Shown: positions 1 through 64,000 of the stretch, one piece after another
How positions within the stretch are numbered: position 1 is the stretch's first letter
Layout: each line of letters opens with the position of its first letter
Assembly: GCA_965116885.1 (NCBI GenBank)
Contig: OZ220741.1
Span: 704,001 to 768,000 of the forward strand
DNA length: 64,000 nucleotides
Direction of reading: 5' to 3'
DNA from: Candidatus Latescibacterota bacterium
GTDB lineage: Bacteria; Latescibacterota; UBA2968
Position numbers and translations under genes: made by a program
Notes under the pieces: generated by a model
What the model was told of the DNA's origin: nothing
Database searches by the model: none
Seen by the model: the letters and a program-made list of their open reading frames with translations, nothing else

Positions 1-2
1 CC

Positions 3-242
3 GTACCCTTAATCATGAAAGCCGGGCAAATCTCCATCCACTCCGACCTGTTGCTACACGGCTCCAGACCCAACACCTCACAACGGCGTCGCTGCGGCCT
101 GACCCTGCGCTACATGCCCCCCGAAGTCCGCACCCGAGAAACCGACCATTCACCTGCGGTCTTATGCCGCGGCATTGATCCCTCCGGCTATTGGCAGCAC
201 ATCCCCCGTCCCGACGGCGACGAAATCCCGAAAAGAAAGTGA
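3..242 (+). CDS. Phytanoyl-CoA dioxygenase (PhyH) family Fe/2OG oxygenase, C-terminal part (starts before window)
   Basis: Open frame from the window edge; KAGQISIHSDLLLHGSRPNTSQRRRCGLTLRY matches the PhyH distal His plus 2OG-binding Arg region. Confidence 0.85.
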   Translation, partial: VPLIMKAGQISIHSDLLLHGSRPNTSQRRRCGLTLRYMPPEVRTRETDHSPAVLCRGIDPSGYWQHIPRPDGDEIPKRK

Positions 243-248
243 AACACA

Positions 249-1055
249 ATGATGACCCCTGAACAACGCTACCTCTTTGACCTCAACGGGTACCTGCACC
301 TGCGCAATGCCCTCTCTGACGACGAACTGAGCGCCGCGCGAAAAGCCGCCGAACGCTACGTTACAACCCCCGAATCGGAACTACCCGAAGGCTTTGGCAA
401 AGACGGCAAACGCCACCTGCACGGCTTTGCATTCGACAAAGCACTCGAACGCCTGACCATGCACCCCGCAATCTGGCCCATCGTCACAGAACTCACCAAT
501 GGCCGACCCCGCCTCACCAGCGGCACGCTTCAGGTCAACATCCCCGACCAAATCGACAACGCACTCCGCCTGCACTGCGCCCGCGACGATTTCGGCTGGG
601 ACGCCACCCGCTACGAAGTCCGCAACGGACGCATCTTTTGCGACAACACCGTCTGCTTCCCCTACCTCACCGACGTGCATTCGGGCGATGGGGGTCTCCT
701 CGTCGTCCCCGGCTCGCACAAAAGCCTGTTTGACCGCCCCCGGCACCTCTTTCAAAACGGCCTGATCGAAAACCGCGACCACATCCCCGAAGGCGTGGTC
801 AACATCACACCCAAAGCCGGCGACATCGTCGTCATGAACGAACTCGTCACCCACGGCGCCCTGCCCTGGACGCCAAAAGATCGCATGCGGATGATCCTCG
901 TCTTGCGCTATCACCCCCAATACGCAGGGAGATCAGAACTGCCCCAGGCCATTCAACAACGTCTCTCTCCAGAAACGCTTGAACTCACAGCACGCGCGGG
1001 GTATCAGGACCAAAAAGAAATCGCAACACAGAACAACATCGCGCTTACTGTATAG
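249..1055 (+). CDS. PhyH-family Fe/2OG oxygenase with HxA (halogenase-like) metal motif
   Basis: FDLNGYLHLRNAL N-terminus, GGLLVVPGSHK, KAGDIVVMNELVTHG; the first metal motif is LHCA rather than HxD. Confidence 0.85.
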   Translation: MMTPEQRYLFDLNGYLHLRNALSDDELSAARKAAERYVTTPESELPEGFGKDGKRHLHGFAFDKALERLTMHPAIWPIVTELTNGRPRLTSGTLQVNIPDQIDNALRLHCARDDFGWDATRYEVRNGRIFCDNTVCFPYLTDVHSGDGGLLVVPGSHKSLFDRPRHLFQNGLIENRDHIPEGVVNITPKAGDIVVMNELVTHGALPWTPKDRMRMILVLRYHPQYAGRSELPQAIQQRLSPETLELTARAGYQDQKEIATQNNIALTV

Positions 1056-1057
1056 GT

Positions 1058-2440
1058 TCATATCACTGTCTGTTTCCATCTGCCCTTTAGATAGGATGCC
1101 CAGACCAGAACGCCCTGGATAATGCCACCAATCAGCCAGGCAATCCAGATACCGAGGGTATCCATCCCAAACAGAAAAGATAGGACATAGGACAACGGCA
1201 ACATAACTATCCATTGCGCCAAAATCGTGTAATAGAGCGGAGGCTTGGTCTCACCGCCACCCGCCAGAACGCCTGCGGACACGATGGACAACGCTGAGAA
1301 AACCTGTGCAATCGTAAAAAACCAGAGCATGACATAGCCCATATCAATAACCGCTACCGAATCGGTGAACAGATCGACGATTTCACGGGCGAAGGCACAA
1401 ATAATAATCGCGCAAACAACGACAAACACCATACAGAGCCGGATCGCACTTGACCCAAAGCGTTCCGCTTGCGGTATCTGCTTTGCGCCCAATCGCTGGC
1501 CAACCAGTGCGGTTGCCGCTACGCCAAAAGCCAGTGCTGGCATAATGCCGATCATCCGCATCTGTAGCCCAATCGTCAGCGCGGCAACAGCAGTCGTGGG
1601 CTGCGAGGTCCAACTCGCCACCCGATAAAACAGGATACGTGCGCCATTGCGGAAAAATCCCTGAATCCCCGCCGGCACCCCGATTCGCATCATCCGCCCG
1701 ATAATATCGCGGTTAAAAGACAGACGCCAGGTCCAGCGCATCTGCACACGCGAGCGCCCGGAAGTAAGCAACCAGAAACCCACAATACAACCCACAGCCC
1801 GCGACGCGAGCGTACCAACTGCAGCACCACAAACCCCCATCTGCGGCAGCCCCCAGGCGCCAAAGATCAAGCCATAGGTGAGGGGAAGCTTCAAAATTAT
1901 GATAAGACACGAAATCTTCAACGGCGTTCGGGTATCGCCAGCACCGCCAAAAATCGCACTGATGAGATAATTGAGCATCATAAAAATGACGCCGGCAAAG
2001 TAGATGCGCAGGAACGGCACGGCATGGCTGAGCACCTCGGGCTGTGCACCCAGCAAAATCAACGTCGGCCGGGCGATCAAGCCCCCGAGCAAGGCCATCA
2101 CGACGGCCAGCAGTGCCCCCATCAGAATCGCCTGTTGCGCCGTATGGCTGAGGTCCTCGTGGCGCTCGGCCCCGTAAAATTGGGCCACCAGAGTACGCGA
2201 CCCGGTGCTGATCGACATCGCCATGACCATCGTCAGAAACAGAATTTGCCGACTGAGTCCCACCGCTGAAATCGCAGCCGGACCCAGCTGCCCGACCATG
2301 GAGATATCGATGAGACCCTCCATGGCATCGAGCATCGAAGCGGCCACCACGGGCCAGGCAATAGCCCAGACCTGGGGCAGAACAGGCGTCTGATCTATGG
2401 GAGTTGCAGGCGTGCGGGAAGCCGATCCGGATTGGGGCAT
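1058..2440 (-). CDS. MATE family efflux transporter
   Basis: 460 aa, about 12 hydrophobic segments, D.SMVGQLG..AISAVG, GAGDTRTPL, GVCGAAVGT, LVGQRLGAK. Confidence 0.92.
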   Translation of the reverse strand: MPQSGSASRTPATPIDQTPVLPQVWAIAWPVVAASMLDAMEGLIDISMVGQLGPAAISAVGLSRQILFLTMVMAMSISTGSRTLVAQFYGAERHEDLSHTAQQAILMGALLAVVMALLGGLIARPTLILLGAQPEVLSHAVPFLRIYFAGVIFMMLNYLISAIFGGAGDTRTPLKISCLIIILKLPLTYGLIFGAWGLPQMGVCGAAVGTLASRAVGCIVGFWLLTSGRSRVQMRWTWRLSFNRDIIGRMMRIGVPAGIQGFFRNGARILFYRVASWTSQPTTAVAALTIGLQMRMIGIMPALAFGVAATALVGQRLGAKQIPQAERFGSSAIRLCMVFVVVCAIIICAFAREIVDLFTDSVAVIDMGYVMLWFFTIAQVFSALSIVSAGVLAGGGETKPPLYYTILAQWIVMLPLSYVLSFLFGMDTLGIWIAWLIGGIIQGVLVWASYLKGRWKQTVI

Positions 2441-2448
2441 GGGTGTGC

Positions 2449-4164
2449 TCAGTCGGCAGTTGGGTGGGAAATAGTGGGAAGCGAGAGCCGCGAAGGATAG
2501 TCTGCCGAGTGATGTACGGCATTCGTCGCCCTCACCAGCTCGGTATCAGCCAGATCGTTCCTTCCCGTGTTGTGATTGCGGTCGTGGTTGGGGAAATCAC
2601 TGGATGTGATCTCCAGACGAATGCGATGGCCCGGTTCAAAACGACAGGCCGTTGGACCGAGTTGGATGCGCAACTCCACCACCGTCCCCAATTCCAACAA
2701 CTCTTCACTATCGAGGCCATTGCGGTGACGCGCGCACACCATGCCGTAGCACATCTCCAGCGCGGGCGCCTGGTCCCCGTCTGTGGGCGGGTACTCATCC
2801 ACCAGGCGTGCAAAAAAATCCGTATCTGGCGCTGACGAACTGACAAAGAGGACAGCTTCTGGATAGCCAGCAATCTCCACGGCCTCAGTCAGGGGCGCAG
2901 AGCGGTAGCAGAGGATGTCATCGCGATCTTCCAGCAGACGCCGGTCCGACGGACCCGTAAACAACTGCTTCGTCCACAAAGTCGGCACCGGGTCGTGAGG
3001 ATCGTATTCAAAGCGATCAACACCGTCATTTCCACCGTCGGCAGAGAGCTGCCCGGAGCCGCCAAATCCGGCATTGCCATCGCTGCTCAACAAATACGCG
3101 CAGGGTGTCGTATTCGGCGGCCAGGTATCGGCCTCGCGCCAATATCCCCTTTTCCCCGCCATCGCGAAATAGCGCACTGCTGGCTCGTCATCAATACCAT
3201 TGTCGTCTTCTTTGAGCCAGTAGTCGAACCAGCGGATGATCATGCCCGGCAAATCGACCTCGGCATCCGGTCCAAAGTCGAACCCCGCCACCTGCCGGTG
3301 ACCGAGACTCGGATGGTTCCACGGGCCGGCGACCAACTTTGTCTGCGACCGCGCTTGCTCGGTGCGACCATTGCGCTGCATCAGTTGCAAATGCCGCATC
3401 GAGCCATTGCAGTGGTCGTACCAGCCGCTAAAATCGAGATTTGGCACCGCGACTTCCCCGTGTACCTCGTCGAACCGCCATGCCCGCCGGTTTGGATGCG
3501 CCAGCCAGTCTCTCGCGTACTCCGCCAGCCCCGGCGGCAGGTGGCGCGGGAAATCGAGCCACGGCAAGTAGTCGAGCCACTGTTTTTCGACATCCTCGTT
3601 CCACTCCTCCAGCGCATCCGCTGGCGTATGCGGCGGCGGCAATCCATGACGTCGCCGAAGATCCGGCGCCATAGAAGTGAGCCACCACTTGATGCGCCGT
3701 CCCGGCCGGAACCCACCCGGCCAATCCACCTCTGTCAACTCCAGGGGAATCGTGTACGCACACATCGCCAATAGATGCGGCGGGCGCAATTTGGCCAACT
3801 GCCACTGCATCCAGGCATTATAAGAGGCGCCCAGAGTACCCACCCTGCCATTGCACCAGGGCTGCGCCGCCAGCCACTCCACAGAGTCGTAGCCATCTTC
3901 GGCATCCCCCGTATGCGCCTCGGTAAACGGTATCCAATCGCCCTCAGACCCGTAGCGCCCGCGCGAATCCATACTCACCACGGCATAACCGGCGCGCACG
4001 TAACGCTCAAATCCGGACTTTGGACGACCGTACGGCGTACGCAACAAAATCCCAGGAAAGCGCCCCGCCGCATCGGGGCGAAACACATGTGCCGCCATCC
4101 GCACCCCATCGCGCATCGGCACCCTCACATCGGGTTCAGTAAGAATCTCCATAGCATTGTTCAT
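2449..4164 (-). CDS. CocE/NonD family serine hydrolase (X-Pro dipeptidyl-peptidase-like)
   Basis: VPMRDGVRM, RTPYG, DSRGRYGSEG, nucleophile elbow GASY, GWYD, GPWNH, C-terminal GHRIRLEITSSDFP. Confidence 0.92.
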   Translation of the reverse strand: MNNAMEILTEPDVRVPMRDGVRMAAHVFRPDAAGRFPGILLRTPYGRPKSGFERYVRAGYAVVSMDSRGRYGSEGDWIPFTEAHTGDAEDGYDSVEWLAAQPWCNGRVGTLGASYNAWMQWQLAKLRPPHLLAMCAYTIPLELTEVDWPGGFRPGRRIKWWLTSMAPDLRRRHGLPPPHTPADALEEWNEDVEKQWLDYLPWLDFPRHLPPGLAEYARDWLAHPNRRAWRFDEVHGEVAVPNLDFSGWYDHCNGSMRHLQLMQRNGRTEQARSQTKLVAGPWNHPSLGHRQVAGFDFGPDAEVDLPGMIIRWFDYWLKEDDNGIDDEPAVRYFAMAGKRGYWREADTWPPNTTPCAYLLSSDGNAGFGGSGQLSADGGNDGVDRFEYDPHDPVPTLWTKQLFTGPSDRRLLEDRDDILCYRSAPLTEAVEIAGYPEAVLFVSSSAPDTDFFARLVDEYPPTDGDQAPALEMCYGMVCARHRNGLDSEELLELGTVVELRIQLGPTACRFEPGHRIRLEITSSDFPNHDRNHNTGRNDLADTELVRATNAVHHSADYPSRLSLPTISHPTAD

Positions 4165-5048
4165 CGCACAGGCTCCGTATCAATAGTACCCATCGGCACC
4201 TCTATCAGATCCTCTCCGAGGATCACCTGACCGTCGAAAACCTCTCCCACCTCGTGCAGCACCCGCTCCCGCACGCCGGGCGTTTCCAACTGCTCCGTCA
4301 GATGAACGAGCACCAGCGTCTCCACACCCGCATCCCGCGCTGTAGCCGCCGCATCGAGATGACCAGAACAACAACTCGTCAGACGTTCGTCATCGACCGC
4401 GCCATTGATGAAGTGGCACATGTGCAGCAGCACATTCGCACCCCCTGCCAGATCCGTAAGCCGATCCACCGGCGCTGTATCGCCGCCGAAGACGATGGTA
4501 CCATCAGGTGTGGTCAAACGATATGCCAGACAGGTAAGCTGGGGCTGCACGTGTACCACCTCTGCCACATCGACCTGCCAGCCATCGGTCTCAATCCGAT
4601 CTCCGGATTCGACCTCGCGCACCTGTGGATTGGGCCTCTTCCGAGGCATAACGCCGCCGCGCGCCTCGTACACAAAATGGCTACCCGGGTGCAAAGTGCG
4701 GGCCGCCAGATCCGGACCAAAGGCGCCATCGGCGGAAAACAACCGGTGCGCCATATGCGCTGTTGGTGCCGGGCCGTACACCTGCAACTCCGGTATCTGG
4801 CCGACGCTCTGATCCCAGCGCGTCAGCACCAGATAGGCAAAATCAATACAATGGTCGTAGTGCAGATGGGTGAGGAACAGGTAGTCAATCGAAGGCAGAG
4901 CAAGCCCCGCTTCGAGCATGCGCCGCACCGACGCCGGACCGCAATCGAAGATCAGGGTCTCGTCGCCCGTCTGGACGAGATAGCTGGAGCCGCCGCGGTG
5001 CGCGAGCGGGGCAGGCGTGCCGGTACAGAGAAGTTGAAGTCGCGTCAT
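4161..5048 (-). CDS. MBL-fold metallo-hydrolase (RNase Z/arylsulfatase-like)
   Basis: LLCTGTP, DCGP, THLHYDH, GDT, LVLVH; start set at MTRLQLL (5048). Confidence 0.88.
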   Translation of the reverse strand: MTRLQLLCTGTPAPLAHRGGSSYLVQTGDETLIFDCGPASVRRMLEAGLALPSIDYLFLTHLHYDHCIDFAYLVLTRWDQSVGQIPELQVYGPAPTAHMAHRLFSADGAFGPDLAARTLHPGSHFVYEARGGVMPRKRPNPQVREVESGDRIETDGWQVDVAEVVHVQPQLTCLAYRLTTPDGTIVFGGDTAPVDRLTDLAGGANVLLHMCHFINGAVDDERLTSCCSGHLDAAATARDAGVETLVLVHLTEQLETPGVRERVLHEVGEVFDGQVILGEDLIEVPMGTIDTEPVR

Positions 5049-5123
5049 CTCTTTTATCCTATTTTGCAATTCATACACACAGACAATATCCGACAAACCT
5101 CACCAAAGCGCAATGCCAACTCT

Positions 5124-6152
5124 TCATCCTCTGTGCAACCTTCCCAGAACCCTCTGAGCCACGGTCATATTGAACTGATGCCCACCGTCGAACCGATCCA
5201 CAAACAGATCCTCTATAGCACCTGCAGCCCGATACGCCTTCCGAATTCGCGCCAGACCGCGCGCTGCCCAATCGTGGGGAATAAGCCGGTCCTGCGTCCC
5301 AATCTCAATCACCATAGGCCGGGGCGCAATCAGTGAAAAAATCTCCGGCGTATCGCCATATCGGAGCAGACCGGGAATCAACTGCGCGCCGCACTGACTC
5401 AGAGCCTGGTAGCGCTCCTGGTACAAATTCATACACCCGGACGGCACCGCGATCTCAATCCGGGAATCAAAAGCCGAAATCATCATCGTCATCCGCCCCC
5501 CCAGCGACAGCCCCGCGCACCCCAACCGATTCCCATCGACAAAATCGAGCCCCTGCAAAACATCCAGAGCAGCCTCCAGATCGCAGAGATGGAGCGCCAC
5601 CACAGTAGTACCCAGCAAAGTAGCGCACATATAATTCCTGGGACAAAAATCAGTCCGTGGACCGGGATAGCCGGGCCTACGCTCCCCAAACCCTCGAAGA
5701 TCCGGAGCGAGAACCACATAGCCCTGTTCTGCAAACCCGTGCCCAAAATTGTAACTACACTTATCGATCTCAGCCTGCCGCTCCGACGTATCATTAAGCC
5801 CCACCACGCTATCCTTCCCAAAATGCCCGTGCCCGTGAATACACAGAAGACCCGGTGCCTTATCCCCCTGCGCCAGACCCTTTGGCACCAGGAGATAAGC
5901 CGGCACAAAAACCCCAGGCTCCGTCTGATAGGAAATCCGCCTGCGCACGTACAGACCGCAATCAATCTCCTCCTCAAACTCAAGACAAAGCGCAGCCCGT
6001 TCGGGCCGCGGGCCAATCAGCCCGGTCAGCACATCTCGAAACGCCTCCTGCCAGGCGTAAAAATCCTCCTGAGTCGCACCCTCAAACAGAAGAGACGGCT
6101 GCGCCTGATCGATCAAACGGGAAAGATCGTCTTCAAAGGATATAGGTCGCAA
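5124..6152 (-). CDS. Alpha/beta hydrolase (dienelactone hydrolase / acetylxylan esterase-like)
   Basis: HGHG, APDLRGFGER, GLSLGG nucleophile, LIAPRP, DGGHQF. Confidence 0.85.
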   Translation of the reverse strand: MRPISFEDDLSRLIDQAQPSLLFEGATQEDFYAWQEAFRDVLTGLIGPRPERAALCLEFEEEIDCGLYVRRRISYQTEPGVFVPAYLLVPKGLAQGDKAPGLLCIHGHGHFGKDSVVGLNDTSERQAEIDKCSYNFGHGFAEQGYVVLAPDLRGFGERRPGYPGPRTDFCPRNYMCATLLGTTVVALHLCDLEAALDVLQGLDFVDGNRLGCAGLSLGGRMTMMISAFDSRIEIAVPSGCMNLYQERYQALSQCGAQLIPGLLRYGDTPEIFSLIAPRPMVIEIGTQDRLIPHDWAARGLARIRKAYRAAGAIEDLFVDRFDGGHQFNMTVAQRVLGRLHRG

Positions 6153-6167
6153 AAAATCCTCCTTTGC

Positions 6168-7064
6168 CTAATCGCGCGCTCCCCGGATAGGATGAATTTC
6201 TCGAAACTTCTGGAACTCCCAATAGGCGTGGTCTGCCGCGTACCCATTTGGAACCTCCTCTGTCTTATCCAGCCGCTTGTACGCCACACGCACATGGAGC
6301 ACCTGCGGTTCATCCACGGGAAGCGCGTTCACCTGCCAGTTAAAATCCCACGCAGGACTACTCTGCCCCGGAACAATTGATCCACCAGCACCCGAAGGAG
6401 AAAGATAGAACCGAAACCCCGGATAATCGTCCGCCATAATCAAAAACATCATACTGCGAATAATGCCAAAATAAAAGGGATAATCAAACGTATGTCCCGA
6501 ATCCGAATGGCTGAAGTTCCGCTTTCCATTCAGGAATGCCGTAGCTGCATCTCGCCCCCAGGGTTCGCGTTCATCCACCGGCAGATCAGTCGGAAAAATC
6601 ATCGCCCCCTGTCCGTGAATCGGATTGTAATAATAGGTCCACAACCCCTTCTCGATAAAATGAATACCGCCATCCAGCGGAGAATTGACATAGCAACACC
6701 AGCCAAAGGAATAGTCTTCCTGTGGACTGTGCCCCTCTCGGGCCGTGGCAGTCATCTCATAGTCGATATAATATGGCGGAACCAGTCGATAGACCCCCCG
6801 CGTCTCCACAAAATTATTGGCCTCTGACGCCTCCTTAAACAACTCCACCGCGGTCTCATCTACCCGTCGCACCGCGGGCCGTCTTCCCCGGTGGTGACCG
6901 AAAAGCAGCACCCCATTTCCCTGAGACACAGCGGTATGACCGTCTTTGATCGAAGTCAAAAACCAGACCCCGCTGTGCTGATCCTGTCCAGCGCCGTGGT
7001 CGGTATCGTCTCCAATAATAGCGCGCAATTCGCCAGCAGAAATAAAATAACATGGCTCAGACAT
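6168..7064 (-). CDS. Hypothetical protein (aromatic-rich, possibly beta-sandwich)
   Basis: About 298 aa ORF with AAAGGAGA RBS before ATG at 7064; first gene of the minus-strand run 7064-1058; no family recognised. Confidence 0.7.
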   Translation of the reverse strand: MSEPCYFISAGELRAIIGDDTDHGAGQDQHSGVWFLTSIKDGHTAVSQGNGVLLFGHHRGRRPAVRRVDETAVELFKEASEANNFVETRGVYRLVPPYYIDYEMTATAREGHSPQEDYSFGWCCYVNSPLDGGIHFIEKGLWTYYYNPIHGQGAMIFPTDLPVDEREPWGRDAATAFLNGKRNFSHSDSGHTFDYPFYFGIIRSMMFLIMADDYPGFRFYLSPSGAGGSIVPGQSSPAWDFNWQVNALPVDEPQVLHVRVAYKRLDKTEEVPNGYAADHAYWEFQKFREIHPIRGARD

Positions 7065-7304
7065 TGGTATTTCTCCTTTTGAAATAACAAACCGCGGACT
7101 ACTGATAAGGTACCCACCAAAACGGGTCATGTCCAGTTTTCTGTCATCGGTATATAGCACACAACACCGCGTTGCCACTGCGTGAACACTATGCAAAATC
7201 GGGCTTGATAAATTCGATTCTCAATGTACCTTCATTGTATCTACTACTCAAAGGTGAAAAGATATGGAAACCCGTGTGCAGAAATGGAGCATATGAGAGG
7301 AACT

Positions 7305-8402
7305 ATGGACCGGGAGAAATTGATCAACATAGCCGTAATAGGCGCGGGAAACATCGCCACACGGCACCTCGAAAACCTCGCATTTATCGGCGGCAATCGC
7401 ATCGCCGCGATATGCGACCTGGACGAAAACCTGGCACGCGCCAAAGCCGCTACTTACGGGGCGCGGGCATACACAGATTGGGAAAAAGTCTTTGAAGAAG
7501 TCGAAGACATGGGCGCTATACTCATCTGCACACCTCCCGTTCTTCGCAAACCGATCATACAGGCCGCCGTACAACACAATGTGCCCTTCCTCTGCGAAAA
7601 GCCCCCCGCCCAATCCCTGCGAGAAGCCCGTGAAATCGTCGCACTCCTGCAGAACACCAGACTAATTCACAGCATCGGCTTTAACCAGCGCTACGCGCCC
7701 TCTGTAGATCGATGCCTGGAGCTACTGGAAGGTAGGCAGATCAATCTGGTAGATGCCGCGGTAATCACCAGCCCGGGATTGACCCGCAACCTCGGAGCTG
7801 ACTGGTTTTATCTAAAAGAAAAAGGCGGATCACTATTCGACAACACGATCCACACTCTCGATGTAATCCGCTATATTGCAGGTGATATTGACGCAGTACA
7901 CGCTCTTGGCAGCAACCTCACGATTCCGATCAGCGACAGCTTCACAATCGAAGACAGCATGTCGATCAACCTTCAATTTTCCTCCGGAGCGATCGGCAGT
8001 GTTCTCCTCTCATGGGCCTGTGCACAAAGGCAGAACGACCTCACCTTCTTCGGCAGAGATATTCGGCTTTCGCTTTCCACCATCCCACCCAAAATTGAAG
8101 GCCTGGTTGGAGCGCCAGGTGAAAAACCCAAAAGCATATCCGAACAATTTCCACAGGGACCGGCCATGGGGCGAAGCGGCGAAATCCATCCCAACCGACG
8201 ACCGCAAGACCCACCCGACTCCCCACATTTTGAGGAAATAGAAGTATTTCTGGACGCCATCCGCAATCCCTTATTGACCTCTGCAATCCGATCGGATTTC
8301 GCAGACGCAGCCCGCACCACAGCACTGCTCCATGCCATCGAAGCTTCCATAGCCAGCGGAAATGTAGAAAAGGTATTTCCCATAACAGAGGATCACCCAT
8401 GA
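7305..8402 (+). CDS. Gfo/Idh/MocA family NAD(P)-dependent oxidoreductase
   Basis: IAVIGAGNIA Rossmann motif, CEKP, GFNQRY, DNTIHTLD; GAGG RBS before ATG 7305. Confidence 0.92.
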   Translation: MDREKLINIAVIGAGNIATRHLENLAFIGGNRIAAICDLDENLARAKAATYGARAYTDWEKVFEEVEDMGAILICTPPVLRKPIIQAAVQHNVPFLCEKPPAQSLREAREIVALLQNTRLIHSIGFNQRYAPSVDRCLELLEGRQINLVDAAVITSPGLTRNLGADWFYLKEKGGSLFDNTIHTLDVIRYIAGDIDAVHALGSNLTIPISDSFTIEDSMSINLQFSSGAIGSVLLSWACAQRQNDLTFFGRDIRLSLSTIPPKIEGLVGAPGEKPKSISEQFPQGPAMGRSGEIHPNRRPQDPPDSPHFEEIEVFLDAIRNPLLTSAIRSDFADAARTTALLHAIEASIASGNVEKVFPITEDHP

Positions 8403-9865
8403 ATACTACACCAGACATAATCTTCATCTGTTCCGACCAGTGGAACGCGCGCTACCTAAGATGCGCGGGACATCCGCAAGTACAAACCCCGCACCTCGAC
8501 ACACTCGCGGCCAGCGGCTGTATCTTTGACGCGGCCTACACGCCATCGCCCGTATGCATGCCAGCGCGCGCATCGCTCGCCAGTGGCCTCTACCCGCACG
8601 CGCACGGATTCTTTTGCAACTACACCGGCAAACTATTCCCACCCGAACAAGTCACCCTCTTCCGCTGCCTGCAAGAAGCCGGTTACACCACCGCGAAAAT
8701 CGGGAAATACCACTACTTCAGCCTGGAATGGGGCCAGGACTATGAAGACTACCGCGACTACTACGACCAGCTCGGACTGGACTGGGCCGAAGAAACCTCG
8801 ACACCATTCCAGGGACCCTTCCTGAACACGGGCTACAGCCGCCTATTAAAAAAAGAGGGACTCCTCGACACCTTCATCACCGACATTGGCGACCGATACG
8901 TAGATGGACAATACACCCCCCGGCCCTCGCCCCTACCGCCAGACATGACGCCGGACGGCTACGTCTGTCGGCAAACCCTGGCATACCTCGACCGCGCCCC
9001 CACCGACAAACCCCTATTCCTCTTCGCCAGCTTTCCAGGACCCCATCCACCCCTGGACGCGCCCGGCAAATACGCCAAAATGTACGACCCCGCCGATATC
9101 GTCCTCCCAGAAAACTACAACGAAAAACGCTGCAAATACGGTCGCCAGGCCATCGCCGAAATGACCGCCCAGTACATGGGCAAAATCACCCATTTCGACG
9201 ACCGCGTAGGAGAAATCATAGCCGCCCTGAAAAAACGCGGCAACTGGGAAAACACCGTCATCGCATTTACCTCTGACCACGGAGAACGCATGGGTGAACA
9301 CGGCCTCGTCTCCAAAACCGGCTTTGAGGAAGGATCCGCGCGCGTACCCTTCATCATCGGCGGACCAGCCGCGCCCGTCGCCAGCGGGCACCGCAACGCC
9401 TCACCGGTCTCATTCCTGGACCTGTTCCCCACCTTTCTGGACATAGCGGGTGCCGAAATCCCGGACTATTGCCAGGCAACCTCGCTCCTGCCCATCGTCA
9501 GCGGCGAGACCGACAGCGTTCACGACGCCGTCTTCTCTGAAATCTCCCGCAACGACCAGTTCTGCTACATGGTCCGCGACACCCGGTGGAAGTGGTCCAC
9601 TCAGGCCCAAAATGAACGCCTGTACGACCTGCAGAACGACCCCCATGAAATGCAAAACCTGGCACAATCGCCCGCACATGCAGACACAGCCCAGCGCCTC
9701 CGCAACAGACTACTCACATTTCTCACCGACACACAACTCAACCACGCCCGCGGGTACAAACCCCTGTTCACCCGCATCGGCATGCAATTCCCAACAGAAG
9801 ACCCCACAGACAGAAAACGCATCATTCGCGACCGCCTGCGGCAAGTTCACAAGCATCAACCTTAA
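8399..9865 (+). CDS. Sulfatase (formylglycine-dependent, choline-sulfatase-like)
   Basis: PDIIFICSDQ, CMPARASLASG (CxPxR), GKYH, PHPP, TSDHGE, LYDLQNDPHE. Confidence 0.93.
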   Translation: MNTTPDIIFICSDQWNARYLRCAGHPQVQTPHLDTLAASGCIFDAAYTPSPVCMPARASLASGLYPHAHGFFCNYTGKLFPPEQVTLFRCLQEAGYTTAKIGKYHYFSLEWGQDYEDYRDYYDQLGLDWAEETSTPFQGPFLNTGYSRLLKKEGLLDTFITDIGDRYVDGQYTPRPSPLPPDMTPDGYVCRQTLAYLDRAPTDKPLFLFASFPGPHPPLDAPGKYAKMYDPADIVLPENYNEKRCKYGRQAIAEMTAQYMGKITHFDDRVGEIIAALKKRGNWENTVIAFTSDHGERMGEHGLVSKTGFEEGSARVPFIIGGPAAPVASGHRNASPVSFLDLFPTFLDIAGAEIPDYCQATSLLPIVSGETDSVHDAVFSEISRNDQFCYMVRDTRWKWSTQAQNERLYDLQNDPHEMQNLAQSPAHADTAQRLRNRLLTFLTDTQLNHARGYKPLFTRIGMQFPTEDPTDRKRIIRDRLRQVHKHQP

Positions 9866-9874
9866 AGACCAACC

Positions 9875-11071
9875 ATGCCTGTAATACTCACCATCAACGC
9901 CGGCAGTTCTTCCATCAAATACCAATGCTTCGACATGCACAGCGAAGAATGTCTCGCAAAAGGATATGTCGAACGGCTGCTCTCTTCATCCGCAGAATTG
10001 TTTTACACGCGGCGGGATGGCGTCACCCATCAAATCCCAGTACCTCAAACCGATCGGGAAGCCGTATTTCAACGCATCTTCGAAATCCTTCTCCATCCAG
10101 AAAAGGGAATCCTCCGCACACCCGATGAGATCCACGCAGTCGGACACCGCGTTGTACACGGCGGGAGCCACTTCTCGGCCTCCACCCGGATCACGCCCGA
10201 AATCGAAAAAACAATCGAACAGTGCGCCCCCCTTGCCCCACTACACAACCCCTTCAACCTGCGCGGAATTCGCGCCTGCCAGACCATACTACCCCACATC
10301 CCACATGTCGCGGTATTCGACACCGCATTCCACCAGACCATCCCGGACTACGCCCACACTTATGCCCTGCCCCACGCGATATCCGAACAGTACCAAATCC
10401 GACAATACGGCTTTCACGGCATATCGCATCAATACGTCGCCATGCGTACAGCGGAAATTCTCAGCTCGCCTTTGAAAACACTAAAACTGATCACCTGCCA
10501 TCTGGGCAACGGCTGTAGCATCACCGCCATCGAAAATGGAAAATCAATCGACACCAGCATGGGTTTCACGCCCCTTCAGGGACTCGTAATGGGAACGCGC
10601 AGCGGAGACATCGACCCGGCGATCATCCTCTACCTGATCAGAGAACACCAGATGACACCCGATCAAATCGACCAGATGCTCAACCATCAAAGCGGTCTCA
10701 TCGGCGTATCTGGAATCGGATCAGACCTCAGAGATCTAATCGCCGTCCATGAGAAAAATCGGCGTGCGGCACTGGCAATCGACATCTTCTGCTACCGCAT
10801 CCGCCAGTACATCGGAAAATACGCGGCGGTACTCGACGGAATAGACGCGCTTGTATTCACCGCCGGAATAGGGGAAAACGCGCCACTCATACGGGCGCGC
10901 ATCTGTGAAAAACTCGGATTCCTGGGCGTACATCTCGACCGGACAAAAAACGAGGGCAACCCCATGAACGAAGCAATTCATCATGAGACCGCCCCGGTAT
11001 CCGTACTCGTCATCCCCACCAACGAAGAACTGATGATCGCACGCGATACGCTACATGTGATTAAGAACTAA
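9875..11071 (+). CDS. ackA: Acetate kinase
   Basis: INAGSSSIKY, GHRVVHGG, APLHNP, FDTAFHQT, YGFHGISH, CHLGNG, TSMGFTPLQGLVMGTRSGDIDP, FTAGIGEN, PTNEE. Confidence 0.97.
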   Translation: MPVILTINAGSSSIKYQCFDMHSEECLAKGYVERLLSSSAELFYTRRDGVTHQIPVPQTDREAVFQRIFEILLHPEKGILRTPDEIHAVGHRVVHGGSHFSASTRITPEIEKTIEQCAPLAPLHNPFNLRGIRACQTILPHIPHVAVFDTAFHQTIPDYAHTYALPHAISEQYQIRQYGFHGISHQYVAMRTAEILSSPLKTLKLITCHLGNGCSITAIENGKSIDTSMGFTPLQGLVMGTRSGDIDPAIILYLIREHQMTPDQIDQMLNHQSGLIGVSGIGSDLRDLIAVHEKNRRAALAIDIFCYRIRQYIGKYAAVLDGIDALVFTAGIGENAPLIRARICEKLGFLGVHLDRTKNEGNPMNEAIHHETAPVSVLVIPTNEELMIARDTLHVIKN

Positions 11072-11081
11072 CACACAGCCT

Positions 11082-11945
11082 TCAATCCACCGGGATGCGG
11101 TAGGAACTGCGACTGATATTCTCGTGGTCGGATGAACGGGCAACCCTGAGCGCGTGCTCGGTCAGTGGAAGGAAGGAATGGGTCTCGGCGTGCAGGGAGA
11201 TAAAGCCTTCTGCGTACGCGCAACGCCCTGCGCTGCCGAATGCGCCGTCGCTGGTCTCGATCCGTTTTCGGGCATAGGCACCGCCGTATCCCTGGCTCAC
11301 CAGGCAGTCCAGCGCCGCCAGCTTTTTTTCCACGACATCGGTGATGTCGATAAAGACATCGTTGTAGTAGCCCCCCTCGGAATCCCAAACCTGCCGGGGA
11401 ATCCCCGCACCGCCGCCTCCAAAATAAAAGACCTGCGCGACCCGGTGAGGGGGATTTCGGTCACCGGGGTCAACGCTGTTGGCCAGCCCGATGGCGTGCA
11501 TCACGATCTGCCCGGCGGTGGCGTGCGCGTTGGTCAGGCCGTCACCTTCTTTGGGAAAATGGGTCAGGACGATATCGGGACGAACCTCTCGCAGCAACCT
11601 TGCCAGGCGCCTCACCGTCTCGTCCTTGACGAGCAGAACCGAATCATCGGCGCCAAAAAAGTAGATCTCTTCTACACCCAGAATCGCACAGGCCGCGCGA
11701 ACCTCTGCCGCTTTGACGTCGGAGCGTTCCTGCATCATCTCCAGAAGCTCGGCCCCGTCCGGCACTTCCTCGCGGTGAAACATCCCGTCGCTAATCACGG
11801 CATCGTGTACCCGTGCGCCATGGGTCAGCACCGCACACCTCACATCGTCGCCGCGGCTGACGTGATGGGCCATAGTACCGCCCGATTGGTCGAAGATATC
11901 GGCCGGATGCGCCCCGATAGAGAGCAGGCGTAGTGATTCTGTCAT
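11082..11945 (-). CDS. PIG-L/LmbE family metalloenzyme (AHPAD variant; deacetylase or GalB-like hydratase)
   Basis: SIGAHPAD..GGT, LTHG, RPDIVLTH, FIDITDVVEKKLAALDC..SQ, YAEGF. Confidence 0.85.
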   Translation of the reverse strand: MTESLRLLSIGAHPADIFDQSGGTMAHHVSRGDDVRCAVLTHGARVHDAVISDGMFHREEVPDGAELLEMMQERSDVKAAEVRAACAILGVEEIYFFGADDSVLLVKDETVRRLARLLREVRPDIVLTHFPKEGDGLTNAHATAGQIVMHAIGLANSVDPGDRNPPHRVAQVFYFGGGGAGIPRQVWDSEGGYYNDVFIDITDVVEKKLAALDCLVSQGYGGAYARKRIETSDGAFGSAGRCAYAEGFISLHAETHSFLPLTEHALRVARSSDHENISRSSYRIPVD

Positions 11946-12724
11946 CCTTCAGTCCCCCCACCTGGATTGGCGCGTAAGGTTTCGAGATTTTGGGTCAGGA
12001 CCTGCGTGCCATAAGCGAGAATATTGCCAACATTCATAAAGCGATAGCCCCAGCGAAGTTTTTCCTGGATCTCGGAGAGATCCACAAGCGTAGTGCCAGC
12101 GACAATGCCGGACCCTTCCAGCCGTCCTGGAACATCCCGCATAATCTCCTGGACTTCCCTGGCGCTGGTTTCGGTAATTTTTCCGACCGATGCGGACAGG
12201 TCAAGCGGCCCCACGAGCAGAACGTCAATGCCTGCGACCTGCTTGATTTCATCGATATTGTCATATGCCTCCTGGCTCTCGACCTGGAGGATCAATACGG
12301 TCTCTGCATTCGCAGTTTTGATCACGTGGTTCCAGTCTTCGCCGGCTATGCGGGCCCACATGGGGGAAAGCCCGCGCTGTCCCTCAGGGGGGTAACGGGC
12401 ATATTGCACTGCCCGGGCAGCTTCTTCGGCGGTATTGACCTGGGGCACCATCACGGCCACGGCGCCGACATCAAAGGCCTTCTTGATCAGAGCCGGGTCG
12501 TTCCACGCCACGCGGATCATCGGCGCCACGCCGCTCTGCCTGGCAAGAACGGGAATGGCGTCCAGAGATTCAGTGGCGAACGGGGCGTGTTCCGTATCGA
12601 TCCAGAGAAAGTCTGGCCGGGCCTGCACGATAGTTCCAAGGACGAGAGATGAGGGGACCGGCAGGGAGGTCCCCAGCACGATTTCGCCCTTTCTGAGCTT
12701 CTGTTTAAGTGGATTGGGATACAT
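11942..12724 (-). CDS. HpcH/HpaI class II aldolase family protein
   Basis: NPLKQKL, WIDTEH, IKKAFDVGA..VMVPQV, YPPEGQRG, QVES, GPLDLS. Confidence 0.92.
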   Translation of the reverse strand: MYPNPLKQKLRKGEIVLGTSLPVPSSLVLGTIVQARPDFLWIDTEHAPFATESLDAIPVLARQSGVAPMIRVAWNDPALIKKAFDVGAVAVMVPQVNTAEEAARAVQYARYPPEGQRGLSPMWARIAGEDWNHVIKTANAETVLILQVESQEAYDNIDEIKQVAGIDVLLVGPLDLSASVGKITETSAREVQEIMRDVPGRLEGSGIVAGTTLVDLSEIQEKLRWGYRFMNVGNILAYGTQVLTQNLETLRANPGGGTEG

Positions 12725-12733
12725 TCGTTCTCC

Positions 12734-13573
12734 TTACTTGCGTTCCCATCGACTGGGATTGATGCCAGGCGCGTGACTGGCCATGTCGGGCGGTTTGTTG
12801 CCCCCTTCGGGGATCCAGTGGCGGGTATTGCGGTCGCCGAAAAAGGGTCTCACGGCATCGGGCAGCGCGGCAACAGCCTGCGGATCCCACGCTTCAACTT
12901 TTTGAACAGGACCGGCCCAGGCCGGGCGGTAAGCAATGGCCAGCATCGAGCGGGGCCAGTCGCCGACATTGGGGAAATTGCCGTGGAAGACCTTGTGGTT
13001 AATAAACATCGCAGAACCGGCTTTTGCGGTGACCATAACTTCCTCTGGATGGGACTCAAAGCGCTGGTAGGGATTGCCGTCTGCGTGCATGGAAAGGTGC
13101 GATCGGGGAATGACGCGGAATGGAGAGACCTCCCGGGTCAGGTCGTCCAGATAATACAACACCCGGACCATGACCGGTACGCTACCCAGATAACCAAAGA
13201 TGCGCGAACCATAGGGTTGGCCGTCCGTATGGAGGCTGATGCCGGGATGCCCCGGCTCTGAACGGGCATAGCCGTAATGCGACAGGATGATGTCCTCCCC
13301 CAGGAGTTCCCTCAGAAAAGCGACCGTCGGGGGATGGGCGATAAGGTCGGTGATCTCACCGCCGAAGAACTGGATGTCACTCCGTCCCCTCTGATGGATA
13401 CTGTAATCCACCGGAGTGGTTTCCAGACTATCGGTTATCGCCTTGAGCCGGGCCAGATGCTCGGGCGTCAACAGATCGGGAATCAGAAGATAGCCCTCGA
13501 CCTCAATCTGGCGAATGCGCTCGCCCGGAGTCAGGGCGGACCAGTCGCGGTCATCGATACGTGGCGCAGACAT
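12734..13573 (-). CDS. PhyH family Fe/2OG dioxygenase
   Basis: EGYLLIPDLL, LHTD (HxD), RVIPRSH, KAGSAMFINHKVFHG, R..L.IAY. Confidence 0.88.
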   Translation of the reverse strand: MSAPRIDDRDWSALTPGERIRQIEVEGYLLIPDLLTPEHLARLKAITDSLETTPVDYSIHQRGRSDIQFFGGEITDLIAHPPTVAFLRELLGEDIILSHYGYARSEPGHPGISLHTDGQPYGSRIFGYLGSVPVMVRVLYYLDDLTREVSPFRVIPRSHLSMHADGNPYQRFESHPEEVMVTAKAGSAMFINHKVFHGNFPNVGDWPRSMLAIAYRPAWAGPVQKVEAWDPQAVAALPDAVRPFFGDRNTRHWIPEGGNKPPDMASHAPGINPSRWERK

Positions 13574-13867
13574 ATTGCCTCCCTTGTGGTTTCCGAAAAA
13601 ACAATATAAGGTCTGTACTGCTTCCTACAAGCGGAATATTGTTCCATGCGGTTCATCTCTCTCAACCCATTCGCAATTTTTTGGCTTGTTCTTTATCAAA
13701 CAGCCCGTAAGACCCAACAGCTTTAGCGTTGGGTCGCATGGCGAAGGGCTTACGAATTTATGGTGTGGTGCTTTAGCACGGTGGCACATTGCACAAGGCA
13801 ATGTGGGCGGTGGAGCGATGTACAAGTGCGCCAGCACTTCATCAACGAGATTTATTCCATATTCCAC

Positions 13868-13896
13868 TTGACACAAATAGCACATAAATGTATATT
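13868..13896 (+). promoter_or_regulatory. Sigma70-type promoter of tnpB
   Basis: TTGACA (13868-13873), 17 nt spacer, TATATT (13891-13896); ATG at 13903. Confidence 0.75.
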
Positions 13897-13902
13897 TTTA
13901 TT

Positions 13903-15027
13903 ATGGTTAAGTCATTCAAATACAGATTGCGTCCAACCAAAAAGCAAGAACAAATCTTGCTTGCGCATATTGACGAATGTCGTATTCTCTATAACCAACT
14001 ACTCTGTGCCAGAATACAAGCATGGAAAAATGAGAATAAATCTCTCTCTCAATATGACCAGACCAAAACAATACCATTGCTGAAACAACAGCACGTTGCT
14101 TTCAAGCAAGTGTATAGTCAGGTATTGCAACAAGTATTACAGAGAGTAGATTGGGCATTCAAAGCGTTCTTTCGCCGTCTCAAAGAGAAGTCAAAGACAG
14201 GCGAAAAGGCAGGCTTTCCCAGATACAAGGGACAGAATCGCTATGATTCGATTACCTATCCTCAGTTTGCCAATGGATGTCGATTGGCCGACAAGGGTTT
14301 GCGACTTGGCAGTATTGGTTGCATTCGCATTGTCCAGCACAGGCCACTTGCGGGTATCCCTAAGTCTTGCACAATCACGCGCACGGCGACGGGCAAATGG
14401 TTTGCGTCTATCTCTTGTGAGATATGCGAACCAATACCTTGCAAGGAAGATCGTCCGCCTGTTGGTATTGACGTGGGTCTCAATTCCTTTGCTGTGACCA
14501 GTGACGGACAGAAAATAGAGAATCAGAGATTCTTTCGCAAAGAGGAAAAGGCTCTTGCCAAAGCACAGCGCAAATGGGACGCGGTGAAAAAAAGACCCAA
14601 GACCGACCCCACAAGAGAAAAGCGTCGTAAAGTCATTGCCAAAGTGCATGAGCGTATCCGTAATAAGCGACATAACTTTGCACACCAAGAATCAAGAAAA
14701 ATGGTCAATCGTCACGGATTCATAGCCGTCGAGAAATTGGACGTTAAAGAGATGCAAAAGAACAGACGGTTGGCTAAATCAATATCAGACGTAGCCTGGT
14801 CCCTGTTTCGGCACTGTCTCAAATACAAAGCGGAAGAAGCTGGTATTGGATTCAAAGCCGTCAAACCTGAATACACCTCACAAGATTGCTCAGCATGTGG
14901 ACATAGAGAGAAAAAACCACTTTCTGAGCGTGTGCATCATTGCAAAAAGTGTGGCTATAAGACAGACAGAGACCACAATGCTGCGATAAACATATTGACG
15001 TTGGGGCTACAACGTCAGGCGGATTGA
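13903..15027 (+). CDS. tnpB: TnpB RNA-guided endonuclease
   Basis: KSFKYRLRPTKKQ HTH start, GFPRYK, RuvC-I VGIDVG, RuvC-II IAVEKL, YTSQDCSACG...CKKCG Zn finger, RuvC-III DRDHNAAINI; all three acidic residues present. Confidence 0.96.
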   Translation: MVKSFKYRLRPTKKQEQILLAHIDECRILYNQLLCARIQAWKNENKSLSQYDQTKTIPLLKQQHVAFKQVYSQVLQQVLQRVDWAFKAFFRRLKEKSKTGEKAGFPRYKGQNRYDSITYPQFANGCRLADKGLRLGSIGCIRIVQHRPLAGIPKSCTITRTATGKWFASISCEICEPIPCKEDRPPVGIDVGLNSFAVTSDGQKIENQRFFRKEEKALAKAQRKWDAVKKRPKTDPTREKRRKVIAKVHERIRNKRHNFAHQESRKMVNRHGFIAVEKLDVKEMQKNRRLAKSISDVAWSLFRHCLKYKAEEAGIGFKAVKPEYTSQDCSACGHREKKPLSERVHHCKKCGYKTDRDHNAAINILTLGLQRQAD

Positions 15028-15095
15028 CCGCCAAGAAGCCCACTCGCAGAGAGCTTTAGCGTTGGGAGTAGTCACAGTATAATTATATCCCAATA
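14900..15095 (+). ncRNA. Predicted omegaRNA/reRNA of TnpB (5' boundary approximate); guide = flank AGTATAATTATATCCCAATA
   Basis: Inferred from established TnpB biology: the scaffold overlaps the tnpB 3' end and right end, and the guide is the sequence after TCAC (15075). Confidence 0.5.
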
Positions 15096-15123
15096 AAATT
15101 CCCCAACATAAACGGAGCGTCAC

Positions 15124-16212
15124 ATGATAGACAAAATCCACCTCTTTGAAGGTCGGACAAACGGGTATCACATCTACCGCGTACCGGGCATTCTCTGCAC
15201 GCAAAACAACATCCTCCTCGCCACGGCAGAGGCGCGACGCGGCAGAGGCGGCGATTGGGACGGCAATGACGTGCTTATGCGGCGCAGCGCAGACGATGGT
15301 CAGACCTGGGACTCGCCCACCGTTGTCGCTCGTTGCGACACGTATGGCGAAGGTCCCATCAGCAATTTCGTCATGATCTCCGACCGCAAAGACGGCGCAG
15401 TACACGCCCTCTACTGTCACAACTACGCCCGCGTATTTTACATGCAAAGCAAAGACGACGGCGCCACATGGTCCGACCCCACTGAAATCACAGATGTACT
15501 CACACCCTTCCGCGAACAATATCCCTGGCGCGTCATCGCCACTGGACCCGGGCACGGCATTCAACTTCAAAACGGACGCCTCATCGTACCCATCTGGATG
15601 TCGGACGGCGGCGGCACGGAATTTGGCCCGGGCAAACTCGGGCATCGCCCCTCCACAGTCTCGGGCATCTACAGCGACGACCACGCACAAACATGGAAGC
15701 GCAGTGACATTATCGTGCGCACAGAAGGCGAATACATCAACCCCAGCGAAACACTCCCCGTTGAACGCAACGACGGGCGCGTCTTATTCAACATCCGCAC
15801 GGAATCCAAACGCCATCGCCGCCTCATCACCACCAGCCCCGATGGCGCGACCAACTGGTCAGAACTAAAATTTGACGACGCCCTGCTCGAACCCGTGTGC
15901 ATGGGCAGCATCCTCAAACTCCAAAACGGCAACATCATTTTTGCCAACCCCGACAACCTCGAACGCGAATTTACCAGACCGGGCCGCGTCTCTTATGACC
16001 GCAAACGCCTCACCGTCAAAATGAGCACCGACGACTGCCAGACCTGGCCCATCTCCAAAATCCTCGAACCGGGACCCTCGAGTTATTCCGACCTCGCCCA
16101 AACAGCCGATGGCACAATATGCTGCATATACGAAAACCAGGTCTTCACGCGACAGAACGACACGCGATACGTCACCGTCGCCCGCTTTGACCTCGAATGG
16201 CTGGAACAGTAA
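15124..16212 (+). CDS. Sialidase/neuraminidase family (BNR/Asp-box beta-propeller)
   Basis: YRVP motif and Asp boxes [45 protein letters not shown]. Confidence 0.9.
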
Positions 16213-16226
16213 AAAGAAAGGAAAAA

Positions 16227-17846
16227 ATGGATACCTACGAACACCGCGAAATGATCCCCCTCGGAGAAGATGAAACCCCCTACCAGTTGCTCACAACTGA
16301 TTATATCTCAACGGGGCAATTTGAGGGCTGGGAAATCCTCAAAGTCGAACCCGAGGGCCTCACCATGCTGGCGGACCGCGCCATACGAGACAGCGCGCAC
16401 CTGCTCCGCCCTGCACACCTGAAACAACTGACCAAAATACTCGACGACCCCGAAGCCTCGGACAACGACCGCTTTGTCGCCATTGAAATGCTCAAAAATG
16501 CCAACATCGCCGCAGGCGGCGTCCTCCCCATGTGTCAGGACACGGGCACAGCCATTATCATGGGCAAAAAGGGCAATCGCGTGTGGACCGACGGCAGCGA
16601 CGAAGCAGCGCTCGCACACGGCATAACCAGAGCCTTTCTGGAAACAAACCTGCGCTACAGCCAACTGGCGCCACTCGACATGTTTCAGGAGGCAAATACA
16701 AAAACCAACCTCCCCGCACAAATCGAGATCTATTCCGAGCAAGGGGCTACATACAAATTCATGTTCATGGCCAAAGGCGGTGGCTCCGCCAACAAAAGCC
16801 TGCTCTATCAAGAAACCCGAGCACTGCTCAATCCCGAACGCCTGCGCGACTTCATCGACCAGCGCCTGCGCGAACTCGGCACAGCCGCCTGCCCGCCCTA
16901 TCACCTCGCCCTTGTCATTGGCGGTACATCCGCAGAATACACCCTCAAAACCGCCAAACTCGCGAGTGCCAAATATCTCGACACCTTGCCCACGCAAGGC
17001 AATGAATACGGCCAGGCATTCCGCGATCTCGAAATGGAAAAACAAGTTCTGGAAATGAGCCATGAACTCGGCATCGGCGCGCAATTTGGCGGCAAATACT
17101 TCTGCCACGACGTGCGCGTTATTCGCCTGCCTCGACACGGCGCATCGTGCCCCGTCGGCATTGCCGTATCCTGCTCTGCCGACCGACAAATTCTGGGAAA
17201 AATAACGCGCGAAGGCATCTTCCTCGAAGAACTGGAAAGCGACCCGGCAAAATACCTCCCCGAAGTCGATGAAGAAGCCCTCAGCGGCGACGTCGTAAAA
17301 ATCGACCTCAACCAGCCCATGGACAAAGTGCGCGAAACCCTCAGCAAATATCCGGTCAGTACGCGCCTATCCCTCTCCGGACCCATGGTCGTCGCACGCG
17401 ATATTGCCCACGCCAAACTCCAGGAGCGCATAGACAGCGGCGAAGGGCTTCCGCAATACTTCAAGAACCTGTGCGTCTATTACGCGGGACCCGCCAAAAC
17501 ACCCGAAGGATACGCCTCCGGCTCATTTGGTCCCACCACCGCAGGGCGCATGGACAGCTACGTCGATTCATTCCAATCAGAAGGCGGCAGCATGATCATG
17601 CTCGCCAAAGGCAATCGCTCGCGGCAAGTAACAGAAGCGTGCAAAAAACACGGCGGATTTTACCTCGGCTCTATCGGCGGTCCCGCCGCCCGCCTCGCCA
17701 AAGACGCCATACGCAAAGTCGAATGCCAGGAATATCCCGAACTCGGCATGGAAGCGATATGGCGCATCGAAGTCGAAAACTTTCCCGCATTCATCGTCGT
17801 TGACGACAAAGGCAACGACTTTTTCTCGGGCTTTATGCGTCCATAG
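16227..17846 (+). CDS. fumA: Class I fumarate hydratase (Fe-S)
   Basis: [65 protein letters not shown]. Confidence 0.96.
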
Positions 17847-17857
17847 AGGAGCAACAC

Positions 17858-18670
17858 ATGCGATATGCAAACATAGGCGGCGTCAGTGTCTCGGGCCTCT
17901 GTATTGGCGGCAACCCATTCAGCGGGTTTTCGCACCAGACCAGAGAACGCAGCAAAGAAATGACCGATTATTACACGCCCAGCCGCATCAAAGACACCTG
18001 GCGACAGGCAGAAGAACTCGGCATCAACACCTTCTTTGGGCGCACCGACGACCACATCATGGGCCTCCTCGAAGAATACTGGGATGAAGGCGGCAGCATC
18101 CAGTGGTTTGCACAGGTCTGCATCGAACGCGGCAAACCCGATGCCTGGCGCAAATGGCTCAGCGCATCCATCGAACTGGGCGCAAGCGGCACCTATATCC
18201 ACGGCGGCGTGGTCGATAACTGGTACGCCACAGAACAGTGGGACAATTTTTACGAAGCACTCGACACCATGTCCAATGCGGGTGTCGCATCTGGATTTGC
18301 AGCCCATCAGCCCGCGGCACACGAGTGGGTGCGCGACAACCTGGACCCCGATTTCCAGATGTGCAGTTATTACAATCCCACGGACCGCTCTCGCAGCGCG
18401 CATCACAGTGACGAAGGCGAAAAATGGGACGAAGAAGACCGCGCCAAAATGCTCGACGTCATCGCCACCATCCCCTGTCCCGTCGTACACTACAAAGTCT
18501 TTGCAGGCGGCAACAAACCCATCCTCGAAGCCTTTGAAACCATGGGCAAAGCCATGCGCGAAAACGACGTAGCCCTCGTCGGCTTCTTCCTCAAAGACAA
18601 CCCCGACATGATGCGAGAAGACATCGCGCTCTTTGAAGAATATGTTGAGGGTGTAGCTGTTCCCGCATAA
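17858..18670 (+). CDS. Aldo/keto reductase-like TIM-barrel protein
   Basis: IGGVSVSGLCIGGNPFSGFSH, A.ELGINTF, YKVFAGG; AGGAG RBS. Confidence 0.65.
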   Translation: MRYANIGGVSVSGLCIGGNPFSGFSHQTRERSKEMTDYYTPSRIKDTWRQAEELGINTFFGRTDDHIMGLLEEYWDEGGSIQWFAQVCIERGKPDAWRKWLSASIELGASGTYIHGGVVDNWYATEQWDNFYEALDTMSNAGVASGFAAHQPAAHEWVRDNLDPDFQMCSYYNPTDRSRSAHHSDEGEKWDEEDRAKMLDVIATIPCPVVHYKVFAGGNKPILEAFETMGKAMRENDVALVGFFLKDNPDMMREDIALFEEYVEGVAVPA

Positions 18671-18684
18671 AAAATAAAATATCC

Positions 18685-19599
18685 ATGAACTTCCCTATCC
18701 TCACACACGCCCAGCGCATCGACAGATTAGCACCACCAGCTAATAAAGTGCGCGTAGTAATCGACACGGACACGTATAACGAAGTCGATGATCAATTCGC
18801 CGTAGCGCACGCGCTCTTATCGCCCGAGAAAATCGCGGTCGAAGCCATCTATGCCGCGCCTTTTCACAACCAGCGCTCCAGCGGACCGAGCGACGGCATG
18901 GAACGAAGCTATGACGAAATCCTCCGCCTCCTCAACCGCTTAAATATCTCCGACAACAACCTCGTATTCCGCGGCTCCACAAACTATCTCACGGGACCAG
19001 ACACACCGCAAGACAACGACGCCGTGCACGACCTCATCGACAGAGCCAGGGCATCTGATGATCCGCTCTACGTCGCCGCCATCGGCGCCATCACCAACGT
19101 AGCCTCCGCCATCCTCCTCGAACCCGAAATCATCACACGCATCGTCGTCGTCTGGCTCGGCGGACACGAACACAGTTGGGCAAACACCCTTGAATTTAAC
19201 CTGCGACAAGACATCCTCGCCGCGCGCATCATCTTCGACAGCGGCGTACCCCTCGTCCAGATCCCCTGTCGCAATGTCGCCTCTCACCTCCTCACCACAT
19301 TGCCCGAACTCGAAACCCATGTGGCGGGCAAAAGCGCCATAGGCGACTTCCTCACCGAAACCGTACGCGGCTATCACAAAGACCACTACGCCTGGGCAAA
19401 AGAAATTTGGGACCTCTCAGCCACCGCTTATCTCGTCAACCCAAACTGGGTCACAACCCAACTGGTACACAGCCCCATACTCACCGATCAAATAACCTGG
19501 AGCCATGACCCGAGTCGGCATTTCATGCGCGTAGCCACACACCTCAACCGCAACGCCATCTTCGCTGACGTATTCAGAAAACTGGAAAGATCAGGTTAA
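18685..19599 (+). CDS. Inosine/uridine-preferring nucleoside hydrolase family
   Basis: VIDTDTYNEVDDQFA Ca-binding motif, GAITNVASA, WLGG, EFNL.QD, IWD. Confidence 0.9.
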   Translation: MNFPILTHAQRIDRLAPPANKVRVVIDTDTYNEVDDQFAVAHALLSPEKIAVEAIYAAPFHNQRSSGPSDGMERSYDEILRLLNRLNISDNNLVFRGSTNYLTGPDTPQDNDAVHDLIDRARASDDPLYVAAIGAITNVASAILLEPEIITRIVVVWLGGHEHSWANTLEFNLRQDILAARIIFDSGVPLVQIPCRNVASHLLTTLPELETHVAGKSAIGDFLTETVRGYHKDHYAWAKEIWDLSATAYLVNPNWVTTQLVHSPILTDQITWSHDPSRHFMRVATHLNRNAIFADVFRKLERSG

Positions 19600-19640
19600 A
19601 CAGTACTATTCATCACACACCTCAACACAAGGAGTTTTAC

Positions 19641-20390
19641 ATGAGTGCAGCACTGGATTACGGAGTCCAAAGTTTTTGCTTTCGCTACTTCAAAGACAAC
19701 GCCGACGTCGCCCAAAAAGTAAAAGACATCGGCCTCGACAAAATCGAAGTCTGCCAGGCCCACGCCGACTTCAAAAACCCCGACGCCTGGAAAGACATCG
19801 TCAAAACCTACAACGACGCGGGCGTATCCGTCATCTCCATCGGCGTACAAACCTTCACGGGCGACCCCGCTGAAAAATCCTACTTTGAATGCGCCGCCAT
19901 TGCCGGCGCCAAACACATCTCCTGCCATTTTCAGCTCGAATCCTATCCCAAAGCCATCACACAGGTACGCGCATGGTGTCGGGCATACGGCATACGCGTG
20001 GGCATTCACTGCCACGGCGGATATCACTTTGGCGGCCAACCCGGCGTACTCAAACACCTCATCGGCCTCGGCGCGCCCGAAATTGGCCTGTGCATCGACA
20101 CAGCCTGGGCCTTGCAAATCGGTCCCCGTCAGGGCAACCCCGTCAAATGGACAGAAGACTTCGCCGGACAAATCTACGGCATCCACTACAAAGACTTCGT
20201 CTTTGACCCCAACGGCCAATGGCACGACACCGTCGTCGGCGAAGGCACGCTCGACCTCCCGGCCTTTGTCGCCGGTCTCGAAAAAAGCGGCTTTGACGGT
20301 ATGGCCGTCATCGAATACGAAGCCGACGTCGAAAACCCCGTACCCGCCCTGATCCGATGTGTCGAAACCATGCGCGCATTGGCAGGCTAA
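19641..20390 (+). CDS. Sugar phosphate isomerase/epimerase (xylose isomerase-like TIM barrel)
   Basis: GVQSFCFR, IHCHG, CIDTAW, HYKD, GEGTLD, IEYE. Confidence 0.88.
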   Translation: MSAALDYGVQSFCFRYFKDNADVAQKVKDIGLDKIEVCQAHADFKNPDAWKDIVKTYNDAGVSVISIGVQTFTGDPAEKSYFECAAIAGAKHISCHFQLESYPKAITQVRAWCRAYGIRVGIHCHGGYHFGGQPGVLKHLIGLGAPEIGLCIDTAWALQIGPRQGNPVKWTEDFAGQIYGIHYKDFVFDPNGQWHDTVVGEGTLDLPAFVAGLEKSGFDGMAVIEYEADVENPVPALIRCVETMRALAG

Positions 20391-20410
20391 TCGCGTCAAT
20401 CTATCAACAA

Positions 20411-20442
20411 AAAAGAGCGAGTCCTTTTAGACTCGCTCTTTT
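20411..20442. terminator. Bidirectional rho-independent terminator
   Basis: AAAAGAGCGAGTC-ctttta-GACTCGCTCTTTT, a 13-bp stem between convergent genes. Confidence 0.85.
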
Positions 20443-20473
20443 CATTACAGCAATCCTTAATCAAGACAAACTC

Positions 20474-22258
20474 TCATTTTGAGCTGATCCCGTCCTTCTC
20501 CTCCACCACCCACCTGCGATAAATATAATCGCCAGCCTGACTTTCCTCAAACCTCAACAATTCCATCATCTCACTAAAAATGTCTTGTTCCGTCTTTCCC
20601 ACCGCGAGTTTCGACGCGCCAAAACGCACCTGAACGCCCGCGCCCTCAAGGGTTGGAATGTGCGTATTGATTGATGTATCACTCAACGGGTTATCCCGCA
20701 CATCAATCACATCACCATGGCTCAATCCCGTGTTTGCGACCAGAGGCGAAAGGTCTGAGATGTTGTTTTTGTCAAGCCACAGCCCTCTCAGGCTGGTCAA
20801 ACCCGATAGGGGGGTAATATCCGAGACATCGTTACTGGCAAGACCCAGTACTTCCAGATTTGTCAAACTCGATAGGGGGGTAATATCCGAGATATCGTTA
20901 CTGGCAAGACCCAACCATCTCATATTCGTCAAACTCGATAGGGGCATGAGGTCCAAGATACTGTTGTTGGAAAGACGCAGCGCTTCCAGAGTCGTCAAAT
21001 CCGATAGGGGGGTAATATCCGAGATACTGTTCTCGGAAAGACCCAGCCATTCCAGATTTGTCAAACTCAATAGGGGGGTAATATCCGAGATATCGTTACT
21101 GGCAAGACCCAGCCATTCCAGATTTGTCAAACTCGATAGGGGGGTAATATCCGAGATACTATTGCCGACAAGACTCATCGCTTCCAGACTGTCCAAACCC
21201 GATAGAGAGGTAATGTCCGAGATACTATTGCTGTCAAGCTCCAGATCTTCCAGATTCGTCAAACCCGATAGGGGGGTAATATCCGAGATACTGTTGTCGG
21301 CAAGACCCAGCACTTCCAGACTGTCCAAACCCGATAGAGGGGTAATATCCGAGATACTGTTCTCGGCAAGACCCAGCACTTTCAGACTGTCCAAACCCGA
21401 TAGGGGGGTAATATCCGAGATACTGTTGTCGGAAAGACCCAGCACTTCCAGGCTGATCAAACCCGACAGTGCAGACACTTCAGAAATATTGTTCTCAGAA
21501 AGATACAGCCCTTCCAGATTCGTCAAACTCGATAGGGGTGAAAGAGCCGAGATACTGTTGTCGGCAAGATACAGTCTTTCCAGACTGATCAAACCCGAAA
21601 GTGCAGACACTTCAGAGATACTGTTCTCAGAAAGACGCAGTATTTCCAGACTGTCCAAACCCGACAGAGGTGAAAGATCCGAAATCCTGTTCTCGGTAAG
21701 ATACAGTCTTTCCAGACTCGTCAAACCCGACAGAGGTGAAAGATCCGAAATCCTGTTGCTGTTGATATAACGACCTGCTATTCTTGCAACACCAAAATCC
21801 AGCCATGTTAGCTGGGTGGCAAACTCAAGCCCTGTCAAGTCCCTGATATTCGCATTCGGTGCCTCAAGGCGCCTCAAGGTCGCCATCTCACCCTGCGTGA
21901 TCGTCTCATCACTCCCCCTGCCGAGGCTCTTTGCAATGACCGCACGCAGGTTCGCATCTGGAATATCAACGCTTGGGGAAGACAAATCTCTGCCAAAGCT
22001 ACTAATAAAGATCAAAAAATCGGAAAATTCAATTGCACCGTCGCTATCCAGATCAAACCTGGCTTCATACTTCTCGTCGCCCTGACGTGACCCAAAATGA
22101 CTTACAAAAGCCAAAAAGTCCGAAAAACTAACCTGACCATCCCCATCAAAGTCCGGGGTAAGAGCTTGATCGCCCGCCGTACTATTCTGTGCCGAAAGAG
22201 ACAGCGGATACATCAAAAGAGCAAATGTTGATAAGATAAACAGAATCTGTTTACGCAT
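20474..22258 (-). CDS. Secreted internalin-like leucine-rich repeat protein with N-terminal EF-hand/dockerin-like pair
   Basis: Signal peptide, DFDGDGQVSFSDF and DLDSDGAIEFSDF loops, IPDANLRAVI cap, about 16 tandem 22-aa LRRs (LxxLxLxxNxISDITPLSGLT). Confidence 0.92.
   Translation of the reverse strand: MRKQILFILSTFALLMYPLSLSAQNSTAGDQALTPDFDGDGQVSFSDFLAFVSHFGSRQGDEKYEARFDLDSDGAIEFSDFLIFISSFGRDLSSPSVDIPDANLRAVIAKSLGRGSDETITQGEMATLRRLEAPNANIRDLTGLEFATQLTWLDFGVARIAGRYINSNRISDLSPLSGLTSLERLYLTENRISDLSPLSGLDSLEILRLSENSISEVSALSGLISLERLYLADNSISALSPLSSLTNLEGLYLSENNISEVSALSGLISLEVLGLSDNSISDITPLSGLDSLKVLGLAENSISDITPLSGLDSLEVLGLADNSISDITPLSGLTNLEDLELDSNSISDITSLSGLDSLEAMSLVGNSISDITPLSSLTNLEWLGLASNDISDITPLLSLTNLEWLGLSENSISDITPLSDLTTLEALRLSNNSILDLMPLSSLTNMRWLGLASNDISDITPLSSLTNLEVLGLASNDVSDITPLSGLTSLRGLWLDKNNISDLSPLVANTGLSHGDVIDVRDNPLSDTSINTHIPTLEGAGVQVRFGASKLAVGKTEQDIFSEMMELLRFEESQAGDYIYRRWVVEEKDGISSK
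20740..21770 (-). repeat. 66-bp tandem repeat array encoding the LRRs (about 16 units)
   Basis: Recurrent tcaaac(c/t)cgataggggggtaatatccgagatact... unit every 66 bp. Confidence 0.9.
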
Positions 22259-22273
22259 CGGTTTCTCCTATAT

Positions 22274-24514
22274 CTACGACAACCCCTCCACCGCCTCAAC
22301 AAGTGCCTCTGTAGTAATCCCAAAATGTGCCCAGGTCGCTTCGAGACCTTCTGACGGTGCAATCCTCGGATCTGTAATCCCCACATGCGCGTGGGCAATG
22401 TTGCACGACGAACCCACCAGGCCCGCAAACCCGCGCAAACCCGTCTCTGGCGTCCCAATTTTTCCATCTTCAATCGTCGCCACACCCTCGTAATTCCCCA
22501 ACACATCATTCAACGCCCCATCCGGCAGCGGCAATCCATTGACCACATATACATCCGTCGGATTCCCACGCGCCAGCAAAACCTCAGCAGCCTCCGCACC
22601 CAAAAAAGCCGGCGCGCCAAAAGCCAGAATCGCATGCCTTGCCCCATCGTATTTGCGAAAAGTCGTAATCGGCTCCCATTCCTCTCCCGGATTCCACAAA
22701 TGTCCCGACCCATCCTGCTTTTGCAAAACCGGCAAACCCGAATCGCGCGGCACCCCAATAATATGCCCGCCGTAATGCGCCGCCATATCCTTCACCGCCA
22801 AAAACGCCACACGCGCATCTGCCGGTGCGTAAAACCGGTGCAAATAGGGCAAATACGTCAACCCCACATTAATCCAGTCAAGCCCCCAGCCCGAAAAGTG
22901 ATCGCGCCCCGTACACGCACCCACATGAGAGAGATGAAACACCACATTAATACCCTCATTCACCCCATTCAAATTGCGCTGATACTGCCACATATCAAAC
23001 CCCTCGCGCGCAATCCCCTCAAAAAACGCGGCAAAAGTCGAAACCACATTGAGCTGCGGCTCGTGCGAACTCATCGCCAGACCATTGGCAATAAGCGTTG
23101 CCGCTTGCTCTTCAATACTCATCTCAAACTGGTGATCATCTGACAAATGTGCCCGAGCAGCCGCCAACTTTGTCGAAGGATCCAAATCGCAACTCACCAC
23201 AAACACGCGATCCGGATGCGCCTCTGCCACCAGAGCATAAGCCGCGGCTGCACCATCGCGCGGACTCGCCTTCTCAGTCGGCAACTCAGCCGCCGCTGCT
23301 ATCCCTGCCGGAATCTCCAAATTCGCACTACCGGGTGCTGGCCGCGCCCTCGTAACAACCGTGCGCGATCCATTCTGCCGGAGCTTGGCAAGCGCCCCTG
23401 CTTGTTCAGCCGTCGCCTCAAACATCGCCCCACCGAGCACCTCTGCCTCAACGCGCCCCTGCATACTCCCATCGTGATGATTCTCTCCGCCCGGCAAATC
23501 ATTCACCAAAAACAAACACTCTATCATCGGCTCTGTATCCCGGAAACTCATCAGCGACCCCGGAATCCACACCTGCTTATCCATCGGCACATCGTGTTGC
23601 GCGGCAAATGCCTCCACCGCCTCGGTTACCCCATAGCGCGCGCCAAAAGTCTTCAGCGTCACATCCTCCCCGGAAAACCCCGTGGGATAAATCAGACTCG
23701 GTCTGCCCTGCTGCGCGAGACCATACCCCTCTCGGTAAGCCTTATAAAGCGCGACATTATCGTGAAGCGACGCAACCTCCAGCACCTCCACACCCATCGC
23801 AGAAATAGCACTTCTCGGATCCACATCCATAATACTCGCCGTACTACCCGACAACTGAATGCCATTGCGGTGCATCACATAAGTAATCGGCGCCCCGTGT
23901 ACACTCGCCCCATTAAACCCATTCAGCCCCTGCCCTGAAATCCACCCCGCATCCCCGCAATGGGCAATCACCCACGCATCGTCACACAATGCCTTCTTGC
24001 CCAACGCCAGCCCCACAGCCACCGGAATCATCACCCCCAAACGCCCACCATTGAGCTGTGTTCCCCCCGGCAACCATGCCACGTGCCCGGGAAAATCCAG
24101 CCCGCGCCGAAACCGCTCGACAACGCCCTCTGCCTCCACAAAACCAAACGCCGCCAACGCCGAATAATACCCGACACTCGTATGCGCGTGCTCAATCGTA
24201 TAAGTACGCGTATCGTAATCCGACACAGACAGCGTCATCAACAACCCCGGGATCAACTCCAATCCCCCGCCCAAATGGTCCAATTCCCCAATCTCTGCCA
24301 ACGACGACAGCGACCGAATCGCCGTGCGCGCGCCCTCAATCTGCAACGCCGTCAACGCCCGGTCTTCCGCCTCGCCAAGCGACTCGGTCATCGCAATATC
24401 AATATGCAGCCCCAAAACATCGGACGCGATCTCATCCCCGAGAAATTGCGTATCCTTCAACAGCGCATCATTGCGCTCCCTTTGCCTTTCTGCCAACGCC
24501 TTCATATTCGACAT
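22274..24514 (-). CDS. Transketolase-like TPP-dependent enzyme (divergent, fused N- and C-terminal domains)
   Basis: HLGGGL, FPGH, GRLG, GDAG...N TPP motif, DLDPST, EMSIEEQ, STFAAF, H..ACTGRDH; GGGGAG RBS before 24514. Confidence 0.8.
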   Translation of the reverse strand: MSNMKALAERQRERNDALLKDTQFLGDEIASDVLGLHIDIAMTESLGEAEDRALTALQIEGARTAIRSLSSLAEIGELDHLGGGLELIPGLLMTLSVSDYDTRTYTIEHAHTSVGYYSALAAFGFVEAEGVVERFRRGLDFPGHVAWLPGGTQLNGGRLGVMIPVAVGLALGKKALCDDAWVIAHCGDAGWISGQGLNGFNGASVHGAPITYVMHRNGIQLSGSTASIMDVDPRSAISAMGVEVLEVASLHDNVALYKAYREGYGLAQQGRPSLIYPTGFSGEDVTLKTFGARYGVTEAVEAFAAQHDVPMDKQVWIPGSLMSFRDTEPMIECLFLVNDLPGGENHHDGSMQGRVEAEVLGGAMFEATAEQAGALAKLRQNGSRTVVTRARPAPGSANLEIPAGIAAAAELPTEKASPRDGAAAAYALVAEAHPDRVFVVSCDLDPSTKLAAARAHLSDDHQFEMSIEEQAATLIANGLAMSSHEPQLNVVSTFAAFFEGIAREGFDMWQYQRNLNGVNEGINVVFHLSHVGACTGRDHFSGWGLDWINVGLTYLPYLHRFYAPADARVAFLAVKDMAAHYGGHIIGVPRDSGLPVLQKQDGSGHLWNPGEEWEPITTFRKYDGARHAILAFGAPAFLGAEAAEVLLARGNPTDVYVVNGLPLPDGALNDVLGNYEGVATIEDGKIGTPETGLRGFAGLVGSSCNIAHAHVGITDPRIAPSEGLEATWAHFGITTEALVEAVEGLS

Positions 24515-24692
24515 AATCTCTCCCCAGCCAGTGATAAACAAATCGTCATACGGATTCACAATTCTAAAATAAACGTTCACCCCACAACAATCCAGAAAAA
24601 TCCCATACACAAAATTCTGGCATCCATGCCCTGTCTATATTATGTTTCAGATCAGGATGAACAGGATTCCCCGCCCCACCACCGATAGGTGC

Positions 24693-24718
24693 GGGCGACC
24701 ACAGGGGGTCGCCCCTAC
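24693..24718 (-). repeat. GTAG-type REP palindrome
   Basis: GGGCGACC-acaggg-GGTCGCCC-CTAC; the reverse complement starts GTAG. Confidence 0.8.
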
Positions 24719-24751
24719 GGGAAATCACACCTTCTACCCAAGGAGCTTACC

Positions 24752-25525
24752 ATGCCACACACCATGATCGCCGCGCAAATGTACACCGTGCGCGACTTTA
24801 CCAAAACCATCTCAGACATCGCCGAATCCGTAAAAAAAGTAAAAGCCATTGGTTACGACGCCATGCAAGTCTCCGGCTTTGGTCCCATTGACCCCACAGA
24901 ACTCAAACAAATCGCCGATGACAACGATATTGAAATCTGTGCCACACACACCGGCTTTGACCGCATGCGCGACGACACACAAGCCGTCATAGACGAACAC
25001 CTCCTCTGGAACTGCAAATACCCCGCCATCGGCAGCCTTCCCGCGTCTTATCGGGAAGACGGCGAAGCCGGATATATCCGCTTTGCCAAAGACGCTACCG
25101 AAGTCGGCCACAAACTCGCCGACGCGGGCTTGACCTTTGCGTATCACAACCACAACTTTGAATTTCAAAAATTCGGCACCCGCACCGCCCTTGAAATCAT
25201 CCTGCAAGAAACAGACCCCAAAGCAGTACAACTCGAAATCGACGTGTACTGGGTACAGGCAGGAGGTGGCGACCCCGCCGAATGGATCCGCAAAGCCAAC
25301 ACCCGCATAGACCTCGTCCACGTCAAAGACATGGCCATTGAAGGCCGCGAAACCCGCTTTGCCGAAGTCGGCGAAGGCAACCTCAACTGGCCCGCCATCT
25401 TTGAAGCCGGGCGCGAATCCGGCACGCGCTGGTACATCGTCGAACAGGACCGCTGCTACGATCGCGACCCCTTCGACAGCCTCAAAATCAGCTATGACAA
25501 CCTCCGCGCCATGGGGCTATCATAA
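24752..25525 (+). CDS. Sugar phosphate isomerase/epimerase (IolE-like TIM barrel)
   Basis: AQMYTVRD, YHNHNFEF, EIDVYW, HVKD, EVGEGNL, VEQD; AAGGAG RBS. Confidence 0.9.
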   Translation: MPHTMIAAQMYTVRDFTKTISDIAESVKKVKAIGYDAMQVSGFGPIDPTELKQIADDNDIEICATHTGFDRMRDDTQAVIDEHLLWNCKYPAIGSLPASYREDGEAGYIRFAKDATEVGHKLADAGLTFAYHNHNFEFQKFGTRTALEIILQETDPKAVQLEIDVYWVQAGGGDPAEWIRKANTRIDLVHVKDMAIEGRETRFAEVGEGNLNWPAIFEAGRESGTRWYIVEQDRCYDRDPFDSLKISYDNLRAMGLS

Positions 25526-25537
25526 TCCTTTATTTGG

Positions 25538-25623
25538 ACCTACCCCCCTAACCCCCCTTCCTAAGAGGAAGGGGGGAACTAGGTCTCCCCTCTCCGTCTC
25601 GGGGAGGGGCCGGGGGAGGGGTC
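25538..25623. repeat. Purine/pyrimidine-tract double-hairpin intergenic repeat
   Basis: Hairpins CCCCCCTTCCT-aag-AGGAAGGGGGG and CCCCTCTCCG-tct-CGGGGAGGGG inside an outer GACC..CCCCC/GGGGG..GGTC stem; related copy at 62366-62426. Confidence 0.7.
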
Positions 25624-25666
25624 AGAATTAGTTTCTAAATATTTATCTTTCACCCCGGAGTTCCCC

Positions 25667-26176
25667 ATGCCTTACACAGATCACATTGAACAGGCTAAAG
25701 ACCCCGTTACCTGCGCTGTGCTCACCATCAGCGACACGCGCACCGAAGCCGATGACAAAAGCGGCAAAATCATAAAAGAACTGGTCGAAGCCGCCGGTCA
25801 CAGCATCGCGTTTTACCGCGTGGTCAAAGACGAAGCCGACCAGATACGCGCGCTCATAAAACAAATCGCCGAAAAAGGCGAATGCCACGTCATCCTCACC
25901 AATGGCGGCACCGGCATAGCCGCGCGCGACACCACCTATGAAGCCGTCACAAGCCTGCTCGACAAACGCCTCGACGGATTTGGCGAAGTATTTCGCTTTC
26001 TCTCATGGGAAGACATCGGCTCGGGCGCCATGCTCTCGCGCGCCGTAGCTGGCGTGTACAAAGATACCATGATCTTCTGCATGCCGGGATCATCTGGCGC
26101 CGTACAACTCGCCATGGAAAAACTCATCGTACCCGAACTATCACACCTCGTATGGGAAATATGGCGACAAAAATGA
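25667..26176 (+). CDS. moaB: Molybdenum cofactor biosynthesis protein B (MogA/MoaB)
   Basis: AVLTISDTR, DKSG, TNGGTGIAARDTT, GFGEVFR, AMLSRA, MPGS. Confidence 0.93.
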   Translation: MPYTDHIEQAKDPVTCAVLTISDTRTEADDKSGKIIKELVEAAGHSIAFYRVVKDEADQIRALIKQIAEKGECHVILTNGGTGIAARDTTYEAVTSLLDKRLDGFGEVFRFLSWEDIGSGAMLSRAVAGVYKDTMIFCMPGSSGAVQLAMEKLIVPELSHLVWEIWRQK

Positions 26177-26200
26177 ACGCGGATGAAAAACCACAGGTAT

Positions 26201-26230
26201 CCGCAGATGGACGCAGATGGACGCAGATGA
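26201..26230 (+). repeat. 10-bp tandem repeat x3 ((c/a)cgcagatg(g/a))
   Basis: ccgcagatgg acgcagatgg acgcagatga; related to 50101-50130. Confidence 0.8.
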
Positions 26231-26257
26231 AAGGCGATATGTAACCAAGGAAATATT

Positions 26258-28633
26258 ATGAACAATCTCGTGAAGATACTTTTTCTTCTTTTATTCTTCT
26301 TCCAATCAGCAGACGCGAAAACGGACTGGCCGAACTGGGGCGGTCCCAACAGAGACTTCAGAGTCAACGATGCGGGCATCTTCCCCTCTGGCCAACCCTA
26401 CGCGCTGAAAATCGTCTGGAAAAAACCCCTCGGCGCGGGCTACTCACCCATCTCGATTCGCGGCGACCTCGCGGTAACCATGTATTCCGATGAAACCTTT
26501 GATTACGTCATCGGCCTCAACACAACAGATGGATCAGAACGATGGAAATACAAAATCGGCGCTGCATATCTCGGTCACTACGGCTCGCAAAGCGGTCCCC
26601 TATCAACGCCGATAGTGACAGAGGACAAAGTCATCGCATTAGGTCCCCGGGGAAAATTATTCGCACTCGATGCAAATACGGGAAAAGAACTCTGGAAGAT
26701 AGACCTCGTCGCAGCCCATCGTGCAACAGTGCCATTTTGGGGCTTTACATCATCCCCAATTTTACACGACAATCGCCTGATCGTTCAAACGGGAGGAACA
26801 CATGCAGTCTCCGCTTATAATCCCGCATCTGGCGATTTGATCTGGTCGGCATTTAGCGACTCGGTCAACTACCAATCGCCAGGTCTGTACGCCTTTGACA
26901 ACCGCAAACACCTCGTCTTCTTTGGCAACAAATATCTCGCGGGCTTATCTCCCGAAACCGGCGAAATTCTGTGGCAATTTGCACATCGCGGGCAGACCGG
27001 CGCGGGGCATACCAGCGGACATCCCGTCGAGATTGGCGAAGGGCGATATTTTGTAAAAAACGGCGGCATACTAATCGGCTTGAGAGCCAATAACGAAACC
27101 TTTGCCGCAGAGGAAATCTGGCGGACGCGCCACATTCGGGGAACGTATAGCTATGCGGTATTTAACGCAGAATTTCTATTCGGTTATAACGGCCGCATAC
27201 TCACATGCATCGATGCAAACACCGGAGAACGCTTATGGCGATCGCGCGAGCCAGGAGATGGCTTCCCCCTCATCGTGGATAACCACCTCGTAATCATGAC
27301 AAAAGAAGGCAACCTCGCCGTCGCGCAGGCTTCGGGTGAGGGATACCGCGAAACAGCCCGCCTGAAACTCTTCGACGAAATTTCCTGGACGCATGCCAGC
27401 CTTGCCAATGGCAGGTTTTACGCGCGCAGCATGTCGGAAATCGCCTGTATCGAAGTCGTCCCAGAAACGCAAATAGCAGAATCGGACACAGAAGATATCG
27501 CGCCAAACTCGCGCTTTGCACAATTTGTCGAAAAAGTAAAACAATCCCCAAACAAAAAAACGCTGATCGATCAGTTTATGGCCCAACAGAAAAACTTCCC
27601 AATCCTCGAAGGCGAGAACCTCGTGCATTTTGTATATCGCGGAAAAGCGGAAGACGTCACCATAACCGGCGATCACGTAGGGCGGCGATACGACCACCCC
27701 ATGCACCGAATTGAGGGAACGGACTTCTTCTATTCCACGGCACAACTCGAACCCGACGCCCGCATCACCTATCGCTACACCCTGGACTTACAGCGATCCA
27801 TCCCCGACCCGCTCAACCCGCGACAGATACGAACCCTCTTCTTTGGCCGCGCATCCTATTTCGGCATGCCGCGCTGGCGTGCGCCCGACCATCTCAAAGC
27901 GCAACCAGATGGCATTCACGGCAAAATTGACACCATACATTTTGAAAGTGCGGAAATTGGCGGACAGCGCAAAATGGAAATCTATCTCCCACCGGGTTAT
28001 CATGAAAGCAACGAACAATACCCCGTCGTATATGTTCACGCCGCGCGCCGGCAGTGGTCCCTGGGAAAAATGAACATCTCGCTGGACAATATCATCGGCA
28101 AGCGCGTGCGCCCTGTAATTGCGGTCTTTGTCCCCTCTCTCTTCAGAGGTGGATACGCAGAGTACGTAGGGGCAAACCGCAATGCGTACAATCGCATTTT
28201 TACAAATGAGATTGTGCCCTACATAGACCAGACATATCGCACGATCAAAAACCGCGAAGGTCGGGCAAATATCGGGACAATTTACGGCGGATTTATGGCC
28301 TTTTACGCCACCTTTACACATCCCGACATATTTGGCAAAATAGGCATACAATCCCTATCCTGGGATCAGACCGCAGAGGCCAAAGATGCAGACCTGGTCT
28401 TTCAGGCAACAAAACAAATGCCCATAGATATCTATCTGGACTGGGGAAAATACGACTTGCGAAGCCCAATGGAGGGAAATGATCTGGGCAAGAGCACGGC
28501 GTCATTTGCCCAACTACTAAAAAAGAGAGGTTATATCTTTACCGGAGGCGAAGTAAACGACGGCGCGGGGTGGGCGAGTTGGCAAAACCGAACGGACAAA
28601 ATATTTGAAACGCTTTTTCCCCTCTCGGATTGA
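26258..28633 (+). CDS. Secreted PQQ-like beta-propeller fused to an enterobactin-esterase-like alpha/beta domain lacking catalytic residues
   Basis: Signal peptide, DWPNWGGPNRD, repeated LDANTGKELW motifs, then PDPLNP, IYLPPGY, YPVVY, IVPYIDQTYRT, GTIYGG in place of GxSxGG. Confidence 0.85.
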   Translation: MNNLVKILFLLLFFFQSADAKTDWPNWGGPNRDFRVNDAGIFPSGQPYALKIVWKKPLGAGYSPISIRGDLAVTMYSDETFDYVIGLNTTDGSERWKYKIGAAYLGHYGSQSGPLSTPIVTEDKVIALGPRGKLFALDANTGKELWKIDLVAAHRATVPFWGFTSSPILHDNRLIVQTGGTHAVSAYNPASGDLIWSAFSDSVNYQSPGLYAFDNRKHLVFFGNKYLAGLSPETGEILWQFAHRGQTGAGHTSGHPVEIGEGRYFVKNGGILIGLRANNETFAAEEIWRTRHIRGTYSYAVFNAEFLFGYNGRILTCIDANTGERLWRSREPGDGFPLIVDNHLVIMTKEGNLAVAQASGEGYRETARLKLFDEISWTHASLANGRFYARSMSEIACIEVVPETQIAESDTEDIAPNSRFAQFVEKVKQSPNKKTLIDQFMAQQKNFPILEGENLVHFVYRGKAEDVTITGDHVGRRYDHPMHRIEGTDFFYSTAQLEPDARITYRYTLDLQRSIPDPLNPRQIRTLFFGRASYFGMPRWRAPDHLKAQPDGIHGKIDTIHFESAEIGGQRKMEIYLPPGYHESNEQYPVVYVHAARRQWSLGKMNISLDNIIGKRVRPVIAVFVPSLFRGGYAEYVGANRNAYNRIFTNEIVPYIDQTYRTIKNREGRANIGTIYGGFMAFYATFTHPDIFGKIGIQSLSWDQTAEAKDADLVFQATKQMPIDIYLDWGKYDLRSPMEGNDLGKSTASFAQLLKKRGYIFTGGEVNDGAGWASWQNRTDKIFETLFPLSD

Positions 28634-28634
28634 T

Positions 28635-29369
28635 TCAGTTTCCCCGCTTCCCGCTTCTTTCTCTCTCAGGTGATCTCGATGGAGGACCACCGCGGTCATC
28701 CGCAGCGCGACTCCTGCGTCTATTGCGCCGCTTTATCTCTTCCAACTCTGCGTTAATGGCTTTCTGAATTTCAACGCGAGAGGCACCATCGGCAATTAGT
28801 TTGTCGATTTTCTTTTGGAGATCAGACATCTCGCCTTCTGTCAACCGAGAACCAGAGTAATCCGGTCTCTGCCCCTCCCAATTAATCCCCATAACAGCCA
28901 ACTCGTCGCGTATCTCTCTGTAAATCCTGTGATAGGTCGCACCATTCGCTTTTAGAGCCTCGGCCTTTTTGCGAAGTGCAGACATCTGATCTTCTGTCAA
29001 CACCGCACTTAATCGCGTCAAAAATGTTTCTGTTAAATCTACGCCAAAACCCTCGAGTTCGGCAAAAATCGCCCTTCTAATCTCAGGGAGTTCTGCCCCA
29101 CCCTCGAGCAATTCATTGATCCTCGCCTGCAAAGCCGTCCGCTGCGCTTCCGTCAATTGCGCCGAAAGCACCCACAACAGCGCACTTCCCCGAGATCGCT
29201 GACTTAGACGATGGCGGAAGGTCACGCGATCATCGATACCATCGCCATCCTCATCGACAAAAGCCGGTGGCGACGCCTCCTGCTTTTTTTGCTCCTGAGC
29301 AACTGAATCGCACCAGAGCATTGCAGTCATCAAAAGTATTGCGATTAAACACCGTTTCATATCCGCCAT
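28635..29369 (-). CDS. Secreted helical protein with three LTxxQ/E repeats (Spy/CpxP-like) and an acidic Ca-binding-like loop
   Basis: Signal peptide MKRCLIAILL, FVDEDGDGIDD, repeats LTEAQ.., LTEDQ.., LTEGE..; directly downstream of the histidine kinase. Confidence 0.7.
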   Translation of the reverse strand: MADMKRCLIAILLMTAMLWCDSVAQEQKKQEASPPAFVDEDGDGIDDRVTFRHRLSQRSRGSALLWVLSAQLTEAQRTALQARINELLEGGAELPEIRRAIFAELEGFGVDLTETFLTRLSAVLTEDQMSALRKKAEALKANGATYHRIYREIRDELAVMGINWEGQRPDYSGSRLTEGEMSDLQKKIDKLIADGASRVEIQKAINAELEEIKRRNRRRSRAADDRGGPPSRSPERERSGKRGN

Positions 29370-29401
29370 TTCCTGAAAATGCCAATTGTGGTCGCATCGC
29401 A

Positions 29402-29475
29402 GGACAACCACAGGGGGTTGTCCCTACGTATAATAATCCTGTGTTATTGTAGGGGCGGTGCCCCTGTGTCCGCCC
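29402..29475. repeat. Inverted pair of GTAG-type REP palindromes (REPIN-like)
   Basis: GGACAACC-acaggg-GGTTGTCC-CTAC (29402-29427) and GTAG-GGGCGG-tgcccctgtgt-CCGCCC (29449-29475). Confidence 0.8.
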
Positions 29476-29477
29476 TT

Positions 29478-30863
29478 CTATTTTGACAAATCCATTGCCC
29501 GCCTTGTTCCGATCTTTATTTTTTCTCCAAGCGGAAACATCAATATAAACCTCGCCCCACCCTCTTTTCTGTTCTCTACCTGCACCTGTCCGTCATTTTG
29601 CATCACTATGCGCTTCACAATCGCCAACCCCAGGCCCGTGCCGCCAGTCTTTGAATCTTCATCCACCCGATAAAAAGGCTCAAATATTTTCTCTCTCAAA
29701 TGTTCGGGAATACCACAACCATCATCTTCCACACTGATATGAGCCATTTCATCCACTTTTTTTCCCGTAATCCAGATATGGTGCCTGGTATGTCGCACTG
29801 CATTGGTAACCAGATTGGTAAGCGCGCGTTTGAAATGCGTCTCATTTGCCCAGACCATCAGGTGTTCACTGTCGATATCCACAGAAATATCCCCGCGCAA
29901 TTCTGCTACCATTTCGCGCAACTCTCTCATTTGTACACAAACATCGATCTCCGTACGATGTGAAATATCCCGGTCCAATCGCGCAAAATCCATCAACTCT
30001 TCAACCAGATCATTCAATTCATAAACCGAGCGTTCAATGCGCTGAATATCCGCGTTCTGACCCCCCGATACGCGATCTCTCTTCACTTGATTAAGAAGAA
30101 AAAAAATACGTGCCAGAGGCGTTCTCAGTTCGTGCGACACCGCCCTTAAAAGCTCTCGCTGCCCATCTACTACCCCCTCAATGCGATCGGCCATGCCATT
30201 GAAACTGCGCGCCAAATCCGCCACGGCCTGGCCCTTCCCAACCGGAGACCGGCTGCTCAAATCACCCCTCCCAAATCGCTCGGCGGCATCCGACAATGCG
30301 TAAATTCGACGTTCAAAAGGGTGAATCAAAAAATAAATCGCCACACCTATACCCAACAAAATCGCGACCAAAATGCCAAAAAAGAAAACATCGATCTGAA
30401 AAAAGAAATTGTCGCCATCTCCCTCACCATCTCCTTCTTCAATCAAATTATCCTGCCATCGAATCATCTCCTCGAGCAGGTATGGTCCCAACACAATAAC
30501 ATCGCCATTGGGTGCCATCTGGTATGTCTGCAATCTTTCCTCTATGGAAATAGTCACAACCTCTCCAGCTTTCAAACGGCCTTTCTCTGCCGAAGAAAGC
30601 GGCAAAACAAACACTGGCTCCAGCGTAATGGGCATTCGGTGCGTCAGACTGAACATATTGAGCACCAGCAACTGTGCCACCGGATCTACATCCACAGCCT
30701 CAAGCTCCTCGCGAACCATTGCGATAAGCACCTGGGTCTTGTCCTCAAAATCAGCCTGCCGAACAGAGGCGACCCACTGCTTTGACATTGCCAAAAGTCC
30801 AAACGCACTCAAAAGCAAAACAATGGCAATTCCCGCATAAATACGGATAAACTGTTTCCTCAT
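29478..30863 (-). CDS. Sensor histidine kinase (HAMP-HisKA-HATPase; RstB/CpxA-like)
   Basis: Two TM segments, FNGMADRI, VSHELRTPL, NLVTNA, EDDGCGI, IFEPFYR, GGTGLGLAIV. Confidence 0.95.
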   Translation of the reverse strand: MRKQFIRIYAGIAIVLLLSAFGLLAMSKQWVASVRQADFEDKTQVLIAMVREELEAVDVDPVAQLLVLNMFSLTHRMPITLEPVFVLPLSSAEKGRLKAGEVVTISIEERLQTYQMAPNGDVIVLGPYLLEEMIRWQDNLIEEGDGEGDGDNFFFQIDVFFFGILVAILLGIGVAIYFLIHPFERRIYALSDAAERFGRGDLSSRSPVGKGQAVADLARSFNGMADRIEGVVDGQRELLRAVSHELRTPLARIFFLLNQVKRDRVSGGQNADIQRIERSVYELNDLVEELMDFARLDRDISHRTEIDVCVQMRELREMVAELRGDISVDIDSEHLMVWANETHFKRALTNLVTNAVRHTRHHIWITGKKVDEMAHISVEDDGCGIPEHLREKIFEPFYRVDEDSKTGGTGLGLAIVKRIVMQNDGQVQVENRKEGGARFILMFPLGEKIKIGTRRAMDLSK

Positions 30864-30884
30864 CGGTCACTCGCTCGCATAATT

Positions 30885-30919
30885 ACACTTCCACCTTCAC
30901 ACTTCACACTTCATCCTTC
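30885..30919. repeat. 7-bp tandem repeat x5 (acacttc-like) between response regulator and kinase
   Basis: acacttc caccttc acacttc acacttc atccttc. Confidence 0.7.
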
Positions 30920-31622
30920 ACCCTTCATTCGCTGGTCCCGACAGAAGATACCCCACACTGCGCACGGTCTTGATCGAAACAGATGTTGCATTATCTCCGC
31001 TGAGTTTTTGGCGAAGGCGCGAAATGTACACATCCACGCTGCGATCCAATCCATCGTAATCGTAGTTAAACAACGCCTGATAAATATCTTGCCGACTCAC
31101 CACTTCACCGGCTCGATTGGCCAGATAATAGAGCAAATCAAACTCATAAGTCGTAAGATCAACAACGCGTTCTCCCATCCTGGCCTCCCGACAATTTGCA
31201 TCTACTATCAAATCCCCCACCCTCACCCGCTTTGACGCCGTAGATCTCTGAGTACTAACAGCCCTGCGCAGCAATGCGCGCACCCTCGCCACAAGTAATT
31301 GGGGCCGCACGGGTTTGGTCACATAATCATCACCGCCCATCTCCAGGCCCAAAATTTCATCTAATTCTTCATCTCGAGCCGTCAAAAATAAAATTGGCCC
31401 ATCGTATTCTGGACGCACTTCCCGACAAACGGTATATCCATTCATACCCGGCAACATGATATCCAGAATGATCATATCGGGCGGAGAAGCCAAAATGCGA
31501 TCTCGAGCGGCTTTACCCTCGGCCTCGTGCCAGACCACAAATCCTTCATTCTCCAAAAAATCTCGCATCAACTCCGCCAATTCCCTATCGTCTTCCACCA
31601 ACAGAATTATCTGATCGGCCAT
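30918..31622 (-). CDS. OmpR-family response regulator (RstA-like)
   Basis: ILLVEDD, LDIMLPG, FLTA, DDYVTKP, DRSVDVYISRLRQKL, IKTVRSVGY; start set at MADQII. Confidence 0.95.
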   Translation of the reverse strand: MADQIILLVEDDRELAELMRDFLENEGFVVWHEAEGKAARDRILASPPDMIILDIMLPGMNGYTVCREVRPEYDGPILFLTARDEELDEILGLEMGGDDYVTKPVRPQLLVARVRALLRRAVSTQRSTASKRVRVGDLIVDANCREARMGERVVDLTTYEFDLLYYLANRAGEVVSRQDIYQALFNYDYDGLDRSVDVYISRLRQKLSGDNATSVSIKTVRSVGYLLSGPANEG

Positions 31623-31657
31623 GGGATTTATCCCCGATTTTGGATTTGCCTGCTCAC

Positions 31658-32533
31658 TTACACCAGACTCTTGACGGTTTCCACAATCTGTGTGCGTTGT
31701 GCATCGCTCGCCGATCGTCCCGGCGGCCTCGGATCTCCACAATCAACTCCTAACCGCGCACTCAACGCTACCTTGATCACCGAATGAAAGCCACCGCCTG
31801 CACTCAACATCTCATAAGCACGCGACGCCTTATCCTGTGCTGCTTCTGCCGCCTGCAAATCCCCTGCTCGATACGCTTTCCAAATCGCCACCCACAATTC
31901 GGGAAACACATTCAGCGGCCCATCCACACACCCACACGCGCCAATAGTCATCGCCGGCAACATCAATCGGTGATTGCCAATAAAACACGACAACCCCATC
32001 CCCGCAAACGTCCGCACATTTGCGAACGTCGATGCCGAATGCTTTAATCCCTTCAATTGTGGCACGCGGTCTTGAATTTTTGCCATCATCCCCGGCGTAA
32101 TTTCCACGCCTGTTGCCCCCGGCAAATTGTACACAAATAGCGGCAGATCTGCAGCACCTGCCACAATTCGATAATGCTCGGCAATATCGTCGTCATCGCG
32201 CCGATAAAAAAACGGTGGCACACAACACAGCGCATCTGCACCCACATGGGCTGCGTGCTCTGCCAACCTCGCTGCGCGGTCTGTTGTTGGCGCACCCACA
32301 TGCATAATAACTTTTGCACGCCCATTCGATTGATCCACAATCGCCGATGCAACCTGCATATTTTCATCATCGTCCAACAACACACTCTCCCCAGTACCCC
32401 CCGCAACCCAAAAACCGTGTACACCGGCTTCGATATTAAACTCTACAATTTTGCGAAACACCGCTTCGTTAAACCGTCCGTCCTGTCCCATAGGCGTCGC
32501 AATAGCAGGTACTACGCCCACAAAATCGCCCAT
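31658..32533 (-). CDS. Dihydrodipicolinate synthase / N-acetylneuraminate lyase family
   Basis: PAIATP, GGTGE, PPFFY, YNLP.ATG, GLKHS Schiff-base Lys. Confidence 0.92.
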   Translation of the reverse strand: MGDFVGVVPAIATPMGQDGRFNEAVFRKIVEFNIEAGVHGFWVAGGTGESVLLDDDENMQVASAIVDQSNGRAKVIMHVGAPTTDRAARLAEHAAHVGADALCCVPPFFYRRDDDDIAEHYRIVAGAADLPLFVYNLPGATGVEITPGMMAKIQDRVPQLKGLKHSASTFANVRTFAGMGLSCFIGNHRLMLPAMTIGACGCVDGPLNVFPELWVAIWKAYRAGDLQAAEAAQDKASRAYEMLSAGGGFHSVIKVALSARLGVDCGDPRPPGRSASDAQRTQIVETVKSLV

Positions 32534-32547
32534 TCAAATCTCCCATT

Positions 32548-33315
32548 TTAGAGTCCTTGCCCCAGCGTGCGAATATCCAACCGCGTAACACTCACATGTC
32601 CCGCACGCAAAACCATACCATCTGTACCCGCGCGTTCTTCTACCTCTGGCTGATCGATATTGTGATAATATCCCTCTTCTGACGCCACAAAACACGACGT
32701 GTAAAACGTATGCCCGAGCACCGTTTGTACAACGCGCCAGTCATCAGATGGTTCAGCCGGCATATTCACATTCCACGTCACGGGATCGGACAGAAAATCT
32801 GTCCGATCGTTCAAAAACGCAAATACGCGATTCAACATCGCACGACATCTTTCGAACAACAATTCCCGCACATCGGGTTGCATCGCGCGATCTTCAACCC
32901 ACTGTCGAAACACCTGCGCGGGTAAAACCTGTGACAATGCCACACCCGGCAATCCCGCGATATTGGCTTCCAGAGCAGCCCCAACTGTCCCCGATGAAAG
33001 CGTGAAACTCAACCCCGAATTACTACCCATATTAATACCCGAAATCACCAGATCGGGCTTGCCGCCGTCAAACAAATGATAAATGCCAAAATTCGCGCAA
33101 TCCGCTGGCGTCCCCGAAAACGAGTATGTCTCACACCCAAACCCATCCAACCGCTCGACAAGACGCATGCCAAACCGCGTCATCGCCTTGCCTTTCCAAC
33201 TCTGCTCCTCGGCGGGCACCACGGCTTTCACATCACCCATCGCCTGAAAATAATCCACAGCAAACAAAAACAAAGGAGAATCCAAACTATCGTCATTCGT
33301 CAATAAAATTTTCAA
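32548..33315 (-). CDS. surE: 5'/3'-nucleotidase SurE family
   Basis: ILLTNDD, P..EQS, GTPADC, PDLVISGINMGSN, SGTVGAALEA, NVNMP. Confidence 0.9.
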   Translation of the reverse strand: MKILLTNDDSLDSPLFLFAVDYFQAMGDVKAVVPAEEQSWKGKAMTRFGMRLVERLDGFGCETYSFSGTPADCANFGIYHLFDGGKPDLVISGINMGSNSGLSFTLSSGTVGAALEANIAGLPGVALSQVLPAQVFRQWVEDRAMQPDVRELLFERCRAMLNRVFAFLNDRTDFLSDPVTWNVNMPAEPSDDWRVVQTVLGHTFYTSCFVASEEGYYHNIDQPEVEERAGTDGMVLRAGHVSVTRLDIRTLGQGL

Positions 33316-33318
33316 AAA

Positions 33319-34797
33319 TCACCCCCCAATCTCCTCAAAAGGATACATCGGCTCGCGGCGAAACTCGTATTCAAAACCTCGCATATCCGCCGCTGTTGCG
33401 CCCGGTGTATCCACCCGAATTAAAGCCGTACACACCGGCTGATACGCCGCAACAGGTGCATGCACACCCTTGGCCACAACCACCTGAAACGCGGCGGGAT
33501 CGAGATCGCAACTCGTCATCAACCCCAGACTCACGGGCACCGCGCGCCGCGAAGTCAAACTAATTGCAATACCCGTATCCGTCTCCACAATCGCCGTTGG
33601 TCCCATATCAAAAGCAGTTCGCCCGCCGTGTCGCACCTCTGCCTCTCTGTACTTCCCCAGGTGCAAACTGCGCACCCGCACCTCTGCTCTCAAAGGCGCA
33701 CCGTGCAAATCATCCGTCTTACCTCCGATATCCAGCACCACGCGATTTCCAACCCCCGTCTCTCGCGCTCGCGCCTGCGATTCCGGATCAAAAATACACA
33801 CAAAGCCCGTGGTATTTCCCCGCCTGTGCAACTCGTGCAAAATTTCCGTACCATCACCCGCTGACCCTCCACCCACATTATCGCCCATATCGAGCAAACA
33901 AACAGGACCCTCTTGTCCCACCGCCATATCAACAGCATCTGGAACAGGGATATACTCGCCCACAAACTCCGCGCGATGAGCAAACAAAAAATCCGCCAAC
34001 CGATTCGCCAGCACCTGTGCCCGCTCCACATCACCATCTGTCACCACCACAAATGCCGACCCCATCTCCTCTACATCGGCATACGGAAAACCCAGCACAA
34101 CACTATTCGACAAAACACCGGGTTCTCCCAACATCTCATCTGCCAATTCATACATCGGCAAACACGGCGGCGCAAAAGTCGATTGACGCTCAATATTAAT
34201 CCCAATACGGGGAAAAGCCCCCGCTTGCACAGGCGCCACCTCTCCCTTCAGCGTTCGCACCATCAGCGACGCAGCTTCCAGCCCGCGCTGCTTCTGATCG
34301 AGATGGGGATTCGAGCGATAGGCTATCGTCGCATCGCACGCCGCAACCATGCGCGGCGACAAATTGGCATGCGGATCAATCGTGCAAATAATCGGCTTCT
34401 CAGGCCCAACCGTCTCGCGCAAACGCGACAACCAGTGCCCATCCATATCGCGGTACTCGTCGCCCTCACCCGAATTTGCCCCGTGAGGCGCCACCAGATA
34501 CCCATCCACTTCACCCACAGCCTCCACCTCATCAAACATCAACCGCATCAATTCTTCACACGTCTCTCTGGTAATGCGTCCAGAAGGCGTTGTCCCCGCA
34601 TGAAAAATCGGCAGTGCATCGATGCCTGCCGACTCCAAACCTTCTAAAAATCCACTAACTTCGTGATGTCCACCCGAATAGTGATCATACATCGCCCGAC
34701 CCGTAAAAATCCCGTCCCTTCGGAACGAATCCATAGTCGTTGGCGTGCTGATAAACGTATTCGACTCGTGCAACAGTGAAATAATGCCCACGCGCAT
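33319..34797 (-). CDS. MlrC family (M81) metallopeptidase
   Basis: HESNTF, HGA, DPHANLS, YRSNPHLD, GFPYADV, DMGDNVGGG..GDGT. Confidence 0.92.
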   Translation of the reverse strand: MRVGIISLLHESNTFISTPTTMDSFRRDGIFTGRAMYDHYSGGHHEVSGFLEGLESAGIDALPIFHAGTTPSGRITRETCEELMRLMFDEVEAVGEVDGYLVAPHGANSGEGDEYRDMDGHWLSRLRETVGPEKPIICTIDPHANLSPRMVAACDATIAYRSNPHLDQKQRGLEAASLMVRTLKGEVAPVQAGAFPRIGINIERQSTFAPPCLPMYELADEMLGEPGVLSNSVVLGFPYADVEEMGSAFVVVTDGDVERAQVLANRLADFLFAHRAEFVGEYIPVPDAVDMAVGQEGPVCLLDMGDNVGGGSAGDGTEILHELHRRGNTTGFVCIFDPESQARARETGVGNRVVLDIGGKTDDLHGAPLRAEVRVRSLHLGKYREAEVRHGGRTAFDMGPTAIVETDTGIAISLTSRRAVPVSLGLMTSCDLDPAAFQVVVAKGVHAPVAAYQPVCTALIRVDTPGATAADMRGFEYEFRREPMYPFEEIGG

Positions 34798-34811
34798 CGG
34801 GAATACTCCTC

Positions 34812-35252
34812 TCATATTTCCACAACGAGATACGTCTCCTCCACCGTCACTTCAAACGTCTCTGCCACATAGGGACCCTTCACCAATCCCGCCATATCTC
34901 CCTCGCCCTCTATCTCTGCGCCCTGTGCAACTTCCACCTCATAGCTGCGCACGCGCACACTGGAAGGATCGACCCACGATTGCCCCGTCTTAATATCGTA
35001 CTCCCATCCATGCCATGGACACCGCAAAATTTCCCCCTTGCGCGTGTACTCGTATTCTCCCGGCACATTTGCCGTCACAAAACCCGACACCCGTCCCTTG
35101 CACAGCGCGCCCCCCTGATGAGGGCATCGATTCCTCAGAGCATAAAATTCGCCGTGGACATTAAACACCCCGATCTCCCGCCCCTCAATCGTCACCAATT
35201 TTCGCTCACCCGGAGGGATCTCATCAACTGTTCCAATAATATGTTTCGCCAT
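34812..35252 (-). CDS. Rieske [2Fe-2S] ferredoxin
   Basis: NRCPHQG ... CPWHGWEYDIKTG. Confidence 0.95.
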   Translation of the reverse strand: MAKHIIGTVDEIPPGERKLVTIEGREIGVFNVHGEFYALRNRCPHQGGALCKGRVSGFVTANVPGEYEYTRKGEILRCPWHGWEYDIKTGQSWVDPSSVRVRSYEVEVAQGAEIEGEGDMAGLVKGPYVAETFEVTVEETYLVVEI

Positions 35253-35260
35253 AATACTCC

Positions 35261-36352
35261 TTACGCCAACTGATACAACGCCCGCGCATTCTCCGCCAGA
35301 ATATTGCGCCGCACATCCTTATCCATACCCGAGGGCAGCGCCACATCGGGCGCGTCAAAATCCCAGTGGGGATAATCCGTGGCAAACATCAACTTATCGT
35401 TCATATCCATATGATCCATCATCTGAAAAAAGTACTCGCGTTGTGGGGGTTCTTCCATAGGTTGCGTACTGACCCAGAAATGATCGCGGACATACTCCGA
35501 CGGCAGCCGCTTCAAATGCGGCAACTCCACCTTCAGCTTCTCATAACAACTATCCAGCCGCCACATCAAAGGGGGCATCCACGCAAATCCCCCCTCAATC
35601 AACACCACTTTCAAATCCGGAAACGCTTCAAACACGCCTTCATACACCAAACTCGTCACCTGCGCCTGAAATGCCGTGGGCATGCCCCCGTGATCCTCAA
35701 TATAATGCGACGGCTTGCCCGCGCCCGTAATCGGACCTGCGCCTGTACCGCCAAAATGAATCGCAATGGGAAAACCATTTCTCACCGCAGCCTCATACAC
35801 TTTCCAGTACTTGCGACTGCCCAGAGGCTCCATAGTCCGCACCACCAGAAGCACCTGCACAAATCCCGGATGATCGCCCATGCGGTCGATCTCTGCCGCA
35901 GCCAACTCGCCATCTTCATAAGGTGCAATCACAGACCCGCGCAACCGGGGTTCCCGCCCGAGCCACGCATCGGCTTGCCAATCGTTCACAGCCTGCCCCA
36001 TCGCCGCAGCATAACGCAAATTTTGCTGCCCACCCACGCCGATCAACGGCGTTAAAATGCCGTAATCCATATCCCACTCATCCAGCAATTGCGCGCGCAA
36101 AAACTCCAAATCGGATCCCGGCGGTCCCGAAGGCGGCCAGGCATCGTGGCGCGCGGCATTTGGCACAGCGCGGGGATACGCCGACCCGATGCGTCCGCGA
36201 CCACCAATGGTTCGGTGATAATCGTGCCATTCCTCCGCCAGATATTGAAACCACATATCCCCAGACTTCATCGTCACATGAACATCGCAATCAATAACGG
36301 CTGTTTTTTCGCGCCTTTCTATTTTTACCTCATCCATCAGCGTATCAGCCAT
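35261..36352 (-). CDS. Amidohydrolase_2-fold metalloenzyme (possible dinuclear oxygenase)
   Basis: IDCDVH, PIAIH, EGVFEAFPDLKVVLIEGG, STQPMEEP, FATDYPHWDFD; AAGGAGG RBS before 36352. Confidence 0.9.
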   Translation of the reverse strand: MADTLMDEVKIERREKTAVIDCDVHVTMKSGDMWFQYLAEEWHDYHRTIGGRGRIGSAYPRAVPNAARHDAWPPSGPPGSDLEFLRAQLLDEWDMDYGILTPLIGVGGQQNLRYAAAMGQAVNDWQADAWLGREPRLRGSVIAPYEDGELAAAEIDRMGDHPGFVQVLLVVRTMEPLGSRKYWKVYEAAVRNGFPIAIHFGGTGAGPITGAGKPSHYIEDHGGMPTAFQAQVTSLVYEGVFEAFPDLKVVLIEGGFAWMPPLMWRLDSCYEKLKVELPHLKRLPSEYVRDHFWVSTQPMEEPPQREYFFQMMDHMDMNDKLMFATDYPHWDFDAPDVALPSGMDKDVRRNILAENARALYQLA

Positions 36353-36482
36353 CTCGTGCCTCCTTGAAATCAAAATGCTATTCAACCACATTATCAGAAG
36401 TATAACGCAACATATCGGGGAAAGCAAACCCGATATGCGCTGTATCTGCATCGTTCAAAAGATAGGACTTTGTCTCTTCAAT

Positions 36483-36548
36483 ATCAAATGCCCAACCCTT
36501 GACAGTAAGGAGATTTTTAAATAGAATCTGATGGCGGTTATAAAGACC
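36483..36548 (+). repeat. Direct repeat copy 1, containing sigma70 promoter TTGACA-N17-TAGAAT
   Basis: atcaaatgccc..ccTTGACAgtaaggagatttttaaaTAGAATctgatg...ttataaagacc; near-identical to 36888-36953. Confidence 0.9.
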
Positions 36549-36640
36549 ATGGGCGAATGAGATTATTTATCATGAAGAGTGTGCATAATTCATTTGTTGT
36601 GGTGAAACGACCTGCAAAGCTTTTTTAATATTTTTCTTTT

Positions 36641-36820
36641 ATGCCTTCGGCGACCTACTTTTTGTCACCAGCCACAAAAAGTAGGCAAAAAAGGCCGCTC
36701 TCAAACGCCGAAGGGCTAAGCACAGCGCAAACCGTTTCTTTAGGAATACACCATGTAGTGGCCTTCACAGTTGAGATACCATAAAAATGTCCGCTGCGAG
36801 ACGGACTCGCGCGCTGTGCG
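36641..36820. other. Structured non-coding segment (candidate ncRNA or miniature repeat element)
   Basis: Pairings CCTTCGGCG(36644-52)/CGCCGAAGG(36706-14), CCTACTTTTTGT(36654-65)/ACAAAAAGTAGG(36674-85), GCACAGCGC(36720-28)/GCGCTGTGC(36811-19), GCGAG/CTCGC(36796-810). Confidence 0.55.
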
Positions 36821-36887
36821 TGATGGTTTTGACCAATGATTTTTCGCAATGACTTATCTGAAGTACTGTACAACGTTAATTTGTAAG

Positions 36888-36953
36888 ATCAAATGCCCGG
36901 CCTTGACAGTAAGGAGATTTTTAAATAGAATCTGATGATGATTTATAAAGACC
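36888..36953 (+). promoter_or_regulatory. Direct repeat copy 2: sigma70 promoter upstream of the DruA-NurA-HerA operon
   Basis: TTGACA 36903-36908, 17 nt spacer, TAGAAT 36926-36931. Confidence 0.85.
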
Positions 36954-37050
36954 GCGAACACACCGGTGAGATTCATACTATCAACCTTCATAAAGGACTC
37001 AGGTTGTAATTGGCGTGACAAATCCCTAATTGAATTCTAACACCCGATGA

Positions 37051-38235
37051 ATGAACCTGATCTTGGTCATGAAACTTACGAAAAAAGAACGCTCCCTAAA
37101 AAAGCATCTGCTCAGTATGGTTGAGCAGTTGCCTTCTTCAGATGATGCGCTAAATAAAGAGCAGATCCGATCCTTACACGCAGGGAAACGCCTGTCCATC
37201 ATGGCATCTATGAATGGTTTTTTTAATCATCACATTGAACTTCTACGCGAGCATATTGCCAGTCCAAACGAAATCAATATCTCCAAGATTAAACCCTACT
37301 TAAGCGTCGTGGCGGGGGGAACAAGCGACTCTCAAATCTTCAACGCTGCCTCACTTCTCTGGTCCGTACCAGTAAGCAAAGGCTTCGGACGACGTATGCG
37401 TTACCTTGTAAGGGATAAAAACAATGGTAAACTCATCGGTATTATCGGCCTAACCGATCCCGTCTTTAACCTCACACCACGAGATGCCTGGGTTGGCTGG
37501 GATTCCAATGGTCGCAAGGAACGTTTAATTCATATTATGGATGCATTTGTGCTTGGTGCTATGCCACCCTACAGCAAAATTTTAGGTGGTAAACTGGTGG
37601 CCTTGTTGGCAACTTCGAGCGAAGTAGTAAAAAACTTCCGACTAAAATATCGCAACTATAAGGGTATAATAAGTGAAAGAAAGAAGGACCCTCGCCTTGT
37701 GCTTTTGACAACATCCTCAGCACTTGGTCGGTCATCGATATACAATCGCCTGCGAATTCCGGACAGTATTGCATTTCTCTCGAATGTTGAGAATAATCGA
37801 GTTCCAACATGGTACACACAAGGTTATGGACATTTCCATATCGACGATGATACATTCAGAAAACTACAGAATGTCCTCATTCGTCGTAAGCACTCCTACG
37901 CCAGAGGAAACAGGTTCGGTGATGGCCCAAACTGGCGTATCCGAGTCATTCGCAAAGCTACAATGGAACTGGGATTGAAAGCAGACATTCTTCAACACGG
38001 TATCCGTCGACAAGTTTTCGTTATCCCTCTCGCTCACAATACGCGCGACTTCCTTCTCGGAAGGGCAAAACGCCCTAAATATATCACGATGTCAGCGAAC
38101 CAAATTACTGACTATTGGATTGAAAGGTGGGCGAGTCCTCGGGCACGACGATTCCCAGAATGGAGGAAATGGAACCTCGAAGAAACGATTACGGACCTTC
38201 ATCGACTTCATATAGTCGCTAAAAAAATGGGCTAA
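37051..38235 (+). CDS. DUF4338 / Druantia DruA-like protein
   Basis: WSVPVSKGFGRRMRYLVRDKNNGKLIGIIGL.DPVFNL..RD.WVGW, MDAFVLGA.PPYS.ILGGKLVALL, TTSSALGRSSIYNRL, T.GYGHFH. Confidence 0.82.
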   Translation: MNLILVMKLTKKERSLKKHLLSMVEQLPSSDDALNKEQIRSLHAGKRLSIMASMNGFFNHHIELLREHIASPNEINISKIKPYLSVVAGGTSDSQIFNAASLLWSVPVSKGFGRRMRYLVRDKNNGKLIGIIGLTDPVFNLTPRDAWVGWDSNGRKERLIHIMDAFVLGAMPPYSKILGGKLVALLATSSEVVKNFRLKYRNYKGIISERKKDPRLVLLTTSSALGRSSIYNRLRIPDSIAFLSNVENNRVPTWYTQGYGHFHIDDDTFRKLQNVLIRRKHSYARGNRFGDGPNWRIRVIRKATMELGLKADILQHGIRRQVFVIPLAHNTRDFLLGRAKRPKYITMSANQITDYWIERWASPRARRFPEWRKWNLEETITDLHRLHIVAKKMG

Positions 38236-38239
38236 CAAC

Positions 38240-39403
38240 ATGTCACTAGCAAATCTGGACAGAGATGAACTTCGAAAAAGGATCGTAGAGGCATATAGCG
38301 CCGACGAACCACATCTTCAAAAGTTTCGTGAGTACGCAATACGCCTCCGAAACGGGGTGAAACCACTTCGTACCTATTCCGTCAATGCCGTCTCGTTTGT
38401 CTCCGCCGATGGAGGTGATAACCGTCTCACCTTCAATCCGGCAATTGTTGAACTTATACGTGTGGTAGATTCACGTGGTAATGAGCATGCGCTTGACGCC
38501 ATCTCCAGTACCATTAGTATTGAAGAACTGGAGAAAAGGGCCAAACAGGGATCAAGGCACACAATTACACCCTTGAAGCGATTAGCTCAGGATACAGGCA
38601 AAACGCTCAAACAGATGTCGTATCTTATCCGGGCACTCGGTACCCCTGGCAAAAGCACAGGAGCAATGCGATGCTACCGCGATATTGTGGAATGGGCTGT
38701 TCTATACGACCTTGTCGCTAACCCTAACCTTCAATGGGGAGGCGATACAATCTTGGTGCGAGATGGTCTCCTACGAACCAAATCGTTTTCTCGAGACATG
38801 TTTCCGCTACTTGATCAGAAAATTCGTGCCGGCATTGCCGCTCATGCCAAAAGAAATGTACAACTGTCATTGGTCGGTGTAGCTAAGCAAAGTGCCGTGC
38901 TTGGTCGCCTCGCTGTTGCTCTGGAACTTGAGGCGACATTCCACAAACCTTATCCCTGTTTTGTTCGGGTTGATCGTGATATTGAAGAAGAGTGCTACAA
39001 CTTCGATCGTACTTGGCTCGACACATATGAAACTACCGAAGAGGATGATACTGGCCGAAGACTTTACCAGTCCCTTGGAAAACTCTACCTCGTCAAATTC
39101 GGCGATAGACCAATGGATCCTGTCTGGCCTGTCGATATTGCCGTATGGCAGGTTCACCAAGCAGAACGCATCCTCGGACAACTGACGGTTGATGCTCAGC
39201 AGGGCTTTCCTATTCCGGACTATCCGATGTGCATCCAGCGAGCACACGATTTTGCAAAATTATCGGGACTCGAGATTCAGGATCTTCAGGATATGCTTCT
39301 TCAAGGGATGTGTAACAAACTTACGGCTGAAGAAACCGAACGCCTGCTTCGCCTGAAGTATTTAGGACAGACGCTGGCAAATCTCAGATACAAGGAGGCG
39401 TAA
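38240..39403 (+). CDS. NurA-like 5'-3' nuclease (RNase H-like fold)
   Basis: VSADGG, LVRDGLL, LVGVAKQS and C-terminal YPMCIQRAH, the motif order of NurA; immediately upstream of herA. Confidence 0.8.
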   Translation: MSLANLDRDELRKRIVEAYSADEPHLQKFREYAIRLRNGVKPLRTYSVNAVSFVSADGGDNRLTFNPAIVELIRVVDSRGNEHALDAISSTISIEELEKRAKQGSRHTITPLKRLAQDTGKTLKQMSYLIRALGTPGKSTGAMRCYRDIVEWAVLYDLVANPNLQWGGDTILVRDGLLRTKSFSRDMFPLLDQKIRAGIAAHAKRNVQLSLVGVAKQSAVLGRLAVALELEATFHKPYPCFVRVDRDIEEECYNFDRTWLDTYETTEEDDTGRRLYQSLGKLYLVKFGDRPMDPVWPVDIAVWQVHQAERILGQLTVDAQQGFPIPDYPMCIQRAHDFAKLSGLEIQDLQDMLLQGMCNKLTAEETERLLRLKYLGQTLANLRYKEA

Positions 39404-39404
39404 T

Positions 39405-41453
39405 ATGTTGTTTGCGGACTCGCAAATCATGGGCACATTCAAAGGGTTCAATGAACGCGGCCTGGAGTTTGCAGCCGAAATCGTTGCTCCATACGATGCA
39501 AGCATGCTTGACCGGCCACAACTCGGCCAGTTTCTTCTCGTCGAACTCGGGTCACAAGAGGAAGCATCTCTCGGACGTATAACTCGCTTCGTCCCTTCCG
39601 GATTGTTAGCGACACCGGAAGGAGAAGATTACGTAAACACAATGCAGCGTAGGCAGCAAGAGGTCCCCGAGGATCTGAAGGAGCAACGTCTCAAATATCG
39701 CGTCCAGGTGAAATTGCTCGGAGCAGTCCGCACAACCGATAACGGAATCATATACGTTCCTTCGCAACGCAGACTACCGCATCTCGGTGCTCGTGTCGCC
39801 TTGCCCAGCGCTCAAGTTCTGCAAGAACTCTGCAAACTAAGCCAAGGCGAGACGGAGTTGGGAGTGTACGTATTGGGTGAATTCGTATTCAGCGGTACTG
39901 AACACGACCAAACCCAGCCAGAACTAATATCATTTAATCCACGTCTTCAAGTCACCTTCGACATAAACAATCTCGTTTCCCGACGCTCTGTCGTCTTTGC
40001 ACGTGCAGGCTATGGAAAGTCCAATCTCGTCAAGTTCCTTATTGCGGAGTTGTATCAAAAACAACCGATGACCTCTAACAACCGTCCTGTCGGCACACTA
40101 ATTTTCGACCCTGATGGAGAGTACTTTTGGCCTGACCGTGTAGCGGATCGTCCAGGGTTATGCGATGTGCCAAACTTAAAAGAACGACTCTTAGTGTTCA
40201 CCAACAGACCGGCTCCAAACGCATACTATGGCAGTTGGAAAGCTGGCGAGGTGAAGCTCGACATTCGAGACCTCTCCCCACGTGATGTAATCAGTATCGC
40301 AATTTCTTCTGATCGCCAAACCCAACAAAATGTGCTCAAGCTCAAGAGCGTCTCCGATTCTAACTGGCGTAAACTTGTTGATCTGACCCATCAACAGGGA
40401 CTACAGGCCAGTGATGAGGAAGTCGGTCAACTCCTTGGCTATACCGGGTCACAAATCTCTCAGAACGTAGCAGAAATTGGGGCTGCTCGTAGCAACATGT
40501 CTGGCGTAGTACGTACCCTCCATGACCCGGACAGCCAAGTGCTGTCGGGAACGCTACAAGCTTTGGCGAACGGGAGAATTGTTGTAATTGATATCAGCTT
40601 ATTGAGTTCGAGTGCTGGCAATATGCTCGCCGGACTGCTTCTCCGTAGAATATTCTCGCACAATCAGGAGCACTTCACGGGTGGAGATCCCATCATTCCC
40701 GTTGTTGCCATTGTGGAAGAGGCACAAAGTGTCCTTGGTCGTAATCTGGACGATACCAGTCCCTATGTCGAATGGGTGAAGGAAGGACGCAAGTACGATC
40801 TGGGAGCCATGCTTATCACACAACAACCGGGTGCGATGGCACCCGAACTACTTAGTCAGGCGGACAACTGGTTCTGTTTTCATTTACTCTCGGAAGGTGA
40901 TGCCAGTATTCTCGGAAGGTATAACTCTCATTACTCATCAGATATTCTCGCTCATCTTATCGCAGAACCTATTCCTGGTAACTGCTACATGTGGAGCGCA
41001 CCCCACCAACCCTTTGTTCTTCCCGTTCGCCTACGTGATTTTGGTGAAATCTATAAAGACAATATATGCAAAGATGAACAGGCGCAAGCCATTGAAGGCA
41101 CAGGTGCTAAAGAAGTGATTAAAGCAACTTCGGACGCAATGGCTCGCATTAAAGACAATATGGTGGAGCAATTGAAGGATCGCAGTACCAAGTACTATGT
41201 GGTCCCTAACAGGGTCAATGAGAGGCAAGAGTTACTTGGGATATCTGATGGGCAATTGTACTACCTCATCAAAAATAGCAAAAATCCTGAAGATAGCCGG
41301 ACAGAAAATGAACTAAAACGCCCAATTCTCACACTGTTGCTCGGCGAAGGAAATCTTCATATAGTCGAACATGATAGCAAGCAGTACTATTGCGCGACCC
41401 CTCAGGACTGGGAGCGCGTGATAGGAAGGCAACCGCCGCGCTCATACCTATAA
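39405..41453 (+). CDS. HerA/FtsK-family ATPase (HAS barrel plus helicase/translocase domain)
   Basis: N-terminal beta-barrel, Walker A ARAGYGKS, IFDPDGEY, Walker B IVEEAQ, KEGRKY, ITQQP; GGAGG RBS. Confidence 0.9.
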   Translation: MLFADSQIMGTFKGFNERGLEFAAEIVAPYDASMLDRPQLGQFLLVELGSQEEASLGRITRFVPSGLLATPEGEDYVNTMQRRQQEVPEDLKEQRLKYRVQVKLLGAVRTTDNGIIYVPSQRRLPHLGARVALPSAQVLQELCKLSQGETELGVYVLGEFVFSGTEHDQTQPELISFNPRLQVTFDINNLVSRRSVVFARAGYGKSNLVKFLIAELYQKQPMTSNNRPVGTLIFDPDGEYFWPDRVADRPGLCDVPNLKERLLVFTNRPAPNAYYGSWKAGEVKLDIRDLSPRDVISIAISSDRQTQQNVLKLKSVSDSNWRKLVDLTHQQGLQASDEEVGQLLGYTGSQISQNVAEIGAARSNMSGVVRTLHDPDSQVLSGTLQALANGRIVVIDISLLSSSAGNMLAGLLLRRIFSHNQEHFTGGDPIIPVVAIVEEAQSVLGRNLDDTSPYVEWVKEGRKYDLGAMLITQQPGAMAPELLSQADNWFCFHLLSEGDASILGRYNSHYSSDILAHLIAEPIPGNCYMWSAPHQPFVLPVRLRDFGEIYKDNICKDEQAQAIEGTGAKEVIKATSDAMARIKDNMVEQLKDRSTKYYVVPNRVNERQELLGISDGQLYYLIKNSKNPEDSRTENELKRPILTLLLGEGNLHIVEHDSKQYYCATPQDWERVIGRQPPRSYL

Positions 41454-41660
41454 TATGAGCGTGACGGGCCGGACAAGACAGCGAACTCTACATCAAGTAG
41501 CGCACGGAACGGTAAGCAATTAAAAGCGAAATGACTTAACCGCTGGCTCATATGGATCAAATGCGCCAACCTCGCGTGCGTGTTTGCACTATTCGCCATC
41601 AAAAAAATATAATAATCTACACAGAACAAAAGCCGTTATACGGCAGGAAGCGAGAAAGAG

Positions 41661-42422
41661 ATGCCTGATCAGTCGCACCTGGATGACCGTTATTTTGTGG
41701 ACAATACTGTCTATAATTGCCCTTTTTGCAACCGTCGAAATGTCTCGTATTACATATATGATAAGGTATCTTTTGATTGGACTGAGGACAAACCCTGTCA
41801 TGTTTACTTTGCCCGATGTGGTTCGTGCAGCGGAAAATCAATGCATTTGTCCTTTAGAGACTTGAAACTATATGGTATAGGCGATGGACGTAGTTCTCTA
41901 TTCTTATCTTCTCAGATGTCTTCAGAGTCACTTGATGATCAGTTTTTTTATTCCGTTCCAACATCTTTTTTTGTTTTGGATAAACGCATTCCCCGAATTC
42001 TGCGTGAGCTTCTCATCGAGGCCGAGGGTTCTCTCAAGAGTAACTTTCTAACCGGTGCCTCAGCTTGTGCTCGTAAGATCATCTATGAACTGGGATCGCT
42101 TCAAGAGGTTGATGGTGACAATTACGAAGATCGTATCAAATCACTTAAAGACAAACATCCGGAAGTAGAGCCGACGTATTTTGACACGCTCCTTACAATC
42201 CAACAGGTGACAAGTTCCAAGGTTCATGAGGATTCATACGATGGCTGGAAGTCGCAACATTTACAAATTATCCTTGCATCCCTTCGAGAAATTCTTCACG
42301 AGTTATATGTAGTGCCAGCATTGCGCGATGACAGGAGAAAATCAATTCTGGATTTAAAAAAGGAGTTGATTCCAGAGGATGTTTCAGTATCGGAGAGCAG
42401 CGATGAAGAGACAGGCACCTGA
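41661..42422 (+). CDS. DUF4145 (HEPN-like) protein with N-terminal Zn ribbon
   Basis: CPFC...CGSC, then IP..LRELL.EA..S...N...GASACARKIIYEL...L.DK...S.KVH. Confidence 0.7.
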   Translation: MPDQSHLDDRYFVDNTVYNCPFCNRRNVSYYIYDKVSFDWTEDKPCHVYFARCGSCSGKSMHLSFRDLKLYGIGDGRSSLFLSSQMSSESLDDQFFYSVPTSFFVLDKRIPRILRELLIEAEGSLKSNFLTGASACARKIIYELGSLQEVDGDNYEDRIKSLKDKHPEVEPTYFDTLLTIQQVTSSKVHEDSYDGWKSQHLQIILASLREILHELYVVPALRDDRRKSILDLKKELIPEDVSVSESSDEETGT

Positions 42423-42460
42423 CAAGTGTACCATCAGATGAATTTGTAGATTTTAACGAT

Positions 42461-42751
42461 ATGATTATTCGTTCTGTTCGCCATAGAGGCTTGCGCCATC
42501 TGCTTGAGGATAATAATCCCAGGTTCCTGCGACAAGACTTGGTTGACCGGGTACGCAAAATTTTGACGGCCCTGATCCTCGCCGAACTTATGGACAACTT
42601 TATCGCCAATGCACCACCCGGCTGGCGTATCCATCGGCTCTCAGGTGACCGGCAGAGTGAATGGAGCATTTCGGTATCTGGCAATTGGCGGATTACCTTT
42701 ACACAAGATGGCGAATACATTGACCGCTTGAATTTGGAGGATTATCACTAA
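42461..42751 (+). CDS. higB: HigB-like (RelE/ParE superfamily) toxin
   Basis: IRSVRHRGL, PGWRIHRLSGDR, WSISVSGNWRITF, LEDYH. Confidence 0.92.
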   Translation: MIIRSVRHRGLRHLLEDNNPRFLRQDLVDRVRKILTALILAELMDNFIANAPPGWRIHRLSGDRQSEWSISVSGNWRITFTQDGEYIDRLNLEDYH

Positions 42752-43056
42752 TGGCTGACAACGGCATTGAAATAACCATGACACCTTCGCATCCCGGAGA
42801 TTTCATCCGCACGGAAATTGTCGAGGAACTGGGCTTGAGTGTTACAGAGGCAGCCGAGATTCTGGACGTTCATCGAGCCACTCTTTCCGACCTGTTGAAC
42901 AGCAATACAACCCTATCAGCGGAGATGGCACTGCGTATTGAGAAAGCCTTTGGCATCAGCATGGATACACTGTTGCGAATGCAAGCGTGGTACGACGCCG
43001 CGCAAATGCGGGCGCGTGCTAATGAGATAGAAGTCAAACGCTATCAACCTGCTTGA
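42751..43056 (+). CDS. higA: HigA (VapI) HTH antitoxin
   Basis: PSHPGDFIR, GLSVTEAAEILDV.RATLSDLLN, SAEMALRIEKAFG, LRMQAWYD; overlaps the toxin stop codon. Confidence 0.92.
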   Translation: MADNGIEITMTPSHPGDFIRTEIVEELGLSVTEAAEILDVHRATLSDLLNSNTTLSAEMALRIEKAFGISMDTLLRMQAWYDAAQMRARANEIEVKRYQPA

Positions 43057-43097
43057 AAACAACCGCAGACGAACTTCGATTTTTTGAGAAAAAAACA

Positions 43098-43316
43098 ATG
43101 AAAATATCTTATGATCGGGAAGTGGATGCGCTGTACATTTGCTTCAAAGAAACAACCGTTACAACGAAACATCTCGAAGATGGTATTGCGCTGGATTACG
43201 ATGAGGAAGACCGCCTCGCGGGCATTGAAATTCTCGACGCCCTGAAGCGGCTGGATGATCCAGAGATATTCAAACAGGTCATCATTGAAGACATCGCACT
43301 CGGTGAAATCCGTTAG
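43098..43316 (+). CDS. DUF2283 domain protein
   Basis: MKISYDREVDALYI...DYD....LAGIEILDA. Confidence 0.85.
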   Translation: MKISYDREVDALYICFKETTVTTKHLEDGIALDYDEEDRLAGIEILDALKRLDDPEIFKQVIIEDIALGEIR

Positions 43317-43329
43317 TTATAAATTTGCT

Positions 43330-43959
43330 ATGAATCTTGAGAACAAAATACTTTTAACGCCCGATACTTCTAACTATCCAGCGGCATTACAGCGTTGTTC
43401 CGATAATGGGTGTCTGCCGACGGTCACAGCGCAGGGCAACCTCGATTTACTCGACAGTACATTGCTCGGCTTCTTCTGCTCGGTGCGCTCACCCGGCGAT
43501 ACAATCCTCAAGACCTACGATCTTGCGCGGACACTCCGGGATACAGACGCGACAATCATCGGCGGTTTTCAGTCGCCAATGGAAAAGGAGTGTCTGGATT
43601 TGTTGTTGCGGGGCACGGCACCCGTCGTCGTCTGCCCGGCGCGGGGACTCAATCGCATGCCGAAAAGCTGGCAGAAACCGCTCGCCGAAGGACGCATGCT
43701 AATTCTTTCCTTTTTCAACGGCAACATCCATCGCCCAACCGCAGCCATAGCAACCCGGCGCAACGCGTACATCGCCGCACTCGCCGACCGCATCCTCATC
43801 GCCCATGCAGAACCGGGTGGCAAAACAGAGACCCTGTGCAAGAACGCGCTGGCTCAAAACAAGCCGGTGTTCGTCCTGGACTCACCTGACAATGCCCACC
43901 TCATAGAACTCGGCACCATACCTATCCCGGCTGACAGCCTCGAAAAATTTACCTCTTGA
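43330..43959 (+). CDS. Short DprA/SMF-like Rossmann (SLOG) protein
   Basis: YPAAL, GNLDLL, GFFCS, IIGGFQSPME, RRNAYIAALAD.ILIAHA..GG.T, NKPVF. Confidence 0.75.
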   Translation: MNLENKILLTPDTSNYPAALQRCSDNGCLPTVTAQGNLDLLDSTLLGFFCSVRSPGDTILKTYDLARTLRDTDATIIGGFQSPMEKECLDLLLRGTAPVVVCPARGLNRMPKSWQKPLAEGRMLILSFFNGNIHRPTAAIATRRNAYIAALADRILIAHAEPGGKTETLCKNALAQNKPVFVLDSPDNAHLIELGTIPIPADSLEKFTS

Positions 43960-43991
43960 CCAAAAAGTAATTTTTAAATACCGTCTTTCTA

Positions 43992-45896
43992 ATGAAACTA
44001 ATCTATTTTCTCATTCCCTTACTCTTTTGTGGTTGTCTCGCACCCGATCCAGGGCACCGTGCAAAAACGGGTGAAGCCGCACAATCCAACGCGGCGATCC
44101 ACGAAACGCGCGCACCCGTACAAATCGACCCAAAAATCCTGATCAACCGCACCTTTGGGGAAGCTCCCATCCTCGCCGAAAAAGTAAAAAACGGAGAACT
44201 CCCTGCCGTATCTGAACGCCTGCCTGAAAATCCACTCATCGTCGTCCCCCTGGACACCATCGGACAATACGGCGGCGTCTTGCGACGCGCACTCACAGGC
44301 GACATCATCCAAACAGCGGGAACCAACAAAACACTGAGCGAAAACCTCATGGGATTTTCGCGTCCCCTGCCCGACAGCATCGTACACAACCTCGCGGAGA
44401 GTTTTGAATTTCGCGACGAAGGCCGAACCGCAATTTTCAAAATCCGCAAAGGCATCAAATGGTCAGACGGCGTACCATTTACAGTTGACGACATATTGTT
44501 CTGGTACTACGACATGACCTTTGACGACAACGCCCGCCCCCACAACCAGCCCGTGCCCCCCTCAGTGTGGGTCGTCGATGGCAAACCCATTGACCTCAAA
44601 AAAATCGACGACCACACCCTTGAAGTCTCATCATCCAAACCCCTCGGCCGCGTATTACACGCCCTGTGCTTAGACGTCATAGCACAGCCCAAACACCATC
44701 TGTCACACCTGCACCCCCGCTACAACCCCGAAGCGACATACGAAGAATTTCGAGAACAAGCCACCAATGCCATGGTCATCATGAAACCCGGCATGCCGCG
44801 CCTATCCGCATGGGTCCCCGTCGAATGGATCCGCGGGCAACGCATCGTTTATGCGCGCAACCCCTACTATTGGAAAATCGACACAGCCGGCAATCAATTG
44901 CCATACGCGGACCGCATCGAATTTACCGTCATCCAGGACCCCCAGGTTATCCTGCTCAAATTTGTCAACGGCGAACTCGACCTGTTTGGCCGCTACTCTC
45001 GCATCAACATGTTTCCCACCCTGCGCACGGAAGAAAAAAAGGGCAAATTCAAATTGCGGATCACCGGTCCAGACCGAGGTCCCGCCTATTACCTCAATTG
45101 GGACACCCCAAAACCCGCCCTGCGAGAAGCCTTTCGCAACCGCGACGTACGCATAGCCCTGTCTTATGCGATCAACCGCGAAGAAATCAACCAGATCGTC
45201 TATCACGGCCTCCTCGACCCCGCGGGCTACTCCTTCGCGCCCTCTAACCCGCACTATTCAGAAGCCGCCTATCGCAAATACGCCAAATTCGACCCCGACA
45301 AATCCCACGACCTCCTCGACAAAGCCGGATACCGCGACACAGATGGCGATGGTTGGCGCGAACTCAAAGACGGATCGCGTTTTGAACTCAACATCGATGT
45401 CGTCCCCGGCGTTGGCGTCGATGTTTCCGAACTCGTCTCCGAACACTGGCGCGACATCGGCATCAAAGCCAACCTGAACATTTCCCTGCGCGACATTGTA
45501 TGGCCCCGCCGCCTCAACGGCGAATTTGACATTCACCACTGGGGCCTCGAAGGCCCCGCCGACCCCCTGGGCCGCCTCAATGACTGGGCAATTATGGCAC
45601 CCACCGTCCCCTTCTGGCACCGCAACGCCTCCAAAGAAGGTCCCGCGTGGTTGCACGAAGCCACAACGCGCATTAAAAAAGTATTGACAACCGTAGATCC
45701 CATAGCCGTTCATGAACACATGACAAAAGTGCGCGACCTCCACACCGACAACGTACCCGTCATCGTCGTCGGCTCCGCCTATTCCATCTGGGGAGCCAGC
45801 ACGCGACTCGGCAATGTCCCCATGCAGGGCAGCGCCGCCGACGTACACCGCGGTTGGGGTCGCCCCGTATTTCACGAACAGATATTTATCAAATAG
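43992..45896 (+). CDS. ABC transporter substrate-binding lipoprotein (family 5, peptide/oligosaccharide)
   Basis: Lipoprotein-like signal with Cys, GELPAVSERLPENP, YGG.LR, KWSDGVPFTVDD, RNPYYWK.D..GNQLPY.D. Confidence 0.93.
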   Translation: MKLIYFLIPLLFCGCLAPDPGHRAKTGEAAQSNAAIHETRAPVQIDPKILINRTFGEAPILAEKVKNGELPAVSERLPENPLIVVPLDTIGQYGGVLRRALTGDIIQTAGTNKTLSENLMGFSRPLPDSIVHNLAESFEFRDEGRTAIFKIRKGIKWSDGVPFTVDDILFWYYDMTFDDNARPHNQPVPPSVWVVDGKPIDLKKIDDHTLEVSSSKPLGRVLHALCLDVIAQPKHHLSHLHPRYNPEATYEEFREQATNAMVIMKPGMPRLSAWVPVEWIRGQRIVYARNPYYWKIDTAGNQLPYADRIEFTVIQDPQVILLKFVNGELDLFGRYSRINMFPTLRTEEKKGKFKLRITGPDRGPAYYLNWDTPKPALREAFRNRDVRIALSYAINREEINQIVYHGLLDPAGYSFAPSNPHYSEAAYRKYAKFDPDKSHDLLDKAGYRDTDGDGWRELKDGSRFELNIDVVPGVGVDVSELVSEHWRDIGIKANLNISLRDIVWPRRLNGEFDIHHWGLEGPADPLGRLNDWAIMAPTVPFWHRNASKEGPAWLHEATTRIKKVLTTVDPIAVHEHMTKVRDLHTDNVPVIVVGSAYSIWGASTRLGNVPMQGSAADVHRGWGRPVFHEQIFIK

Positions 45897-45900
45897 CGAT

Positions 45901-46899
45901 ATGACCAACTACATCATCCGCCGTCTATTGCACATGATCCCCACGCTGATCCTGATCTCAATGGTCAGCTTTGTGGTCATACAAGCACCACCGGGCGATA
46001 TGCTCACCTCTCGCCTCGCCGAATTGGCCGAACAGGGCGAACTCGGATCTGAAAGTGCAATGGCGCAAATCGACGCCCTGCGCGAACGCTATGGCCTCAA
46101 CGACCCGATCTATGTGCAATACATCCACTGGATCTGGAAAATCGTCAGCGAAGGCGACTTCGGACAATCCTTCACATACGAAATGGACGTGATGGAACTC
46201 CTGGCCGAACGTCTGGGACTCACACTTACTCTCACACTCTCCACATTGATCTTCACCTGGATCGTCGCCATACCCATTGGCATCTACTCTGCCACCCGAC
46301 AGTATTCGATAGGCGATTACGGCTTTACCTTTCTCGGATTCATCGGTCTGGCCACGCCAAACTTTTTGCTGGCTCTGGTTATTATGTTCATTCAAGTCGC
46401 CGTCTTCGAAGCCGAATCCGTAGGCGGCCTTCTCTCTCCCGAATACATAGGCGCTGCCTGGTCGTGGGCAAAATTTGTCGATCTCCTCAAGCATATATGG
46501 GTCCCCATCATCGTCATCGGCACGGGCAGCACAGCGGGCATCATCCGCATTATGCGCGGCAACCTGCTCGACATACTCGGCCAACAGCACATTCAAACCG
46601 GGCGCGCCAAGGGCCTCAAAGAAGGCAAAGTCATCGTCAAATACGGCGTGCGCATCGCCATCAACCCCCTCGTCAGCCGCCTGGGCCTCGAACTGCCCAG
46701 CCTGCTCTCTGGCGCCGTTGTCACCGGCATCGTACTCGGCCTGCCAACAGCTGGCCCCATTTTTCTCACCGCACTCACATCTCAAGACATGTATCTGGCA
46801 GGTGCATTCCTGCTCCTATCCGCCACCTTCTTGCTCATCGGCAACTTATTAGCCGATATTCTCCTGGCATGGCTCGATCCGAGGATTCGCTATGAGTAG
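45901..46899 (+). CDS. ABC transporter permease (DppB/OppB-like)
   Basis: YIIRRLL, GDFGQS, ATPNF, TGRAKGL EAA loop, DPRIR. Confidence 0.93.
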   Translation: MTNYIIRRLLHMIPTLILISMVSFVVIQAPPGDMLTSRLAELAEQGELGSESAMAQIDALRERYGLNDPIYVQYIHWIWKIVSEGDFGQSFTYEMDVMELLAERLGLTLTLTLSTLIFTWIVAIPIGIYSATRQYSIGDYGFTFLGFIGLATPNFLLALVIMFIQVAVFEAESVGGLLSPEYIGAAWSWAKFVDLLKHIWVPIIVIGTGSTAGIIRIMRGNLLDILGQQHIQTGRAKGLKEGKVIVKYGVRIAINPLVSRLGLELPSLLSGAVVTGIVLGLPTAGPIFLTALTSQDMYLAGAFLLLSATFLLIGNLLADILLAWLDPRIRYE

Positions 46900-48034
46900 T
46901 TTCGTCGAAACACCTCTCGACGAGCGCGTGGAAACCCTCGTTGAAGAAAATACAACCACCGCCACCTATTCACAGCGCCAGCTCATCTGGCGGCGTTTCA
47001 AAAAACACCGCGCCGGAGTCATTGGTGGATGTGTGGTCATCTTTCTCTACATCTGCGTCTTTCTGGGCGAATTTCTTGCCCCACACGACCCGGCGCATCG
47101 TTATTACGACTATGTACACTTGCCCGCCCAGCGCATCCACATATTCTCTCAAGACGGCATCCACTGGCCTTTTGTCTATGGCATCAAAAAATCTTTTGAC
47201 CTGCAAACCGGTATCAAAACCTATACCGAAGACGCCTCTGTGCGCTATCCCGTGTACCCCTTTGCGCGAGGTGCCGAATACACATTCTATGGCCTCTTTA
47301 CCACCGACATCCACATGTTTGGCACCGGCAAAGGCAATCCCCTGTTCCTCCTTGGCACCGACCGCTTTGGGCGCGACATGCTCTCGCGCATCATCGCAGG
47401 AGGCCGCATCTCCCTCACCATTGGCCTGCTCGCCGTATTCATCAGCCTCACCCTCGGCTCTACACTCGGTGTGATCTCTGGCTATTACGGCGGCAATATC
47501 GACAATATCATCCAGCGCATCATCGAACTCATCTTCGCATTTCCATCTATCCCCATCCTCATGGCCCTCAGCGCAATATTGCCCCCCGAATGGCCTTCGC
47601 ATCTGGTCTTCATGGGCATTGTCACCGTACTCGCGCTCGTGGGATGGGGCGGACTCGCCCGTGAAATACGCGGCAAAACTCTGTCCATCCGCGAAGCCGA
47701 CTTTGTACTGGCCGCCCGCGTGGCTGGCGCCAAAGACCACCGCATCATCTTTCGACACCTGCTACCGTCCATGTTCAGCCACATCATCGTCATAGCAACC
47801 CTCGCTATTCCCGGATTTATCCTCGGCGAAAGCACATTGAGTTTTCTGGGCCTGGGCATCAAACCGCCCATGACCTCCTGGGGACTGCTCTTATCCGACG
47901 CCATGAACATTCACTCGCTCAGTCTCTATCCCTGGCTTCTCATACCGGGAGTCTGCATCATCATCGCCGTCCTCGCCTTCAACTTTCTCGGCGATGGCCT
48001 GCGCGATGCAGCCGATCCTTATTCAAGCAGATAA
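46892..48034 (+). CDS. ABC transporter permease (DppC/OppC-like)
   Basis: WRRFKKH, LGTDRFGRDMLSR, FVLAARVAGA, ESTLSFLGLG, GDGLRDAADP. Confidence 0.93.
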   Translation: MSSFVETPLDERVETLVEENTTTATYSQRQLIWRRFKKHRAGVIGGCVVIFLYICVFLGEFLAPHDPAHRYYDYVHLPAQRIHIFSQDGIHWPFVYGIKKSFDLQTGIKTYTEDASVRYPVYPFARGAEYTFYGLFTTDIHMFGTGKGNPLFLLGTDRFGRDMLSRIIAGGRISLTIGLLAVFISLTLGSTLGVISGYYGGNIDNIIQRIIELIFAFPSIPILMALSAILPPEWPSHLVFMGIVTVLALVGWGGLAREIRGKTLSIREADFVLAARVAGAKDHRIIFRHLLPSMFSHIIVIATLAIPGFILGESTLSFLGLGIKPPMTSWGLLLSDAMNIHSLSLYPWLLIPGVCIIIAVLAFNFLGDGLRDAADPYSSR

Positions 48035-48037
48035 AAT

Positions 48038-49024
48038 ATGACCCAATCGCTCTTAGACATACGCGACCTCAAAACCTATTTTCACACCGACGATGGCGTC
48101 GTGCGCGCGGTCGATGGCGTATCTCTATCCATAGCGCCCCAAAAAACACTCGGCGTGGTCGGCGAATCCGGCTGTGGAAAAAGCATCACCGCCTTTTCAA
48201 CCATGCGCCTCATCCCGAGTCCCCCGGGCAAAATCGAACACGGGCAAATCCTCTTTCACAAAGACCCCGAAAGCGATCCCATTGACCTGACACAACTCAA
48301 CCCCAAAGGCACGCAGATGCGCGACATCCGCGGGAATGACATCGCCATGATTTTTCAGGAGCCTATGACCTCTCTCAGCCCTGTACACACCGTGGGCAAT
48401 CAAATTTCCGAAGCGATCATGCTGCATCAAAATGCAGACAAAAAAGAAGCCCGCGAACGCGCCATCGATGCCCTCAACAAAGTGCGCCTACCGCGTCCCG
48501 ACCGCCAGGTCGATGCGTATCCCCATGAACTCTCAGGTGGCATGCGCCAGCGCGCTATGATCGCAATGGCCCTCTCGTGCAACCCCAGCTTACTCATCGC
48601 CGACGAACCCACGACAGCCCTCGATGTCACAGTCCAGGCCCAAATCCTGGACCTGATGCGCCATCTCCAATCCGACATCGGCATGGCGATCATGCTCATC
48701 ACCCACGACCTCGGCGTCGTCGCCAGCATGGCCGATTATGTCGCAGTAATGTACCTGGGCAAAATCGTCGAATACGCCGACACGCGCACCGTCTTCAAAA
48801 ATCCACGCCATCCCTACACCAGGGGCCTGCTAAACTCCATCCCACAAGTGGGCCAAAAACGCCGCCTGGTACCCATTGAAGGCACAATCCCCGACCCTTT
48901 TGAAATCCCACAGGGCTGTGCCTTTGCCCCTCGGTGCCCGCACGCAATGGACAAGTGCCGCGAAGAACCGCAACTCCTCGAAATCGAATCGGGGCATCGC
49001 GTCAGTTGCTGGCTGGAAAACTGA
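48038..49024 (+). CDS. ABC transporter ATP-binding protein (DppD/OppD-like)
   Basis: [27 protein letters not shown]-terminal Cys cluster. Confidence 0.95.
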
Positions 49025-49047
49025 CCGCTTCGCAAATGGAATCGGAC

Positions 49048-50076
<1,029 letters not shown>

Positions 50077-50100
50077 AAGTCGTTTTAAAACCAAAGCAAC

Positions 50101-50130
50101 CACCGATGAACACCGATAAACACAGATAAA
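50101..50130 (+). repeat. 10-bp tandem repeat x3 (cac(c/a)gat(g/a)aa)
   Basis: caccgatgaa caccgataaa cacagataaa; same family as 26201-26230. Confidence 0.8.
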
Positions 50131-50152
50131 AGGCACCGTCCATCACCATCCC

Positions 50153-50180
50153 TTGACTTGATACTATTATTTAGTATATT
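50153..50180 (+). promoter_or_regulatory. TA-operon promoter with overlapping palindromic operator
   Basis: TTGACT (50153-58), 16 nt spacer, TATATT (50175-80); inverted repeat ATACTA-ttatt-TAGTAT (50161-50177); ATG at 50186. Confidence 0.65.
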
Positions 50181-50185
50181 CAAAA

Positions 50186-50464
50186 ATGGACTGGACCGTA
50201 ACGATAGCAGGAAAGGCGCAAAAGCAAATCGGACGTTTGCCCCAACAGGTTAAAAAGAACCTTCTTGCTCTAATCAGAGAGATTGAAGTAGCAGGTCCAG
50301 TCCGAGGGAACTGGCCTAACTACAGTTCCCTTGGAAAAAATCGGCACCATTGTCATATTAAAAAGGGAAGACCCACTTACGTTTCTGTTTGGGAAGTGAA
50401 GGACAAAAATATCAAATTGGTAGAGGTGACGTATGCAGGTACTCACGAAAAAGCACCGTACTGA
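50186..50464 (+). CDS. RelE/ParE-superfamily toxin
   Basis: WTVTIAGKAQKQIGRLP..VK..., HCH, EVTYAGTHEKAPY; 92 aa basic protein upstream of an HTH gene. Confidence 0.78.
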   Translation: MDWTVTIAGKAQKQIGRLPQQVKKNLLALIREIEVAGPVRGNWPNYSSLGKNRHHCHIKKGRPTYVSVWEVKDKNIKLVEVTYAGTHEKAPY

Positions 50465-50789
50465 AATAGAGACCATCGAACTACGTTTTCTTGGTCCGAA
50501 AAAAAAGCGCAAGCAAGCCGTTAGAACACTCGGGTCCATGGGCTTTGTAGATATATCTGATGCAGTTCCATGGCGCGAGTATTTTCCTTATACCGACGAG
50601 CAATTGCCCGGTGTTTCTCTATCGGGTGCAAGGGGGAAGGAAGGATTGACACAACGGGAATTATCCAAGTTGACTGGCATTCCGCAACGACACATTTCGG
50701 AAATGGAAAATGGCAAACGACCTATTGGGAAGGAAACAGCAAAAAAACTCGGAAAAGCTCTCAAAATAAGCTATAAAGTCTTTCTATAG
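50433..50789 (+). CDS. XRE-family HTH antitoxin
   Basis: R.KEGLTQRELSKLTGIPQRHISEMENGKRPIG...AKKL; overlaps the toxin 3' end. Confidence 0.88.
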   Translation: MQVLTKKHRTEIETIELRFLGPKKKRKQAVRTLGSMGFVDISDAVPWREYFPYTDEQLPGVSLSGARGKEGLTQRELSKLTGIPQRHISEMENGKRPIGKETAKKLGKALKISYKVFL

Positions 50790-50805
50790 AATATCAGGAG
50801 CAATA

Positions 50806-51621
50806 ATGTCCCTAACACAAGAACAACTCGACCGCTTCCGCACCCAAGGTTACGCCATCGTCCCCGACATGTTCACCCGCCGGGAAATACGCGCCATGCG
50901 CGCTGAACTCGACCGCTTCAAACGCGAGGGCCTCCTCCGCAATGTCGCCACCGACGGAGATGGGCAAACCCATTCACAAACGCAAATCAACCTGCAAATC
51001 TGTCCCATCACGCCCAAAAGCCCGTTTTACCGCGCCCTGCACTTTCACCCCAAAGTCCTCGCCCTTGTCGAGCAACTCATCGGCTCACCCTTTGTGTTCT
51101 ACCTCGACCAGATCTTTCTCAAACCCGGCAAACAGGGCATTGGCACGGACTGGCATCAGGACAACGCGTATTTCAAAATCAGCGACCCCGCCAAAGGCGT
51201 TGGCATGTGGGTTGCCCTTCACGATGCCAACATCGCCAACGGCACGTTACATATCGTACCCAACAGCCACCGCGAAATTTACGCCCACGATCGGGACCCC
51301 AACAGCGACCATCACATCCACTGCACAGTACCCGAAGAAAGAGCCATCCCCATCGAATTGCCAGCCGGAGGTGTCGTCTTCTTCAACTTTGGCATAGCCC
51401 ATCGCACACTTGCAAATACCACAAACAGAGAACGCGCGGGTCTTGCCCTGCACTTTTTGAATACGGCCTATATTCCCAAAACCGTCAGAGCAACCCGACG
51501 CTATACCCACCTCACAGGTCCCCTTGCCACAGGCGGAGAAAAAGAATACGGCCTTTGTGTTGCCAACACCTGGCCCAACGAAGTAGATCGCCTGCTCACT
51601 CCTGCGCCCTTGCCCTTATAA
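50806..51621 (+). CDS. PhyH family Fe/2OG dioxygenase
   Basis: FRTQGY, FLKP, WHQDNAYF, WVALHDA...NGTL..VPNSH, H.T..N....R. Confidence 0.92.
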   Translation: MSLTQEQLDRFRTQGYAIVPDMFTRREIRAMRAELDRFKREGLLRNVATDGDGQTHSQTQINLQICPITPKSPFYRALHFHPKVLALVEQLIGSPFVFYLDQIFLKPGKQGIGTDWHQDNAYFKISDPAKGVGMWVALHDANIANGTLHIVPNSHREIYAHDRDPNSDHHIHCTVPEERAIPIELPAGGVVFFNFGIAHRTLANTTNRERAGLALHFLNTAYIPKTVRATRRYTHLTGPLATGGEKEYGLCVANTWPNEVDRLLTPAPLPL

Positions 51622-51883
51622 CGCGCTTCACCTTGTGAACCTCGCGCCAAAGTACCCGGACCTTACCCTGTCTCTCCGTCGTCACCACAATCTCTTCTTC
51701 ATCTGCCCGCAACAAAATCCCTTGAAATGTCGTACCTTCTCTGGTCTCTATCAACACAGAATCCCCCACCGAGACTTGCTCTGAAGAATGCACCACCTCG
51801 TAATAAATATAAGACGAAGGCGATGTGGTCTCGCATCCACAAATCCACAGACTCAAAATTGCAACGAGTAGCAACCTGTTCAT
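51596..51883 (-). CDS. Small lipoprotein (Sm/SH3-like beta domain)
   Basis: MNRLLLVAILSLWICGC lipobox-like; VGDSVLIETREGTTFQGIL. Confidence 0.65.
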   Translation of the reverse strand: MNRLLLVAILSLWICGCETTSPSSYIYYEVVHSSEQVSVGDSVLIETREGTTFQGILLRADEEEIVVTTERQGKVRVLWREVHKVKRVIRARAQE

Positions 51884-51891
51884 AATATGCC

Positions 51892-52770
51892 TCACCGCGG
51901 TTCTGCTGAAAAAACCCGCCACTGATCTACAGGTCGAAATTTCTGTTTGAACTGACGCAAACCCGATAAACCCAAATCCCCGGCGTCATTTACGCGGCGA
52001 TAAGCAGACAACGCGCCATAGACACGCCATCGCAAAAAATACGATAAATCGGGCAACTCGGGATTGGTCTTTGCAACAAAAAAATGCGCCAAATCGGTCT
52101 GCATCTCTCCTGCCAGGGCAAAAGCCTCAATCCGCCCCGCCACCTCCACGCCCCACCCCCACAACACATCTTCTGACCAAAAATGAAACTGATCAAGCGC
52201 TGCCCGCGTATATCCCCAGTCCAGCAAAAAGGGATGCCGACGCCCCTGCCGACGACGCCAATGCTTCAACAGCGCAAAACAATCCGGCACATCCCACACA
52301 GTCAAAGCGCGAAAACGGAATGCGTGGGTGCGCTCAAACCGCCGCACCCGCTTGCGCACATCCCTAAAACATCGTCCGCTCGCCGCAACAATTTGCGATG
52401 GATCGTAAACGTATTCCACGTCTTTATCGCGCAGCGCAAACTGTTCGGTATCTACATATTTGGCATCACAGGCATCTAACCACAAAATTCTCGGCAGACG
52501 GCCACCCTGATGAGATGCGAGCTTATCGACAACCCTCTTTAGCGTATCAGCATCACAGGGAACAGGTGGCACCAGCAAGTCAACACCATCTGGACGCTGT
52601 ACAAACAGACACGTACTCCCCGCAATTTCATCCACACATACAATCCGATTGGGTGCGAGACTAAACGCACAGAGAAAGGGCGGAAAATAACACCAGGCTC
52701 GTTTGTTTGCTCGCAAAAACACATCGCGCAAATACTCGCCGTGTGTGGGATCAATGGGATGCCCGATCAC
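51892..52770 (-). CDS. DUF2156 / phosphatidylglycerol lysyltransferase-like (GNAT-fold) protein
   Basis: EYVY.......SG..F...RK.V.RF, V.GRIEAFA..G, K.N, VN..GDLGLSGLRQFKQKFRP. Confidence 0.8.
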   Translation of the reverse strand: MIGHPIDPTHGEYLRDVFLRANKRAWCYFPPFLCAFSLAPNRIVCVDEIAGSTCLFVQRPDGVDLLVPPVPCDADTLKRVVDKLASHQGGRLPRILWLDACDAKYVDTEQFALRDKDVEYVYDPSQIVAASGRCFRDVRKRVRRFERTHAFRFRALTVWDVPDCFALLKHWRRRQGRRHPFLLDWGYTRAALDQFHFWSEDVLWGWGVEVAGRIEAFALAGEMQTDLAHFFVAKTNPELPDLSYFLRWRVYGALSAYRRVNDAGDLGLSGLRQFKQKFRPVDQWRVFSAEPR

Positions 52771-53764
52771 CTTGTCGCCGCCTTTTGAGATCAGCCGTGT
52801 ACAGTGCCCCGTGATATTTACCAGTTACAAGAGGCTGTGGCTTCCCTGTAGAAATAAGACGAATCATCTGACTGACCCCACCCAATACCTGGGCACCGAC
52901 ATATTCATTAAAATCCGGTATTATTTCCACAGGCGCAAAACCCATCTCGATCAACAAACCAATCGCCCGCGCTGTCTCGTCCGGTGAACGACGGCCAAAA
53001 CTGACAAACCCCTGCTTACCCACCTCGGGCACCAGCGCAGAAGCACCCCGCGAAACAAAAAGCGACAAACCGGGCAACGTATAGGGTGGATCGGTAAAAA
53101 ACACATCCATTTGCCCGCACAGGTCAGCCGGAATATCCTCGCGCAAATCGCGTGCGATCACAGTGATAGGCAACCCTTCGCGTTCACCAATCACACTTAA
53201 AAAGTCAACGAGTCGCCCATCGCACTCCAGCACCACCACCTGCCCGAGCACAATCTCCAAATGCTGCGCCAACAATCCCACCGCCACCGACGTCAGATCG
53301 TCGTCACCCAGAACGAGTAAATTTCGCCCTTCGAGTGCATCGTGTTCGTACAAATACATCGCACGCCTTAAAACAGTCTCAGGCGTTGCATGGGACTGAT
53401 CCAGTTTGACATCGACCTTTGGCCGCCTCTCGGCAATATTTGCAAGGCGTTTGCACACCTCTTTCAAAACCACAGGAATGGGGGGCACACCTGGGCGCGC
53501 AAAGCGTTTGCGGCATGAAAGCCCCAACTCCGATTGCACAACACTCAGGCCCTTACCCGTGAGCGAAACCCCACCTTTTCGCGTCAAAATACCTCTCTTT
53601 TCCAATTCGCCCCGCACAGCGGCAACCACGGGAACGGGCAAGCCCACCTCCTGAGCGACATTGCGAATGGGAATCTGCTCAGACATAAAAACCGTTCGCA
53701 GAATGCGACGGACACCCTCGGCACCTTCGGCCAGCCGCGCCTGGGTTGCCACCTCGCGCAGCAA
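52751..53764 (-). CDS. BpsA-like (branched-chain polyamine synthase, DUF43) protein with N-terminal HTH
   Basis: RP....LDQSHATPET..RRA, LEGR..LVLGDDDLTS, D.R, DLR, DVFFTDPPYT..G..LF.SRG; start codon uncertain (TTG). Confidence 0.8.
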   Translation of the reverse strand: MLREVATQARLAEGAEGVRRILRTVFMSEQIPIRNVAQEVGLPVPVVAAVRGELEKRGILTRKGGVSLTGKGLSVVQSELGLSCRKRFARPGVPPIPVVLKEVCKRLANIAERRPKVDVKLDQSHATPETVLRRAMYLYEHDALEGRNLLVLGDDDLTSVAVGLLAQHLEIVLGQVVVLECDGRLVDFLSVIGEREGLPITVIARDLREDIPADLCGQMDVFFTDPPYTLPGLSLFVSRGASALVPEVGKQGFVSFGRRSPDETARAIGLLIEMGFAPVEIIPDFNEYVGAQVLGGVSQMIRLISTGKPQPLVTGKYHGALYTADLKRRRQGDRASH

Positions 53765-53783
53765 GTCAACGGAGAAACTTGAC

Positions 53784-54872
53784 CTATGCCGTTTCGGAAT
53801 CAGTGTTATCGTCAGCCTCCTCGCTCACAACCCCGAGATCATCGTCCCGAGCAAGCAAATTTTCATCATCCTTGCGATGTCTTAAAACCACATACATCAA
53901 ACTCAGTCCCGACGCATAAGTCGCCTGAACATAAGCAACCACAATCCCCGTAATCACAATGAGCATCACCCCGAGGATGCCACCACCCCAGACCTCTGCT
54001 CCCGACGGTGTCCCCGGCACGGGCAAACTCGCAAACAAATCATCCCATTTCTCCGGGACAAACAAGAGGTAGTGCGATGCCACATAAAAAAGATTGGCCA
54101 GTTTAACATCCATAAACCAACCACATACCCAGGCAATCAGACCAATCGCAGCCATGGTCAAAGCTCCCATCACCATCAAACCAACCCAAACTGCAAAAAT
54201 CATCCACACCGCATACAAAACCAATCGCCAGGGCTGTGACCACGTCAGTGAAAACGACTGTATCACAACATCTAAAATATCATACCCCTCAGTGCCCACA
54301 ATAGCTGGCGACATAATCACAGCAACAACAAATACCAGACTGACAAACACAGCCAACAATGCCGCAAAAAAAATGGGAATAAAACACAGCGCGAAAACGA
54401 CTTCACCCACCACTGGGATCCAGCCGGCAACCCACCCAAGCGCAATACCGCCAATCACAAAAAGAGCAAACAGAGCGAGCACCGCAACAGGACCAAACAG
54501 CACGGCTTTCCAGCGCAATCTCGCAAATCGCCAGGCATCGCCAACCGAATAAAACTCATCGCCCCGCAGTTGCTGAAAAGTGATCTTGCACATCATACTG
54601 GTCGTTACAAACGCCACCGCAAGGGCAAACACCATACCCAAAATGTGCAATCCCGTACCAAACAGATCAAATTCACCAAGCGTTGCGCCGGGGAATAAAC
54701 CATATCGCTGCCACAGACCCGCACTGCCCGCGCGAACATGCGCGATAAGCAACAAAACCGAATACCCCGCCCAGGCCGCGATTAGTCCCAACAGCCCAAC
54801 CCAAATTTTTTTCCCAGACCAACCCAGCCGCACACACCGAAAAATATCTCGAATATCAAAATGCAGATTCAT
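53784..54872 (-). CDS. Hypothetical integral membrane protein
   Basis: 362 aa, 6-7 hydrophobic segments, AAGGAG RBS. Confidence 0.8.
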   Translation of the reverse strand: MNLHFDIRDIFRCVRLGWSGKKIWVGLLGLIAAWAGYSVLLLIAHVRAGSAGLWQRYGLFPGATLGEFDLFGTGLHILGMVFALAVAFVTTSMMCKITFQQLRGDEFYSVGDAWRFARLRWKAVLFGPVAVLALFALFVIGGIALGWVAGWIPVVGEVVFALCFIPIFFAALLAVFVSLVFVVAVIMSPAIVGTEGYDILDVVIQSFSLTWSQPWRLVLYAVWMIFAVWVGLMVMGALTMAAIGLIAWVCGWFMDVKLANLFYVASHYLLFVPEKWDDLFASLPVPGTPSGAEVWGGGILGVMLIVITGIVVAYVQATYASGLSLMYVVLRHRKDDENLLARDDDLGVVSEEADDNTDSETA

Positions 54873-54880
54873 ATTACTCC

Positions 54881-55447
54881 TTACTGTTCAGATGGTTCTT
54901 CCCGCTCATTCAAATTGAGCACCTCTCGAACCGCAGTCAAAAAATCGCCCAATTCCATGTGCGATGTTTGCGCTTGCGCGGGTTTGCTACGCACACCAGG
55001 AGGCAGGGGCACATGCCTGAGCACGACCTGGCGATTTCCTCCTTCGCCCATCTGTACAGCATAACAACCCTGTCCCAACCCCACCGGCCACGGCGATCCA
55101 AAACCATCTCGCTTCGAAAGAAACAGCACGGTCTCTTGTCCTGCCACAAACTGCGGCATACCTGGCACCTGCATGCGTCGCCCTTCCCATTTACCACCGG
55201 GTAAAGTCAGCACCATTTCTGAATCGGCCTGCCCTTTGACCACCTCCATGACTCTAAACCGCGTTTGCGTAAAAATACCTTCTCGATCGGCAAAAACTGC
55301 ATTCTCGCGCGTGAGACATTTGACATATACAATAGTCTGTGCGGTTTCGCACATCTCTTCAAAGACAAACGTCTTCACAGTTGTCGCCCAGGTGGGTGTC
55401 CACCCCATAGCCATCAACATCAAACCTGCAAACAATCGTTTATACAT
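54881..55447 (-). CDS. Hypothetical secreted protein
   Basis: Signal peptide MYKRLFAGLMLMAMG..A, V.EVVKG, LPGG...VPGMPQF..G...VLFL, VGLGQG; GGAGG RBS. Confidence 0.78.
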   Translation of the reverse strand: MYKRLFAGLMLMAMGWTPTWATTVKTFVFEEMCETAQTIVYVKCLTRENAVFADREGIFTQTRFRVMEVVKGQADSEMVLTLPGGKWEGRRMQVPGMPQFVAGQETVLFLSKRDGFGSPWPVGLGQGCYAVQMGEGGNRQVVLRHVPLPPGVRSKPAQAQTSHMELGDFLTAVREVLNLNEREEPSEQ

Positions 55448-55548
55448 TCTCCTACCTCCTGAAAAAACAGCCGCCAGTAAACATTTCAAATATCATCTTC
55501 TTATACATCTCAACAAATAAACAGTTGCAGGATGAACTGCGGAGCAGT

Positions 55549-55580
55549 GTAAAACTGGTCTGGGAAACGACCAGTTTTAC
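55549..55580 (-). terminator. Hairpin overlapping the cca stop codon (probable terminator)
   Basis: GTAAAACTGGTC-tgggaaac-GACCAGTTTTAC, a 12-bp stem. Confidence 0.6.
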
Positions 55581-56908
55581 CCCGCTCCGTCTATTCGTTC
55601 AAACACCTGCGCTGCCAATCTCAACGCCTCATCGCGTTGCGTCACACGCCCTTCTAACTGGGCATCTTCAACAGCCCGCAACACCTGCTTAAACGCGGGA
55701 CCTGGTTTTTTTCCCATCGCAATCAAATCGCGTCCATTAATCAACGGAACGGGGCGAATTTGTTCTGGCTCCAGATTCTCCAGCGCAGCCTTACAAAACG
55801 CATAATTGTCCAACGCACCATGGCTCGACAAACAATCAATCCGGTGCAATGCCAGGTGATCTTCAAACCGATCCGTACGCAAAAACCGCTTCAACGTACT
55901 CGAGCGCATCTCCTGTACATGCATAAATTTGTGATGATCTGCCACCAATGCCACAATATGCTTTGTCTGTTCCGACGAAAAACGCAACCTCCTGCAAATC
56001 TCCTCGGCCATCTCGCGCCCAACTTTTGTATGATTGTTAAACCGAATGCGATCCCGCACCTCATAAGTAGGAGGCTTACCCACATCGTGCAACAAGACGC
56101 CCATCGCCAATTCTACAGAGGGATAGCGCATCAAACCCAACATAATCAGCGTATGGGTCAGTACATCGCCTTCGGGATGAAACTGAGGCGGTTGGGGTAC
56201 GCCATCCATCGCAACAACTTCGGGCATAAAAACTGCCATCAACCCCAGATCAATCAGCCAGCGCACCCCCAAAGGCGCGCCCCCCTCGATCAAAATTTTT
56301 CCGACTTCATCGCGAATGCGCTCAAGGCTTATGAATGCGATACTCTCACTCAATTTTTCAATAGCCTCTCGCGTCTTCTCCTCAATGGGCCAGTGATACC
56401 GACACGCAAAGCGAATTGCGCGCAACATACGCAATCGATCTTCACTGAATCGAGCATGAGGATCGCCAATCGTGCGAATCACCTTCTTTTTTAAATCAGC
56501 CTGCCCGCCCACATAATCAAACACGGCATCGGCCACTGGATCGTAAAACATCCCATTAATAGTAAAATCTCGTCTCCTCGCGTCCTCTTCTTCATCCACA
56601 AACACCACACCATCGGGATGCCGACCATCGGAATACGCCAGATCGCGACGAAAACGCGCCACTTCATAATGATAATCATCCAGCCGCACAACCACCACCC
56701 CAAAATGTGCCCCAACCACCTGTGCATGCGGAAAAATGCCGATCACCTGTTGGAGATCGGCATTTGTGGCAATATCGTAATCGCGGGGCACCTGCCCCAT
56801 CAACATGTCGCGCACACATCCACCAGCCCACAAAGCGCGAAAACCCCGCGCCTGTAAACGACGCACAACTTCCAGCGCGCCCGTGCGTGCACCCTGATCA
56901 TTCGTCAC
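55577..56908 (-). CDS. cca: CCA tRNA nucleotidyltransferase / poly(A) polymerase family with HD domain
   Basis: AGGCVRD, DYDIAT, DGRHP, DARRRDFTING, EDRLRMLRAIRF, HPEGDVLTHT, LHDVGK. Confidence 0.92.
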   Translation of the reverse strand: MTNDQGARTGALEVVRRLQARGFRALWAGGCVRDMLMGQVPRDYDIATNADLQQVIGIFPHAQVVGAHFGVVVVRLDDYHYEVARFRRDLAYSDGRHPDGVVFVDEEEDARRRDFTINGMFYDPVADAVFDYVGGQADLKKKVIRTIGDPHARFSEDRLRMLRAIRFACRYHWPIEEKTREAIEKLSESIAFISLERIRDEVGKILIEGGAPLGVRWLIDLGLMAVFMPEVVAMDGVPQPPQFHPEGDVLTHTLIMLGLMRYPSVELAMGVLLHDVGKPPTYEVRDRIRFNNHTKVGREMAEEICRRLRFSSEQTKHIVALVADHHKFMHVQEMRSSTLKRFLRTDRFEDHLALHRIDCLSSHGALDNYAFCKAALENLEPEQIRPVPLINGRDLIAMGKKPGPAFKQVLRAVEDAQLEGRVTQRDEALRLAAQVFERIDGAG

Positions 56909-56930
56909 ATCAAATCACCTCTTACCTGTA

Positions 56931-58220
56931 TTACTCCTCCACCGTCACCCGCTGAATACGCGCGCCCAAACTGCGCAAGCGCGTATCAATTTGTTCGTAT
57001 CCGCGATCAATCTGTTCGATATTTCTAATCACACTTTGCCCCTCGGCACACAAAGCCGCAATAATCAGCGCCATACCCGCCCGGATATCTGGACTCGACA
57101 AATGCTCGCCATAAAGTTTTGACGGGCCCACCACCACCGCGCGGTGCGGGTCACAAATAACAATCTTCGCGCCCATATCGATGAGACGGTCCAACCAGTA
57201 CATACGCTGCTCAAACATCTTTTCAAAAAACAGCACCGTACCCCGTGCCTGCGTCGCCAACACAATCGCAATACTCATCAAATCGGGCGGAAAACCCGGC
57301 CACGGATCATTGTCAATACGCGGAATCGCATCGCCCACATCCGGCATAATCTCCAGCTTTTGAAAAGGCGGCACCACAATATCCTGTCCATCGACCTCAA
57401 CGTCCAGCCCCAATCGCCGAAACACCATCAAACTCTTGCGCATATTTTTGGGCGCAGCATTGACAATGCGAATCTCGCTATTGGTCGCTCCCGCCAACCC
57501 AATAAAACTGCCGACCTCCATATAATCTGGACCAATTGTATGCGTCGTTCCACTGAGATTTGACACGCCATCAATAACCAGTTCATTGGTCCCAATACCC
57601 GAAATTTGGGCACCCATCCTGTTCAGCATCAAACACAATTCCTGTACATGAGGCTCTGAAGCTACATTGCTCAAAATAGTCGTGCCCCGCGCAAGAACCG
57701 CTGCCATCACGGCATTTTCAGTGCCGGTCACACTGCGCTCATCTAAAAAAATGTCCGCCCCCACAAGCCCTCTGGGGGCCTTAAAATCGTAAATGTGATT
57801 GGTATGGATCCGCACACCGAGTTCTTCGAGCGCAATCAAATGTGTATCGACCCGCCGCCGACCAATGCGGTCGCCCCCAGGTCGCGGAATCGTCGCCTGT
57901 CCAAAACGCCCCAACAACGGACCTGCAAACATAAAACTACCGCGCACTTTTCGGCACAAATCCGCCCGCAACACAGATTTGCGGACATCCCGTGTACAAA
58001 TCGTCAGTTCGTGATCACCTGAGTAGTGAACCTCCGCCCCCAGATCGCGCAAAATTTCAATAATAACAGCGATATCACCAATATCGGGCACATTTTTTAT
58101 CACTACGGGTTCGTCTGTCAACAAAGTCGCCGCCAAAAGAGGTTGCGCCGCATTCTTATTCCCAGCCGGAACAACAGTTCCAGATAGAGCATGCCCACCT
58201 TCGATAACAAATTGTTCCAT
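56931..58220 (-). CDS. murA: UDP-N-acetylglucosamine 1-carboxyvinyltransferase (Asp at the Cys115-equivalent position)
   Basis: [51 protein letters not shown]. Confidence 0.96.
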
Positions 58221-58339
58221 AAAAAACGTCTCCAATCAATCAAATGGAGGAGAGAAAATAAATGGCTTCGTGGTCATGCCAATCATAAACCAGATAGGAA
58301 AATATTTCAAGAGTAAAAAGGTAAAAAGGGACGGTCAGC

Positions 58340-58407
58340 GGGCGACCCCCTGTGGTCGCCCCTACAAATCACAACATCATCGTAGGGGACGGCCCCTGTG
58401 CCGTCCC
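58340..58407. repeat. Inverted pair of GTAG-type REP palindromes (REPIN-like)
   Basis: GGGCGACC-ccctgt-GGTCGCCC-CTAC (58340-58365) and GTAG-GGGACGGC-ccctgt-GCCGTCCC (58382-58407). Confidence 0.82.
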
Positions 58408-58438
58408 GTATCGGTCAGTCCAATCAGCCCTCAGCCTC

Positions 58439-59494
58439 TCACTTCACACCCCTCTCCATCTCCCAATACAACTGTCCACATCCAGCCGCAATATCATCTC
58501 CCTTGCTATAGCGAACAGTCGCCGTCAATTTTGCCTGAGACAAAATATCGACAAATCGATCAATTGCCTTCTGGGGGGGGCGTTCATAGCGCGCATCGTC
58601 AATGGGATTCCACGGAATTACATTAATTTTACAGGGAATATCGCGCACGAGGGCAATCAGCCTATATGCATCTTCGGCTGTATCATTAAACCCGTGCAAC
58701 AACACATATTCAAATGTCACCCATCGTCTGACCTGACCGTAATAGGCTCGCACTGCGGACAAAAGTTCTGCAATAGGCCACTTGCGATTGATCGGCATAA
58801 TCTCTGATCGCTGTTCATCTGTCGTCGCATTGAGCGAAACAGCCAGTCCGATTTTGAGTTTTTCTTGCGCCAGCTTTGCAATACCCGGCACATGACCGAC
58901 CGTTGACAGCGTAATGCGACGTATGCCCACAGCCGCTCCATAATCCAGATTGATCAATCGAATAGCCCGAATCACCTGATCGAAATTCAGCAGGGGTTCT
59001 CCCATCCCCATCATCACCACATGCGTCAACTCATCGCCCTCCGCGCGCAAAAACCGCTGTGCATACAACACCTGCTCAACAATCTCTGCTGCCGTCAAAT
59101 TGCGGATCAACCCCATGCGCGCGGTCGCACAAAACTGACAATCGAGCGGACACCCCACCTGCGACGACACGCACAGCGTGCGGCGCTTGCCGTCCCACAT
59201 CAAAACACTTTCGATGAGCCGCTTATCGGGCAACTCAAACAAAAACTTAACCGTATCCCTTGACGAAGAACGCAATTCACCAACGCAATTTAATTTCAAA
59301 AGCGTAAATCGCTCATCAAACCGCGCCCGCACGGTCATGGACAAATTCGTCATCGACTCAAAATCCGTGACACCCTTATTATAAAGCCAGTCAATCAACT
59401 GCCGGGTTCGGTACCGCTCCAAGCCCATATCGGACACATACTGTGCCAATTCTTCGGGAAACAAACCTTTGAGTTCTATTTTTTTAGCATTCAT
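58439..59494 (-). CDS. rlmN: 23S rRNA/tRNA adenine C2-methyltransferase RlmN (radical SAM)
   Basis: IESV, CVSSQVGCPLDCQFCAT, RNL, MGMGEPLLN, ITLSTVG, EYVLL, G.DIAAGCGQL. Confidence 0.96.
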   Translation of the reverse strand: MNAKKIELKGLFPEELAQYVSDMGLERYRTRQLIDWLYNKGVTDFESMTNLSMTVRARFDERFTLLKLNCVGELRSSSRDTVKFLFELPDKRLIESVLMWDGKRRTLCVSSQVGCPLDCQFCATARMGLIRNLTAAEIVEQVLYAQRFLRAEGDELTHVVMMGMGEPLLNFDQVIRAIRLINLDYGAAVGIRRITLSTVGHVPGIAKLAQEKLKIGLAVSLNATTDEQRSEIMPINRKWPIAELLSAVRAYYGQVRRWVTFEYVLLHGFNDTAEDAYRLIALVRDIPCKINVIPWNPIDDARYERPPQKAIDRFVDILSQAKLTATVRYSKGDDIAAGCGQLYWEMERGVK

Positions 59495-59667
59495 TGTATG
59501 TTCTCGTTATCATGTCGCGATGAGGTTTCTATTCCTTCACAGTACAGGCGAAAAATCTTTCGCCCCTTCACATTTCAATTTACCCAGCTATGCTGATCAC
59601 GTCAAGGTCACAACACGCGTATTACAACATATAGCAGACACAATTTTACGACCCCTATATAATGCGG

Positions 59668-59696
59668 TTGACGTACATAGCGAGATGGTTTATTGT
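59668..59696 (+). promoter_or_regulatory. Possible sigma70 promoter of the M23 peptidase gene
   Basis: TTGACG, 17 nt spacer, TATTGT, about 60 nt upstream of ATG 59755. Confidence 0.45.
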
Positions 59697-59754
59697 TGTG
59701 GCGCATATTTTAGTCAGAAACAATTGAGAACGTTTACAAGGGTCCCTCCCCCAC

Positions 59755-61125
59755 ATGCCAGTTCGCGCTTATAAAGGTCAGCCCAAATCCCCCAAGCAAC
59801 GATGGGTCTTCTTCTGCTTGCTAATATCCGTCAGTATGCTCTTTGGCCTTGGTAAAGAACCGGCAAAAGATGAACCCATCGCAACAATGACTGAAGAAAG
59901 TCCCTCAGAATCAGATCCGGTTGAAGCAAATCTCATCCTTCCACTTACCCCTCCAAAACCCAAAACTACCAGAATTGTGGGTTATATCGCCAACAAAGAA
60001 AACCTCACCGAAGCCCTCACGAGTGAAAATATCTCACGCACCGATGTTCTCGAACTTATCGATGTGCTACACAGAGATATTAAACGCACGTCATTCAATC
60101 CCAATATTGTTCGGCGTGGGGATCGCTATGAACTGGAGCTCGACAGCCATTCAACCATTCAGCACCTCAAATACACCAGACAGAACGACCACGAAACGCA
60201 ATTTATTGCCGAACGAATAAATGGCCAACTCAAAGCCAGGCAAGAAAACCTGCCATTGAAGCAAGAGGCCATCATCGTATCTGGCCGCATAAAAGACAAC
60301 ATCTGGAACGCGCTTCGTGAAACCGGTGAAAACCCGGCTCTACTGTGCGATAAACTCGGATACGTATTTGAATATTATATCGACTTTTACAACGACTGCA
60401 GAACAGGCGACCAGTTTACACTTGTCGTTGAAAAACTCTACAACAAATCCGGTGCCTTTGTTCGTTATGGCGATATTCTCACAGCCCAATACGAAGGTGA
60501 CAAAGAATCTTTTCAAGCATTTCTCTATGTTGATCCCAGTGGTGAAGACCGTTATTACGACTCAAAAGGCCACTCCCTACAGGGGCTTTTTTTGCGCAAA
60601 CCCCTGAACTTTACCCGCATCAGTTCCCCATTTACCAGCCGTAGATTTCATCCCATACTCAGAAGATACACTGCCCATCACGGCGTGGATTATGCCGCAC
60701 CTTATGGAACAAAAGTCTGGGCCATTGCCAGTGGCAAGGTTTCTTTTGTCGGACGCAAAGGACCACTTGGCAACTATATCGAAATCGAACACAGCAATGG
60801 CTATAAAACCGGCTATGGTCATCTGAGGGGATTTGCGCGGGGCCTGAAAAAAGGACAGCGCGTCAGCCAAAAACAAACCATCGGTTATGTCGGCTCGACC
60901 GGACGCTCCACAGGCCCACACTTGCACTTCAACTTTTACGCCACAGTAAATGGCAACTACAAACTGATCAACCCAACGCGAAAAATCAATCGCCCCGCAG
61001 GGCAACCCATCTCCGAAAAATACATGGCGTCTTTTCGCCAGCAACGCGACCAGTATCTCGCGCTCTTAGGTCGCAAAAACGGTTCAATCGTCACAGCCGC
61101 ATTACCGATAGGGGTAGCAGAGTAA
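59755..61125 (+). CDS. M23 family peptidoglycan DD-endopeptidase (MepM-like)
   Basis: N-terminal TM, RISSPF..RRFHPIL, HHGVDYAAPYGT, YGHL, VGSTGRSTGPHLHF. Confidence 0.93.
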   Translation: MPVRAYKGQPKSPKQRWVFFCLLISVSMLFGLGKEPAKDEPIATMTEESPSESDPVEANLILPLTPPKPKTTRIVGYIANKENLTEALTSENISRTDVLELIDVLHRDIKRTSFNPNIVRRGDRYELELDSHSTIQHLKYTRQNDHETQFIAERINGQLKARQENLPLKQEAIIVSGRIKDNIWNALRETGENPALLCDKLGYVFEYYIDFYNDCRTGDQFTLVVEKLYNKSGAFVRYGDILTAQYEGDKESFQAFLYVDPSGEDRYYDSKGHSLQGLFLRKPLNFTRISSPFTSRRFHPILRRYTAHHGVDYAAPYGTKVWAIASGKVSFVGRKGPLGNYIEIEHSNGYKTGYGHLRGFARGLKKGQRVSQKQTIGYVGSTGRSTGPHLHFNFYATVNGNYKLINPTRKINRPAGQPISEKYMASFRQQRDQYLALLGRKNGSIVTAALPIGVAE

Positions 61126-61199
61126 ATACCAGACACTCTTCTCGCCTCCTCGGATAAACAAACCGTGAGCATTCACGGTATTTTTTTTCGAGTTATCTC

Positions 61200-62351
61200 A
61201 TGAAAGTCGCCTATTTCGACTGCTTTGCCGGCATCAGCGGCGACATGACCCTCGGCGCGATCGTCGATGCGGGCCTGTCTTTTGCCGCCCTGAAATCCGA
61301 ACTCGACAAACTCAGTGTACGCGAATTCACTCTCTCTCAGCGTCGTGTGGAAAAACACGGCATTGCCGGCACAAAAATAGATGTCAATGCTCGGGAAGGC
61401 CACGTCCACCGGCACTTAAAAGACGTCCTTGAAATCATCAACAGCAGCGCAATATCGGCCTCTGCAAAAGAAAAAGCCGCGCGCGTCTTTCAAAAACTCG
61501 CCGAAGCCGAAGCAAAAATCCACGGTACCACCATTGAAGCGGTCCACTTCCACGAAGTGGGCGCAGTAGATGCCATCGTCGATATCGTCGGCGCGATCGT
61601 CGGCCTCGAACTCCTCGAAATCGAAGCGATCTACGCCTCAAAATTCCGATTTGGCACGGGCCACACGCGGGGCGCACACGGAGCAATGCCCGTCCCTGTT
61701 CCCGCAGTCGTAGAAATGACAAAAGGCTTTCCATCGGAACGCACAAATATCCCGTATGAACTCGTCACCCCCACTGGCGCGGCCCTCCTCACGGCACTCG
61801 CCTCTAATATTGGCGAAACCATTCAGCTACGCACAGAAAGCACGGGTTATGGTGCTGGCACGCGCGACGTCGAACAGGTACCCAACCTCCTCCGCGTTGA
61901 AATCGGCGAACTCGTCTCAGACCCCCAGACCGATTTTCCCGTTCTACTCGAAACAAATATCGACGACATGACCCCTGAAATTTACGGCTACCTCATCGAC
62001 CGCCTGCTCGAAGCCGGTGCTCGCGACGCCTTCCTCACCCCCGTCATCATGAAAAAAGGCCGCCCAGGCATTCAACTCACTGTCCTGGCCGACCCCAACA
62101 AAGAAACCGAACTCACCGAACTCATCTTCTCAGAAACCACCACCCTCGGCATACGCCGCCTGCCCGTTCAGCGCCACATCCTCGAACGCCGCGCAGACAC
62201 CGTCCAAACCCCTTATGGCCCCATCCGCGTCAAAATTGCCGACATAGGTGGCAAACAGCGCATCACCCCCGAATACGACGACTGTGCCCGCATTGCACGC
62301 GAAAAACAGGTGCCGATACTCGACGTTTACAAAGCTGTCAATTTATCATAA
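61200..62351 (+). CDS. larC: Nickel-pincer cofactor biosynthesis protein LarC
   Basis: YFDCFAGISGDMTLGA, AEAKIHG...VHFHEVGAVDAIVDI, ELVTPTGAA, ETNIDD, MKKGRP, ETTTLGIR, PEYDDC. Confidence 0.95.
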   Translation: MKVAYFDCFAGISGDMTLGAIVDAGLSFAALKSELDKLSVREFTLSQRRVEKHGIAGTKIDVNAREGHVHRHLKDVLEIINSSAISASAKEKAARVFQKLAEAEAKIHGTTIEAVHFHEVGAVDAIVDIVGAIVGLELLEIEAIYASKFRFGTGHTRGAHGAMPVPVPAVVEMTKGFPSERTNIPYELVTPTGAALLTALASNIGETIQLRTESTGYGAGTRDVEQVPNLLRVEIGELVSDPQTDFPVLLETNIDDMTPEIYGYLIDRLLEAGARDAFLTPVIMKKGRPGIQLTVLADPNKETELTELIFSETTTLGIRRLPVQRHILERRADTVQTPYGPIRVKIADIGGKQRITPEYDDCARIAREKQVPILDVYKAVNLS

Positions 62352-62365
62352 CGCAGGTATAGCTA

Positions 62366-62426
62366 CCCTCCCCCCGGTCTCTCCCCAGTACGAGGAAGAG
62401 GAGACATACTCTCCCCTTCCTCGTAC
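62366..62426. repeat. Second, degenerate copy of the purine/pyrimidine-tract hairpin repeat; may act as a terminator
   Basis: GTACGAGGAAGAGGAGA-catac-TCTCCCCTTCCTCGTAC hairpin; the reverse complement ends GGGGAGAGACCGGGGGGAGGG, like 25601-25621. Confidence 0.6.
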
Positions 62427-62612
62427 TACCGCTCCAGAAGACCCTCAGGATCAAACAGAATCTCCGCATACGATGCATCCCACAGCTCCGTATCATCCCA
62501 ATCGCGCGCTTTCAGCATTAAAATCTACATACTTGACATCATAAAGTTGCCCCGCCAATCTGGTAATCCCAACAGAAATCGGAGGCTTACCCGATTGCCA
62601 ATCCACACTCAT
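62426..62612 (-). pseudogene. Frameshifted gene fragment, resembling DUF4037/nucleotidyltransferase-like proteins
   Basis: Minus strand reads MSVDWQSGKPPISVGITRLAGQLYDVKYVDFNAE, then after a one-base shift RDWDDTELWDASYAEILFDPEGLLER-stop. Confidence 0.5.
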
Positions 62613-62630
62613 ATCCCGCAACTCTTTACC

Positions 62631-63212
62631 TCAAGAACGATCTACAAACGGGTCTGGATCGTATCTTGAATGATGTTGCGAAATGCACTGTAACACTTGA
62701 TAGCCATCTACAGGCTGCCACATATAAATTCGTCTGCATTGTGAACACAAAAAAAGAATATTGTCATCGTCAAGAGGATCGTAGAGTTTCTCGATCAACC
62801 TCGATTTTCCATATTTTTCATATAATGCATTGAGCGTTTCCAGGGGAATCGCGCGTAATGCCTCTTTAGAAATCTCCGGTTTTATACCCCACAGAGGTTT
62901 CAAATCAAACCCACAAACGCACTGTCTATCGTGCATATCTCCGTCCCGTCTGTGTACGCGTTCATCGTCAAACCATCTCCAATCGTATAGTCTTTTGCAC
63001 TTTGAACACAACTCATAATGGGCTGCTGTACCCGGCATCTCTTCATTTTTTATGAGGCGATTAATCTCCTCCTGTTCTGGCAGTCCCTGCACCTTCTTTG
63101 TCCCAACCAAACAGTATCGACATCGCCGATTTTTCTGGCGGATATAGAAGATCAGATAGATGGGACCCACCACAATAATCAGCAAAAAAATAAAAGACAA
63201 TAATCGTTCCAT
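62631..63212 (-). CDS. Membrane-anchored Cys-rich (putative Zn-finger) hypothetical protein, paralog A
   Basis: N-terminal TM then CRYC, CSKC, CVC, CSQC..IYMW; start MERLL at 63212. Confidence 0.75.
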   Translation of the reverse strand: MERLLSFIFLLIIVVGPIYLIFYIRQKNRRCRYCLVGTKKVQGLPEQEEINRLIKNEEMPGTAAHYELCSKCKRLYDWRWFDDERVHRRDGDMHDRQCVCGFDLKPLWGIKPEISKEALRAIPLETLNALYEKYGKSRLIEKLYDPLDDDNILFLCSQCRRIYMWQPVDGYQVLQCISQHHSRYDPDPFVDRS

Positions 63213-63214
63213 TG

Positions 63215-63775
63215 TTATTCCACTTCTTTCACATTTCGATATACACATTCGAATAGTAGCACATCGCCTTTTGGCACCCACATATAAACCCTGAAACATC
63301 GCTCACAAACGCGCAGTGCGTGGCCTTCTGGAAGTCTATCATGTCGATAGAGCATATCCTGATATCCACCGAGGAGCTTGGCAACATCCTCGCGGCTTGT
63401 CTCTTCAACCAGAGATTGGACAATTTGAGGTGGTAACCCCGTCACAATTGTTTTGAGAATCGGCGGATCTATACTCCAGGGTGTTTTGAGACCACCACCA
63501 CATTCACAATATCGGTCGCTCATATCCCAATCTTTTGATAGCCATCCTTCATCGTAAATCCTGTTGCATTTGGGACAAATTTCTAATTGATCTAAGTTGA
63601 CATCCTCTTGCTCGAGGATACTCACAATAGCGTCACGCCTGCTCTCTTCAAGCGTATCAAGGGGCAAAACGCTCTCACGGCAGACATAACATCTTTTACT
63701 CGTCCTCCTCAGAAATTTGAACAGCAAGATAAAACACAGAATCAGAACACCTGCAAATATCCAGTAGAATTCCAT
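63215..63775 (-). CDS. Membrane-anchored Cys-rich (putative Zn-finger) hypothetical protein, paralog B
   Basis: N-terminal TM then CYVC, CPKC, CEC, CERC..VYMW; start MEFYW at 63775. Confidence 0.75.
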   Translation of the reverse strand: MEFYWIFAGVLILCFILLFKFLRRTSKRCYVCRESVLPLDTLEESRRDAIVSILEQEDVNLDQLEICPKCNRIYDEGWLSKDWDMSDRYCECGGGLKTPWSIDPPILKTIVTGLPPQIVQSLVEETSREDVAKLLGGYQDMLYRHDRLPEGHALRVCERCFRVYMWVPKGDVLLFECVYRNVKEVE

Positions 63776-63981
63776 AACTTTACTCAATTCTTAATACATC
63801 AACAAATGTCCATAAATTTAAAACTATAGTGTCCTTTCAAGCAATATATCCCAAAGCCAAACAGGTGTCAACGAACCCTGAGTCACAAATATTTGACACG
63901 ATACAATAGACAGTTGCGAGAACCGAAATCACCTGCTATTTTACCAGAGAATTTGCGGAACTAAAACAACGGAGGAAAATA

Positions 63982-64000
63982 ATGAAACTCTGGTATAACG
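63982..64000 (+). CDS. Start of a gene running off the window (MKLWYN...)
   Basis: GGAGG RBS at 63971-63975, then ATG at 63982. Confidence 0.5.

Follow-up and report, generated by a model that had tools for sequence, protein, structure and literature searches.

A cassette of three genes, which combines a full-length DruA with a nuclease and an ATPase that are closest to TdpB and TdpA, probably constitutes an uncatalogued anti-phage system. The genes are identifiable and have intact catalytic motifs, their linkage is tight and recurrent, and the cassette has spread horizontally and occurs in the context of defence islands; a role in defence, against phages or plasmids, is in our estimation likely. 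The sequence-only reading of the window (the whole 64-kb stretch of DNA analysed here) had already considered the triplet to be undescribed. The cassette is indeed an addition to the systems catalogued in PADLOC v2 and NCBIfam, neither of which holds an entry that it matches, and a literature search for the combination of DruA with a HerA/NurA-type pair found no description.

Organisation of the cassette and identity of its genes

The cassette spans 4.4 kb in total and its three open reading frames, listed in table 1, are spaced by 4 nt and then by 1 nt; their coordinates agree with the co-oriented arrangement and the gaps noticed earlier. The near-consensus promoter that had been seen upstream is also there, since the predicted site, TTGACA-17-TAGAAT, fits 11 of 12 consensus positions and lies 120 nt upstream of the ATG. 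Promoter-like sites show no excess in the region (6 observed vs 10.7 +/- 3.7 in shuffles), and a second, identical site is present at 36499-36527 because a segment of ~70 nt has been duplicated; an exact 37-nt repeat (36497-36533 = 36901-36937) places the operon promoter in the second copy. It may be, however, that translation of druA really begins at the ATG at 37069.

Table 1. Coordinates of the cassette genes and of the predicted promoter within the window
Feature	Position	Strand	Description
Gene 1, druA	37051..38235	+	394 aa; full-length DruA (DUF4338), strongly basic, putative GNAT-type fold
Gene 2	38240..39403	+	387 aa; TdpB-like nuclease, NurA / RNase H-like fold
Gene 3	39405..41453	+	682 aa; TdpA-like HerA/FtsK-type ATPase (predicted translocase)
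Sigma-70-like promoter (predicted)	36903..36931	+	TTGACA-17-TAGAAT, pattern match only

In composition, too, the region departs from its surroundings as the first reading had it, being AT-rich and altered in codon usage: GC content is 0.44-0.50 over 36-43 kb vs ~0.55 in the flanks, GC3 is 0.446, 0.443 and 0.485 in genes 1, 2 and 3 vs 0.51-0.68 in 13 flanking genes, and the usage of CGT, for example, shifts from 0.08 to 0.27. DNA similarity to the nearest loci stops at 37068 and 41449, that is at the edges of the cassette, and the transferred unit consists of exactly these three genes.

All the motifs previously quoted for genes 1-3 are present, and family matches bear out the assignment of gene 1 to DruA (DUF4338) and of gene 3 to HerA. 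Gene 1 matches the Pfam DruA model PF14236 with an E value of 1.5e-79 (267.7 bits vs a cut-off of 27) and the PADLOC DruA model PDLC00002 with 5.5e-126, with residues 12-387 of 407 covered; its motifs GRRMRYLVRD, NGKLIG and PPYSKILGGKL lie at 113-122, 125-130 and 172-182. The LGGKL loop is conserved in DruA, with K181 invariant and present also in two phage homologues, and we infer here only a candidate cofactor loop. The protein has 67 K+R vs 33 D+E residues, with a net charge of +34. Its structure model (pLDDT 84.8) retrieves GNAT acyltransferases as all of its top PDB matches, including NAT10 and Mu Mom, although these matches are weak (best E 0.026, none at E <= 0.001); the atlas lead is the GNAT-phage-like family PF22559, with a score of 0.82. 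DUF4338 is indeed termed a GNAT domain in the text excerpted from PMC10853773.

Gene 2 had been called NurA-like, a label that holds at the level of fold and fails at that of sequence families, since the protein has no match in Pfam (E <= 1, including the NurA model), PADLOC or NCBIfam; moreover, TdpB is closer to it than NurA. With PDB 8wet/8wfd as structural references for TdpA and TdpB, the Foldseek search of its model (pLDDT 80) has TdpB at the top (8wet_G, 2.4e-12, TM 0.62/0.66, identity 15-16%) and NurA second (2ygk, 5.5e-5), the NurA chains of HerA-NurA complexes matching as well, and its profile aligns with TdpB at an E value of 0.012. As judged from the model, the kinship of gene 2 to TdpB and NurA is one of fold only. 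Its motifs SADGGDN (55-61), LVRDGLL (172-178), VGVAKQS (212-218) and YPMCIQRAHD (328-337) are accompanied by the invariance of D57, E151, D175 and H336 among 28 sequences.

Gene 3 matches the DUF87/HerA family of Pfam (1.7e-26), and its best sequence match among solved structures is TdpA (5.8e-23), with the Walker A, EEA, EGRKY and TQxP elements aligned. The specific closeness of the pair to TdpA and TdpB had been overlooked in the sequence-only reading. The Walker A of this protein, ARAGYGKS at 199-206, had been taken for a variant, which it is not: it fits the classical pattern [AG]x4GK[ST] and, together with EEAQ, EGRKY and TQQP, is invariant in 35/35 homologues. The C-terminal ~130 residues are hypervariable, the average identity being 28-44% over 551-682 vs 64-89% in the core.

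Distribution, horizontal spread and defence-island context

Relatives of gene 2 were surveyed in one-per-species genomes, which yielded 44 loci, all of them in metagenome-assembled genomes; 42 could be assessed for linkage to DruA, the other two being contig stubs. DruA adjoins the gene 2-gene 3 pair in 35 of these 42 loci, from 13 phyla, either in first position (DruA-N-H, 21 loci) or in last (N-H-DruA, 14 loci), and the neighbourhood check thus agrees with the recurrent linkage proposed earlier; the pair is without adjacent DruA in the remaining seven. Relatives of the pair are patchily distributed, with 57-87% identity over 15 phyla, and the DruA tree recovers the same sub-clades as the gene-2 tree. 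On the evidence of these comparisons, the triplet of DruA, NurA-like and HerA genes is a recurrent unit that is horizontally mobile. Identity to cassette homologues is 31-77% for DruA vs 57-87% and 55-86% for its two partners, by which measure druA evolves faster than either of them.

The anticipated proximity to defence islands is found in at least 17 of the 42 loci, which have defence-type genes at a distance of up to two genes (restriction, GmrSD, type I/ISP, methylase, Gabija, HipA/PIN, other). Toxin-antitoxin genes are also frequent neighbours, and a fused HTH-M78 peptidase regulator (PD-Lambda-2_B/RmrA/CapP-like) lies 2-3 nt upstream in three loci (L027, L029, L036). Such neighbours argue against a housekeeping, non-immune HerA-NurA machine for DNA-end resection or repair with an accessory protein, a reading that we regard as highly improbable despite the fold kinship with NurA and HerA and the position of some pairs, in L007 and L012, between metabolic genes. 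Patchy distribution, the level of identity across phyla and foreign composition also speak against it, as does the absence of Mre11/Rad50 among the cassette neighbours (comparison locus, L052). In line with the earlier expectation that the pair is distinct from housekeeping repair proteins, the NurA-HerA-Mre11-Rad50 operon of Pontibacillus shows only 26% identity to gene 3; the plasmid collection from which the record of this operon comes contains no match to gene 2 at all.

Could the cassette simply be a selfish module for addiction or for the maintenance of a mobile element, its main effect being its own retention and spread? It does transfer as a unit between phyla, decayed copies do occur (fragmented in L016, L021, L034, L039 and L044), and restriction-modification-like modules are generally known to be capable of acting in this way. 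This possibility is nevertheless very unlikely, given that the cassette carries along no gene for integrase, transposase or replication (transposase or integrase neighbours appear only in L023 and L044); it would, besides, be compatible with a role in defence.

Proposed function and the role of DruA

We propose that genes 2 and 3 form a TdpAB-like complex, in which the hexameric HerA-type ATPase would thread DNA and the NurA-fold nuclease would cut it, leading to its degradation. DruA, basic and of putative GNAT fold, would mark host DNA covalently and thereby allow self to be told from non-self, in the way of TdpC with TdpAB and of phage Mom with the phage's own DNA, which would leave only incoming DNA that lacks the mark to be degraded. 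Taken as a whole, this statement of a mobile defence cassette with a TdpAB-like complex and DNA marking by DruA is tentative, its chances being somewhat below even.

Several observations may be counted in favour of DruA as a marker: the GNAT-type fold matches of its model to the nucleic-acid modifiers NAT10 and Mom, its net charge, its presence in both Druantia type I and the cassette, and the DNA methylase that takes the place 2 nt upstream of gene 2 in L043, a single, distant locus that is very divergent and whose ATPase gene is damaged. By analogy, one may add the new 'm6A' signal that Druantia type I, although devoid of methylase domains, gives to host DNA according to the excerpted text of an unreviewed preprint, where the signal is not assigned to DruA (bioRxiv 10.1101/2024.04.14.589459); this reported marking without a methylase makes the function of DruA of interest.

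The orphan pairs of L007 and L012 create a difficulty. Their place is inside the clade of the window itself (99% support), and their dN/dS of 0.14-0.15 indicates purifying selection; since a naked restriction module is expected to harm its host, they count against the marker reading, unless another part of the genome encodes DruA or the pair's action is limited to DNA ends. They are readily accommodated if the cassette is a defence system in which the complex attacks the free ends of invading linear DNA and DruA serves as sensor, regulator or second effector, for instance as an acyltransferase whose target is a phage protein, the complex or, as for GNAT toxins, tRNA. The faster divergence of DruA and the hypervariable C-terminus of the ATPase, both reminiscent of an arms race, would suit such a role, as would the partnership of HerA with effectors in the excerpted accounts of Sir2-HerA and DUF4297-HerA. 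The listing of DUF4338 among the variable N-terminal domains of DndF, alongside HEPN and nucleases, in the excerpts of PMC10853773 likewise fits an effector better than a marker. On the other side, the closest solved relative, TdpAB, is described as modification-controlled (PMC12914056, in excerpt), no methylase accounts for the Druantia signal in the excerpted preprint (bioRxiv 10.1101/2024.04.14.589459), the protein is strongly basic, and stand-alone homologues of the DruA core, found in 22 phage records, are more easily explained by marking as self-protection. We consider a non-marking DruA possible, if doubtful.

One of these phage homologues is annotated 'methylcarbamoylase mom' and is located among replication genes. 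A more specific form of the marker hypothesis would have DruA as a Mom-like DNA modifier that deposits a self mark, neither methyl nor phosphorothioate, read by two restriction machines that are unrelated to each other, DruBCDE in Druantia type I and the TdpAB-like pair in the cassette; the chemistry would perhaps be an acylated or carbamoylmethylated adenine N6, and stand-alone copies of DruA, carried by phages such as cyanophages and pelagiphages and possibly by giant viruses, would act as counter-measures. This form is on balance unlikely; if true, it would represent a new chemical class of restriction-modification.

Comparison with known systems

The archaeal/bacterial HerA-NurA complex for double-strand-break resection shares with the cassette the same folds and a gene pair in the order nuclease-then-ATPase, and differs in that gene 2 falls below the Pfam NurA model and that the cassette shows horizontal, patchy inheritance and occurs in defence islands. 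Sir2-HerA and DUF4297-HerA likewise couple a HerA-family ATPase to another enzyme; however, neither a Sir2 nor a DUF4297 domain was found in genes 1-2 with Pfam and PADLOC, and gene 3 matches the anti-phage HerA models of PADLOC/NCBIfam only weakly, far under the family cut-offs (6.7e-19; 50.7 bits vs 800). Mom of phage Mu, a GNAT-like enzyme modifying DNA adenine, is among the named folds nearest to the DruA model (PDB 8bv8, probability 0.93, TMt 0.46; BFVD Mom, probability 0.99, TMt 0.59; rank 10 in the viral structure library), whereas DruA exceeds Mom by ~160 residues, having additional portions at both termini, and its profile has no significant sequence similarity to Mu Mom (probability 0.15).

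Druantia type I, which Doron et al. reportedly defined in 2018 as DruABCDE, ranks among the strongest known anti-phage systems, and we know of none of its accessory proteins with a known function. The cassette DruA is a true full-length member of the same family, with 41-45% identity to DruA from canonical DruABCDE systems carried on plasmids, and canonical DruAs nest among those of cassettes (92% SH-aLRT), which implies that one type of DruA serves two different sets of motor and nuclease. The cassette differs in having a motor and a nuclease of HerA/NurA type and no DruB, DruC or DruD, usually without DruE either. Tblastn with queries from three plasmid systems (E <= 1e-3) detected DruB, DruC and DruD neither in the window nor in L001-L044, genes 2 and 3 do not match the corresponding PADLOC models, and the window, where the longest open reading frame has 791 aa, contains no YprA-family DruE helicase; the lack of all four proteins from these 64 kb had been correctly noted before. 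One might still envisage a reduced or alternative Druantia, in which the HerA/NurA pair replaces only DruB, DruC and DruD and a DruE-type helicase is needed from elsewhere. The mixing of cassette and canonical DruAs in the tree would agree with this, and in L013 and L025 a DruE-like helicase lies next to the cassette in convergent orientation (PADLOC DruE, E 6e-86 and 3e-88), with a partial gene ~6.5 kb away in L002. Yet DruE-like genes lie within 10 kb in just these 3 of the 35 DruA-bearing loci, the unit transferred is of exactly three genes, and the cassette already has its own motor and nuclease, all of which leaves such an arrangement quite unlikely. With this same type of DruA coupled to a motor-nuclease whose kind is well understood, so compact a locus offers a much simpler setting for studying DruA function.

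TdpC is the phosphorothioate synthase of TdpABC, a system reportedly described by An et al. in Nat Chem Biol in 2025. TdpABC is a phosphorothioate-dependent restriction-modification system of thermophiles, as excerpted from PMC12914056 and PMC13223576, and TdpAB is the restriction half of this modification-dependent system (PMC12914056). TdpB and TdpA are the closest solved relatives of cassette genes 2 and 3, and both systems have three genes, an accessory enzyme alongside an ATPase of HerA type and a nuclease of NurA fold; the combination of a modification enzyme with a restriction complex of HerA/NurA type is therefore already a known design. There are also differences: the third gene is DruA in the cassette and TdpC in TdpABC, with no phosphorothioate-synthesis (Dnd/Ssp-type) gene seen among the scanned cassette neighbours, the identity of gene 2 to TdpB is low and at fold level, the cassette ATPase is ~100 residues longer with a variable C-terminus, and the cassette hosts have mesophile-type environmental genomes. 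TdpAB-type HerA/NurA modules thus occur also outside the phosphorothioate systems of thermophiles, in environmental bacteria of at least 13 phyla, where they are associated with a different partner.

A three-gene unit in a low-GC island

The three co-oriented genes singled out in the sequence-only reading are present as claimed (see table), with intergenic gaps of 4 nt between genes 1 and 2 and 1 nt between genes 2 and 3, and all the motifs then quoted occur in their translations. The further claim that this DNA is AT-rich and deviant in codon usage is borne out by a low-GC island spanning some 7.5 kb around the cassette, the three genes having GC3 values of 0.44-0.49 versus 0.51-0.68 in 13 flanking metabolic and transport genes, from which they also differ in codon choice. 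Neither Rfam nor tRNA scanning of the window produced a match, and therefore no att-site or RNA accounts for the island. Its other genes (41661-43959) are excluded from the system because they are not conserved with the cassette, the HTH gene in one locus (L002) apart. The 253-aa ORF among them is not kept beside the cassette in other loci; its ESM Atlas lead consists of clusters partly carrying DUF4145 (score 0.96). One segment of the island recurs, inverted and with 85% identity, in L004, where it lies downstream of the cassette.

A near-consensus promoter-like site does precede the operon, while the whole region shows no excess of such sites (6 versus 10.7 expected). A second identical site exists because about 70 nt are duplicated, and the first repeat copy could drive a small transcript. 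The folding z-score between the repeats is only -1.9, with no Rfam match, and the duplicated motif was not found in the 49 other loci examined.

Features of the window and of the compared loci (L numbers; unprefixed positions refer to the window)
Feature	Location	Strand	Remarks
Promoter-bearing repeat, ~70 nt	36480-36548 and 36885-36953		exact 37-nt core; spacing 404 nt
Nested hairpin between repeat copies	arms 36639-36652/36706-36719 and 36654-36665/36674-36685
Promoter-like TTGACA-17-TAGAAT	36903-36931	+	pattern match, 11/12 positions
Gene 1, DruA	37051-38235	+	ORF, 394 aa
Gene 2, NurA-like	38240-39403	+	ORF, 387 aa
Gene 3, HerA-type ATPase	39405-41453	+	ORF, 682 aa
ORF, 253 aa	41661-42422		GC 0.42, lowest of island; no Pfam or PADLOC match
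HTH_3 gene	42751-43056		homologue in L002, 68% identical, directly upstream of DruA
Segment shared with L004	43098-43299; L004 13541-13742
DprA-like gene	43255-43959		PADLOC PsyrA 1.8e-15; without PsyrT partner
Interrupted cassette	L016 11167-14138
Divergent nuclease-ATPase pairs	L040 10001-13956; L041 10001-13971
DruE-like helicase	L013 13232-18316		1694 aa; PADLOC DruE 6e-86; convergent, touching cassette
DruE-like helicase	L025 14406-19589		1727 aa; PADLOC DruE 3e-88; convergent, touching cassette
Helicase and DruA, Meiothermus plasmid	L046 5249-13074
Stand-alone phage DruA-like proteins	L050 2611-3909; L051 2806-3927
Fused HTH-M78 peptidase gene	L027 8882-9994; L029 8892-9995; L036 6822-7916		2-3 nt upstream of nuclease-ATPase-DruA
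GmrSD neighbours	L009, L010, L014, L019
Type I or ISP restriction neighbours	L010, L011, L014
Methylase neighbours	L006, L036, L043
MamI neighbour	L027
Gabija GajA/GajB neighbours	L038
HipA or PIN neighbours	L003, L005, L025
DpdE/DrmD-like helicase neighbour	L025
PDC-S01-like neighbours	L030
HNH/Ymh neighbours	L037

Recurrence and transfer of the cassette

Relatives of the gene-2 protein number 887 among 90% clusters at E <= 0.001, the best 120 of them all sharing 71% identity or more and lacking informative names, and 297 among 50% representatives; searches of 72,556 plasmids and 50,697 phage records returned no match to the protein. With each species represented by a single genome, scanning gave 44 loci in 15 phyla (by record title), all from metagenome-assembled genomes with flanks of at most 10 kb and with ORFs called by a simple longest-ORF rule. 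Leaving out two contig stubs (L035, L042), the neighbourhood search for the same triplet finds it recurrent, DruA adjoining the pair in 35 of 42 loci by tblastn. The order is DruA-nuclease-ATPase in 21 loci and nuclease-ATPase-DruA in 14, the latter mostly in Bacteroidota, and genes within cassettes mostly overlap or lie less than 10 nt apart. The DruA and gene-2 trees, both from quick IQ-TREE searches, hold matching sub-clades (e.g., L009/L023/L031, L027/L029, and L003-5).

At the nucleotide level, the closest loci (Latescibacterota, Oxydemutator, and Nitrospirota) resemble the window at 73-80% from about 37068 to about 41449, and the moving unit is therefore these three genes. Some cassettes have decayed: Two are fragmented (L034, L044), gene 2 is truncated in L039, L021 has one stop codon, and in L016 an insert of about 1.3 kb breaks the ATPase gene around residue 395, after which homology to the window resumes. 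The L016 insert holds a 429-aa ORF without Pfam match. A fusion search found 21 longer DruA proteins (691-1227 aa), none of them carrying gene 2 or gene 3 as a fusion partner (all BLASTed against both, 13 of 21 also scanned with Pfam), so there is no Rosetta-stone evidence; a complex prediction for DruA and the gene-2 protein, run without controls, scored 0.00 and weighs neither way.

A TdpAB-like pair among defense genes

The NurA-like nature proposed for gene 2 stands at the level of fold kinship, while Pfam, PADLOC, and NCBIfam give no family match and TdpB, from the restriction half of the phosphorothioate-dependent Tdp system, is nearer. In Foldseek, the AlphaFold model (28 homologues, pLDDT 80) matches TdpB from the TdpAB cryo-EM structure best (2.4e-12, TM 0.62/0.66); NurA ranks next (5.5e-5), then the NurA chains found in HerA-NurA complexes, with PIWI and EndoV weaker still. 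A sequence profile of gene 2 also matches TdpB, at E 0.012. Matches of this profile to designer PPR proteins were discarded as repeat artefacts. Four residues, D57, E151, D175, and H336, are invariant and would fit an RNase H-like acidic active site.

Gene 3 is a HerA as claimed, carrying the HerA central domain (1.7e-26), and among solved structures TdpA is its nearest relative (5.8e-23), with Sir2-HerA, DUF4297-HerA, and archaeal HerA entries ranking lower. Its motifs ARAGYGKS, EEAQ, EGRKY, and TQQP are invariant in 35/35 homologues; the first, earlier taken for a variant Walker A, fits the classical pattern [AG]x4GK[ST], and its TdpA counterpart is GKTGFGKS. Residues 551-682 (window 41055-41450) are hypervariable, with mean identity of 28-44% versus 64-89% in the core, and TdpA (586 aa) has no counterpart to these C-terminal ~130 residues. 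DruA is the fastest-diverging protein: identities to the window's copy span 31-77% for DruA, whereas gene 2 keeps 57-87% and gene 3 55-86%; this and the hypervariable C-terminus fit an arms race or changing specificity alike.

The expected proximity to defense genes was found in at least 17 of 42 loci, scanning two ORFs per side (148/153 ORFs). The fused peptidase gene just upstream of three cassettes, whose product resembles PD-Lambda-2_B, RmrA, and CapP, is likely a damage-responsive regulator. In contrast, gene 3 shares only 26% identity with the true repair operon of Pontibacillus (NurA-HerA-Mre11-Rad50), and gene 2 is unmatched anywhere in the plasmid collection containing that record.

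DruA and the relation to known systems

What, then, does DruA contribute? Gene 1 encodes the full-length protein, confirming its first identification (Pfam 1.5e-79, PADLOC 5.5e-126). Its model (pLDDT 84.8) has no strong PDB match, yet all top matches are GNAT-fold acyltransferases, including the RNA cytidine acetylase NAT10 and phage Mu Mom; a passage of a comparative-genomics paper terms its domain, DUF4338, a GNAT domain (PMC10853773). Against PDB sequences, the DruA profile and single sequence produced no match beyond artefacts (polyubiquitin repeats with 0 stretches). DruA is strongly basic (K+R 67 versus D+E 33), and among phages, 22 records (mostly of cyanophages or pelagiphages) contain stand-alone homologues of its core that share the core motifs, LGGKL loop included; one, amid clamp-loader genes, is annotated "methylcarbamoylase mom." DruA-like phage proteins are also mentioned in a passage of the Phold preprint. 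In a viral structure library, uncharacterised proteins from giant viruses and phages head the matches (1e-16 to 3e-9), with Mom in tenth place. Fold-level relatives occur in Faunusvirus, Yasminevirus, and Dasosvirus (BFVD, E 1e-16 to 1e-8). Passages of a preprint (10.1101/2024.04.14.589459), repeated in 10.64898/2026.05.12.722862, report for Druantia type I a new "m6A" signal on host DNA without a methylase domain, the responsible gene being unassigned, and a passage of PMC12914056 has tdpC, the third Tdp gene, modifying DNA, with TdpAB as the restriction half of that system. In the distant locus L043, a DNA methylase lies 2 nt upstream of gene 2. Taken together, the GNAT-type matches, basicity, phage homologues, Druantia signal, Tdp parallel, and L043 methylase lead us to favor a restriction-modification-like system in which DruA would be the enzyme that marks self DNA. 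Against such marking stand the weak fold evidence, a profile comparison with phage Mu Mom that is not significant, and passages of PMC10853773 that place DUF4338 among effector-like domains.

The seven of 42 loci missing an adjacent DruA create a puzzle, because an unprotected restriction module should harm its host. Two of them (L007/L012) nest in the window's own clade of the gene-2 tree (99%) and L030 in the DruA-nuclease-ATPase clade, and therefore DruA has been lost or moved there. Either DruA is encoded elsewhere in these genomes, or the pair acts on DNA ends only and DruA has another role; the latter would agree with the L007/L012 pair being kept without adjacent DruA at dN/dS 0.14-0.15. 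Two divergent pairs (L040, L041; 42-44% and 52% identity, dN/dS 0.13-0.22) are followed after 4-10 nt by a DUF3047 protein in place of DruA, that of L040 having no PDB match. These pairs adjoin two B12-radical SAM genes.

Self-marking by DruA, the favored reading, draws in part on Druantia, to which the relation of the cassette is one of a shared component. The reported absence of DruB, DruC, and DruD holds in the window and in all 44 loci, and L013 and L025 are the only loci where a DruE-like helicase adjoins the cassette, which would make a four-gene DruA + HerA/NurA + DruE form; L002 has a partial helicase gene of this kind at a distance of about 6.5 kb. A Meiothermus plasmid (L046) carries DruA without DruB, DruC, and DruD beside a large helicase, annotated DEAD/DEAH-box and putatively DruE by position alone, flanked by transposase genes; this could be either a remnant or a minimal form. 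Canonical plasmid-borne DruABCDE operons were found in Ralstonia, Nitrosococcus, and P. putida, their DruAs 41-45% identical to the window's. Three of four canonical sequences group with 13 cassette DruAs in one clade of a quick tree (92% SH-aLRT), which indicates exchange of DruA between the two contexts.

Neither PADLOC v2 (2023) nor NCBIfam (2026) recognises the cassette as a system, and the claim that the combination is undescribed agrees with the full-text literature, in which, among the matches listed, no main text describes it, supplements and the TdpABC paper lying outside that search; neither HerA nor NurA occurs in the main text of the YprA helicase study (Bell et al. 2025). The cassette is not a member of Druantia, because the defining parts of that system were tested and are absent, and its likeness to Tdp is confined to the restriction half.
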